DNA from: Chrysomallon squamiferum | Taxonomy: Eukaryota > Animalia > Mollusca | DNA length: 64,000 bases | Direction: 5' to 3' | Assembly: GCA_012295275.1 (NCBI GenBank) | Contig: CM022666.1 | Coordinates: 7,998,001-8,062,000 of the forward strand | Shown here: piece by piece, positions 1 to 64,000 of the stretch | How positions within the stretch are numbered: the first letter of the stretch is position 1 | Layout: each line of letters begins with the position of its first letter | The notes under the pieces: model-generated | What the model was told of the DNA's origin: nothing | Databases searched by the model: none | The model's input: the letters and a program-made list of their open reading frames with translations, nothing else | Program-made: the position numbers and the translations under genes

Positions 1-232
1 GAGGTATAAATTCTCCTCAGCAATCCATTGAGCCATTTCCCATTGCAACCTTTGCTCCAAGACTTGTATATCCTTTCCTGTTTGTCAGAAAGTTCATACA
101 AAAAAACTTCTTGTTTTTTAAAGTGAGCGCTTGCAGTGGGTTTCTTTTTCAAACACATTTACACAACAAGACTGGAGATTAATAAATATGACAAGTGTGT
201 TGCTAAAATATTTACATTTTTGCTTTTCTCAG

Positions 233-637
233 ACTGGAACATAATCATCCCCTGTATGAGGAATTAAGACAGGATTATCCAGATCATCTGCCAGTTCACA
301 TGGCCAGGCTACAGTCACTTGATACCGAGAAGGTAAGAAATAAATAAATAAATAAATAATGTAAATAAATAAAATAAATAAATAGATAACTGACTAAGCA
401 AATAAAGAAGTTAGTAAGTAAAATAAATAAATAAATAATAGTTGATAAGGTTATATTTTTAATTGTTCCCATGAACTTTTTCTGATATAGGTAAAGATTC
501 ATTAATTCACACATATATGCACACATGCAGACAGTCAGACAAACACATGTAAATAAATAATACAGTATAATTTGTTAAAATACTTAAAATTTGCTAAAAT
601 CTGACGTGTATGTCTGTATATTTTCATGTCTGTGTGA

Positions 638-687
<50 letters not shown>

Positions 688-1965
688 CTTAAGAGTTATT
701 ATACATATAATGATGTTTGTTATTTAATTTGCTTGCTTCTCCAGTTAAATCATTAATTATATTAACAGCAATAATTATACTATTAATATATAATACTGAG
801 TATTGTAAAAGTTGTTAAAATTATTTTCAGAAATTATTTCGTCACTACAAAACACATTTTTTTAAATTTTATTTTTTTATTTTTTTACCAGCATCATGAT
901 AAAAACTTGTCAGACATCATCTCTCTGGCTCGCTACATTATCTCCAAGATTGACCAGGCCAGTCTACTTTCCTACTATGGCATGAAGACTGACCAGAGGT
1001 CAGATGCCTCAACAGTTAAAAGGTGATTTTAATCTGGCATGTTGAGATGCTTGCCAGCAGCTGTGAAATGGTTAATAACAAGAAATTTAGACTTTGTCAT
1101 GTGGCTTACTTCATTGACTGGATATAAACATTATTTTTTATTATTATTTTTTTTTTATTACCCACCCTGTTATTATGTTTGTGCTGATTTTATATTCTGT
1201 TCTTGAGTGAATAATCAAGAGAGAGAGAGAGAGAAACAGTTCAAAGATTCTTTTTAATTTTTAGTTGAATAAACAGAAAATGTCACTACTGGTTTTGGTA
1301 AAAAGTGTTTTCCATTTTCAGATAATTATACGTGTGTGTGTGTAATTTATTAAGATATATGTATATATGTGTATTTGTTTTTATTATTATTATTATTTCT
1401 ATTATTATTTATTTTGTTGTTGTTATTATTTTCTGTGCAGTGAGATGGACAAACAGAAGGCGATGCTGTTGGAGGCGTATGTGAAGTTAGGCTGTGCACA
1501 GGTGGATGCCCTGGCTCACCCTCCTGAGGTTACCGAGGTTTCCACGGAGGATTCTCTGGAAGACCCGTCTCTTGTCTCTCTCTCGCCAGAAATAACTCTG
1601 AAAGACGTTGACGAGACGTTTGTTGAGATTCAGAAGTGGGCAGATCTCAACGATGTGAAGGTAAATTTGTGTTTTCAGTCTGTAACATCAAAAAAATGGA
1701 TCATCAGAGGTGGGTGGTATTTGTAAGATTCAAAAACTGGTTGATGGATGATGATTTTGTTACTTTCAGAAATGGATTGATTATTTTTGAAAATGATCTG
1801 AATGATTTGAAGGTAAATTAGTTTTATTTTGTGTTCATGGAAGATTAAAACTTGTATAAAAGAAAAAACATTTATGTGATTGAAAACTGGTGGGTCCAGC
1901 AGATATTTTTTTTTATAAGATAGGTCCTTTTAACAGGTAAATTATTTTTGTTTTAAATTATTGGT

Positions 1966-2020
<55 letters not shown>

Positions 2021-2093
2021 CTCCCCCTCCCCCTTTCCCTTATTAAATTCATTTTTAACGTTTACAATAGCATTGTCTTTTTCATAACTTTGT

Positions 2094-2160
<67 letters not shown>

Positions 2161-2863
2161 TAACAACACATGCACAACAGTTTAACAAGTATTTTTCTTT
2201 TCTCAGGTTTTGCCCTTCAGTATAAAACATGCCACTGTACACAAGCAATATGGCCGAGCTCTGAAGTTCCTCAACAAACTGAATGAAGAAAAAAGTACAA
2301 AAGAAAATGATGCCAAAATTATTGAGGTAGGCAAAAAAAAAAAAAAAAAAAAAATAAAAGGATGGAAGGAACAGACAAAGAAATGAATGAAGAACAAAAT
2401 GAATAAAGAAGAATAAAATTCAAAAATAGAATTTAAATTTATGGGTTTTTTTTTATTATTATTATTATTATAGGTTCAATCAAATAATATTTTATTCTGT
2501 TTATATCATGTTTGTATTGTTTGTTACAGTTATTACATTATTACAGTTCATTTTTTTTCATGTTACATATATTTATTTTATCTTAAAAATTGAATAAGGT
2601 AGCAGAAACATTAAATCAGAAATATGTTTTACAATGTTTTTTTGTTTTATACCTAATGTAGTTTAATATTTAATTTGAGTCCTGTTTAATAGTAATAATT
2701 ATTTTATACTATTATTTGTTTTCAGTCTTGTTTAGTTGTATTTTTTTATTAAAAAAAATAATAATAATTTCAAAAATCTTTAAATTAAAAACTTATAAAT
2801 AAACTTTATTCTTCTTTCTTTCTTTGGTAGTTATTTATCTGTGAATTTTCTTTTTTCTTTCTT

Positions 2864-2900
<37 letters not shown>

Positions 2901-3049
2901 TTTTTTTCTTATTTATGTATTTATTTATTTTTATTTAATTATTCATTCTTTTATTTCAGACCTATTTTAATTTGGGCTGGGATCACTGTGCACGACATTT
3001 TGAGAATTGGTTGTTGGCCAAACATCCTCCAGCTTATCGGCCATTTTAA
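233..3049 (+). CDS. TPP2: Tripeptidyl-peptidase II, 3' part (last five coding exons; gene starts upstream of window)
   Basis: GT-AG exons 233-332, 892-1022, 1441-1660, 2207-2326 and 2960-3049 join in frame: LYEELRQDYPDHLPVHMARLQSLDTEK / ISKIDQASLLSYYGMKTDQRSDASTVK / EMDKQKAMLLEAYVKLGCA...KWADLNDVK / VLPFSIKHATVHKQYGRALKFLNKLNEEKSTKEN / LGWDHCARHFENWLLAKHPPAYRPF*. This matches the recalled TPP2 C-terminus (human YNELKETYPNYLPLYVARLHQLD...MKTDPRPDA...[22 protein letters not shown]). Confidence 0.95.
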
Positions 3050-3268
3050 GGATTTTACTGCTTAGAAACATTTTAGAAACATTTTTGTGATTTATCCAAG
3101 TGTAGACAAAAACTTTTAAAACATTTTGTGTGATTGTCAAAGTGTGTGAGCAATTTATGACCTTAGCAATATCAGCTGATCTTTCTTTACAATTTTAAAA
3201 TAAAAAAATAAATGTCATTCCATTTGTATATTGTATGTAGATGTCTTCAGTAGTCTGTGGTATGAAAC

Positions 3269-3304
<36 letters not shown>

Positions 3305-3467
3305 AATAAATATGCGATTAAGTGAAACTTTTCTTTGTAAGAAAAGTAATATAATTTTATTTATTTCTTTCTTGATCTGTGTTTGTAGTAATAAAAATTT
3401 GTATAATTTTTAGCCCATTTCAGTGGCCATTTTTATTTTTTATTTCAGCAGTTTTTATTATTAACCT

Positions 3468-3507
<40 letters not shown>

Positions 3508-5547
3508 CAGATCTGAAGTGCCTCAATGAAATTATCAGAGGATATTTTGAGTTTTTCTTCTTTATTTATTTATTTTTTTTTTTTTTAAACTTAAATGCAC
3601 TTTTGGTTTCAACAACTAGCCTAAAAATATTTTGTGTACTTACTCATGATTTTTTTATTTGTTATATCTGAGTAGTTTTTATTAATAATAATAATGTATG
3701 TCTCTCTGTGTGTGTGTGTGTGTGTGTGTGACAGACAAACACTCCAATAATGTATTCAGTTTGTCAAGAATTTTAGCAATTTTATTTTATTTTATCTTTA
3801 TTTTATTTTTGTTTTATTTTTTTATTCCCCTTCTGATATGTCATCTTTAGATTTCTATTTAGTAACTGCAAAGTATGCATATTAAAAATATATTTAACCT
3901 TTATATTAACATACTTAGATATATTTAACATTATATTTGTAGGTACTACTTATCTGTTTATTTCGTTAACATTTTATTACTATTAAATAACATTTCTTAC
4001 GATTTTAATGATAATTTACCAAATTTATTTTATAATATTTAAAAGAAGACAGACATATACATCGTAATGTGAAACTGACCAGACTGTAATGAAATCACTT
4101 AAATTATATTTAAACTAATGTTTGTCAAGACAATTAATTTAGCCAAGCATCATAACTAGTCTTTTTGAATTAATAGGTAAGCACTGTTCAGACACACGAA
4201 TTGGAGAACTGCTGTTTTAATAGGTTATTGTACACGTTGTTAATACAGTTGTTATGGTTATGATGATATCATAGTGACGTTATTCTGGGTAGTTATTCAA
4301 AATTACGTCATTGTGAATTAACTGACTCAGTCTGACGAACGTGACATCGTGGTACTATTTTTAGCCTCGTATTGAGTTACAGTGATGTTTTGGCTTTATT
4401 AAATCACTGTATTAATCTAGTTTGACAGTTGTATAAATATACTATAAATCAATTTGAAAAAATTACACTTATTTATATATATATTTATTATTATTGATAT
4501 ATATATATATATATTTGCTTCTGTTTAGTTTTTTGTTCTTTTTATTTCAGTTATTATTTTTTAACAGAATTATTTCTATCTGTAACGTTTTTACCTGAAT
4601 AATGATTAAATTACAGCATTTTTACTGTTTGGAATTACTTGAATATACTGAATTAATTAGGTTAATCTCTAAATTTTTGATTCGATAACTGTTAATATTT
4701 AAGTCACTAGCACATAATTATTGTAAGATCACTTTAGTCATTTAGTTTGATTACGTCATTCTAATGTTGTAATTACGTCACTATATTATTTAAATTTAGT
4801 TGTTACGTCACATGGTAACATTGTACTAAATGAAATATTACCTAACTATATGATTGGATATGGCATCTATGAGTATTTTATTTCACTATGACGAAAATTA
4901 GAATATAGTGACGTCACTGTGTTACTTTTAGTAAGATTTTATATCGCCGCTTTTTGGGGAGTTATTTATAAGTGATTTGATTACGTAACTATGCAGGGAA
5001 CCAGTTCAGTTTAACTAGAATCACGGCAGCACACATATAATTACTATTTCAACCATTTTTTTCTGAATATTTATTCACCAACGGTCGATTGATAATTGGG
5101 TTTTATGTCAATAAAAAATTTTCATCCCTTTTATGTTTGGTCTTACATTTAAAAAAATATATATATATTTTATTATTATTATGATTATGATTATGATTAT
5201 TACATCATTATTACATCATTATTACATCATTATACAACAAAATACATTAATCTTAAAATTTCTTGTATACAACAACATATTGTGAAAATTATGCAGGTGT
5301 TAGTAGTTAGAATTAAGCTGTGCAATAATTTAGATGCCACTTAATTGTGAATAATGTTAATTATCTTTGAGTTTACTGACATCGTTCAACAACTGACGTC
5401 ATATCGGCAATACTTTCTGTGTCTGAATATACATACATTTTTTATCATTAAAATGGAATACAATTTTATTTTTTTATCACAATAATGTAAAATGAAAAAT
5501 TGATAGCAAATTATTTTCATCACAGTTTGTATTATTTATTATCATCA

Positions 5548-5601
<54 letters not shown>

Positions 5602-5703
5602 TATTATAGGTGGTGGTATTTGTTTTATTTGTTAATGTTTTATTTTTATTTAATTTTTTTTTTTTTTATTCATTATTTTTTTGGTACCAGATATGCATGT
5701 TTC

Positions 5704-5736
<33 letters not shown>

Positions 5737-6407
5737 ACATTAAATTTGAGTTTGACTTTAAAGATTTTTCATGAATAATTAAAAAAGACCTTTAGAAATC
5801 AGTAATTTTAAAAAAGCAAGAACCTGTGTGTAATTATTTTATTTGTTTTAAAACTTGAAAAAGCGTGCTGTGATTTTCAAAACTAACGAGGTAATAAAGT
5901 AATTTCTAAAAATATATTGTTCTTTTGTTATACATGACTTTAATCAACACGAGTTTAAAAGACATTTTATTTTAATTTATTTCATTTTATTTTAATTATT
6001 TTATTTTTAAATTACTATTATTTTTTTTGTGTCATTTCTTGTAGAATTTAATACATTTCTGGTTGTGTTTCAGTGCAAATTATCATTTTAAAGATGGTTT
6101 TATTTTCCATTACTCGTGAAATGTATATCAACCCACGGGAAGGTATATATAAAAGATTCCTTGCTGCTAACTGGTGCGTAACCATGAAATTGTGACAGAA
6201 TAGAGAGAAAAACAGGAATAAAAAAATATATGTTTTTGATACATAATAATAGATGTTTAAATTTCGATGAATTGTTTTGAAAAATAAGTAGGTAAGTAAA
6301 TAAATAATGATGATGATAAAAAAAAAAGATGAATTATGATGAAGTTTAGTTTTGAAAATAACAACGCCAACAGTATTAGTTGTAGTAAAGAATAACAATA
6401 ATGTTAA

Positions 6408-6454
<47 letters not shown>

Positions 6455-7102
6455 CAACCAAATATATTAATTAATTATTTGTTTTCGTTTACCACTTTAT
6501 CACAGACTTGATTTTTTTTTTTTTAAACTCAGTCGCAGAAAACACAGACATACACACTGACACATACACATATATTTATACCATACAAAGGCCTAAAAGC
6601 TCTTAAACACCGTCCTAACTTTTGATAGTCGTATGTCTTCGTGTCCGATTACTGTTTCGTTTGTTCTATGATTCATACGATATCTTGCACACGAGTAATT
6701 AATACGACTGTAAAATATATACGTAATTAATTCTTGGTGTTAAATATAAATGAGTAATTAATACTCACTGTTAAATATATATGTAATTAATATTATTCAC
6801 TGTTAATTATTAATGATATCTGGAAAAAAACTTTTACGCTGTTAGAAATTCTATTTAAAAAAAAAAAAAAAAAAAAAAAAATAGTTTTTCATTTTGTTTT
6901 CGTTTTTGTCGTTTTTTTCATTTTTATTTTTATTTTTTAAATCATTAGTAACATATTTTACGAAATTTTTACTGTTCATTTATTTACTTTTATTTATTTT
7001 TATTTTTTTACTGAATAATTTATTATTGTTTGTTGTTATTGTTGCTGTTCTTATAGTTCTTTTCACGGAAAAGATTTATTTAAAAATAAAATTAAAATAA
7101 AT

Positions 7103-7184
7103 CGCTGTGAGTAGGATTTGAACCTACGCGGGAAAATCCCATTGGATTTCGAGTCCAACGCCTTAACCACTCGGCCATCACAGC
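7103..7184 (-). tRNA. tRNA-Ser(CGA), copy 1
   Basis: Reverse complement is GCTGTGATGGCCGAGTGGTTAAGGCGTTGGACTCGAAATCCAATGGGATTTTCCCGCGTAGGTTCAAATCCTACTCACAGCG: 82 nt with acceptor stem, anticodon arm TTGGA-CT-CGA-AA-TCCAA, long variable arm and T-arm; T-run terminator follows. Confidence 0.96.
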
Positions 7185-7421
7185 TATGAAACTAACTGTT
7201 AGTTATACTGGCCACTTTATTGTAATTAATATGCTGAAAACCAGAAAACTGGTAATATTTTATTTTTAGGCTTCTGGTTAAGATAACTATTATATATTTA
7301 TTTTTTTTTTTTTAAATTTTTTTTTTTTACTGAATAATTTATTATTGTTTGTTGTTATTGTTGCTGTTCTTGTAGTTCTTTTCATGGAAAAGATTTATTT
7401 TAAAATAAAAATAAAATAAAT

Positions 7422-7503
7422 CGCTGTGAGTAGGATTTGAACCTACGCGGGAAAATCCCATTGGATTTCGAGTCCAACGCCTTAACCACTCGGCCATCAC
7501 AGC
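7422..7503 (-). tRNA. tRNA-Ser(CGA), copy 2
   Basis: Identical 82-nt sequence to copy 1. Confidence 0.96.
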
Positions 7504-7734
7504 TATGAAACTAACTGTTAGTTATACTGGCCACTTTATTGTAATTAATATGCTGAAAACCAGAAAACTGGTAATATTTTATTTTTAGGCTTCTGGTTAA
7601 GATAACTATTATATATTTATTTTTTTTTTTAAATTTTTTTTACTGAATAATTTATTATTGTTTGTTGTTATTGTTGCTGTTCTTGTAGTTCTTTTCATGG
7701 AAAAGATTTATTTTAAAATAAAAATAAAATAAAT

Positions 7735-7816
7735 CGCTGTGAGTAGGATTTGAACCTACGCGGGAAAATCCCATTGGATTTCGAGTCCAACGCCTTAACC
7801 ACTCGGCCATCACAGC
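7735..7816 (-). tRNA. tRNA-Ser(CGA), copy 3
   Basis: Identical 82-nt sequence to copy 1. Confidence 0.96.
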
Positions 7817-7923
7817 TATGAAACTAACTGTTAGTTATACTGGCCACTTTATTGTAATTAATATGCTGAAAACCAGAAAACTGGTAATATTTTATTTTTA
7901 GGCTTCTGGTTAAGATAACTATT

Positions 7924-8002
<79 letters not shown>

Positions 8003-8552
8003 GAACATTTATTTTTTATTTCATACTGTTGTTATTTACTTACGCCATTTTGAGCTATCAATATCATGCTACAATATAAAGCTTTTATTTATTTATTAAA
8101 CTTTGTAATTATTTTTTGCGTTGCAAACAAAAGAAAGTTCCAGTGGTTTTACTTTGACGTAGCATATTTTCATTAATAATAATAAGAAGAATAATAACAA
8201 TAATGATGATGATGATGATAATGATGGTGTTGAAAATAATAAAAATAAATTAAAAATGAAAACACAACACTTGAAGCTATTTAAATATTTATTATATTGG
8301 AAATAGAAAATGGTAAATTTTTAATTTTGTAAATAATAACATGCAAGATATATTTATTATTGCCGTACATTTATAAAAGAAAGAAAAAAAAAAAAAAAAA
8401 AAGACAGCATGAAATTTTACAAGTATGTCAAAAATAAAATGCATGAAAATATGTACATTAGTATTAAATTATCTAAATGAAAGAATAAACGCAGAAAGAA
8501 ACATAAAAAAAAAAAAAAAGAGAAAGCAAAATTAGGTCGATTTGAGAATTTT

Positions 8553-8605
<53 letters not shown>

Positions 8606-9294
8606 GTGTTAAAAAAGAAAAGAAAATGATCACTATAATTACGTTTTTCTAAGTTACATAATTATTTTATGTGCTTAATTATAATAATGTAGTTCACATA
8701 ATTAAATTATATATATTTCGCTTGCATAGATATTTTAAAGATATAAAAAAACATGATCACAGTCTTGCTTTGAAACTAATAATATTGATAACAATTATTT
8801 TTAAAATGTTGGCGTAGATTGTTTGCATTTCTTTAGCTATAACCGGAGTTTAAGCAACCGATGATGAATTCATTCATTCTTATTATACATATATAAATAT
8901 ACAGTAAAAGGCAGAAGTAATTATAACATAATTTGAACATTAGTAAAGAAAATTTTCAATCGTTGGGAGACTGAAGTTCAGTAAATAAAACATACTTTCA
9001 CTTTTTACCCATCTTGAGCATAGGGATATTAATCATTCTGAATTTGTTGTTTTCTTTACTACTGTCGATAATAGTGTTTGTAAAAGATTTCCTTTGCCTG
9101 GGAATACATAATTTTAATTACCATGTGAATGTTGTTTTGGGGTTTTTTTTTCCCTTTCCTTCTTTCTTTGTTACTTTATTTATTTATTCATTTTAATTTG
9201 TCTTCATTTAATTTTTAATAACACCCCCCCTCACTATTCTGTCACTCAAAGCTCCAATCAGAAACCACAAGAGCACCTAGGATCCAATAACAGA

Positions 9295-11667
9295 TCAGTT
9301 ACCAGGTGGGGCACTTTTAGTACCTTTACGAGCCCGCTTTCCCTTTTTGGGCGTAGTCGGAGAACGCTCTGGTTCTTCCTTTATCGGCCGATCTCTCGGT
9401 TCCCTCTCCTTGTGATGCGACTGGTTGTCGTAGACGATGTTTGCCTTCTGTCTCAGATTCTCCCATTGTCTCGGGAAGCCGAGCACAATCCTGTTATCCG
9501 ACACGTTCAGATGCTTAATGGCTGGAAGCTTGCAGATACTTTCTGGAAGAGTTTCTAAAATATTGTCGGAAAAGTCCAGTATCTCCAGGTTCCTCATCCG
9601 TTCGAATTCTCCAGGTAGCGTTTTGATGTCGTTGCCGGACGCCAGCAGCACCTTCAGCCTGTACAGGTAGGGGAAATCTGTTGGCATTTGGTCGATGTGG
9701 TTGTTTGAGACGTTGAGATCGCGCAGCGAAGCCAGGATGTCGATTCTGTCCTGGGGAAAGTTCAAAAGTTCATTGCTGGAGAGGTTGAGGTGGATGAGTT
9801 TGTTGAGATCACCGAAATCGTCCGGCAGGAGTTTCATTGCGTTGAACGACATATCCAGGTCCTCCATCGATACGAGTTTCAAAAGGCCCGGGCTGAATTC
9901 GGTGATGGCATTGTTGGAGACATTGAGTTTCTTCAGCTTCGACAACGATTGTAGTTCAATGGGAATCTCGGTCATATCGTTGAAGCTCATATCTAGATTC
10001 TGCAGTGCTCGCAGTTTGCTGATGCTGTTAGGAAGAACTCGGATGCTGTTGTTGGAGATATCGAGTGTGGCAAGGAGACGGAGGTTGAACACTGACGGAG
10101 GAATTTCGTCAAGTCCTAGGTTGCTGATCTCCAAGTGGCTGATATTTCTCAAATGATCCTTGTCTCCGATCACAACCAGCACCGACTTCAGTTCCAGTGG
10201 ATTGTAAGTTAACGGGTTGTCGGAAAGAAACAGCGTGGCCACGGGTTTGGGCACGATAAGTTCAGTGAAAGCGTTGCTGGACACGTCCAGCGTGTGTAGC
10301 TGGTACATGTGGTCTATACTCTTTGGTATGAAGGCAATCTCGTTGTTGTTCATCTTGAACACCTCAAGGTTGCGCAGTTTGCGCAGGTCTGAAGGAATGG
10401 CAGCTAGTCGATTGTTAGATATATCCAGAGTCAAGAGAATCTGGTCCATGCCGACGGACTCAGGCAGGACGCTCAGTTTATTCTTCGCCACGATCAAAGA
10501 TTTCAGTGTTTTTATACTGCCAACCGCTTCTGGCAGCTCTTTGATGCCATTGTCAGAGAGATCGAGCGTCTTCAGTGATTTCATTTGATGTATCTCGTCT
10601 GGGACTACCTCGATGCTGTTCGAAGATAAATACAAATGCTCCAACGACGGCAAGTTGACGGCGAACTTCATCGAATTGAGCTTGTTTCCGGAGAGATTAA
10701 TCGTTTCGATGTATTTCAGATCGTTTATCCCTTTCGGAACGAACTCGATAAGGTTGTTGGCCATGTTGAGGACTTTGAGTCTGTGCAGCTTCTCCATGTC
10801 GTTGGGTAAGGCCACTATCTCGTTGTGGGAGGCGTCAAACGAGTCCAGTGCATAACCGAGACTACAGATTTCGTCCGGAAGCACCTTAATGCGATTGTAC
10901 GATACGTCCAGATGACTCAAGTATTTGACCATTCCTATCTGCGGTGGAAGTTCCTCCAGGGCATTGTGGGACAGATTCAACCACGTCAAGCATCGAAGTC
11001 TGTCCACCGAATCGGGAATGGTTGCCACGGAGTTATCGGACAAGTCGATCCTTTTGATGATAGGGTTTTTAACGGTTGCCGGCGGCAGCTCTGTTATTCG
11101 ATTGCCCTTCAGGTCGACAAAACCCGGCAGCTCATAAAGTCCTTTCTTCAGCGACTTGATGATATTGTGCGACGCGTCCAGATAAACTAACGAAGGCGAT
11201 TTCCCTATATTCTTCGGAAGCGCTCGGAGTCGGTTGTTGGCTGCCATCAGCCTGGTGAGTGCGGTCGCCTTGTGGATGGCGCGAGGAAGAGACTTGATGC
11301 TGTTGTTGGTCATCTCGAGCACCTGCAGCTTCTTCATCTTCGACACCGTGGCCGGGAACGTCGTCATGTTGTTGTTTCTGACGTCAATCAGTTCGACGTT
11401 CTGCATGGCGGCCAGAGACTTGGGCAGCTTCTTGATTCTGTTGTTCTCCGCTGTGAATTTCACCGTCAGCTCGCACAGCTCTTCGTTCGAGTAGATCTCA
11501 ATGGGCAGACGGACCATGTTGGCCGTGCCGAAGTTCAAGTGTACTTTCTTCCCGTCTGGCAATCGCTTGATGTAGATTTTCTTCAGAGGCTCCGGCAAGG
11601 AGATGATCTTGCTGCCTGGACCCGTGGCAGGGGGAGGCTTTTCTTCCTTCTTCCGACGTTTGTTCAT
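9295..11667 (-). CDS. Intronless leucine-rich-repeat-only protein, 790 aa (~28-30 23-residue LRRs; SHOC2/LRRC40/LRRIQ4-type repeats)
   Basis: Uninterrupted ORF with LxxLxLSxNxIxxLPxxIxxL repeats from about aa 65 to 745 and basic N- and C-terminal tails; clearly more GC/CpG-rich than flanks; minus-strand acceptor (ttttag) at 11706-11705 just upstream of the ATG. Confidence 0.93.
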   Translation of the reverse strand: MNKRRKKEEKPPPATGPGSKIISLPEPLKKIYIKRLPDGKKVHLNFGTANMVRLPIEIYSNEELCELTVKFTAENNRIKKLPKSLAAMQNVELIDVRNNNMTTFPATVSKMKKLQVLEMTNNSIKSLPRAIHKATALTRLMAANNRLRALPKNIGKSPSLVYLDASHNIIKSLKKGLYELPGFVDLKGNRITELPPATVKNPIIKRIDLSDNSVATIPDSVDRLRCLTWLNLSHNALEELPPQIGMVKYLSHLDVSYNRIKVLPDEICSLGYALDSFDASHNEIVALPNDMEKLHRLKVLNMANNLIEFVPKGINDLKYIETINLSGNKLNSMKFAVNLPSLEHLYLSSNSIEVVPDEIHQMKSLKTLDLSDNGIKELPEAVGSIKTLKSLIVAKNKLSVLPESVGMDQILLTLDISNNRLAAIPSDLRKLRNLEVFKMNNNEIAFIPKSIDHMYQLHTLDVSSNAFTELIVPKPVATLFLSDNPLTYNPLELKSVLVVIGDKDHLRNISHLEISNLGLDEIPPSVFNLRLLATLDISNNSIRVLPNSISKLRALQNLDMSFNDMTEIPIELQSLSKLKKLNVSNNAITEFSPGLLKLVSMEDLDMSFNAMKLLPDDFGDLNKLIHLNLSSNELLNFPQDRIDILASLRDLNVSNNHIDQMPTDFPYLYRLKVLLASGNDIKTLPGEFERMRNLEILDFSDNILETLPESICKLPAIKHLNVSDNRIVLGFPRQWENLRQKANIVYDNQSHHKEREPRDRPIKEEPERSPTTPKKGKRARKGTKSAPPGN

Positions 11668-11811
11668 TTTGTACTCGTGTGTGTTCTCCTAATCAGTTCA
11701 TCATCTAAAATAACAATAATAATAATAATTATTATTATTATAGTACTACTAGTAGTAATGATAATAATAATAGTAATAAAAGTAATAGTAGTAGTAACAG
11801 TAGTAGTAGTA

Positions 11812-11854
<43 letters not shown>

Positions 11855-11877
11855 GTAAATAATAATAATAATAATAA

Positions 11878-11912
<35 letters not shown>

Positions 11913-12189
11913 ACAGTAGAAGTAGTAAATAATAATAATAATAACAACAACAATACAGCGAAAGCAACAGTAGCAGCAGAAGCAACAATAACAACGACAA
12001 CAATACAAATAGTCTACTGCATTTTTTAATGCAATATTTTAAATAATTTTTTGTATTGCAAAACAATTCGAAAACTGTAAGGTATCAGTAGTTCTGTTAC
12101 CCCAAAACCGTTTCAGAATTAAAAGCCTTTCTGATTTTGGGATTTCGAATAAGAAAATCTGAATAACAATGACAGCGTTAAAATAATAA

Positions 12190-12232
<43 letters not shown>

Positions 12233-12944
12233 TAGTAGTAATTCAGCTATAGCCATAATAATTATAACGTTTGTACAAATAATAGTAATAGGAGAAGTAG
12301 CAACAACAGCAATAGCAGATGTAGTAGTAGTACTAGAAGAAATACTGGTAGTAGAATAGTGGCAATAATAGTTGTTGTGGTAGTAGTAGATGCAGTGGGA
12401 TGACAGTAATAGTAGCAGTAGTAGTAGTAACAGAGTTGTTGTGATAGTTGTAGAAACAGTTATGATCGTAGCAGCGCAGTTTATCAAGCAACTGAAGTAA
12501 TAGCATCATAAACAACAGCAACGATAATAAACTGCAAGAATGCAACCATAATCAAAAAGCTTTAAATATCTATTCACAAATGTATTAAATCAGCAGCATT
12601 ATGATAATGGAAAACCACTGACATTGTAATTCAGGTTTTGACAGGCAAAATGAGGATCATAGACTAAGTGCTAAATTAACATTTGCCTGTACCATTTTAC
12701 ATTCTGTGATAACTGTTATTATTCTGTCGAGATATTGAGCTACAATCTATAATTCGATTTTTGGAATCACTAACGAAAATTACCATACTATTAGCCAGTT
12801 GTTTTCAAAGTTCCTATTCATTTAGTGAGCAACATATTTCATGCATTGTCGTAATTATCTGACGTCAGTCTTGACCCCATGATGACATAGATCTATTGAC
12901 GTCATAACACTTTTGACTTTAGGGGTGATTGTTTGAAAAGTAAT

Positions 12945-13023
<79 letters not shown>

Positions 13024-13669
13024 TAGTTTCATTATTGCTGTTATTGTTATTGTTGTCATTGCTATTATTGTTATTGTGTTATTATTGTGGTTTTTTTTAA
13101 TTATTGTTATTAGTAGTAGTAGTAGCAATAATAGTATTACTGGTGTTGTTGTTCTTATTGTTGCCATTATTATCGACACTGTTATTTGCTATTGTTGATG
13201 TGTTGTTGTTATTGTTATTGCTATTATTTTTGTTTTTATTATTTATATTGTTATTGTGGTTGTTAGTACTATTATTAGGTATACCAGAACGAGGCCCTGA
13301 CGTCAGACCAATTATTTCGTTCTTTCTTGTGCGACTGTCTGTACCAACAGGTCGAAGTTTTAGAAACGCATAAAGAGAACAATTTCTCGACGTAGTTCGC
13401 GCTGTACAGAACACTGTCCTGCTAGTTTTGTTTTCATCTTGAGAAAAACAGTGCAGAAAAGACGTGTTTCAAAAACACGACGGTCAATTTACGAATATGA
13501 TTAATGTTTTTCTTGAAACCTTGCTAGTAGTTTGTTTTGTTTTTAACGAAGAATTATACATAGTAGGTAGAAAATAGTACTTTCCGCTATTTGGGCCTGC
13601 CCATGTAATTTTCCAAAATAAAATCTCAACACCAAAAAGCAGATCTATAACATCATCATCCATTATAGT

Positions 13670-14000
13670 ATTACAAGAATAATATCTGCTGTATTTAACG
13701 GTAACATAATAATCTTTGTTGAATTTAACGATAACAGTAATATCTGTTGAATTTTACGGTAATATATAATATTTGCTGTGTTTAAAGGCAGCATAATATT
13801 TTTTAGATTATAACGAGAACTAAAAATGTCTTTTGCATTTAATGGTAACAATGATATCTGTACAATTTAACAATAACGTAATGACCGTTGTATTTAAAGG
13901 TACTTTAATAATACCTCCTGCATTTAACAGTAACGTAAAGAAATCTGTTGAATTTTACAGCTATTTAACAGTATCACGGTTTAACGGTTACCTGTTGTAT
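13670..14000. repeat. Degenerate ~27-30 bp minisatellite
   Basis: Recurrent unit like aatatctgctgtatttaacggtaaca. Confidence 0.6.
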
Positions 14001-14358
14001 TCAGTGATCGAAATGTTACAGCTAATTATAGCTCAAATTAATTAAATGTTAAAATACTGGATTGTGTATGTAATAATGAAACTGGACTCTGGAGATTACG
14101 AAACGCGAAGATAAACTAAATTAGCTGTAATAGCAGCTACGTGAAGTGTCGTTTTGTGATAACGTGGTTGAACTGTAATCGATTTTCTTTTTCTTTTTCT
14201 TTCTCTTGGTTTTTTTTTTTTTTTTTTTTTAATTAAGTAATTTTTTTTTTTTTTTTTTAATTGTTTTCATTTGATAAAGCATATTTATTACAAAACTGCT
14301 CATTGTATTTTTTATTATTTATTTATTTATTTATTTATTTTTTATTTATTTATTTATT

Positions 14359-14422
<64 letters not shown>

Positions 14423-14595
14423 TCATTCATAATTACACACACAACACATACACGCACATACACAAGCATGCACTGTATCGTTTACAATCAATAAAAAATT
14501 CAAATGTAAACTGTAACCCCCTCCCCCAGTAACAACATAGTATTTTTTTTTTCACACCCAGCACTCGTTCTGCGTATTTCAGGAAGGTTACGTAC

Positions 14596-14875
14596 CGCTA
14601 TTTACAACATCTCGTCCTCTTCAGAAAAATCACGCATTTCTAAAACTCTCCGTTATAAACAACACTGTCACCGTTTTATCTGCCGCTATATATCACAGGG
14701 AGAGTTTGTTATTTTAACACACGAGAAGAACGCGCTCCTCCGCCCATCGAAACACAATACAGGCGGTAGGCAGCCCACGTTTTCCGGGTCTACCCTCTCC
14801 CCCAACGCTCCCTGTTGCTTGGTGACAGTGACTTGCACGCCAAACAAAGTGGGCGTTTTGCTATCATTGGATTTC
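14596..14875 (-). promoter_or_regulatory. Putative promoter and first non-coding exon of the LRR gene
   Basis: GC/CpG-richer island with minus-strand TATATA (14687-14692), X-box-like GTTGCTTGGTGAC (14814-14826), CCAAT (~14866-14870) and a donor-like GCG|GTACGT at 14596/14595; a second possible UTR exon ends at 13285 (CTG|GTATAC). Inference only. Confidence 0.45.
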
Positions 14876-16073
14876 AATGGTTAAGTAAACATCAACGTGA
14901 TAAATGGCGAAATGGCAACAGGGTTCGATAAGGCACATAGACTGTAGAGCGTGGAAACTTGATCTGGCCGGTTTTTAATTTATAAGCGACGCTTAGCGTA
15001 TCGAAATTGTACTGTTCATTCGTAGACACGTTTGAAAGTTACGGGTAGTATTAGTATATTTACTTATTTATCATAGCTGCATACATTATATACATATATA
15101 TAGACACCACTATGTTATACACATGAATAGGAACATACCTTAATACATCTATACATACGAATGAATGAATGAATGAACAAATGAATGAACAAAAATATAT
15201 CGGCTATTGGGTGTCAAATCGATATATACATATATACCATACGTACATACGTACGTACGTTTATACATACATACATACCTAACATAATATATATATAAGA
15301 CATTTAAGGGAACCTAAGAAATGCTTGTTATTTTCTGACATTAAATATCAGTAAAGTCACCATCGTTCACAAACTTCTATTTAGAAACGTAATCAATCTC
15401 CACCATATTCAGTTACTAACCAAACCTCTCAAAAGTTCTTCAAATTACCGAGAGTCAAACCCAGCTAAGAAATACACTGGATACGACCCCTAAAAGTGAT
15501 TTGTTGTTGTTCTGTAGAGCAAAGACAGATTGCCAGTTAACAAAAGGAGCTGAACAGTGTGAACTAAAGGCTAAGAACGGGGCAAGGGTAGACGAATGGA
15601 TATTAAGTAAAAACGCTAAGCGATACTTCAAAGAACCGTTTTGGTTCTTTTCAATGTGCCTCAGTTTAATGGATGTATAGAACTAGGTGTATGTAACAGC
15701 GCAGTGTGTGATATTAAATTCAGAGCTGTTGTTGGTAATGGGAAAAGTCTCCCAGGGCGGGTATAATACTGTTGACGCGATATTCTGCCACTTTATAATG
15801 GTCACTTGATGCACGGTGCAACAGTACAGAACGATTAAATGTGACCGTAATTACTAATATAATACAGGTGATAGTTTTCTGGTTTATTGTTTCTGTTATT
15901 ATTATTATTATTATTAGTAGTAGTAGTAGTAGTAGTAGTATTAGCAGTAGTACTAGTAGTAGTAGTAGTATTGTTGTCGTTGTTGTTGTTATTACTATTA
16001 TTATCATCTTCATCCAATAGTTGTTATACTCTCATTTCTACTACTAGTACTACCACTGATGCTGTTACTACTA

Positions 16074-16168
<95 letters not shown>

Positions 16169-16832
16169 GTAAATTAACGAATGAAAAGTAGAGGACTAAA
16201 TATTTTTTTTTATTTATTTGTTGTTGAGTCGTTTTCATAAATATTCCACATGATAATTGCTTGAGAAAATGTTATTATATTCCTTCTATACAATTAACAA
16301 AGCGATTTTTAAGCTTCCTTAACATTAGTCAAGCGGAAAGTTACGAAAATTATCGACGAGTGTCGAAATGACCTTTACTACGAATCAAAATTAATTATTT
16401 ATCAACAGACTGTGCGAGTATTTATTTATTTCCTGTTATGAATTTGTTTTGTTTTCAGTGAAATATATCTTAGATGTATTTTGAGTAAAATAATATTTAC
16501 ATCTGTTTTGAGTAAAATATATTTTACATTCGTTTATATATTCGTCATTTTAGTTTTGTATCAAATTATGTTTCTAAATAAATATTTTGCGTGTATATAC
16601 TGAACGGTAAAAGCATAGTTTATAATCAAGCTCACAGCTAACTTAATTATTAATAATTATATAACAGTAGTATTACTACATCAAAATAGAACCACACACA
16701 CCTTCATTAGACATAGACAAAGGGAGGGAAAGACAGACAGACAAACAGAGGAAGCAAGGAAAGGAAGACAGGGCAGAGCTAGAGATAGACAAATACACTC
16801 ATAGTGAGGAGGAGAAAGATGAAGAAGAAAAA

Positions 16833-16905
<73 letters not shown>

Positions 16906-17313
16906 TAACAGACAGTACAGTATCTCTGTTAACGTAATATTATTATAATGTCTCACTTCAGCAGTTCATGTAAAAAAATAAAAATAAAAATAATACAACA
17001 CGAACATATTATCTTGAACAATGGAAATAATAATAATTATTTACAGTGTCAGTGTGTAGGTCAAAATACATAACTGATCCCCACCCCAGCAAACGGTAAC
17101 ATCGAATGTCAGAATGTTCCTTGTTTTTCACGTGATATGATTATCTGAACTGTGCTTTTGTTGAAATTACGGTGAAAGACCCCGTAACTTCTAAACAAAG
17201 AAAAACAAAAATGTCAGCTCTGTCGAGACACCTATCATGAGGTGCAATCGGCACATCCTCTAGTCAACCAAGCGATTTTATTATCATTAGTCCTTATATT
17301 ATTTATTTGGGTA

Positions 17314-17345
<32 letters not shown>

Positions 17346-18250
17346 ATTAATTTTTTATTATTTTTGTTGTTGTTGTTGAAATTATGAAGATAATTTCCAT
17401 TTCTAAAATTATTTTCACCATAAAAAAATTTATAAATTAAAAAAAAAATCAAAGTCAAAATGTACAAATTTTAACATCACGATCCCCCACCCCCCACCTA
17501 TCCCCCACCCCACCTATCCCCCACCACCCTTTACAGCGGGACTGTTTTCTACTGTCGATATCCCACCGCGGTTTGTGGTGATTAATGCAGAGCTATAATT
17601 AACCTTTGGCACACCGCTGCTCTCTTTCGGTTTGTCGTGCCCATTACACCACTCGACTACAACAATGACGACCGAGTAACTGTTGTTGAGAAGGAGCAGT
17701 GAACAAGCGCAAACTCCTGTTAACATCGTATTACGGTGTGAATAGCGCGCTTGCAGGCTTTTCTGACTCGCTGGAAACACGGCCAGGCACTGCAGGCACA
17801 CAACAGTCCTTTATGCGAAAACAAAACACCAGCCTAATGCTTTCGAACGTGGTAACAAACGAGGCTGTTTTCAGTTTTATAATTCACAAGCCGTGGCTTA
17901 AAAACTGTACGTAACAGACAAATAAAAATGAGGTTAACTTATTTGAACTTGAATATTTTTGACGAGTTGCGCGGCATGAGAGAATAATAATAAGCTGACT
18001 AATTTGAATGTGATATATCTGACTGAAAAAACGAGGCTATTTTTGATTTGATGCTTTATTAGTTTGCGACATATAAAAAGTTGTGGTATAAAAAATGTTA
18101 TATAATAAATAAATAAGAAAGACGTTAACTCTTTTGGAGTTGGTATATTTCACTAACAAATGAAACTATTTATAATTTTATAATTCACAAGATGTTGCAT
18201 AGAAAAAATATGTATGTAGCAGGACAAATAATAATAATAATAATAATAAT

Positions 18251-18329
<79 letters not shown>

Positions 18330-18416
18330 TGACTAACAAAAACGAGGCTATCTTTAATCTTATGTTTAATTAGCAGCAACATAACAAATGATACTCTTTT
18401 AAATTTGCTTCTTCTT

Positions 18417-18447
<31 letters not shown>

Positions 18448-18694
18448 TTATTATTTTTTGTTTGTTATTTTATTTTAATTTTTTTTAATTATTATTATTT
18501 GTTTTACTGCCATTGACATCAGAAACCAACCACATTTTTGTTAACTTGATATAAAGCAAGGAAATATATTCATCGGATATACGTGTTACTTAAAAAGAAG
18601 AAAAAAAACATAACCCCCAAAACAAAAGCTTATAAAATATAAGACGCATTCTTATACATGTCTTATACTAAAGGAAAGAGCAGAGTCATAAAAG

Positions 18695-18930
18695 GTGGCG
18701 GGATATATCCTTGTTACTGCGTCCATAGCTTATATCCCGTTCCAACCAGTAACCGGTTTATCAAAAGTCGTTATTCGTGTTTCCATGGAAGGTGCCTATC
18801 GGTAAGAGTAACCCATGGAGCGACAGTAGGTGTACTCTTTCAAATTCATTAATACTTTAGAAATATACTTATACCAATAACGAGTTCCTAATAACAGTCA
18901 GTATTAAAATGTATTCAAGAGTTAAGCTTT
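18695..18930 (+). mobile_element. Highly decayed tRNA-derived SINE-like copy
   Basis: Shares ordered motifs (gggatata...ttcca.c...caaa.g.c...aaga.ta.cc...agcgac) with 49598-49795 and more weakly with 1-200. Confidence 0.4.
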
Positions 18931-20050
18931 GCTTCTATTTAACAACGGGATAGTTTAAATGGTTGTATAAACACGTATACAGTTATTTATCCTATTCGTT
19001 AAAGTAGAAATTCGTGTTGAATTGGAATGAGAAATACTAATAATTGTTTACTTATATTAAATGAAAAATCTATACGTGAACTTGTATTAACCTACATTTT
19101 AGTGATTATCTTTACTATAGATTTTTCATTTAATATAAGCAAACATTTATTAGTATTTCTCATTGTAATTCAACACGAATCTATATATTTGTTGTCGTTA
19201 GTATTTATAAATAAATAAATACATTAAAATTAAAAATAAAAAATAAAATAAAAACAAACAGACATGGATGTCTATAAAACATTTAGGGTGGGATAAATCG
19301 AAAATGGCACTAGTGTGCAACAGACAAAATTCATAAGAAACTGTTTTATTAACGGGTATTATGATATCTACGTTTAAGCTCACTTAAAAAAGTACTCAGA
19401 TACGCACACACATATATATGTATATATATATAATAATTCACGTACATATAATTCACATACATTCATTTACATAGACACAGACACTATATTCATACAAACA
19501 TGACATATACAGGTAATGGATAGGTTTTTTTTTTTTTTTTTTTTAACAGTAAGATTAATCTGAGATCAATACTACATAGCCCCAAACCTCGGTAACAGGG
19601 TGACTTTTTGGTTTAGGATACAAAGAGTTAACTCTTAATGGTGATCAGAAACCCACGTTAAAGCTTATAGTGCTGACTGTGTTATGAAAGTAAGTCGGTT
19701 ACGAAGTAGTTAACGGTATATTACATAGGGGGATAAAATAATTTTATAAATTCTGCAAGTTTCAGTCTTAATTAAAATTCACACAGAGGAAATGAGACGT
19801 GCTACTGTCTGGACTGGTTTATGCCTATAAATAAATCATACGAAATTCTTGGAGTAATAAATGGTAGTGGTAGTAGCAGTAGTTGTAGTAACAGAAGCAG
19901 TAATAATACTGATGGTGTTAGCGGTGGTAGTGGTTGTAGAACCATTAGTATTACATTATAGTGAAATGATAGTAGTAATGTTAATTACAAGAAACCGAAA
20001 TAGAGAAGCAATATTTATGATAGAAAAAAAAAAAATTGTAATTGTCAGTA

Positions 20051-20107
<57 letters not shown>

Positions 20108-21019
20108 TGCAGTAACAGCAGTTCTGTTGTGTTAATGATGGAAAATTGATTAGACTCATTCACGAAAGCCGATTATACCCGGCAAAATATTACCATGGTA
20201 ACATGGAGCAAACGTCTGCTCAGACTGCGCAAAGCTTAAAGAAGCGACAACCAGTCAGAAATATTTAAGGAAACATAATTGCTGAAAAATGAATGTTTAA
20301 CGTTTAAGTCTCAAAATAAACTGTCTTGATTAATTCGAAATGATCAAAGTTACCTTAACATCGCCTGTGTTGTAAATGAATCCACTTTCAGTGATTTGTC
20401 GGCTTTATTCGAAGAAGCCGGCAGATTTGACAGCAGACGATGACATAGTCTTTTCAACGATACAAATCCTTTCCCCTCCGATCTTTCTGTGATAACATTG
20501 GTTGCCTGCTTAAAGTCGACCCCGAATTCAGTTACGTGCCTGAACCAGTCCGGGTACGGGGTGAAAACTGAATGAAGTCGCGCAGGCTTTACTGCTTTCA
20601 TGACAAAAATCAACAAACATAAGTCACTCAGGGTAAACAGAGACCTAACTCTTTTTTTTATTTTTTTTTTTTTTTTTTTGTATTTCCCGTCATATGCCGA
20701 TCGATAAGATTCGGCTATTTCCGTAATGGGTTAGACGGTTGCCGGGCGTTACCGATCAAAACAATTGAATTGACAGTTTATCTAAAATGTTACGGCGTGG
20801 AAGTCATTACCTACATCGCTACTGATGACGGCGATCAAACACTGAGCGTGAAAGATAAATGAAATTAAGTCAATAGAACTGAAGCGAAGTTGATAATTAT
20901 TTATTAGGTATTGATTCAGCTAGCTGCAGCAATTTTGTTAAGAGGGTAATTTGTTGAAGAAAGTGTTAACATCTGACCTTGCGTTCAATTGTTCACGAGT
21001 ATAATTAATTTGTATTGTT

Positions 21020-21085
<66 letters not shown>

Positions 21086-21288
21086 ATATATTTAATTTTT
21101 TTTTTTCTGTCTGTCTGTCTACATATTTTTCTCTATTTTTTCTATCTGTCTGTCTGTCTGTCTGTCTCTCTATATGTATATCTATATTTTTATCTCTCTA
21201 TCTATATCTATTTGTCTGTCTGTCCGTCCATCTGTCTCTCTATCTCTCTCTCTGTATATCTCTCTCTCTATCTCTATATGTATCTATC

Positions 21289-21401
<113 letters not shown>

Positions 21402-21683
21402 CAAACACACACACTCTCTTAATCACACTTTGATCTAATGATCCTATTTGACCTTGATCTTTATTTAATTGTTACAGCTCATACAATAATAAACTGATGA
21501 TATCACAGTTTATAATCGTTTATTAGCAACATTCTGCAAAGGTTTTCGCATTTGGAATTAAATCCTAATTGGTTATTGTAAGCAATTAAGAATTTAACAC
21601 GTCTTACTAACTGTTAATGATTAAGTTTTGTATTACAAATAGAACAATTAACGAGTCCTTTGACACGGCGAGAGCGAGGGGAG

Positions 21684-21780
<97 letters not shown>

Positions 21781-22433
21781 GTATATCTCGCAATGGAGTA
21801 ATAGGTATGTTTAAGATCTACGTACTTATAAAGAGAGAAAAATGAGAGAAAAAGAAGTTCTTCTAATATCGTTTGAAATAAAAACTTCATTGTATCGTGC
21901 CTTATTTATGCATGTATTAAAAACTCTCATTTGTTATGGGTTAACGAAACTAATTTACAGCATCGTTTCTGAAGACTTTCTCTTTAACGAGAAAGAAAAT
22001 TAAATATCCTTCGAGAACAACAGTAATAATTACAGACAATAATATTACCTTCCAACATACTGTTGGCAGTTGATGTTAATAACAAGAAAAATAACAAGCA
22101 TGCTGTCACGCTAAATACATCATTATTTAGATCTTGAGTGAAGTATACATGTCGATTATGCACCAGTCTAACAAAACGATCATTAATGATTTGTAGCACA
22201 AAGGGGAAAAAAAAAAAAAAAAAAAAAAAAACAGAAAAGAAAAATCGTCGGAGTTAAGCTTAATGACCGTAATTTTAAATTTGATAAAACAGGTACCTTT
22301 TTTTTTTTTTTTTTTTTTTGAAATTAATGATGTTGATTGTTTTCTCAAATTTAGCCTCAATCTTTCGTAGATTGTGGGATCGAATACCAGTGTTTCCATC
22401 GTAAGAGAAAGGCAGAAAATATTTGATGTTGGT

Positions 22434-22473
<40 letters not shown>

Positions 22474-22745
22474 TTATATTCATTTGTTAATTATTATATC
22501 ATCATCATCATCATCTTTATTTCAAAACAATAGCTCATCATTATTTTATCACTATTATGTGATCGACTTACAGAATTTATTAGAAAGAAAAAAAAAAAAA
22601 AAAAGTATCAAACTTTATTATCATGAAAGATTGGTTTTATGTTGCAATAAAATTTAATAATTTAAAATTGTATTTAGGCTTTATATTCATAGCACTACAA
22701 ATCATTTTTAACATTAAAAAAAAAAATAGAAAAAAAAATAATAAA

Positions 22746-22810
<65 letters not shown>

Positions 22811-23214
22811 ATTAATTTTAATTAAAATTAAAATAAATATTTAGGAAGTTATTTTTTATTTTTCCTGCGACAAAAAAAACATCTGAGAAATTTACTAAAA
22901 TATATACAGGCATTATGTATGTATTGAATTAGATTTGATTTAATGGGATGAAAAAACCCACTAAACAAAAACCAAACAAAACACCCAAACAAGATTTCAT
23001 TAATATGCATTAAATTAGTTAATCAAACAAATAAAAAAGTAAAGGCAGACATATATTCCCTTTGTAATGAATTTTAATTACACACACACACACACAAAAT
23101 ATCTATACGCACATATTTACAGTTCCTTTTAAATCAAATTTATATATAAGTGTGTGTGTATGTGTGTGTCTGTGTGTGTGTGTTTATGTGTGTGTGTATT
23201 TATGTGTGTCAAAT

Positions 23215-23249
<35 letters not shown>

Positions 23250-23250
23250 A

Positions 23251-23318
<68 letters not shown>

Positions 23319-23334
23319 TGTGTGTGTGTGTGAG

Positions 23335-23369
<35 letters not shown>

Positions 23370-23990
23370 GGTGTGTGTGTTTTGTGTGAGTGTATGTGTG
23401 TGTCTTGGTTTTCGACAGGACCTGTGTGTTCTTCTTTTCTTTAACTTAAACTGTAGAAAATGAAAATTTTTCGGTGAACTGTTGTTTTTTTCGAAGGATA
23501 TTCATCTTATTAAACGTTTGTTGATAAAAAACGTTTGGTGATAAAATAAAAGATATCATTAGAAATGTTTATTTTACTTCCACGCCCCTGTAATCGCCAG
23601 TATACACTCAGTGGAAACTGTTATGGTAACGCCCTGATTCGCTCTGACAGATTTAGAGATATTACAGAGATCTTTTTCACGGTAAAAAAACCAACAACAA
23701 AAAAACAACCTCCAACGATGAGCGAAAATAGTCTAATGGTTATTTATTTTTATCTAAAACTCCTAGTCTTATGTTCTAATCTCCTCGGACTATTTCACAA
23801 GTCAGCCAGGCATCCGAAGTTGACTTATTAAAAGTTATTTGCTTTCCTGTTCAGGGGAAGGTATCTGTAAAATATAACTTTCTGCTAAACATAAAATTTA
23901 TAAAAATAAATAAGTAAATAAAAGGAAAAAAAGAAGAGTAAACCACAGTATTGCAGCAGCGACTTTGTAGATCTTAAACATATCTACGAC

Positions 23991-24155
<165 letters not shown>

Positions 24156-24427
24156 CATTTTTCTGAAATTAATATCTGAGAGATATCTGATTATGTACAT
24201 AAATATAAATATATTGGATCTTAATTTTATATTATTATTATGGCCAACTCAAGTCCATACTAACCATGATCGGGCCCCTAGGCTCTCAGTTTTTCACCCC
24301 AGTAACAGAAAGAGAATCATCAGAATGCAACGACACGATGGTCCTCGGAAAAACAATTGACGGGACCCTAAGATTCAGCCTGGTCAGACTTATGAATAAT
24401 ACGACCATCGGCCGAAATCTGTCGTAG

Positions 24428-24760
24428 AAATGAATGAATGAATGAATGAATGAATGATGATAATATGACCTAATGAAACAAAATGAATGAATGAATGAAT
24501 GAATGAATGAATGATAATATGACCTAATGAAACAAAATGAATGAATGAATTTAATGAATGAATAAATGAATGAATGATGATAATATGGCCTAATGAAACA
24601 AAATGAATGAATGAATTTAATGAATGAATGAATGAATGAATGATAATATGGCCTAATGAAACAAAATGAATGAATGTCTTAATTAATTATGTTGAGATGG
24701 CCAAATGAAACGGATGAATGAATGAATATTTTCTAATACAGCAAAATGAATGAATACACT
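24428..24760. repeat. Compound (TGAA)n minisatellite with interspersed tgataatatg(a/g)cctaatgaaacaaaa units
   Basis: Four to five copies of the spacer unit separated by TGAA runs. Confidence 0.85.
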
Positions 24761-24785
24761 ATTATTTTATGAATAGAAAAAAAAA

Positions 24786-24824
<39 letters not shown>

Positions 24825-25339
24825 GCTTTAATTTTTTTTTTAACATGACCAGAAAACTTTTTAGCACTAGCGACTATATAGGACTCCATATCTCTACACA
24901 AAAAAATTAAATTAAAAAGTGTTCTTAAACGATCTTCTAAACTGTTTCCTGGTAGACCTACTTGTTTCTGATGTTTATAAAAACGGAGCCAAAAATAACA
25001 GCTTTTTTGCGAGCAAGACGTAAAAAAAAAAAAAAAAAAAAAAAGGTTAAAGATAGAGAAGATTAAAAACACAAATATTTCGTGGAACTGAGTTTGTGCG
25101 TCATTGCAGGCTGAAAGTTTTGAAACCGAAGCTGTATTTATCAGTAAGAGCAAAGATAAATTAACGAAGGTCGGGGTTTGAAAGTGACGTACTTCCATTA
25201 GCGGGCTGTAAGCGTACACCATCTCTCCGACACCAGTCTATCAACAGGAGATAACCACCATCTTCAGAAGACGACGCACTAACAATCCATCTTGGTACTG
25301 GAACCTGCAATTTCACGAGCGAGTCACGCACACACGCAA

Positions 25340-25504
25340 CTTTAAATACAGAGTGCGTGAGAGGAAAGAGATAGAACAAAGAACAAAAGTGTTTGTTATT
25401 TCGTGCATTGCTCATTCGAGTTTCTGATTTTCAGGAGTAACGTTGTTTGGAAAGTTTTCATAACCCAAACGGTTACATTGTTGTTGGATTCTAACGTTAA
25501 AGAG
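25340..25504 (+). promoter_or_regulatory. Putative TATA-like box and non-coding first exon of the Argos-like gene
   Basis: TTTAAATA at ~25341 in a CpG-richer patch and a strong donor AAGAG|GTGAGT at 25504/25505; the next exon starts at 26906 after TAG, one base before the ATG. Confidence 0.5.
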
Positions 25505-26035
25505 GTGAGTACCGTCCTTTTATTTTTTATTATTAGTATTTTTATAATTTTTTTTTTTTTTTTTATGGTTGAAGTTTTAATACCCACGCATTGCTGGTTG
25601 AAAAGATCAAAATGAAAATGTCAAATGTATAATATGAAGGTTAACATGTAGAAGATGAATACCATTTTACTTTAAAATGTCCTTTGTAGATGAATTTACG
25701 ATTATGTACTTAAACAAATATTACTGCTTCAAACCATCTGTATTCTAATTCGTGCAGATGTTGTCAGCTGAAAACAGAAATATTTGTATAACATGGTAAA
25801 TACTTTTAAAATATCTCAAACATTCGCGCCCAGTGTGTATAATTGTTCATCCTCCATTTCTTGTATCAGTGTCACCTGTTTACGTTTATATATATATATA
25901 TATCTAAATACACGGTTACATGATATCAAGAAAGATTTTAGTTTCAGTGTTTTGTATATAATACAGTTTTAAATTATGAATGCGATTTTCATGGGAAAAT
26001 CTCACAATAACTTAAAACTATTAAAATAATGAAAC

Positions 26036-26152
<117 letters not shown>

Positions 26153-26389
26153 CTATTGTTTTTATTTTAATTGTTTCCTGCAACATTTAGAGGCTGGTTT
26201 TATAGCTGGGATATACGACTAAGAAATACGATACTGATTTAAAGTCTATGAACTACATACGACACGTTTCTTCGTAAACTGCACACGTAATCACGTTTCG
26301 TAAAGTTGGTTGTATGATAACGTTATCGTATGTCCATATGTCAAGTGATTACGAACAATTTATTTTCTATTTATGTATCATACACACAT

Positions 26390-26426
<37 letters not shown>

Positions 26427-26437
26427 TGCATATACAT

Positions 26438-26478
<41 letters not shown>

Positions 26479-26612
26479 ACAGTGTCCTTCAAAAACTTAT
26501 AAAATAATACATTCACTTTGAAAATGAAATCTGCAAAAATTATAAATATAATTTACTTAATTTAAAGGATGGGATTACGATTATTTTCTTTTACGCATTT
26601 TAAAATACATAC

Positions 26613-26663
<51 letters not shown>

Positions 26664-26906
26664 AATGATGTAACGATTCCTTTCAACAAACAAAACTTTT
26701 AATAACTTGTTAAACTAACATAAACATATTATTTTAATCGCCTGGAATAGCTATCGACTCCCTTTAAGGGTATGTCAGAACAGTAAATGTATTTTACAGT
26801 AGGCGTACGGAGCTGTGATCGAAATTTCAAAATATCAAAAATAACTTACCGACTGACTCCCTTTAACAGTACTGCATAATGAAACATATTTTAAATTTGT
26901 GCTAGG

Positions 26907-27029
26907 ATGAAGTGGTGGATTTCTGCAGCTGTCCTTACAGCTCTTCTCAATTTTCTCTCGGCTGAAATTCCCGTCTTTATTGTTAACGTAAGTATATTTG
27001 ATTTTTTCTCAAGGATTATAAGTGAATTA

Positions 27030-27111
<82 letters not shown>

Positions 27112-27195
27112 TGATGATGATGATGATGATCATTATAATAACAACAACAACAACAACAAAATTAATAATAATAACAACGATGATAATAATAACAA

Positions 27196-27234
<39 letters not shown>

Positions 27235-27255
27235 TAATGAATTAAAAGATTAGTA

Positions 27256-27306
<51 letters not shown>

Positions 27307-27376
27307 ACTATTAAATTTTTTTTATATTTATTGTTACTATCATTAATAGTTATCATCATCCTAGACGCTGATTTTA

Positions 27377-27441
<65 letters not shown>

Positions 27442-28281
27442 GCAATAATAACAATAACTTCAGCAATAACAAAATTAAATTACTATTACTATTATAAAAT
27501 TATTATTATTATTATTTTTTTTAATTATTATTATAATTTTTAATTTTTAATTTTTTTTTAAATTGTCAGCGTGATTCAGGCAGTCTGGAATGTCGAGATC
27601 GCTCCGTCTGCGCTGACGTGTACAACTTCACGCGGACGTTGAGGTCGGGGAGTCGTCAGGAGGTGCGCATTGTGAAGAACTGTCGTTGCCCTAACACCAA
27701 CGACGGCGAATGTCCAATCGTAGACAACCACATGCTCCACGCCAGCACCATGCACAAGTGAGTAGCAACGTCATTCGGCCGAATAATCGATCAGTGAAAT
27801 CAATCAATCAGTCGATAGTTCTTTCGTTCATTCGTTAGATCGATAGTTCTTTTGCTCATTCGTTCGGTCGATAATTCTTTAGCTCATTCTTTTGTTCGTT
27901 CGTTCTTTCATTCACTCTTTCGTCCATCCATCTTTTCATTCATTCATTCATCCATCCTTCATTCCTTTCTTTCATTCATCCATTCATTAACTCGTTTCGC
28001 CACTGATTCATTCGTTCATTCTTTCATCCATCTCTGCATCCATTCATTCCATCTATTAACGCATGTATTTATTCATTAATTCCACTGTGATTCATTCATT
28101 CTTTCACTCATCCACCTTTCATCCATTCACTGGTTAAAACAGCAACAAAAACTCCCCTGACAGTAAAACAGCGTTTGAATAGTGTAGGCGAACAATTTCT
28201 GCAAATTATCTGTCATTACTTTAAATAGCGAATTATTAACATTTGCTTATTGTTTTCTTAGCATAAATCAAATTGTATGCA

Positions 28282-28331
<50 letters not shown>

Positions 28332-28467
28332 TGTTGTTGTTGTTGTAGTTGTTGTTCTTCTTAATATAAATATTATTATTGTTACTATACTGTTGTTATT
28401 ATAAATATTATTGTTATTATTATTTTTGCTGCTATTGCAGTCGTTGTTACTGCTGTTGTTAATGTAT

Positions 28468-28515
<48 letters not shown>

Positions 28516-28779
28516 GACTATTACTATTATTATATATTATTTTCTCATTAAAGCCTAACAACATTCTCTGTACTTCCAAATGATTGGTTTGTTTCGGCGA
28601 TCAAACTTTTCCAGTAATAAAGTATGATAATAATTTTGTTTTCTATACGTTTCAGACAGTACCTGTGTCAGCCGGTGGACACGTTGCCGATGTGCACGGA
28701 GGCGTCGCAGTCGGCGGAGGACATGGTCGAGGGTGACGAGGAATTCGACTTTTATAACTACTGGAGGGTGATGATGATG

Positions 28780-28819
<40 letters not shown>

Positions 28820-28934
28820 TGATGATGATGATGATTATAGTAATAATAATGATGATGATCATAATAATGATGATAAATGCAATAATGATAATAATGACAA
28901 TAATAATAATAATAGTAGTAATAATGATGAGATA

Positions 28935-29002
<68 letters not shown>

Positions 29003-30665
29003 GATAATAACATTACAATAATGATAATGATGATGGTGATGATAATAATAATAATGATAACAATAGTAATATTAATAACAATGATGATGATGATAATAAT
29101 AAATATAGTGATGATGATAGTAATAATAAATAATAATAAAATGCAAATCGCTGTGAGTAGGATTTGAACCTACGCGGGAAAATCCCATTGGATTTCGAGT
29201 CCAACGCCTTAACCACTCGGCCATCACAGCTGTTATATTAGTTGTCGGTTATACTGGCCAGTGTATTTTGATTGGGCATCTCTGGAACTGCTTGACCAAC
29301 TTCAGTGATGTTACACTCCTTTACAGGGTTTTCAAACATGCCTTTTTCAGGTCAATAGTAGGTCACGGTCGAAACAAAGGTCACAGTAGGTTGAACATTC
29401 AGTAAAATCAAACCATACAATTAGGTCATTTTACAGTTTTATATATATGTACACACAGATACAAGTTGAGGTTCAAGGTCAAAATCTGAATACAAATAAG
29501 CAAAAATAGAAGTAATTACCAATAGTGAACTTCACTGCATGTCAGGCAACCTGTTTAATTTTGTCCTGAAATATTTACAGTCCGATATAACAGGACTACA
29601 CGCTGAATAAAATTAAATTTGGATGAAAATAAAAATGTTGAAGGTTGGATTCTTTAATCCGAGTACACAATCTTCTGATAGTGTTTTCCTTGTTCATCTT
29701 CCTGCAACAGTCGTACATCATCTTCATCTTCATCTGCTATCATTTTGTGAGTAAGGAAGGTTGCTGCGTTCAGAATTGTGTCATTTGCAAAGAGCAGTGC
29801 AGGTAGTGTTGTTCTTCTTGCACGAGCAATGACCCTGGCAAGATGACTTGCAGCCACCTTTGAGCAGTTCCAAGACAGCAACTGGTGCTGGTTTGTAGAG
29901 ACATTGGACTGGGACACACTCGTTTCCATTTTCCATTGTGCTCTAGGGGCAGCAGGCATGGATGAGGTATGGTACAGCTTTTGTCCCTCAAAGCCACAAA
30001 AAAGTTGGTTCGTGAGATATGAGGTATCAGTGTTGCTTTGGTGGAAGGGAACGTCTTGTCGTCCATATGCCTAGACCTGAACAGTTCCCAGTGCAAAACT
30101 GGAATAGTAGTTGCACTTACAGAGCTGTATACTGAGCAGTCAACGTCTTGATGGGCCACCGTTCACCAGCTCACTGTCATTTCACTGAGGTGGCTGAACA
30201 AATGTTATGCAACAGTTTCTTCAGATACTTTCTCTGACTGTCTCTCAGTTTTTTGTTTTTGTTATATTTTCCTTCAGGATAGATATATACATGTGGTTGA
30301 AATTTCCCAATCCCATAAATATACATATGTATATTTCTGCATTGAAACAGTTAAAAGTTACCTTTACCTTGACCTTTTTGCATGACGTTGACCTACTATC
30401 AACCTGAGACATGTTCCAGATTGTCAGGCATGTTTGAAAATCCTGTAATGGAGTTTAACACATCATTGATAGTAGTTCCAGAGATATGCTATTTTCTGTA
30501 ATTTTCATGAGTGACGGCGGTCATCTTGGATTTTTGGCTTTACAGGGATCTAAAAATTTGTCACGTATGATTTTTGTTCAGTTCATACCCAAATAAAATA
30601 AATCAATCACTATCTCATTTTGGCCCTCAAATTCCATGTAAAATCGAAATACATGGCGTCTACTC

Positions 30666-30705
<40 letters not shown>

Positions 30706-31012
30706 TTATTTAAATACTTTTAGTTTATATTCTTCTTTTTGTTGTTGTTGTTATTGTTGTTGTTGTTGTTGTTATTATTATTATTATTATTGTAAACGTA
30801 CGGAAGTGTTTTAACAAAATACGAAACTAAGACTAACTTTCTAATTTCAGATAAACTGCCGTTGTCCACGTCACAGTGAGCCGGTAGAGCCAATCCCCGG
30901 ACAGCTCGAGCGCGCCACTCAGTGGAGACACATGAGGCCTGACTGGGGTAGACACATGTTCATCCACGAGTACATCTGTGACAACGAGTACGGCCGAAGA
31001 GAAGACAACTGA
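26907..31012 (+). CDS. Secreted cysteine-rich Argos/giant-lens-like protein (180 aa, two Argos-type domains)
   Basis: Exons 26907-26987, 27570-27757, 28656-28767 and 30851-31012 are all GT-AG and phase-consistent. Translation: MKWWISAAVLTALLNFLSAEIPVFIVNRDSGSLECRDRSVCADVYNFTRTLRSGSRQEVRIVKNCRCPNTNDGECPIVDNHMLHASTMHKQYLCQPVDTLPMCTEASQSAEDMVEGDEEFDFYNYWRINCRCPRHSEPVEPIPGQLERATQWRHMRPDWGRHMFIHEYICDNEYGRREDN*. It has a signal-peptide-like N-terminus and 10 Cys with motifs Cx5C, CRCP, CQPVxxLPxC and CRCPRxS as in recalled Drosophila Argos. Confidence 0.85.
29149..29230 (-). tRNA. tRNA-Ser(CGA), copy 4 (intronic, antisense to host gene)
   Basis: Identical 82-nt sequence to copies 1-3. Confidence 0.96.
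29276..30667 (-). mobile_element. Decayed, internally deleted DNA transposon, probably Academ-like (Cys8/CXC C-terminus)
   Basis: Imperfect inverted repeats 29276-29385 and 30369-30489 (gcatctctggaactgc...ttttcaaacatgcct vs aggcatgtttgaaaa...gttccagagatatgc). One intact end reads TAGAGTAGACGCC on the minus strand at 30667. Internal frameshifted coding remnant: LHWELFRSRHMDDKTFPSTKATLIPHISRTN...PAPVAVLELLKGGCKSSCQGHCSCKKNNTTCTALCK*HNSE. Confidence 0.75.
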
Positions 31013-31049
31013 GAAAAAAGATTGTTCATGAACAAGTAATATTTGTTTT

Positions 31050-32130
31050 TAACTATACTACTACCACTGTCACTACAACAACACTACTACCACCACAGTC
31101 ACTACAACAACACTACTACCACCACAGTCACTACAACAACACTACTACCACCACTGTCACTACAACAACACTACTACTACCACAGTCGCTACAACAACAC
31201 TACTACCACCACTGTCACTACAACAACACTACTACCACCACAGTCACTACAACAACACTACTACTACCACAGTCGCTACAACACTACTACTACCACTGTC
31301 ACTACAACAACACTACTACTACCACTGTCACTACAACAACACTACTACCACTGTCACTACAACAACACTACTACTACCATTGTCACTACAACAACACTAC
31401 TACTACCACTGTCACTACAACAACACTACTACTACCACAGTCACTACAACAACACTACTACTACCACAGTCACTAAAACAACACTACTACTACCACAGTC
31501 ACTACAACAACACTACTACTACCACTGTCACTGCAACAACACTACTACTACCACAGTCTCTAAAACAACACTACTACTACCACTGTCACTGCAACAACAC
31601 TACTACTACCACAGTCACTAAAACAACACTACTACTACCACAGTCACTACAACAACACTACTACTACCACTGTCACTGCAACAACACTACTACTACCACT
31701 GTCACTACAACAACACTACTACTACCACCACTGTCACTACAACAACTCTACTACTACCACAGTCACTACAACAACACTACTACCACTGTCACTACAACAA
31801 CACTACTACTACCACAGTCACTAAAACACTACTACTACCACAGTCACTACAACAACACTACTACTACCACTGTCACTACAACAACACTACTACTACCACT
31901 GTCACTACAACAACTCTACTACTACCACAGTCACTACAACAACACTACTACCACTGTCACTACAACAACACTACTACTACCACAGTCACTAAAACACTAC
32001 TACTACCACAGTCACTACAACAACACTACTACTACCACTGTCACTGCAACAACACTACTACTACCACTGTCACTACAACAACACTACTACTACTACTCCT
32101 ACTACTACTACTCTTACTACTACTACTATT
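31050..32130. repeat. ~29-bp minisatellite (cactactactaccac[a/t]gtcactacaacaa)n, roughly 35 copies
   Basis: Directly visible tandem unit starting about 40 bp after the Argos-like stop codon. Confidence 0.95.
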
Positions 32131-32725
32131 AATAACAATAATAACAACAACAGTAACATTATAACAACAATTATTATTATCATCATCATTACCCGTCATC
32201 ATTATCACCATGATCTGGTATGGTTCACACTAGTTTTGGAAAGTTATGGAAAATTTTAACATACTATTTCCGAGACCTGAAAGATAGCTATTTCAAAAAA
32301 TGTAAAAATTCATTCTGTGCACTAAAATAGTAATAAATAAATAAATAAATAAACACATTTCGGGATTATTCTTTATGAGGTGTTTATTTACAAAGTGTTC
32401 TTGGACAATCGAGACTGAATTATTATCATAAGACATTTGTTTTTTCTTCCGGTGCTACATTTTCCTCAGTGAATACCGCAGAATATTTGTTTTTGAAACG
32501 TTTTTGAAATTTAAGTTTATACAGCTTTATGAACCATGTCATGATCATCATCAGCAGCATTATCAGCTTCAGTAGCATTATATTTATTATTATTACTAGT
32601 AGTAGTACTAGTAGTTGTAGTAGTAATAGTAGTAGTATTTATTTATTTATTTATCATTATCACTTTATCTTGCTTCTATTCAAATACCTGTCTACCTTAG
32701 CCTTCGTATTAATGTTATACTATTT

Positions 32726-32855
<130 letters not shown>

Positions 32856-33188
32856 CATACTACAGTAAGAACAATTTACCTTTTTATTTCAGGTTCATTC
32901 ACAGTAAAGGAAAGACATCAATGACAATTCATCCATTTTGCTGAAATAGCTTTCAGGGGGTGGATTTGATTGATTCGCTCAGATTTTAAAATTAAATGTC
33001 TGTTTAATTTGACGTTGTGGACATTTTGTTATATTAAAATTATTGCTCAAAAATAAGAGCAACATTTTTAGCAAGTTTTCATAATCAGTATTCGGGTGCA
33101 GTTTTATAATAACAGTTGTTTTGTTGTTTCTATTGTTGTTTTGTTTACGTTTTCTGTTTTGTTTTGTTTTTATTATTATTATTATTAC

Positions 33189-33243
<55 letters not shown>

Positions 33244-34308
33244 TCATTTAGCTTTTCTTTCTTTTCTTCTTCTTCTTTTTTCTTTTTTCTATAATTATTT
33301 ATTGAGTGTAAGCCTCTGTCTTTAGGAACCCATTAATTTGCCATTTCAGAAATGAATAGGAAAATGGCGCGGAAAATGTTTTATTATCCATTCATGAAAA
33401 CTGTTTTAATGGGTGTTTTTCTTCTTTTATAAATAAAATAAAAAATCAATAAAAGTGTATTTTATTTGTAAGTAATGGAACGAACGAAATATAAATTTTT
33501 TAAAACTATTACAGAGGCTTGCATTTTATTCAAATATTCTGTAAATATTTTGTTTCGATTAATTAAACCTTTTTACTGTTGTTTCTTTCATTTCTTGTTT
33601 TTTTGTTTCCATGGTGATGCAAAAATTAATGCAGTATGTCATTTTTTACTTCATGTAAAACATTATGTATATATATACACACACGTATACACAACATAAA
33701 AACAGAAAGCCATCAAACACTGTCTGATAAATCGTCCTCAAAAAATATTTTATCGTTTATTTCAAAATATAAAATAATATTGTTTATTCGGCTTAACAAA
33801 GTATATAATAATAATTCCGAGGTCTCGGTAAATATTGCACGAGATGGTGGGCCCGCCACCGGTTTATTTAGACTGGCTGTCATGTCATTGTTTTACACTT
33901 TTGGTGTCAGTAGTTCACGTGTCTTGTCCCTAAACAAAATAGATGTAATCCGAAGCAACAACTGTCATATTTACAAATTACCCCCTCTGACGTTTCGAAG
34001 GAACGCTATTCGATTCCTCTGAAATTTGCTGCTACAATGGATGCCTGTGTAATCAAGGCTACTGTAGCAGGTGCTGTATGGCTAAATTATTGCGCATGAA
34101 TTTGAGTGATCGCTACACATGTTTTGACATGCAACTGTATAAAGATACATAGATAACTTTTTAAAATATTATCTTCGTCCTTCGAAAACAGATATGCGCT
34201 TGATTCAGACAATATAAAAATTATTATTATTAACAGCGCGTCACATTCTCATAAATACTCGTTATCATACTGCGTGGTGATCTTTTACTTTCAGAGTAAT
34301 AAAAACGA

Positions 34309-34518
34309 TTTTACATTTCATACACACACACACACATACGTATATATAATATATACAGAATGTTACAAAACAATATATATCTACATCCATAAATAGTTGT
34401 AGCGATCACTGAAATTCATGTACAATAATATATATATATATATGGATGTAGATATATATTGTTTTGTAACATTCTGTATATATTATATATCGTGTGTATG
34501 TGTGTATGAAATGTAAAA
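34309..34518. repeat. Inverted repeat (~80-bp arms, ~50-bp spacer)
   Basis: 34309-34391 (ttttacatttcatac...atatacagaatgttacaaaacaatatatatctacatccata) is the near-perfect reverse complement of 34441-34518. Confidence 0.85.
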
Positions 34519-36487
34519 CACACACACCCACACACACGTATATGTATATTATTTTGTAAAGAATATAATTCACAGAACAACCAGACAAAACTCGCCGGCA
34601 AAGATACTTTGATTCTATTTAATTGCAAATAAAATAAACTTCTTAATAGTTAATGCATTTGATGCAGTTATTTATAAGAGTATTTTTGACAAACAAGTAA
34701 TTTGAACATTGTTCATTTTCTGTACCAAATATTATGCACTGACTTGTACCAGCTATGCCGATTCCCGCCATCCCTTTCACAAATGCTGGGGAGACCACTG
34801 AATATACATAGTAAAAATCATTTCAGCTATAAAACCTGGTTAACACGCTTGTATTTAATGCATTTCTGGACTGATGGGAACATAGACGCATACCATCAAG
34901 CAAACACAAAGGCATGAAACCCCACGCAAAATATGTATAATACAATTCTCATTACAACTGAAAAACCATTCATAATTGTGAACATATAATTAAAAGACAA
35001 TTAACTTTAATGAGCATATTGCTGAGTACAAGCACAACGACTTTTAATTGTACCTAATATATGCAATCATTAACAATGTGATATTTGCAGTACTGACCCA
35101 CTACAACAAGAAAGTGTGCTGTTATGCGATAAACTGTGTAGTTTTGGACGACGTTATGCAGTGTAATAATGTACGTTATGTGTATGTATTAGATAGAAGT
35201 CGTCAAATAAAACGTCGTCGAGCGAAAAATCTTCAAAGTCGATCATAAGAATGTCAGAGTCGATCAGAAGAAAGTCAAAGTCGATCAGAAGAATGTCGTC
35301 CAGCGACAACGTCAAAGCAGGACGAAAACACTGACGAGCACAACAGACTGAGAATTTTTATTTTTATTTTTTTTTATTTTTATTTTTTTTATTTATTTAT
35401 TTATTTATTGTCTTATTTATTTTGTTTGTTTAATTTTGCTGTTTTGTTGTTGTTGTTGTTTTTTTCTTTTTTTCCCCTGAGAATTAGATTAATTACAGTA
35501 AAAAAAATAAAAAATAAAAAAATAAAAAAATAATAATAATATTAACAACAACAACAACAGCAGCAGCAGCAACAACAGCAACGGCAACAACAACAACAAC
35601 GACAATAATAATAATAATAATAACATAACAAAATTTAAAAAAACAACCTGAGAAAATTACCAGGCTTCCCTTTGCCACCTGCACTTATACAGTTGTACCC
35701 TGGAGGTTCCCAACTGTGTATTTATGTGATGGTAACATTATTATTCTTTTCTTTTATTCAAATAAAACAAGTTATACTTAAGGCAGGTTCAAATAAAAGC
35801 ACAGGAGAGACAACTCTGGAGAGCTTATCTCAATGGCCTCTGTCTCAGGAACGGCGATGGGTATAAACAAGAAATGTTATTTTTTAATTTTAATTTGTTT
35901 TTTTTTACATATTTTGGTCTCTGCGCAAATGTAATCCAACCTTCTCCTTGCTGGGGAGTGGTGGGGGGGAATTAAAAGCCACAGACACACCTTAATTGTC
36001 AAATAGCCAAAAAATACTAGTTATTATACTAATGACAATCATACCTTTTTCGTTCCAGTAAATTGAGTAATGGAATCTCCTACTCCAAAGACTCTTATAA
36101 CAACAGCCTCAAAGTGATCCTTCAGGCATGGACAGTGAATTATACACAATGGTCTTTATGAGTAATTTATTTTGTTTAGCTGTTGGTAAACAAAAGAAAA
36201 TAATTTAACCAAAAAAAAAAAAAAAAAAAAAAAAATCAAATTAAACCAGGTAATAAATGACATTTTCTTTTCGTTTTTGTTAATAACAAAGAAAAGAAAA
36301 GAAAATAATAATAATAAAATAATATTTAACACAAATAAAAATAAGGTACACAAGGTTACTTTATAAATTTAATTTATTGCACAAAAAAGTTATTTGTTTG
36401 CATGAAAATACATGTATAGTTTGCATCCGAAATTATATTTAACAATATATCCAGACATTACACACACACACAGTGAAAATACAAAGT

Positions 36488-37055
36488 TTAAGATACAGCT
36501 GATATTTCAGAGTTAATTATAAAGTAACAATGTAAGATACAGCTGATATTTCAGAGTTAATTATAAAGTAACAATGTAAGATACAGCTGATATTTCAGAG
36601 TTAATTATAAAGTGACAATGTAAGATACAGCTGATATTTCAGAGTTAATTATAATTATAATTATAAAGTGACAATGTTAGATACAACTGATATTTCAGTT
36701 AATTATAAATGTAAGATAACAATGTAAGAAGATAATGTAAGATACAGCTGATATTTCAGTTAATTACAAAGTGACAATGTAAGATACAGCTGATATTTCA
36801 GTTAATTAAAAGTGACAATGTTTTCAGATACAAAGCAATGATATTTTTCAGTTAATTATAAACTGACAATGTAAGATACAGCTGATATTTCAGTTAATTA
36901 TAATGACAATGTAAGATACAGCTGATATTGCAGAGTTAATTACAAAGTAACAATGTAAGATACAGCTGATATTTCAGTTAATTACAAAGTGACAATGTAA
37001 GATACAGCTCATATTTCAGAGTTACTTATAATGTAAGATAAAGCTGATATATATC
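36488..37055. repeat. ~42-44-bp minisatellite (aagatacagctgatatttcagagttaattataaagtgacaatgt)n, ~12-13 copies
   Basis: Directly visible tandem units with small indels. Confidence 0.93.
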
Positions 37056-37244
37056 ATCAGATTCAAATGTGATCTGAAAATACAGCTAACATATAGGAGA
37101 GTTACAGAAAAAACAACAAAGAACACTTTTATTCAACATTCCAGAAATAACTTTCAAAATACTGATTTTATTGTGTCATGGGAACTGTTATTAATAATAA
37201 TAATAATCTATATCCATATCTATACTATATCTGTAATTGAACTG

Positions 37245-39225
37245 AAATGCAGAATTCAGAATGCTCTCTTCAAGAATGTGAAAGGAAAGAATATTAATGT
37301 CAAAGACAAGAAATATAAGAAGCTGAATTGCCTTTTATTCAAGATGAAGATTAGTTGTTTATTTCTTCAAGAACTCCATAGATTTGTAAAGAAGAAAGCC
37401 AAGAATTTTGAAAGATTCAAAGAGATTCAATTCAGTATAAATATACAGAACACAGTCAAAAAAATAATAATAATAAAAAAAAAAAAAAAAAAAAAAAAAA
37501 ATTACCAATAAATATTTTCAGTTTTTCCATGCTTTTTTTAAAATATATAATTTTTTTTTTTTTAATCATCTTTGACTGTTATGGAGAATCAAACAATATG
37601 ATGTGAAAGAAAATCAAAGTGAAGTGACTCTGTCCAATAACCAAAATAGCTTCACAAGAAGATAAAGACAGTTACAAAGATGACTTTCTTCTTTGCATCT
37701 GTAGTAATGAGCTTCTCAGTTACAGGAAGGGCAGGTTTTGCCTATCAGAAATTCAAATTTTCTGATGTTGTATTCATAATCTGAATAATGTATTTTTAAC
37801 ACCATCATCACATATATATAATATTCTGTGGAACTAGTAAGGCAAATATATAAAGAATTTTAAAAACAAACCAAAACAAAGAAAAACAAATCTTCAAAAA
37901 ATGTTTTTAATGCACTGCATATATAGAGAGGCAAAGAGTTACAGAATTCAAATGTGATTTCAAAATGAATGCTTCCTCTGCACAACATATTTACAGTAGA
38001 TCAAACATAAAAAGGCCAGCACACGTTTCCAGAGTGCTTTAGGATTTCCATAGATCATAGATAACAGTAAAAGAAATGAAAATTAATGAAAAGCTAAATG
38101 TAATCGTAACTATCAAAACAGCCAATGAGTTAATTTTTACTTATAACTAAAAACACAAGGACATAAATCCTTTCTGAAGATAAATATTTCTTTCCTTCAA
38201 CTTTAAGTCATAATTACTTATGATATTTAAACTTGAATTCTGTCTCAAAATTATATTGTCTGTAATTTAGTAAATTCTTTCAAAAATGTATAAGATCAGA
38301 GAAATTCATAATTTCCTCTTCAAGTACGTGAAAGAGAAGAGCATAAATTTTTATAATAAGTCTGATGAGAAATATAAGAACTTGAGTTGTTTTTCATCAA
38401 GATGAAGATTATAATTATTATTATTTTTTTTTTTAAACAAGTCTGCCACATCTTCCACAGTAAAGAAGAATAAAACAGTACAACAAGAAAGGTGAATGTT
38501 TAAGCAACAATGCATAACCAAAATCACCTTCACAAGACAATAGAGACAATTACAATCATGACTTTCTTCTTCATCATAACTAGGAGAATCTTCTATGTTT
38601 TACAAAGGCCATTTTTTTTATATTATAAATTCTAATCTTTCTAATTTTGCATTCATAATATGAATAATATCACTAGAGATCTAGAGATACTTGAACATTA
38701 TCATAAGTCAATAAGATAAAGTCAGTTATGGAGATGACTTTCTTCTTTGCAGTAATGAGCTTCTCAGTTACAGTGGGCAGGTTTTGCCTATCAGAAATTC
38801 AGATTTTTCTGATGTTGTATTCATGATCTAAATAATGTATTTTAACACCTTCATCGTGTGTGTGCATTAATTTATATGAACACTGTGGAACTAGTAAGAC
38901 AGAATGCTTGCAGAATTCAAATGAAATTGTAAACAAAAGTTCCCAGTAAATTCAAAATGTTCAGTGTATGATATTAACTTTAAACCAAAAACAAAAATGT
39001 CTAAGCATATATTTTCAGGGTGTTTAACTATGATAGATTACAGCAGATGAAAAGAAAATTAATGATGACTTGTAACTAAATACATAAGGATGTAAAATCC
39101 TTTCTGAAGATAATTCTTTTTACTTATTTTCACTTTAAATCATTAATCAGATGAATTCTTATGTTTAAACTTGAATTCAGATTGAAAATTATACTTTGTC
39201 TGTAATTTAGTAAAGTATTTTAATA
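37245..39225. repeat. Old ~1-kb diverged tandem duplication
   Basis: 37660-37840 matches 38713-38900; 37250-37400 matches 38300-38470; 38140-38280 matches 39070-39215. Confidence 0.75.
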
Positions 39226-41006
39226 ACAGAGTAAAAAAGAGAAAAAGAAAGTACCATAAAGAGCCTTAACGATAAAATGATTAATTATTTTTTCTCTAAA
39301 CTTTGTGCACGGTAATGTATCTTGAAAACTTACATTAATTTAATTTTGACTCTGTTTGAAGAATTAGAATAAAATATGTAATAGTAAATCATATCTAAAA
39401 CAGTTACCTTTCTAGTGAGACAGGGTAGATATATAATAATTATAGAACAAAACAAAAATGATATATATAAAATCAAATACTTAATTATGGTGATATAATT
39501 ATGGAATGGCAGTAAGAAATCTGTTTATACATGAATTTATAAAAATTGAAGGGTATTTATAGAACAATGAAATAATGCCCTAAATGTGTATGCTTCCATC
39601 TTACAGTTGCTTTGATGTCAGAGGTTTAACATCTGCTAAGAAAACTATAACCATAAAATATTGCTATCTCACAATTTCATGGAAACTGTCATTTTACATC
39701 TTTGAACAACATGAATTATCAAGTACTATCAGCACAGACATTCTGTAATCAACAAATACATCAGTAACATAAAAGTATATAGTCAGTATATTTAAAGTGG
39801 TATTTCAGTTACACAGTGATTAGACAGCTTTAATGAGGCAGATCCTTTCAAACTCATAATGTTTTCCATAAATGCCAATTCCGGTGATACTTTATAGGCC
39901 AGGTATATGCCTCCCTGTTATCTCAATCACAAACACATAATTAAGTCTTCAAGTGATCTACTGACAGTTTATTACTGCAACAGTAATGCTAAATATGTGG
40001 GCTCTTTTTCAACAAACAATGTCCAAATTTACACTAGCTAGCTATCATCATTTGTTACTAATGTTTATTAACATCTGTTTCCTTCTTTTCCCCAAAATTG
40101 CTTTAACTGCTGTTATTTTTTACACAAATCTGAAAAATCTGATATCCAAGCCTCTTATGGGTTACTTTACAGTATCATGAACATTAATATTTTTAAACAT
40201 AATTTAGTATTATTTTGAGAGCATTTTTAAGAAACAGGTATAAAACTGACCTAAAACCTACACAGTGTGGCAGATACAGCTCCAAAGATGCAATGCAGCA
40301 ATGTCCATGAAACTGCTAGGTAGCAATAATTTGTTGTCACACTGTTTTATTAGCAGAGATTTGTTGCTTAACACAAATGCAATAGTAAGAGAGAGATCCT
40401 CACAACTGTATTTAAACCATTACTACTGTTTTCTATAGGAATACTTTAAATAGAGATTCTATTAAGAACTATAATCCATTAAAATAGTTAAAGCTAGGTT
40501 TTTATCTTAACATTCTACATCATTATGTATTTTATTACAGATGTAGTGAGAAGTATATCTTGAAAACTTACATTAGTTTAAAGTTGACTTTCAGTTCAAG
40601 ACAGTCTTCTTGAAAAGATTTATAACACAAAAATGTTGGTCATATTAAGACATTGATTGTAGAAGACATGATTTGTGATATATTAAATCTTGATCAAATG
40701 AGTACATTATCTAAAAACAAAATGTTGTCTCAAAAAATATAAAAATATAAATCTAAAATGTGGTATTTCTGATTACCATAAAAAATCATCAAAACACTGA
40801 ACACTAATTTGTTAAATTTTCATGATAACACAGACACCTATTTGGTCATCATAAAATTCAACAGAAATCTGTCAATGTTTGTAAAAATATAACAAAAATT
40901 GGCTGGTTTCTTATTTATACATTTTATACATAATATGAAAAAAAGCATTATTCAAAATAATTAATATTTTCTTGTTTTGAGATAATTACTTTTTTCCTCT
41001 TTTGGC

Positions 41007-42336
41007 TCAAAATCTACTTGGGGCTGCTGTAGCCATGTACCCACCATAACCTGGTACTGAGTGTGTGTACTGAGAGTCTGCAGTAGAGTGAGATTCAGAA
41101 TGTGTTGAACCAACACTTGGATAACGCTGACGTCTGTGACCTTTCACATGCTGCTGCTGCTGCTGCTGCTGCTGTGTTGTTGTTGTTGCTGGAATTGTTG
41201 CAATACTGGCAGTCCCTGTTTCGCTAACTTTTGTAGAACAGTGAAATGGTATTTGGCTACAAGCTGAAGTTCTTCGAACACTGAAAATTCAAATAAAATA
41301 AAAAACACAGATTCTTTCATATGCATACAAAAGACAAAAAGACAAAACCAAATATTCAAAGATCATAAAAAAGAATTCATTTTTGAAATGTTTGCTCTTT
41401 GAGTAGGAAACAATATTAATATTCTTAATAAAATTAATGACTGTTCAAATTTAGTTACTTTATTTGTATTTATATAACATCTCTCTCTACTTATTTCTCT
41501 TCTCTTTCACTTTGTCACCCTTTGTCCTGCTATTCCACCCATCTGCAGAAATAGTGATTTATTGTTTGTTTCTTTATCTACTTTATAATAATTATCTTTC
41601 AGCAGTATCAGTTTTGTTCATACCTTTTCCAGCAAATGGTTTGTCATCTGGGGTGTGCAGCAGTATTTTCTGCAGACAGCTCAACATGGCTGCAGTTGAC
41701 AGAACTTGTTCCGACAGTGGGAGAGAGGAAAAGAACTCCATATCCACCTCGAATGGGTTCCTGGGGGCTGGATAGGTACTTAGTTTAACAAGTTCAGCAA
41801 TCAAATCCCAGACATTAATATCTAAAACATTTTTTAAAACTGTATCAATCAGAAAAGAAAAACAAACTGACAAAGTTGAAAATGTAAAAAAAAGTTGATT
41901 TTACAGCTCAGTATTAGATCTACAGAAAAGGAGACAATTTCTATTCAAAAATATAAGAAAATAACTGAATGAAATAAAAATACAAAATGAATATATATAT
42001 ATATATATATCGAGAAACAGAGAGAGAGAGGGAGAGAGAGATATGTATGTATGTATGAATGTATTTATAACATATTTATTAAAAGATAAAATTATAATTT
42101 TAAAATTAAAACATCTAATAATTATAATGACACAACACCTTTGATAATTACATTAATTTATAGTAACTTTTTTTTAACAATTGCATTTGTATTTAATAAC
42201 AATCAGTATTTATCTACCAATACTGCTACTATAACATAATTATGTAGCTACTACCACTTTTTCACAACTACATACAATTACTACTGTTAAAACTACATAT
42301 TAAATAATAATAATAATAATACTAATACTAATAATA

Positions 42337-42395
<59 letters not shown>

Positions 42396-42812
42396 TAACA
42401 ATAATAATGTCATTCATTAAAGTACTTACATTAATACCTGATATTATTACAATAATTTTACATTATATTTAATAAAATCAGTATTTACCTTTCATCAAAA
42501 ACAGTAACTAAGACAAAATAATAATAATAATAAAATATAAGTAGTAAAACCAGTGTGTACCTGTATCTTTCCACTTTGCAGTTGACTTAAGTCTGAGAGG
42601 TGAATCTCTTTCCAGTTTTTCGCCAGTCAGTCTAAACAATCGGTCATGGTTTGACCTTACCCATACATAAGGACAGTTATAACGTGCATATCCAGCTATC
42701 AAGAACAGTGTGGACTGGTCACTCTGATAATAATAATTTAAAATAAACTTTATCATATACAATTAGAAAATTAGAATGAGAGGTAGACAGTGAGTAAGTG
42801 AGAGAGAGAGTA

Positions 42813-42892
<80 letters not shown>

Positions 42893-45494
42893 CATTTTTT
42901 TTAAACTGTTTCAATCAGAAGAAGAACAAGCTGACAATGTTGAAAATGTCAAAAAAGTTAATTTTACAGCACAGTATTAGATTTACAGAAAAGGAGACAA
43001 TTTCTGTTTAAAAATATAAGAAAATAACTGAATGAAAATTTAGTTCTTTCTTGTCTTCCTTTAATTTTCATCCTATTTATCATATATGGTATTCTATAAA
43101 GTTATTCAGAATTTTAATGGATTAATAACAATCAAACAGATCCTGTTTTAAAAGTGTATATTTGTATTTATTAAATAGTTGTTTCTTTTTCTTTTATATA
43201 TAACTATATATTTTTAGCTGGCCTCCAGAAATCCAGACCATCTCACATCCTAAGCTTGCCATAAATAGTTTATATAGATATACACAAGAAAGAGAGAGAA
43301 AGAGAAAGATAGACAGACACAGAGTAAGAAGTAGAGAGAAAGAAGTGGGAAGGGAAGAAAAGAAAGAGTGATATATCGAAATGTATAGATATGATTCATT
43401 ATATGTAAATAAATGAGGAAAGAGAAGTAAAGAGAATTAACAGATTTTATTGAGTACAGGAGATGATCACATCTTCTATTAAGTTAATCTATCATTTACA
43501 GTTAACATAATGACATACAATTTCAATGACGGAGAATCTAAATGCTGCCAAAAAGGATGGTCAGCGAGGCAAACACACAAGAATAATGATATATCTTTGA
43601 CGTAAATATGACAGTTTTACCTTCATGTCAGATTCATGATCACTAGGAGAAGCAGGAAGGAGAGCCACACCCTCATCACCATAGCCACTGAGGACCATTT
43701 GTGTTTTACGTGAGAGCAGTAATGAGCGTCTGCAATAAACAAACGGAATGTTTTAATTACATTCTGAATAATAATCAGTATACTCTATCAGTTATTTTGT
43801 TTATTTATTCCAATATATTATTAAAAAAAAAAAAAAAAAAAAAACATTTCTATTTAATGTGAAAAATAAAGATTTTTGGTTTTAAAATGTCTTGATATTA
43901 TGCCTTTTTTTTTACTTATTCTCTGTCAATCTCTTCCATTCTCACTCATTCTATCTTTTTATCTCTACTCTCTCTCATCCTAACTCTCAGTCATTCTTTC
44001 ATTTCCTCTATCCCTCTCTTTCTCTCACTCTGTCGTTGCCTTTATACTCTCTCTTTCATTCTCTGTGTGTCCAAATGTGAACACAAACATTTCTGAAGGT
44101 TTGCATGTTCATAACATTACTTACTTGTCATATGGTAACTTCTGTGAGGTAAAACTTTCACTTTTTCTGTGTTCTTTTAATTTTGGAGACAATGGCTCAT
44201 TGTCTACTGACTGATCTCCCATACTCTGTTAAAGAAATTATAAAAATAATGAAAACAGTTTTGCCTGAGCACTAGCAAATAATAATTTGGAAAAAAAAGA
44301 ATTAAAATTTTTGTTATTTGTTCAAAATTTGTAACTTTTGATGTGTTACATGAATAGGTTTGTGATTAAACAAATATTTATGCATTTTATATTTCTTTTT
44401 TCCCTTTTTTTTTTTTTTTTGACCTTAAAAGTACTGTCTTTATCAAATAAACATACCTGAGGTGAATTTAAAATACTGATAACCATTTCTTCACGGCCAC
44501 GCATGTATGAAGTGAAATACTTAAAACCTTTCACTGTCCCCATTTTCAACATCTCAGAAAGGAAAGATTGCAGTTTCTTCTTCAACAAGGCCTCTTGTTG
44601 CTGCCATAAACAAAAATCATTTATTATGTTTTTCACTTTTGAAATTTATTATTATTATTTTTATTTTTATTTTTTTTTACTAAACAAATGTATTCTAATG
44701 TCATCTTTCAAAAAAAAAAAATAAAAAATAAAAAAAATGCATTTATCACTTAATCAATAAAAATGGTGAATTCCTAAAAGACACCTATTTAGGTCAGATG
44801 TTTTCACTGAATGTATTGCAACTACTTTGACAATCATTTCAGTTACTGTTTTATCAGAAAGATGAACTGCAATTTTAGTCAATACATATTCTGTTACACA
44901 GCTACATTGTAATGAAAATAGTACTGCTGCTTAATATTTCTTGACTAGATTTTATCTCTTTCAGGACTTCTATAAAAATATGAAAAATCTCTTTTGAAGT
45001 ACTCTTATTTGAATAGCACTTGTTTTAATGAATGTCTATGTATAAATCTGAACCATTTACTTTTAATTATATTCAGTAATCTCTGTTCAAGGATTTTGCT
45101 GTGGCCTCATCTCATTAAAAGTAAAGCAGTTTCACAGAATATCTTGGTAACATAACTCAATGTAATATTGGATTATATAAATTTCTTCTTCTATTTCACC
45201 TTCTTTTTATTAATAGTAATATTATTATAATTCTTTTTCTTTCTTTTTTTTTTCTTCAGTTTTTAATATGATTTTTAAACAATAGATATGGTTTAGTTAG
45301 TAACAGTTATAAATATCTGTCCATAAATACTATGACTACAGCTTGTGTACCACAGGCTGAACATCCTAACTATTCACACAAATGATCATATGATCGGTAC
45401 ACATTATTTTTTATTTGTGATAATGAACTAGATGCACATTCAAAGTTAATTAATAACCAGATCTATGGACCAATTAACTTACATTTGCATCCAT
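41007..45494 (-). CDS. Conserved uncharacterised protein (7 coding exons, polyQ tail); apparent frameshift in last exon
   Basis: Minus-strand exons: 45494-45483 (MDAN), 44600-44457 (QQEALLKKKLQSFLSEMLKMGTVKGFKYFTSYMRGREEMV...), 44225-44125, 43729-43621, 42723-42561 (FLIAGYARYNCPYVWVRSNHDRL...), 41821-41624 (VWDLIAELVKLSTYPAPRNPFEVD...) and 41280 onward. All are GT-AG and phase-consistent. The stop is at 41144 as written, or at 41007 if the polyQ frameshift is corrected. It resembles an uncharacterised metazoan family (recalled as zebrafish si:dkey-19b23.7-like; unverified). Confidence 0.85.
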
Positions 45495-45798
45495 ACTAAT
45501 AATGATATGTTTTTTAATTTTATAAATAAATAATCTTATGTATTTCTTCGTTGACGTCTGCTTTGATGTTCGAGACATATAATTACTTCCCTTTAAACAG
45601 AAAGCCGCATTTAGTAGTTGACATTTCTTTTCTTTTAAGATGTACAGTTCCTTCATAGTTAATGATATAATGATATATTAGCATATACATTTTAGCAATT
45701 AGTTAGCAATTAAATGTAACATAAGATTAATATGCTTCCTTTTTTTCCAGCACTTCATCTATAGTTAATATTTGTTAGCTTTATATGTTGTAAGCAAA
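45495..45798. promoter_or_regulatory. Compact bidirectional promoter between the uncharacterised gene and INTS4
   Basis: Only 304 bp separate the divergent ATGs. The interval contains TGACGTC (~45552) and ACTTCC/GCTTCC ETS-like cores, with a YY1-like AAAATGGC over the INTS4 start. Confidence 0.7.
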
Positions 45799-46477
45799 AT
45801 GGCAGCACTTTTGAAGAAACGAGCGCTGGCAGAGTTCAGTTATGTTATACAGGTACAACAGATGATTATTCTCTTTACAAATTAAATTTAAATATTAAAA
45901 ATTAAATATTTCACGTTCAGTGTTTTATTATTAGAGAGAATAACAAAAATAAAAAATAAAAATACACACAAAACTAATAATAATAACAACAACTACAAAT
46001 ATTATAATTATATAAATTATTGTACATGAAATGATGAATAGATTACCAAAAACATTTACCTATGTCATTTATGTCCTGACATTGACAGTGTATTTAATTA
46101 ATGTTTATATAAATAAAAGAATTATTATGTGAAATACATCTTTAACAGATTTAACGAATCTTGCTTTATTAACTAATAGATTTAAAATTAAATTTTTGTT
46201 GTTTATTTTATTTGTTCCTTCTTATTATTATTTAAAAAATTTATTAGGAGGAAATCAGGGCTATAAAATATAAATCTAAATAAAAACATGTGTCAACCTG
46301 ATTAAGTTATGAGAAGTCTATATAATGTTATTTTACACTGTTGCTATTTAAATTAATTGTTCTGTTTACTTTATTTTATTTTATTTTTTGATTTTATCAA
46401 GAGGAATCCATGGCTCTGAAAACAATGTTGTTTTACTTTGCCATTATTTATATTTATTATCCCTTTTTATTTTTTTA

Positions 46478-46518
<41 letters not shown>

Positions 46519-48169
46519 TTTTTTTCCTCAGGAGGAACCCAGACCAGTCAAAAAACTTAGACTTGTTCAAAAACCACCACTTGCCAGAAGTCCACCTCAA
46601 TTTGATAAGTGCAACATCTTCCCATGATGCTCTTCTGTTACTGCTCAAGTTTGAGAACTCTTTGCCTATTGATGTTGATGCAGCCAGTGGGGTACTGGGA
46701 GAGTTGTTGGATCACTACACTAGAGAGAAGGAACCGATTGTTCGATGTAAAATAATTTCTTTACTTGGCGAGCTGTCGAAAATACCAGGTTTTAACACTG
46801 AGCTTGTTATTGATAATTTGATTACTTCAAGCCAAACAGAAAGTAAGTGTTTCAAAGCAGTGTTTTTCAAAAGATAGTGATGGATATTTATTTTTAATTT
46901 TTAATTTTATTTTCTATTATTATTATTATTATTGTTTTTATTGTTTTCTGTCATTTTTTGTAATTTGTAATATTTGGTCAGAATCATTAGAAATATTTGC
47001 TTGAATGAACTGAATTTTTTAGGATAAAGGGCATATATTAATATTTAATAATTTATCAGTAATTGTTCCTTTAATATACATGCAGAGCATACAGCCATGA
47101 AAACTCGTATATAGCACACATGTGAACACAAACAAATATAAATAATTGCAAAATATACCTAAAAAGCATATATGTATATATAATACAGATCTATACTTTG
47201 TTATTGTTACTGTATTATTTCTCTCTCCTGACATTTACAAAAGAGTGTTACTGTCTGAATTGATTTTTAAAGATTTTAAATTTTCACTTCAGCTTCTCAC
47301 AAAGTTTGGAGTCAGTTACTGCACACACTGGGTACTCTTGGACAGTGTCAGTCATTGAACAGTGGTCTGTGTCAGCAGATTGTAGAGGTGGCCAGACAGG
47401 TGAGGTAGATTAATTTGAAAGTGAGGTAAAAAAATAGCATAAGTAAATTTTACTTACTTCAGACTTAATATTTCATTTGTTTCTTATCAAAGTGTACCAG
47501 TATTTTGATGAGTTTTCTTTTCTTTATATTGACTGACTTATTTTCCCATTGTTTATTTTCTCATTTATTTATTTATTTATTTATTTGTTATTTTATATCA
47601 TGATCTAAAACTTAAATATGTATTATATATACTTCCAAATAATATTTTATTTGTAATTTTAATTAATCTTAGCAAATAATTAGATAGAAAATAAAATGAC
47701 AAGCACAATTAAATTGAAGAAGCTACAATTATTATGAATGTGTGTGTGTGTATATATATATCTAGACTATATATATATATATATATATATGTATTTATTT
47801 TCACATTTGTTTATGTATTTGTTTATTTATTTATATAATCAGCATCTGTCTGATCCATGCCATACAGTGAGAAGTGCATGTTTGAATGTTATTGGTTGTC
47901 TTGGATCTGTTGACCATAAACAGCTGAATGGATCTGAAGTGGATCTGCAGAGTCTACTCGCTGATTTTACCTGCGATCAGGATCCACGAGTCCGCACATG
48001 TGCAATCCAAGCCCTGGTAAGATCTGTTTTCAAAATCATTTACTCTACTTACTTGTTTGATAGAAAATCCTTTAGTACATCTTTTATATAAAAATGTACT
48101 CAAATCACTGGAATAAATTAGTTTTATTTTTATGATTCCAGGTTTTCTTCTTCCTATTATTATTATCAG

Positions 48170-48202
<33 letters not shown>

Positions 48203-51200
48203 CATCATCTTATTCTTATTCTTCTTACAGTTTTACTACTAGTATTACAACTTATTACTTCTACTATATTACTATTTCTATTACTGCTACTATTATATTT
48301 CTGTCACTAATACTATTAGTACAACTGCAACTACTATATTACTACTACTACTGCTACTACTGTCACTTCATACATTATTATTGTTGTTTTATTATTTTAT
48401 AATTAATTTTTTGTTTCAGCTTACATTTCATGATCGTGGTATACAGTTAGATATAGGCATTTACCAGCAGGCCTGTTCAGCTTTGAAAGACGATTTTGAA
48501 GATGTTAGACAGAAAGCAATCAAACTGATGTGGGTCTTGAGTCACCTGTATCCAGAAAGGTAAAAAAGTGATTTAAAAACCCCACCAAAAACCCACACAT
48601 ACATGTATTTGCACATACACATTCTACCCAAAGATATATACAGCACATGAACATACAGACATGCAAGCACACACAGACACACAAGACACACAAGTACATA
48701 TAAACACACAGAAACAGAAAATACAAATGGCAGATATACATCTGCTTTTATTGTCATATTAACAATTTTTAATATATATTTTAAAATAAAATCTTATGCT
48801 CTGAGATAATTTTTATTGTTATTTATTTCTTTGTTCATTCATTCTTCTATTACATTTTTCTTTCACTCAGTTTGGTACCAATCCCAGACTCTACAGAAGA
48901 TCTGCGACTCATTGATGACACTTTTGCCAAGATTTGCAACATGGTCAATGACATTTCGGTAAAGGTCAAAGTTCAAGCTGCAAATGTTCTGGTATGTTTT
49001 ACATGTTTTACATATTTTTTTTTAAATTTTTTTTCTGAATTAAAGTTAAGTAATATTTAAATAAAATACTTTTAACTGGAAAAAAATTGGTTAATTTTTG
49101 ACTGGGTTTGTATGTAAATAGCAAAGATTATTAAAGAAACTTTATTTCAATAAAATAATTGTTTTGTTTATTCATTATATTGCCTCCTTACTGTCTAATT
49201 TTTTTATTCATTCATTCCATTTTTATTTATGTTTTGTTTTATTTATTTATTTATTTACATTTTCCTCTTTCTCTCAGGGTTCTCTTCATCTTGTGAGTCC
49301 AAAGTTTCTAGAGCAGACGCTGGACAAGAAGTTAATGTCCAGTTTACGGGTAGGTTTAGATGAGTTTCTGTAAACACAGAATCAGACTATTTTATTATGT
49401 TTTTATTATCTGAAATGAAAAAGGACCCATGGAGTTACCTTACGAAATACATAATTAAAAGAAAGTTCTAAAATATTTGATTAAACTTGTGATCTAGTAA
49501 GAAAAATAAGATCTCTATCATTTCAAATCAGAATTTCCTTCAGATAAATACAAATACCTCGAAGCTTAATGATAAGAATTGTTTACTGAATGACAATGGG
49601 ATATAGCTCGGTGGCAGTCGGTGGTCAGATCAATTCATCTTGGTGGACCAGTTTAGCTGTTCCTCATTCCAGCTGTTCCTCATTCCAGAATTCAGCAACA
49701 AAGGCCATGTTATGTATGATGCTGTCTGTGTATGGAACATACAAAAGATAACTTACTGCTAATCAGAAAGAATAGCCAACAAAGCGACTGCAATTTTGTT
49801 TTGTTTTATTTATTTTCATTTTCATTTTCATTCTTATAACCTGTCACTCACTAATGTTGAATGTGAGTGTATTTGCTATTAAACTTTGTTTTTATTTATA
49901 TTATGCACTAAATAGTTTAGAGTAAATTATAGAAATTGTAGAAATTTCTAAGAATTGCATAATATTTGTCGCTTTATCATCATTGTTTTAAATACAGTTA
50001 AGAAATAATTTAACATAATGTAAATATATATTAATAAATATATAAATAAGGAAAGAAGTGATGATAAATTCAAAAGTTCGCTAAAGAAAGTAAATTAATG
50101 TGAATAAAAGAATGTGAAATTAATAAATAAAATGAAATTGAATGGATGAAAAAAACAAAATTAAATTAAATTTAAAGAAAAAAAAAGAGTTAAAATAAAG
50201 TAAAATCATAAATTATAATTAATTTCAGAGAAAAAAAAGTGCGCACGAACGGGCTCGTGACCTCTATCAGTCAGGTGAATGGTCAACTGGTCAGAAATGG
50301 GCGGACGACGCCCCACGGGAGGAGGTCAACCCTGAGAGTATTAACTTAATGGCTGTCGGGTCCTGTGGAGCTTTTGTACATGGACTGGAAGATGAATTTT
50401 TAGGTAAAAATCTCTATATTTCATTTATTATTATTATTATTGTTATTATTATTATTATTATTATTTTAGTTTACAAATAGTTTTATATAACCTGTGTATG
50501 TTATTTCAATCTACTATTTGTTTTTTTTAAATTAAATGTGTTGTTAATTTTTAAATACATATTTAACTTGTGAAACATTTAGACATGGTTTAAATTGTAT
50601 TTATATCTGAAAGTGTTGTTGCTGATTTTAGTATACAAGTTGTGGAATATTTGTATATGGAATAGAAAATAAATTTAGAGTAAATGAAAAATTCAAATAA
50701 TATCTTGGAAATAAAAAGAATTTCATGAAACCATTTATTCATACTGTGTCAGGTATATTTTAAGCACTTAAGATTAATAAAGAAATATAAAATAAAATTA
50801 TTTATTTTGAAAGTGTGAGTCATGTTTCATATTCATAATCAGAGCTCATCAAGTTTAGTGATAAATATATTCATTAAACTTGCAATATACATATATAATT
50901 TGAAATGTTGTCAAATATTAATTAATTTTGTTTTATTCATTTATTTCCATTGCTAAAACATAGAAAAATAATACTAATAAAATAAAACATAAGATTTAAA
51001 ATTTGTTTTTAAATTACCACGTTTGTTTTAGAGGTTCGAAACGCCACTCTCGACTCACTGTGTGAACTTGCAGCTCAGTCGCAGGTTTTTGCCAACATGT
51101 CGCAGGACAGCATCATCGACATGTTCAACGACGAAATTGACAGCGTGAGACTCAATGCAATAAACAGTCTGAAGAAAATAAGTCAGCACATCGCCATTAG

Positions 51201-51609
51201 ACAAGATCAACTGGAGATTATCCTTGGTGTTTTACAGGTAATTTTTGTCTGTCTGTCTGTATCTTAGTCTGTTTTATGTATTTAATTTTTTAATTAATTT
51301 ATTGTATCTGTTGGTATGTGTATTTATATGCTTGTCTGTGTGTGTGTGTGTGGGGGTTTATGTGTGTGTTTGAGATTGAAGTATGATGTGGGTTTTGGGG
51401 TGTTTTTTATGATCTCTTGTGTAATTGGTACATTTTACTGGAATATTCTTTTTCTATGAGCATAAAATATATTTTTTTGATAATTAAATTAATTAGAATT
51501 ATGTTTAATTTTTAATTTTTATTATTCATATTAGTTATATTTTACTCATGATTCAAATTTCTATTTCTAATTTTTATTAATCTTTATTTACATTATTTTC
51601 ATTCTATTA

Positions 51610-51640
<31 letters not shown>

Positions 51641-54600
51641 TTTATTTTTAATTTTCATTATTATTTTCATTATAATAATAATTAAATTATTATTATTATT
51701 ATTAACCTCAGTATTAAAAATTATTATTATACAGGATTTTTCATTTGAGACTCGTGAGGCTCTACGAGATATGCTTGGTGATATGAAACTGTCGACTAAG
51801 GACTGTTTAAACGACTGCATCACAGCTCTCCTAGTGAACCTCACTCGATACCCACAGGATCGGTCCTCTGTCTGGAAGTAAGTCAGCCACACTGGGCAGT
51901 CACTTTATTCGTACACATTAGATAGCTTTTAAGAATATCTGTACACATTTGGGAAGTGCACTGTACAAAGTATTCATCTGAAGAACTGTACATGAATTCT
52001 CCACTTTGTCTCTAAAGCTGTTGTCCTGTTCTAAACATATCCTATTATAGGCTTATAAGATAGCATATATGTCCTCTCTGGTTTATGGGAAGGTTATTTA
52101 CTTTAGTTTCTTCTTTGTAGTTTTGTGTTTACAGAAAAACATTTTTTTAATATTTTTTTTTTTTTACAGTTATTTATTATTTATTTATTTAAAAGATTCC
52201 TTTGACTTTTAAATTTAATTTTGTATTACAGGTGTACGAGAAATCTAGGTCTCAACCACCCTTCTTTTACCTTGACTTTGGCACCAGAATTTCTGTGTAT
52301 TCATCCGTACTTTAATACACCAGAACCCAACATGGATGACCCAGCTTGTATCCTTACAGCCTGAAGGTCAAGGTTATTGTAACAAAAGTTTGAACCCTTT
52401 TAATGTCATGTTTACATTTAAAAAAAAATGTCCAACTCAAATAAGGAAATAATTATGCCAGGTACATAACTGCTGAAGAAAATGTTGTGAAATAATTATT
52501 ATTATTATTTTTTTTTTTAATCTTTTCATTTTATTAATTTGTTAAAGATATATAAGTAAATATTTACTACCCTTAACAAACTCAGATATTGCTATTCTTT
52601 TGCTGATTTTTAATGCAGCGACAGATTGCCCAACTCTGATTCCACTGTTTCAGGACCATATTGTACGACATTACATGTACCTTCGAAACAGCATCCCTCA
52701 TCTTGTTCCTATTTTAAAGGTATAAACTGTTTTTATTTTGTGATCGTTAATTTTTTACACTGATGTTGTGATAGCTGAATTTTTACATTGATGATGAGAT
52801 AGTTAATTTTTTACATTGATCATGTGATAGTTGACTTTTTACACTGATCATGTGGTAATTCATTTTTTTCACTGATATTGTGATAGTTAATTTTTACACT
52901 GATGATGTGATAATTCATTATTTTTACGCTGATGTTGTGATAGTTAATTTTTTACACTGATGATGTGATAATTCATTATGTTTTCACTAATGTTGTGATA
53001 GTTAATATTTTACACTGATGTACAATCTGGTTTAGGCGTTAGAAACGACTAACATCTGCACAGAGGTTGAAGCTGTAGACTCTGGGATGAAGACTTCAGA
53101 GTTTCTGCGTCAGACTCTGGACAGACTAAACACTTTACATGTGATGGACAACTGCACAGCAGAGCAGCTTCTTAATACTACTGTCAGGTGAGTGTGGTTT
53201 TTTAATCTCTCTTATGGTTGAGGTTGTATGAGGGATCTGTTAGTATGAGTCTGTAAGGGTGTGTGCTTGCTTGTGAGCTTGTGTGTGTGTAAATAAATGT
53301 GTTTGTATATACATTTGTGTGAGTGTAATGTGTTTGTGTGTGCATATATGTGTGGTATGTGTATGTGGTTTGTATATGTGCAGCTGTGATGTGTTTGTGT
53401 GATTAAGTGTATGTATAATGTACAGACTGATTCAGGATTAAATAAATAATCAAAACAACTACTTTGCAGTATTTATTTATTTATTTGCAAGATTACATAT
53501 AATATACATAAATATTTTTAAAATTCCATTGTCATTTCCTGAGGCTTTTGACAATTTCATGTCAAAATATATATATTTGTTGTTGATAATTAATTCTTTA
53601 TTTTTTGTAAATATAACTTGGGTTTTTTATTTCTGAAATGGTCAGACTTACAGGATTCACTTTCATCATTGATGTTTGCAGATAAACAAGCAACAATAAT
53701 TTTTAATGAAAATAATATTTAATACAATGTCATTACAGGTTGAGGAATTGTTATCCAAAATTTCAAATCCAAAACTTTTGCTGAGCAGTAGAAATAACTT
53801 TTTATGCATATACAAACCCTATTTTATACACGAAATTAATAAAATTATTATTTTAAAAATCTGTCAGTCTGTGTAAGCTGTATTTGAAAAATAAATGGAA
53901 TTAATGTTTAGATGTCATTCTATTCTCATGCTATCTCTTTTTATTCCAAAATCCAAAACACCTCTGGTCCCAAGCATATTGGATAAAGGACTCTCAACCT
54001 GTATTAGCATCTCTTTAAAAAAAAAAATTCTCCCTCTTTCAGAGATCTTAAGAGAATTGCTGAGCTGGATTCCAGTGTTTCATCTTCAGCTGAATGTATC
54101 TGTCTGTTTTTACAGAGTCAGCTCATTCTTACACAGGTCAGTCCAGTTAATATGTGCTTTAGTACCTCTGTATTTTGACCCTACAAACTTACTCTCTCTC
54201 TCTTAATGATCTTAATTTTACAACAGTGACAGATTCTGTAGTTTGGGCTTTTTTCTTTAAATAATACCTGTGATTTTTGTCTTAATCCATTCAAAACATA
54301 TGACAGTTTCTGTAAATTTGGTTTTTTTTCTGTTTTTTTTTGTCAGTTGTTTCTCATTGTAAATGTGTTGGTTTTTACTTTTTTTTTTTTTTTTTGACCT
54401 ATACTTTTTTTTTTTTTTTTCAGTTACTTGCTCAGATGAAACATTCTTATGGGGGTTTGACAGCTTCTGACAACATTCTTGCCCCAATAGATAAAGTAAG
54501 TGTCAAAACCTCTGGCTACATTTCTGTTTACAATATCTTATTAATTTATTACTTGTTAAAATTTGATTGCATATTCTGTCCAGAATGTTGTCCCTGCCTT

Positions 54601-55318
54601 TGAGGATATCATTTTATTTTTATTTTTAAAAATGAAAATTGACATCAAAACAGAAAATTGTGTTTATCAGATTCAGTGGATTTGCTCCTTGTTTCTAGTT
54701 GATATTTTTAGTTGTTTTAATAAAAATTAATATTAATGAGGATGTTAAATCTGTAATCCCTTTTCTGAAATCTTTTCTGGGTCTGTATCCATGTTGTGTG
54801 TGTCTTTATGTATGAAAATATGACATTCTGTATTTCATTTAGATATCTATTCCTTTATAAAATAATTATGTTAATGTTGGGACAGACAAAATACTGACAA
54901 ATATTATAAGTTTACTTTTATCATTTAATTTTTTTTTAAATTTTTAAAATGTATTTAATTTTGTCTTTCTTTTATATTTGTATGTGTTTTTATTATTTAA
55001 TTTAATTTAATTATAATTACTTTTTTACTGTTATTACAATTGTTGTTGTTATTGTTATTTTTTTTATTACTACTGCTGTTATTGCTATTACTATTACTAT
55101 TATTATTATTTTTATTATTATTATTAATATTGTCATAATTATCATTATTACTGTTACTGCTTTTTACTATTATTAGATATTATTATTGTTAGTTATTATT
55201 ATTACAGTTACTGTTGCTATTATGATTATTACTATTATTCTATTATTATTACTATTGCTGTTATTATTACTATTATTATTATTATTATTACTACTACTAT
55301 TATTATTATTATTATTAC

Positions 55319-55354
<36 letters not shown>

Positions 55355-57971
55355 ATTATTATTATTATTATTACTACAATTATTATTATTATTATTACTA
55401 TTATTATTACTATTATTATTATTATTGTTGTTGTTGTTGTTATTTATCTAGATACTACAGCTTACTACCAAACTCCAGACACTGTATTTAGGGATCAGTA
55501 CACATGAACTTGGTCTGATTCGACAGACAGAACTGAAAACTTTGACACTTCAGCTTCGCGTCACACTCAGCAAAGGTTCCCTGTTTGAACAGTTCCGAGC
55601 CAGTGAGAACTACATGCAGTACCTTAAACAGTTCCAAAGGTCAGAGAAAATTAAAATAATTTATTTATTATATAACAGATTTTGTCATAGCATTCTTATA
55701 AATGAAATATTGTTGTTTTTGTTATTGTTACAGTTATTACTATCATCGTTGTTATTATTATTGTTACTGTTATTTTTACTGTTATTATTATTTTTACTAT
55801 CATTGTTATTTTTACTATCATTGTTATCGTCATCACCATAATCATTGTAATTACTTTATTATTACTACTGTTACTACTATTAGTACTATTGCAACTACTA
55901 CAAATGCTACAACTTACTACTAATGGTACAAATGCTAACACCACTGCTATTATTATTCGCAGTTTTTGTCAGTATTTGAATCACTCCAAGTTACACTGTT
56001 TTTTTCTTTTGTTTTTAGATGGGATGTTAAACATTCATTCATTCATCTATCTTTCATTCAGTCAGTTACAGTGTAATTCTTTTTGAAAGTGGATGCTAAA
56101 CTTTCATTCATTAATTCAGTCTTTCTTTCATCCCTCTACATTACAGTGTGATCTTCATATGTTGGGTGTTAAACATTCATTAATTTTGTTCATTTGTTTG
56201 ATCATATTATGAAATTCATTCTATTCAGTATAGGTTTTGGAACATTCATTTATTTATCCATTCATCCATCCATCTAACCAGTCATTCATCCAATCATTCA
56301 TCCACTCATTCATCCAATCATTCATCCACTCATTCATCCATTCATCCATTCATCCATTCATTCATCCATCCCTTCCTATTGCAGGTTCATCGAATCTAGT
56401 GACATATCCACTGACAACTTTACAAGTCACATCCTAACCTCTATGAGCAACGCCGATGCTAACAAACTGAACACCATCAGAAACATGGTGCAGTCAGCGA
56501 TGCCCCTGCTGAGCATCAGCTCGTTCCCACTCACCTATCAGATCAGAAAGGCAATAGTCACACTCAGTGACCCACCCCCGATATCAGACACCCCGATCAA
56601 GTTTGCTGCAGGTTTAACAGCAGCCATTCCTGTTGATGCTCTGATAGAGAATGTGGCAAACATTCAGGACATTAAAATTCAGGTGATTTATAAACACTTA
56701 CATATGTGTATTTTCAAAATGTATATATACAAAGATGTTTACACACATAAAATTAGAGATATACACACATAAGATGTAACTTGTATATCTTCCAGCAGTA
56801 CAGTATATTTGCATAAAAATAACGTGAAAAGAGTTGTTTTATACTAATTTAATATATACTCATGTATATTACCTATGATTGAAACAGTGTGGATATATTT
56901 GTAACTATTTGAGAGAATGTGTTTGTGTTTTTGTTTGTATGTTTGTGTGTGTAGGTAAGAGTGTGGGTGTTTGAATGCATATATTTGTGTCTATAAGAGA
57001 GAGATTTAAAAATATTAATATATGTTTTTTAATTATCTGAAACAACAAGATTAATATTTATAAATCATTTTAAAGTTGTTGTTTTTTTTTTTTTTTTTTT
57101 TTTAAGATTCGATATCCTGACCAGCAGCTGCAAGTGGTCACTCCCAGACACACGGACTTCAAGAAACTTGGACCTCTGCGACACAGACTAGTGACCAGTG
57201 TCCTCATATCTCATGCCCTGTGGTCAGGTGTGTAAATACAAACATCAGTTTTTAACAATCATTTTTATGTCTCTGTGTAATGTCATGGACAAGACTACCT
57301 CTAGACATTACTGCATGATCTCCAGTGTAATCACTTCAGTACATCATCACGAAGATGTTGTGTAATTCTGCTGTAGTTCAGAAGTCTGATGTTAAACTAT
57401 GATGCTTTGTCTTCAGGTTAAAGAATTTAGAAAAGACGATGAAAGCATTATATAGTAAACCTTGAGGATTCTTAATCCAAAGCTCTGAAATCAAAAAACT
57501 TACTGAACAACTGAGATTGTAAAATATTATATTTTCATAATAGATGTATGTTAACAAAGCTCAAATTTATTAAAAATATATAAAATACTCATAGATTATC
57601 TGCACAAGCTTTATACAAAATGTTTTGTGTTTAGACTTTGATCATATTTTAAGGCCAGAATCTCTTTAAACACCAAAATCCAAAACATTTTTAGTCCAAA
57701 GTATTTTACATAAGTGATCCTGGACTGGTATTAATATTGGGATTTATTTTTTGTTTTACTGGGTGTTTTTATTTCTTTGAAATGTATTTATTTTATTTTA
57801 ATTTTAAATATACCTTCTTTTTCTTTTTTCATTTTAATATATATGTTATATATATTTTTTTCTGTTTTAATTTTTAATTTTATTATATTTTATTTCAATT
57901 TTTTAAATTTTATTTTTATTTTTATTATTATTATTATTATTATTTATTATTATTATTATTATTGATTTTAT

Positions 57972-58006
<35 letters not shown>

Positions 58007-58157
58007 TTTTTTTTTTTCAGAATCTTGCCATGTTGAGCTAACTTTTGTTATGGAATCCATCACTCAAGGGAAGCAACTCCGTAAACAGCAAGATCTTGTA
58101 GAACTTTGCAAGCCAGTAAAAGTTCTTGTTTCAACAAAACCATCGAAAAGATGTTGA
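45799..58157 (+). CDS. INTS4: Integrator complex subunit 4 (19 exons; apparent 1-nt frameshift in exon 2)
   Basis: Exons: 45799-45852, 46532-46842, 47293-47399, 47843-48016, 48420-48559, 48871-48991, 49278-49349, 50229-50403, 51032-51237, 51735-51877, 52232-52347, 52586-52719, 53036-53187, 54043-54136, 54424-54495, 55452-55639, 56385-56682, 57107-57227, 58021-58157. Hallmark peptides MAALLKKRALAEF, KKLRL, DQDPRVR, RLIDDTFAKIC, FLEQTLDKKLMS, SGEWSTGQKWADDAP, GSCGAFVHGLEDEFLEVR, DMFNDEI and HPYFNTPEPNMDDPAYIA match recalled human INTS4. Confidence 0.96.
49598..49795 (+). mobile_element. Decayed tRNA-derived SINE-like element in INTS4 intron
   Basis: tRNA-like head gggatatagctcggtggc (A-box-like) followed by a body similar to 18695-18930. 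Confidence 0.5.
52348..52585 (+). other. U12-type (minor spliceosome) GT-AG intron in INTS4
   Basis: 5' splice site GTATCCTTA; branch site CCCTTAAC at 52570-52577, 8 nt before the exon; no polypyrimidine tract; splicing restores DDPAY-IAILL. Confidence 0.93.
52730..53020. repeat. ~28-30-bp intronic minisatellite (ttttacactgatgttgtgatagttaa)n
   Basis: About 10 visible tandem units fill nearly the whole INTS4 intron 52720-53035. Confidence 0.85.
53736..54001. mobile_element. Tc1/mariner-pogo (Tigger-like) MITE
   Basis: TA-CAGGTTGAG ... CTCAACCTG-TA: terminal inverted repeats flanked by TA target duplication; subterminal tccaaaa...ctggtcccaagcat..ggataa typical of Tigger-type ends. Confidence 0.75.
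57450..57730. mobile_element. More decayed copy of the same Tigger-like MITE
   Basis: Shares gaggattcttaatccaaa..ctgaaatcaaaaa and ccaaaatccaaaaca..tagtccaaagtatttt..ataag with 53736-54001. Confidence 0.5.
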
Positions 58158-59125
58158 TAAAATGTGAAAACTATTGATGCAGATTTAAAATGTGTGTGTT
58201 GATGCAGCTCTTTGAAAAGAAGTCTAAATATCTACAACAAAAATATTGATACAGCCAATTTAATAGATATAAAATCTGTTGATACTGACACAGACAAAAT
58301 TTTATTGATGAAAATGACTGCAAATGTTGATGCAGAGAGAAACGTATTTTAACAGATTTAAAATCTGTAAGAGTTGATTAAGATAAAATCTGTTCCTGTA
58401 GATTTATAATGTACAGATGTTGATACAGACAAATTTGTATCAGTGTACAGTCTGCAATTTTAACAGTTAAATCTGTAAATTTTGCTGCAGGCAAAATTTG
58501 TGATAGACTTAAAATCTGCAGTTTTTGATACAGATGGAAATTATTTTAATTCATATGAAATTGTTTTGTACTGATGAAATACAATAGATTTAAAATATGC
58601 AGGTATTGATGCAGATAAAATTTTGTTTAATTTATTTAAAATCTGTTGATATATTAAAAAAATGTGTTTCCAACTGCAGACAAAGACTAAAACATTTAAA
58701 ATCTGAAGATGTTGATGCAGACAAAACTGTTCAGGCATAGAGAACAGTTTTAATGGATAAAAGAAAATCTCAAGATGACACTGTCAGAAACGAAGAGACT
58801 TAATATAACTATTTGCAAGATTCAATAATAAAAATGTATACTAAAGATTTAAAGAGTTGATTTTCTTATATAATCTAACAAGATTATATATGTGAGATAA
58901 TAAAGTAAAAAAATAAAAAAAAAAAAGGTATATGTATGTGCAGTATGTTGTGATCATTTTATTTTCTTTGCAGTGATGGTCTTTCTTTTTTTGTTTTTGT
59001 TTTTCTCCAGCCATATTCTAATTTGGTTTAATTCATTTTTATTTCATAAATTATGATGGACCAGTAATCAGAAAGGAAGTAGCCCACTTTCACAATGGCT
59101 ACAGTTTTACATATTGTTATTGTTA

Positions 59126-59194
<69 letters not shown>

Positions 59195-61407
59195 ATCGAA
59201 ATAATAATAATGTAAAAAAATATGAAAATAATTTAATTTTCATTAAATTGTTATTGTAGTTGTTTTATTTATTTATTTATTTATAAATTAACTTGCCTAA
59301 AAAAACATCAAATTTTTTTTTTTTAGAAAATAAAATATTTCTTTCTCCAAATTTTCCAGTTTATCTCATTCAAGCTTCCATCTGTCTATCTATCTATATA
59401 TCTATTAAAATAATAATAATAAAATAATTTCCTGGAACACTGGTTCTGTTCATTATATATACCCTATATAAAATTTTATTAAAGGAATAATTTGTTTAAA
59501 TATACTAGAAGAAAAAAAAAAGTTCTAAAATTCCTACAGATAAAAAATAAAATCTTCACGGAATATACGCGTTGCCAAAGTGTTCAAAAATGACAAAAAT
59601 ACCAGTTTCAACATATCGAAAATTGAGAATGATAAATTATGCATAGATTTTAAATTGTACAAACGTGTATGTATTATTATAATACTGTTATGCACTGCTG
59701 ATACATTTGCGCTACTGGAGGACTGTTTGACAAAGGGGAAGTTAGTTCCAAAGACAAGGAAGACAACTTATACAAAAATATTTGCCACCTTTTTGTGTGT
59801 TATGGGGGTGGTTCGTATTTACTTCCGTAAACCATGCATTTTGATGTCACAAGCTCTCTGCTGCGTCCGATATTTGTCAAACAGAGAAAATATGTAGTTT
59901 CTTGTTACTTTTCTGGTTTGTTGTGTTTTGTGTTCTTCTGTTTTGTTTAAAAGATCACAATGGCATTTTTCATATCTGTTGCCGGTTTATGTAAGAGTAT
60001 AAAATCATTTGAACATATTTCAAACGATACATTAGTATCTAACATAATGCATCCCAGTGCAATATAATATAATATAATATAATATTGAGTTATATGGGAT
60101 GAAAAGAAATACGCTACAGCATCTTCCAATAGGGCAAAAATTAACGATAACAAATTTTGATAACAAATGACGTGTACTGGCTGCAACGAACATAATTACA
60201 ATATACCCAACGGATATTAAATAATCACATCTTTAATAACCTTAATTTTTGCCTTATATTTTCAATACCCTCTTTAATTTTCTGCATGGTGTCATCTTAC
60301 ACCGTGCTAATGAACACTGAATCACAAGTTTCTGGTTTGTATCAAATAAACCGTAATTCAGTAGTAAGAAATCTGCGTCTAGGTCACTGACAAACCAAAT
60401 CAGGCTGGTGACTCGGACGTCGTCTGCTTTTTGGCATCTGGCAGATGCGAAAGTTCAAAAAAAAAAAAAAAAAAAAAAACACCTCTTTATATAATCGTAG
60501 ATCCCCATGACCTATCAACATCAAGCATATCCCATGCAGAATTAAATAATTTATTGTTATTTACAAGTGCAGTTATTACTGATAATGAAAGATACAAATG
60601 TCAGCCTTAACAACTCTAAATATAATTTTCACTCGTTATCTTTGAAGAACATTAGTTTCGTTTGTGGTGTGCACTTGGAACGCATGCTATAATTCACAAT
60701 AACAGGTACTGTATGTCCTATGTATTGAGCTTTGTTATTAAAGAATTTAAAATAGACGAATGCAATAAAACAAAAGAAATCTGCCATTTCAAAATAAAAT
60801 AAAAATAAAATATCAAATCTAGGCATTTTTCTTGAAAAATCTGTCGACTCAAACAATCTAACAAATATTAGATCCGCTCCTAGTATAGCCTGATATGTTT
60901 GATAACATAATTGTTACTTTATCTCTTTCTGTATCAACTGATAGAGTTCAATGTCCATTGCTGTTATTGTTGTTTTTGTAAGTAGTTGCTTAAAAGAACA
61001 GACACTCTATTAACCCTGGGCATATACGTAATCTCGAGTGATGTTCATTTGTGCGTGAGAATTTCGTTTGTCACTTTAATCTTTATAAGTGACAGTATTC
61101 TTGCTTGTTTAAGTCCCTGTCACCGCATTACTCCGCAGGACAATATAGATCCGTTGGATATTCCCTGTATTTGTTCGCACTCCATTGTTGATATACTTGT
61201 GCCTGCGGGCTAGTTTTCATCATCATTAGTCTGTTGACAACATAATTCTGTGAATTATGACCGGAGCCATGTTGACCACAACACAGACGTGATAGATGTT
61301 GGTATGGTTACCGATGCATACAATATTCAAAATGAAACAGAAGCAGTACAAGGGCGGAATTAGAATTTTGTTTACAATATAGCCTGTTATGATAAAGTAC
61401 AAAAACG

Positions 61408-61440
<33 letters not shown>

Positions 61441-62010
61441 AAACAAGTTCTTTATAAACAACTGAAACAACGATCCTTTTCTTAGATCTTTTTCTTCCTG
61501 AGAAACAAAAATACTGAATCTGAAACTAGACCCATCGAGCACAAAGAGAAAGATTTCCAATAAATCAATACGCTTTCTTTATTTGCGTTTTCCAACGCCG
61601 CTCAGCTGATTTCAGAACATTGCAGACGATGAAAGTCCCGGCTTCACAAACGTCTGTTCATCGATCGATCGCTCCTTGCAAAGTCCTCAAGCGTTTTCTC
61701 ACTATAAGCGAGTTTTCTAAAAATATCCAGTATATCTCATTGCATTTATGAAGTTGTATTTCTCACCTGGTACGTAAGGCACTACTACGTCTGTAATCGA
61801 TCGTATTTTTAACAGAGCGATCGAGACAAAAATGGCTAATTTTAACATACGACTTCTGACGTAAATTCATCGTGCAGATGACTTGTTTAGGTTGTTAAAG
61901 CTCCACAGAAGATTTTGGTTTATTTTTCAAGTGAATCCAGAAATAGTTCATATATATGTGTGTGTGTGTGTGTGTCTTATTATATATATCATTTGTTCTT
62001 ACAACTCTTG

Positions 62011-62064
<54 letters not shown>

Positions 62065-62283
62065 TTTATTTTATTTTACTATTACTTAATTAATTAATAA
62101 CGAAATGTTAGATCCTTCATCGAATTAGATAAAAATTAGATAAAAATAAATTAATAGTTCTGTAGAAAAATAGAACGTTATTTTATTCATTCTCGGTTTA
62201 AAATAGTTTGAAATGATTACTATTTATTTATTAAACTAAAGAAATATAAGTTCATTATTTTTAACATTAAATATTTAAAAAAA

Positions 62284-62317
<34 letters not shown>

Positions 62318-62319
<2 letters not shown>

Positions 62320-62383
62320 ATGAATGAGTGAATGTTTAACGAAACCCCATCACAAAAAATATATCGGATACTGGGCGTCAAAC
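62318..62383 (+). repeat. Short dispersed repeat (also at 15159-15218)
   Basis: (TGAA)n followed by aaaaatatatcgg.ta.tggg.gtcaaa at both places. Confidence 0.55.
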
Positions 62384-63765
62384 AAATTATTATCAAAACC
62401 ACAATAAGCCTGTATTCGACCGAAATATTCTAACAGTCAGAATGGATCAAATAAAAGAATTAATTTCTGAGCATTAGATCACGAACGTTCGCATAAACTC
62501 GTGTAATGACGTCATTTACATCATTTACGGTATCCATGGCACAGAGTACATGATGAAAAATTACTGGTATGCGTCATTTATACCCACACCCTACACCTAT
62601 CACCCACACATTTCTAAATAAAGACTTGCATAGATATTTCACAACACGTTTTACTTTAAAAACATTACACTGTTATGTTGTTCGGTAGCCAAGCGCCTAG
62701 TTGATCGACTGAATGAATTACATTCGATTATCCGTACCCAGTAAGAAAAGTGATCAATAAAAGAGGCCAATAAATTCTCATTTTCCTATTCATTATCAAA
62801 GAACTGATTAAACTCTTTGTGAGCTGATTGTTGTTTAGTGTAAGGTCAGGTGGCATTCTGGATCGATTTTGCTCAGAACCAATATGTATATATGTATGTA
62901 ATATATATATATATATATATATCACCTATTTTAGATCGGTTTATCAAAGATAGTGTTTGTAATTTCCGTATAAAAGACCGCAGATCGGTGAATTTCCTTT
63001 CTCGGTGAGCCCATAAAATGAGCTGAGAAAAACATTAATTTATTAGTTCATAGTATGCATTCAGTTACAGTTTAAAGAATCTGCTCCTCCTTAAAATACT
63101 CACACACACACACACACGCACACGCACAACGACCCACCAGCGTCAATGCCGTATTAACAAATGGTCGTTGATTTATATTTTTAGCTATTCCAGAGTGAAA
63201 AGTGCCTTTAACCACTGGAGTCCTAGGGCGTATGTAACTGTGCTAAGCGAACAAACACACAAACAAACAAACAAATGATGGACTACATGTCTTTAGCCAA
63301 GTCAGACTTATGAGTAATATGGCGTTGCACACCATCCGATAAGATACAAGGGCTGCAAAAGCCCAAGCAGATTTTCTAGCTACCCACTTCTCAAAACAAA
63401 TGATGTCATTATGGTGAATCGTTTGCTCTGTAAGTAGCTATCATAAGAATATTTAGATTTAGACATTCTGAAAAGAAAAACAGGAAGAAGAAGAAGAAAA
63501 AAAAGCAAAAGAAAGAAAGAAAGAAAAGAAATTGAAGAAAAAAGATAAAGAAAGGAGGAAAAGAAAAGGAAAAAACACATTTTAGAAAAAGAATAAGGAA
63601 GAGGAAAATAAAGAAACAAAAAATGTGACAAAGAAGAAAGAAAGAAAGAGAAAGAAAGAAAACTCGTCTTCGCGATGCGCCTTGTGAAACACAAATCGAA
63701 CGTTAAGTTCGGATATCTGGAAATGCGGATCATAATAAGCAAAAACGGCACTAAGCAAAAAGAGA

Positions 63766-63843
<78 letters not shown>

Positions 63844-64000
63844 ACAAATTAAACTCATGTGATCAGTCTTCAGTATGTTGCAGGCAGAAGATGAACTGCT
63901 GTTTTCTAAATCAAACGAACTTCATGGAACTCGATAGTTTTTCTCGCTTCCGATTGGTTCAGTGCGGGTAAACTGGTCGGGCGAACTCGTTAAGCCTGTA

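What the first reader, a model, noticed from the sequence alone, without database searches (positions are those of the whole stretch)
26907..31012. Hidden Argos-like (EGF-ligand trap) secreted protein in a probably non-arthropod genome, lacking domain 3
Seen in sequence: four small exons buried in microsatellites (no complete ORF in the track) splice into a 180-aa signal-peptide protein with Cys at 35, 41, 65, 67, 75, 94 | 103, 130, 132, 170. Established knowledge: Drosophila Argos has three disulfide-bonded domains (6+4+6 Cys) with motifs VC, CRCP, MCQPVHKLPVC and HCRCPRNS, and it clamps Spitz using domains 2 and 3; it is best characterised in arthropods, and centipede SLPTX11 toxins are recalled as related. 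Inference: this is a two-domain Argos-family member. It may represent an unrecognised lophotrochozoan EGFR feedback antagonist, or a family member repurposed for another ligand or as a toxin-like peptide.
Basis: partly seen in the sequence, partly recalled or inferred. Interest (0 to 1): 0.85.

Follow-up and report, generated by a model that had tools for sequence, protein, structure and literature searches.

The report
Two-domain Argos-like snail protein, conotoxin cousin
This snail gene is spliced exactly as proposed and encodes a predicted secreted protein whose family matches the first two domains of the fly growth-factor trap Argos; without the third domain it is likely not an EGF trap, but its exon layout matches a group of cone-snail toxin genes, so its family is likely the harmless stock from which those toxins arose.

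Summary
The gene is real. RNA contigs from four runs of one study give all three junctions to the base; the frame is 180 codons with the ten Cys listed. Its nearest relative is from the gastropod Gigantopelta (68%); 12 complete relatives from snails, Aplysia, bivalves and unnamed records are all two-domain. A family profile and models of two relatives hit Argos first, on domains 1-2 (E 3.6e-5; Z 12.1). But Argos-like 'two-finger' proteins of molluscs, with two-domain clusters, were published in 2025 (PMC12514838), and the EGF clamp needs domain 3, so the 'unrecognised EGFR antagonist' reading is weak. New here: intron phases 0-2-0, Cys per exon 0/5/2/3 and the exact codon of intron 3 match two-finger conotoxin genes (8 of 8 Lautoconus genes read), whereas the three-domain snail gene that paper compared has 0-1-0. 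This conserved family is therefore a better candidate for the toxins' non-venom source, and domain 3 was likely absent long before venom recruitment. No tree with conotoxins was built. Function is untested: likely an extracellular binding protein. The scan's earlier notes held nothing like it.

The parts
25090..25504 (+). Probable non-coding first exon (5' UTR); start approximate
26907..26987 (+). Coding exon 1: residues 1-27, predicted signal peptide, no Cys; phase-0 intron follows
   Evidence: junction to exon 2 in 3 RNA runs; hydrophobic N-terminus by Kyte-Doolittle, no SignalP run
27570..27757 (+). Coding exon 2: residues 28-90, Cys 1-5 of domain 1, long finger I hairpin, N-glycosylation sequon at 46; phase-2 intron follows
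28656..28767 (+). Coding exon 3: residues 90-127, last Cys of domain 1 and first Cys of domain 2; phase-0 intron follows
30851..31012 (+). Coding exon 4: residues 128-180 and stop; starts two residues before the Cys-x-Cys of domain 2; three Cys
   Evidence: junction from exon 3 in 4 RNA runs
31013..31333 (+). Probable 3' UTR running into a 29-bp minisatellite

Best explanation
The locus is a spliced four-exon snail gene for a predicted secreted, disulfide-locked protein of two Argos-type 'two-finger' domains, which likely works outside the cell by binding one conserved protein partner (a signalling ligand or a receptor ectodomain) with surfaces on domains 1 and 2, not by the Argos clamp. Shown: transcription and splicing, the 180-residue frame, the family and its two-domain length, homology to Argos domains 1-2. 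Predicted: signal peptide, five disulfides, the fold (models are of two relatives, not of the window protein). Inferred: a binding role, because non-Cys residues in finger I of domain 1 (D43, R49, G54, E58, R60, N64) and in domain 2 (Y125, H135, P138, R148) are kept in 11-12 of 12 relatives from snails to bivalves and no catalytic family matches; and that the family is the non-venom sister of the two-finger conotoxins, because their genes share its exon layout.
For: Splicing. Family; 12 complete members of 179-204 aa end 1-9 residues after their last Cys. Argos link: profile of 8 relatives hits only Argos below E 0.4 among 177,635 PDB sequences (E 3.6e-5), scoring 24.8 bits in the D1-D2 register and 4.0 in the D2-D3 register (E 0.0036 with 16 rows); Foldseek top four rows are Argos for both models; VIA-align Z 12.1, rmsd 2.7, 118 residues, and Z 9.7, rmsd 4.1, 111 residues, with conotoxin Tx33.1 second at Z 5.0 and all else under 3. 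Conservation. Domain 3 needed for Spitz binding: PMC12514838 discussion. Gene layout shared with conotoxins.
Against: No partner is identified and nothing was assayed. The window protein itself was not folded or scanned whole against Pfam. Expression data are contigs from one study and give no tissue or level. The family profile does not detect Tx33.1 at E 10 and no conotoxin came up.
Confidence: 0.55

Rival explanations
1. It is a minimal EGF-ligand trap: domain 2 plus domain 1, or two copies of the protein, would grip a molluscan EGF-type ligand and dampen EGFR signalling as Argos does.
For: Argos is the closest solved relative by sequence and fold. PMC12514838 speculates that some protostome Argos-like proteins modulate EGFR and notes EGFR pathways in molluscs. 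Strong conservation fits a conserved signalling partner.
Against: Domain 3, half of the Spitz clamp, is absent from the gene and from all 12 complete relatives; the same paper calls growth-factor binding unlikely for two-domain forms. Molluscs also have three-domain Argos-like proteins that are better candidates. Pfam Argos matches 1 of 15 relatives, at E 0.0077.
Confidence: 0.2
2. It is itself a toxin or defence protein of mucus or a gland, acting on receptors or channels of other organisms as two-domain conoidean and three-domain centipede relatives are thought to.
For: Same two-domain, ten-Cys, 0-2-0 layout as MMLFM conotoxins; the fold has been recruited to venom in cone snails, turrids and centipedes; an Atlas cluster named Turripeptide is the third feature hit for a bivalve relative, score 0.83, a lead only.
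Against: One copy in the 64-kb window; invariant non-Cys residues across gastropods and bivalves, the opposite of the hypervariable, positively selected toxins; the named relatives are from Gigantopelta, Aplysia, land snails, Babylonia, Batillaria and freshwater mussels, none a cone snail.
Confidence: 0.1
3. It is a structural or matrix protein (shell, scale, mucus or egg matrix) whose disulfide-locked hairpins bind matrix components rather than a signalling partner.
For: Secreted, acidic (pI about 5.3), disulfide-rich and, among named hits, mollusc-only.
Against: No repeats or low-complexity tracts typical of matrix proteins (own knowledge); single conserved gene; no paper in the library names these gene ids.
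Confidence: 0.1

Closest known systems
Drosophila Argos / giant-lens (PDB 3C9A, 3CGU; Pfam PF11581)
   Same: Predicted secreted; two-finger beta domains; 6+4 Cys of domains 1-2; profile E 3.6e-5 and Z 12.1 over both domains for a relative's model
   Different: No domain 3, so no D2-D3 clamp; no long flexible inserts; longer finger I; Pfam Argos not reached by the single exons or by 14 of 15 relatives
Protostome two-finger-toxin-fold (2FTX) proteins, two-domain cluster A of PMC12514838
   Same: Two domains, ten mature Cys with like spacing (window 5,23,1,7,18,8,26,1,37; cluster A example 5,21,1,5,19,8,25,1,34 counted by eye); a family member, Sinanodonta KAL3848362.1 / ACJMK2_019227, bears the accession and locus tag next to the cluster A example KAL3848361.1 / ACJMK2_019226
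   Different: The cluster A example itself was not returned by my searches, so it may be a sister subfamily; in the parts read the paper gives no gene structure or function for cluster A
Two-finger macro-conotoxins (MMLFM/Cerm08, 'Unknown'/Tand01, MLSML incl. Tx33.1 PDB 9FRQ, MARFL, unk2, E)
   Same: Two domains without D3; four coding exons with phases 0,2,0; MMLFM Cys per exon 0/5/2/3; intron 3 at the same codon; second-best fold match
   Different: Toxins are shorter (about 90-125 mature residues), venom-gland expressed, hypervariable and positively selected; intron 2 lies 3-9 codons before Cys 6 in toxins and 4 in this gene; no detectable profile match to Tx33.1
Three-domain Argos-like protein of Pomacea and Conus, and centipede SLPTX11
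   Same: Same domain fold and D1-D2 Cys pattern
   Different: Three domains; the snail gene has phases 0,1,0 with domain 2 whole inside exon 3, while here an intron splits domain 2

Membership tests
Argos (EGF-ligand trap) | Secreted protein with signal peptide | tested here: met
   Hydrophobic residues 6-26 and no later hydrophobic stretch; relatives start alike; no SignalP run
Argos (EGF-ligand trap) | Disulfide-bonded two-finger beta domains homologous to Argos | tested here: met
   Profile E 3.6e-5; models of relatives P0012 and P0005 match 3C9A at Z 12.1 and 9.7
Argos (EGF-ligand trap) | Three domains, with D2 and D3 forming the ligand clamp | tested here: not met
   Stop 10 residues after Cys 10; 12 of 12 complete relatives two-domain; no further family-profile or Cys-x-Cys-Pro match on + between 31000 and 46000
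Argos (EGF-ligand trap) | Pfam PF11581 at its curated cut-off | tested here: inconclusive
   No hit for four single exons; 1 of 15 relatives at E 0.0077; the spliced protein was not scanned whole
Argos (EGF-ligand trap) | Binds an EGF-family ligand and blocks EGFR | not testable with these tools
   No molluscan EGF ligand was at hand; needs a binding assay
Argos (EGF-ligand trap) | Induced by EGFR/ERK signalling (feedback) | not testable with these tools
   Only RNA contigs, which give no level or tissue
2FTX protostome proteins, two-domain cluster A | Two 2FTX domains with ten conserved Cys, secreted | tested here: met
2FTX protostome proteins, two-domain cluster A | Clusters by sequence with the cluster A example | tested here: inconclusive
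   Neighbouring Sinanodonta locus tag is in the family but the example was not among hits
Two-finger conotoxin superfamilies | Four coding exons with intron phases 0,2,0 and conserved Cys per exon | tested here: met
   Window 0,2,0 and 0/5/2/3; toxins
Two-finger conotoxin superfamilies | Hypervariable inter-Cys sequence under positive selection | tested here: not met
   Six non-Cys residues invariant in 12 of 12 relatives, five more in 11 of 12; no dN/dS computed
Two-finger conotoxin superfamilies | High expression in a conoidean venom gland | not testable with these tools
   Nearest relative is a peltospirid snail; tissue unknown
Two-finger conotoxin superfamilies | Sequence similarity to Tx33.1 | tested here: inconclusive
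   Not listed at E 10; fold match Z 5.0, Foldseek E 0.12
Centipede SLPTX11 | Three 2FTX domains | tested here: not met
   Two domains only; three-domain state per PMC12514838

The most novel reading that the evidence does not exclude
This conserved two-domain mollusc family is the missing non-venom source of the six two-finger conotoxin superfamilies: the toxins did not lose domain 3 on entering venom but were recruited from a gene that already had two domains and the 0-2-0 introns before gastropods and bivalves split, and whose unknown extracellular partner points to the toxins' still unknown target.
Probability: 0.55. Interest if true: 0.62.

Novelty: new member of a known kind. Interest (0 to 1): 0.45.

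Why it matters
PMC12514838 left the origin of six conotoxin superfamilies open because the only endogenous gene it compared had different introns, and it found no target for Tx33.1 in three assays. A conserved, non-venom, two-domain family with the toxins' own exon layout makes the origin testable with existing genomes and offers a route to the target class through the endogenous partner. It also shows that Argos-fold proteins without the EGF clamp have been kept across molluscs, so domains 1-2 have a job of their own. As a mere 'Argos-like protein in a mollusc' the finding is already in print.

Tried and rejected
Pfam on the four exons separately: no family at E 1; exon 2 against PDB sequences: only chance hits. 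Word-index search with exon 2 among longer proteins: 4 candidates, none scored; the unfiltered HMMER search found the family. Two of its 10 hits were dropped as repeat artefacts (P0008, a bacterial tandem-repeat protein; P0013, a plant low-complexity protein). P0006 (partial model), P0010 and P0014 (partial frames) and P0005 (altered tail) were left out of the count of complete relatives; P0017 (longer start of P0012) was left out of later alignments; P0015 was counted but replaced by P0024. No genome is held for this window, so synteny and paralogues outside 64 kb were not examined. Homodimer prediction for the bivalve relative: no answer, score 0.00; it counts neither way. Run X5 gave no laid contig. 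Third-domain exon or paralogue in the window: none by profile or motif. Capicua-type octamers (motif recalled; Argos is a Capicua target from own knowledge) cluster upstream, 25 of 66 in 24001-26000, but they are a GAAT satellite and 9 more lie at 56-58 kb: rejected as evidence of ERK control. ESM Atlas: first hit is the family's own mollusc cluster (0.95), Argos-bearing clusters follow at 0.83-0.87, leads only; its structure search did not list Argos. Rfam found only tRNAs. Literature searches found no paper that ties a two-domain non-venom family to these conotoxins or names five of the family's gene ids; subscription papers are not covered. Earlier-findings look-ups gave nothing on this family. 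No alignment or tree with conotoxin sequences was made, so that link rests on gene structure and Cys pattern.

Full report
Observation. Five runs hold exon 2. RNA contigs of 1066-1255 nt cover exon 2 and exon 3 exactly and their loose ends are the neighbouring exons: 3 of 4 runs (X5 laid nothing) and 4 of 4; X1-X4 are one study. Contig lengths imply a 5' UTR exon near 25090-25504 and 227-321 nt of 3' UTR (inferred). Only 30 nt of exon 4 were seen in RNA, so a rare longer isoform is not excluded, but no further matching exon lies downstream in the window.

Family. Single exons match no Pfam family. An unfiltered search with exon 2 gave 10 hits, 8 of them one family, and profile searches added six. 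Named members come from Gigantopelta aegis (68% over 135 residues; a peltospirid gastropod; sister to the window protein at 96/94), Batillaria, Babylonia, Aplysia, Bradybaena, Candidula, Potamilus and Sinanodonta, all annotated as hypothetical or uncharacterised. The host is therefore most likely a gastropod near Gigantopelta (inference). All ten Cys and D43, R49, G54, R60, H135, R148 are invariant in 12 of 12 members; E58, N64, A110, Y125, P138 in 11 of 12. The members other than Gigantopelta and the two bivalves carry four more Cys in the mature part; the window protein and the bivalve members keep ten.

Relation to Argos. A profile built only from relatives finds Argos as the sole good hit among 177,635 PDB sequences (E 3.6e-5; 24.8 bits in the domain 1-2 register, 4.0 in the 2-3 register). 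Models of the Potamilus protein (pLDDT 74.6) and the Gigantopelta protein (70.9) both return Argos first: Foldseek E 3.6e-5 and 2.5e-6; VIA-align Z 12.1, rmsd 2.7 over 118 residues, Argos residues 97-346, and Z 9.7, rmsd 4.1 over 111. Conotoxin Tx33.1 is second at Z 5.0 in both; everything else is under 3. The window protein itself was not folded.

What is known. PMC12514838 (read: main text parts 1-5 of 9, passages, supplement 4 and parts 1-2 of 3 of supplement 2; figures and the large figure supplement with S7 and S11 not seen, and they bear on intron positions and cluster membership) names this the two-finger-toxin fold, reports about 1800 protostome hits in 12 clusters, two of them two-domain, states that Spitz binding relies on domain 3, and judges growth-factor binding unlikely for two-domain toxins. 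Its cluster A example is the Sinanodonta gene whose accession and locus tag lie next to family member P0018. So a molluscan two-domain Argos-like protein is not new. The Argos mechanism is also stated in PMC5017282 (passages); the original Argos structure paper was not read.

What is new. The same paper found that five of six two-finger conotoxin superfamilies have four exons with phases 0,2,0, while the endogenous three-domain snail gene has 0,1,0 with domain 2 whole in exon 3, and concluded that a relationship is 'not readily apparent'. The window gene has 0,2,0 with the signal peptide alone in exon 1. I read exon sequences of these toxin genes in the Lautoconus ventricosus genome supplement (PMC8152183: supplement passages and 4 of 126 parts; main text not read) and counted by eye. 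Eleven loci were shown in full; eight list a start for the last exon (six MMLFM/Cerm08, two Tand01), and in 8 of 8 it begins in phase 0 two residues before the first Cys of the domain-2 Cys-x-Cys, the very codon of the window's intron 3; the transcript split shown for one Cver06 locus agrees, and the other two loci show no such exon. Intron 2 is phase 2 between Cys 5 and Cys 6 in the same 8, with the split codon 8 (five genes), 9 (one) or 5 (two) residues before Cys 6, and 3 in one Cver06 locus; the window has 4, within that range but not identical. Cys per exon are 0/5/2/3 in the three MMLFM genes given with a full protein and in the window. A phase-0 first intron goes against the phase-1 bias of secreted and conotoxin genes (PMC12621736: outline, passages, section 8). 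The layout seems family-wide: two partial frames from short contigs end at the intron 2 codon and the Batillaria model departs at the intron 3 codon (indirect). By eye, Tand01 toxins and the 14-Cys members share an extra N-terminal Cys ahead of intron 1 and a Trp-x-Gly...Cys finger tip; this was not scored.

Against that link: the family profile does not detect Tx33.1, no conotoxin appears, several Lautoconus models are pieced from other contigs or hold frame errors, no tree with toxins was built, and the introns of Argos and of the other clusters are unknown, so the shared intron could be ancestral to all and lost in the 0,1,0 gene. I put the origin claim at 0.55.

Mechanism. Shown: a spliced, conserved gene with an Argos domain 1-2 framework. 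Predicted: secretion and five disulfides. Inferred: an extracellular binding protein for one conserved partner, using finger I of domain 1 and domain 2 (0.55); an EGF trap by another geometry (0.2); a toxin or defence protein (0.1); a matrix protein (0.1). No binding partner was tested.

Verdict. Observation confirmed, interpretation partly supported. New member of a known kind, interest 0.45: the family type is in print, but its gene structure makes an open question on conotoxin origins directly testable. Searches behind 'not in print'.

Noticed in passing
window 29149-29230 (-), and 7103-7184, 7422-7503, 7735-7816 (-): Four identical tRNA-Ser(CGA) genes: three in a ~316-bp tandem array and one inside intron 3 of this gene, with about 60 bp of related flank.
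   Followed up: partly
window 29278-29343 and 30426-30485: An inverted pair of about 66 bp, 82% alike, brackets some 1.2 kb of microsatellite-free DNA in intron 3: possibly an old non-autonomous DNA transposon.
   Followed up: no
window 9295-11688 (-): An uninterrupted 797-codon frame made almost wholly of leucine-rich repeats.
   Followed up: no
window about 46400-56800 (+): Exons of an Integrator subunit 4 (INTS4) gene; Pfam INTS4_C at E 4e-11 for the frame at 56278-56772.
   Followed up: no
P0005 (Gigantopelta XP_041347492.1), residues 136-162: The RefSeq model matches the window protein up to the domain-2 Cys-x-Cys, then diverges and lacks the tenth Cys; likely a frame error in that model or assembly (inferred from protein only).
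   Followed up: no
window 24429-24677 and 27884-28129: GAAT/TCAT satellites upstream of the gene and in intron 2 contain many Capicua-type octamers (motif recalled); most likely ordinary microsatellite.
   Followed up: partly
window 28704: G>A difference in run X2, third base of an Ala codon, silent.
   Followed up: yes
window 31056-32127: 29-bp minisatellite, 37 copies, starting 44 bp after the stop codon and probably entering the 3' UTR.
   Followed up: no
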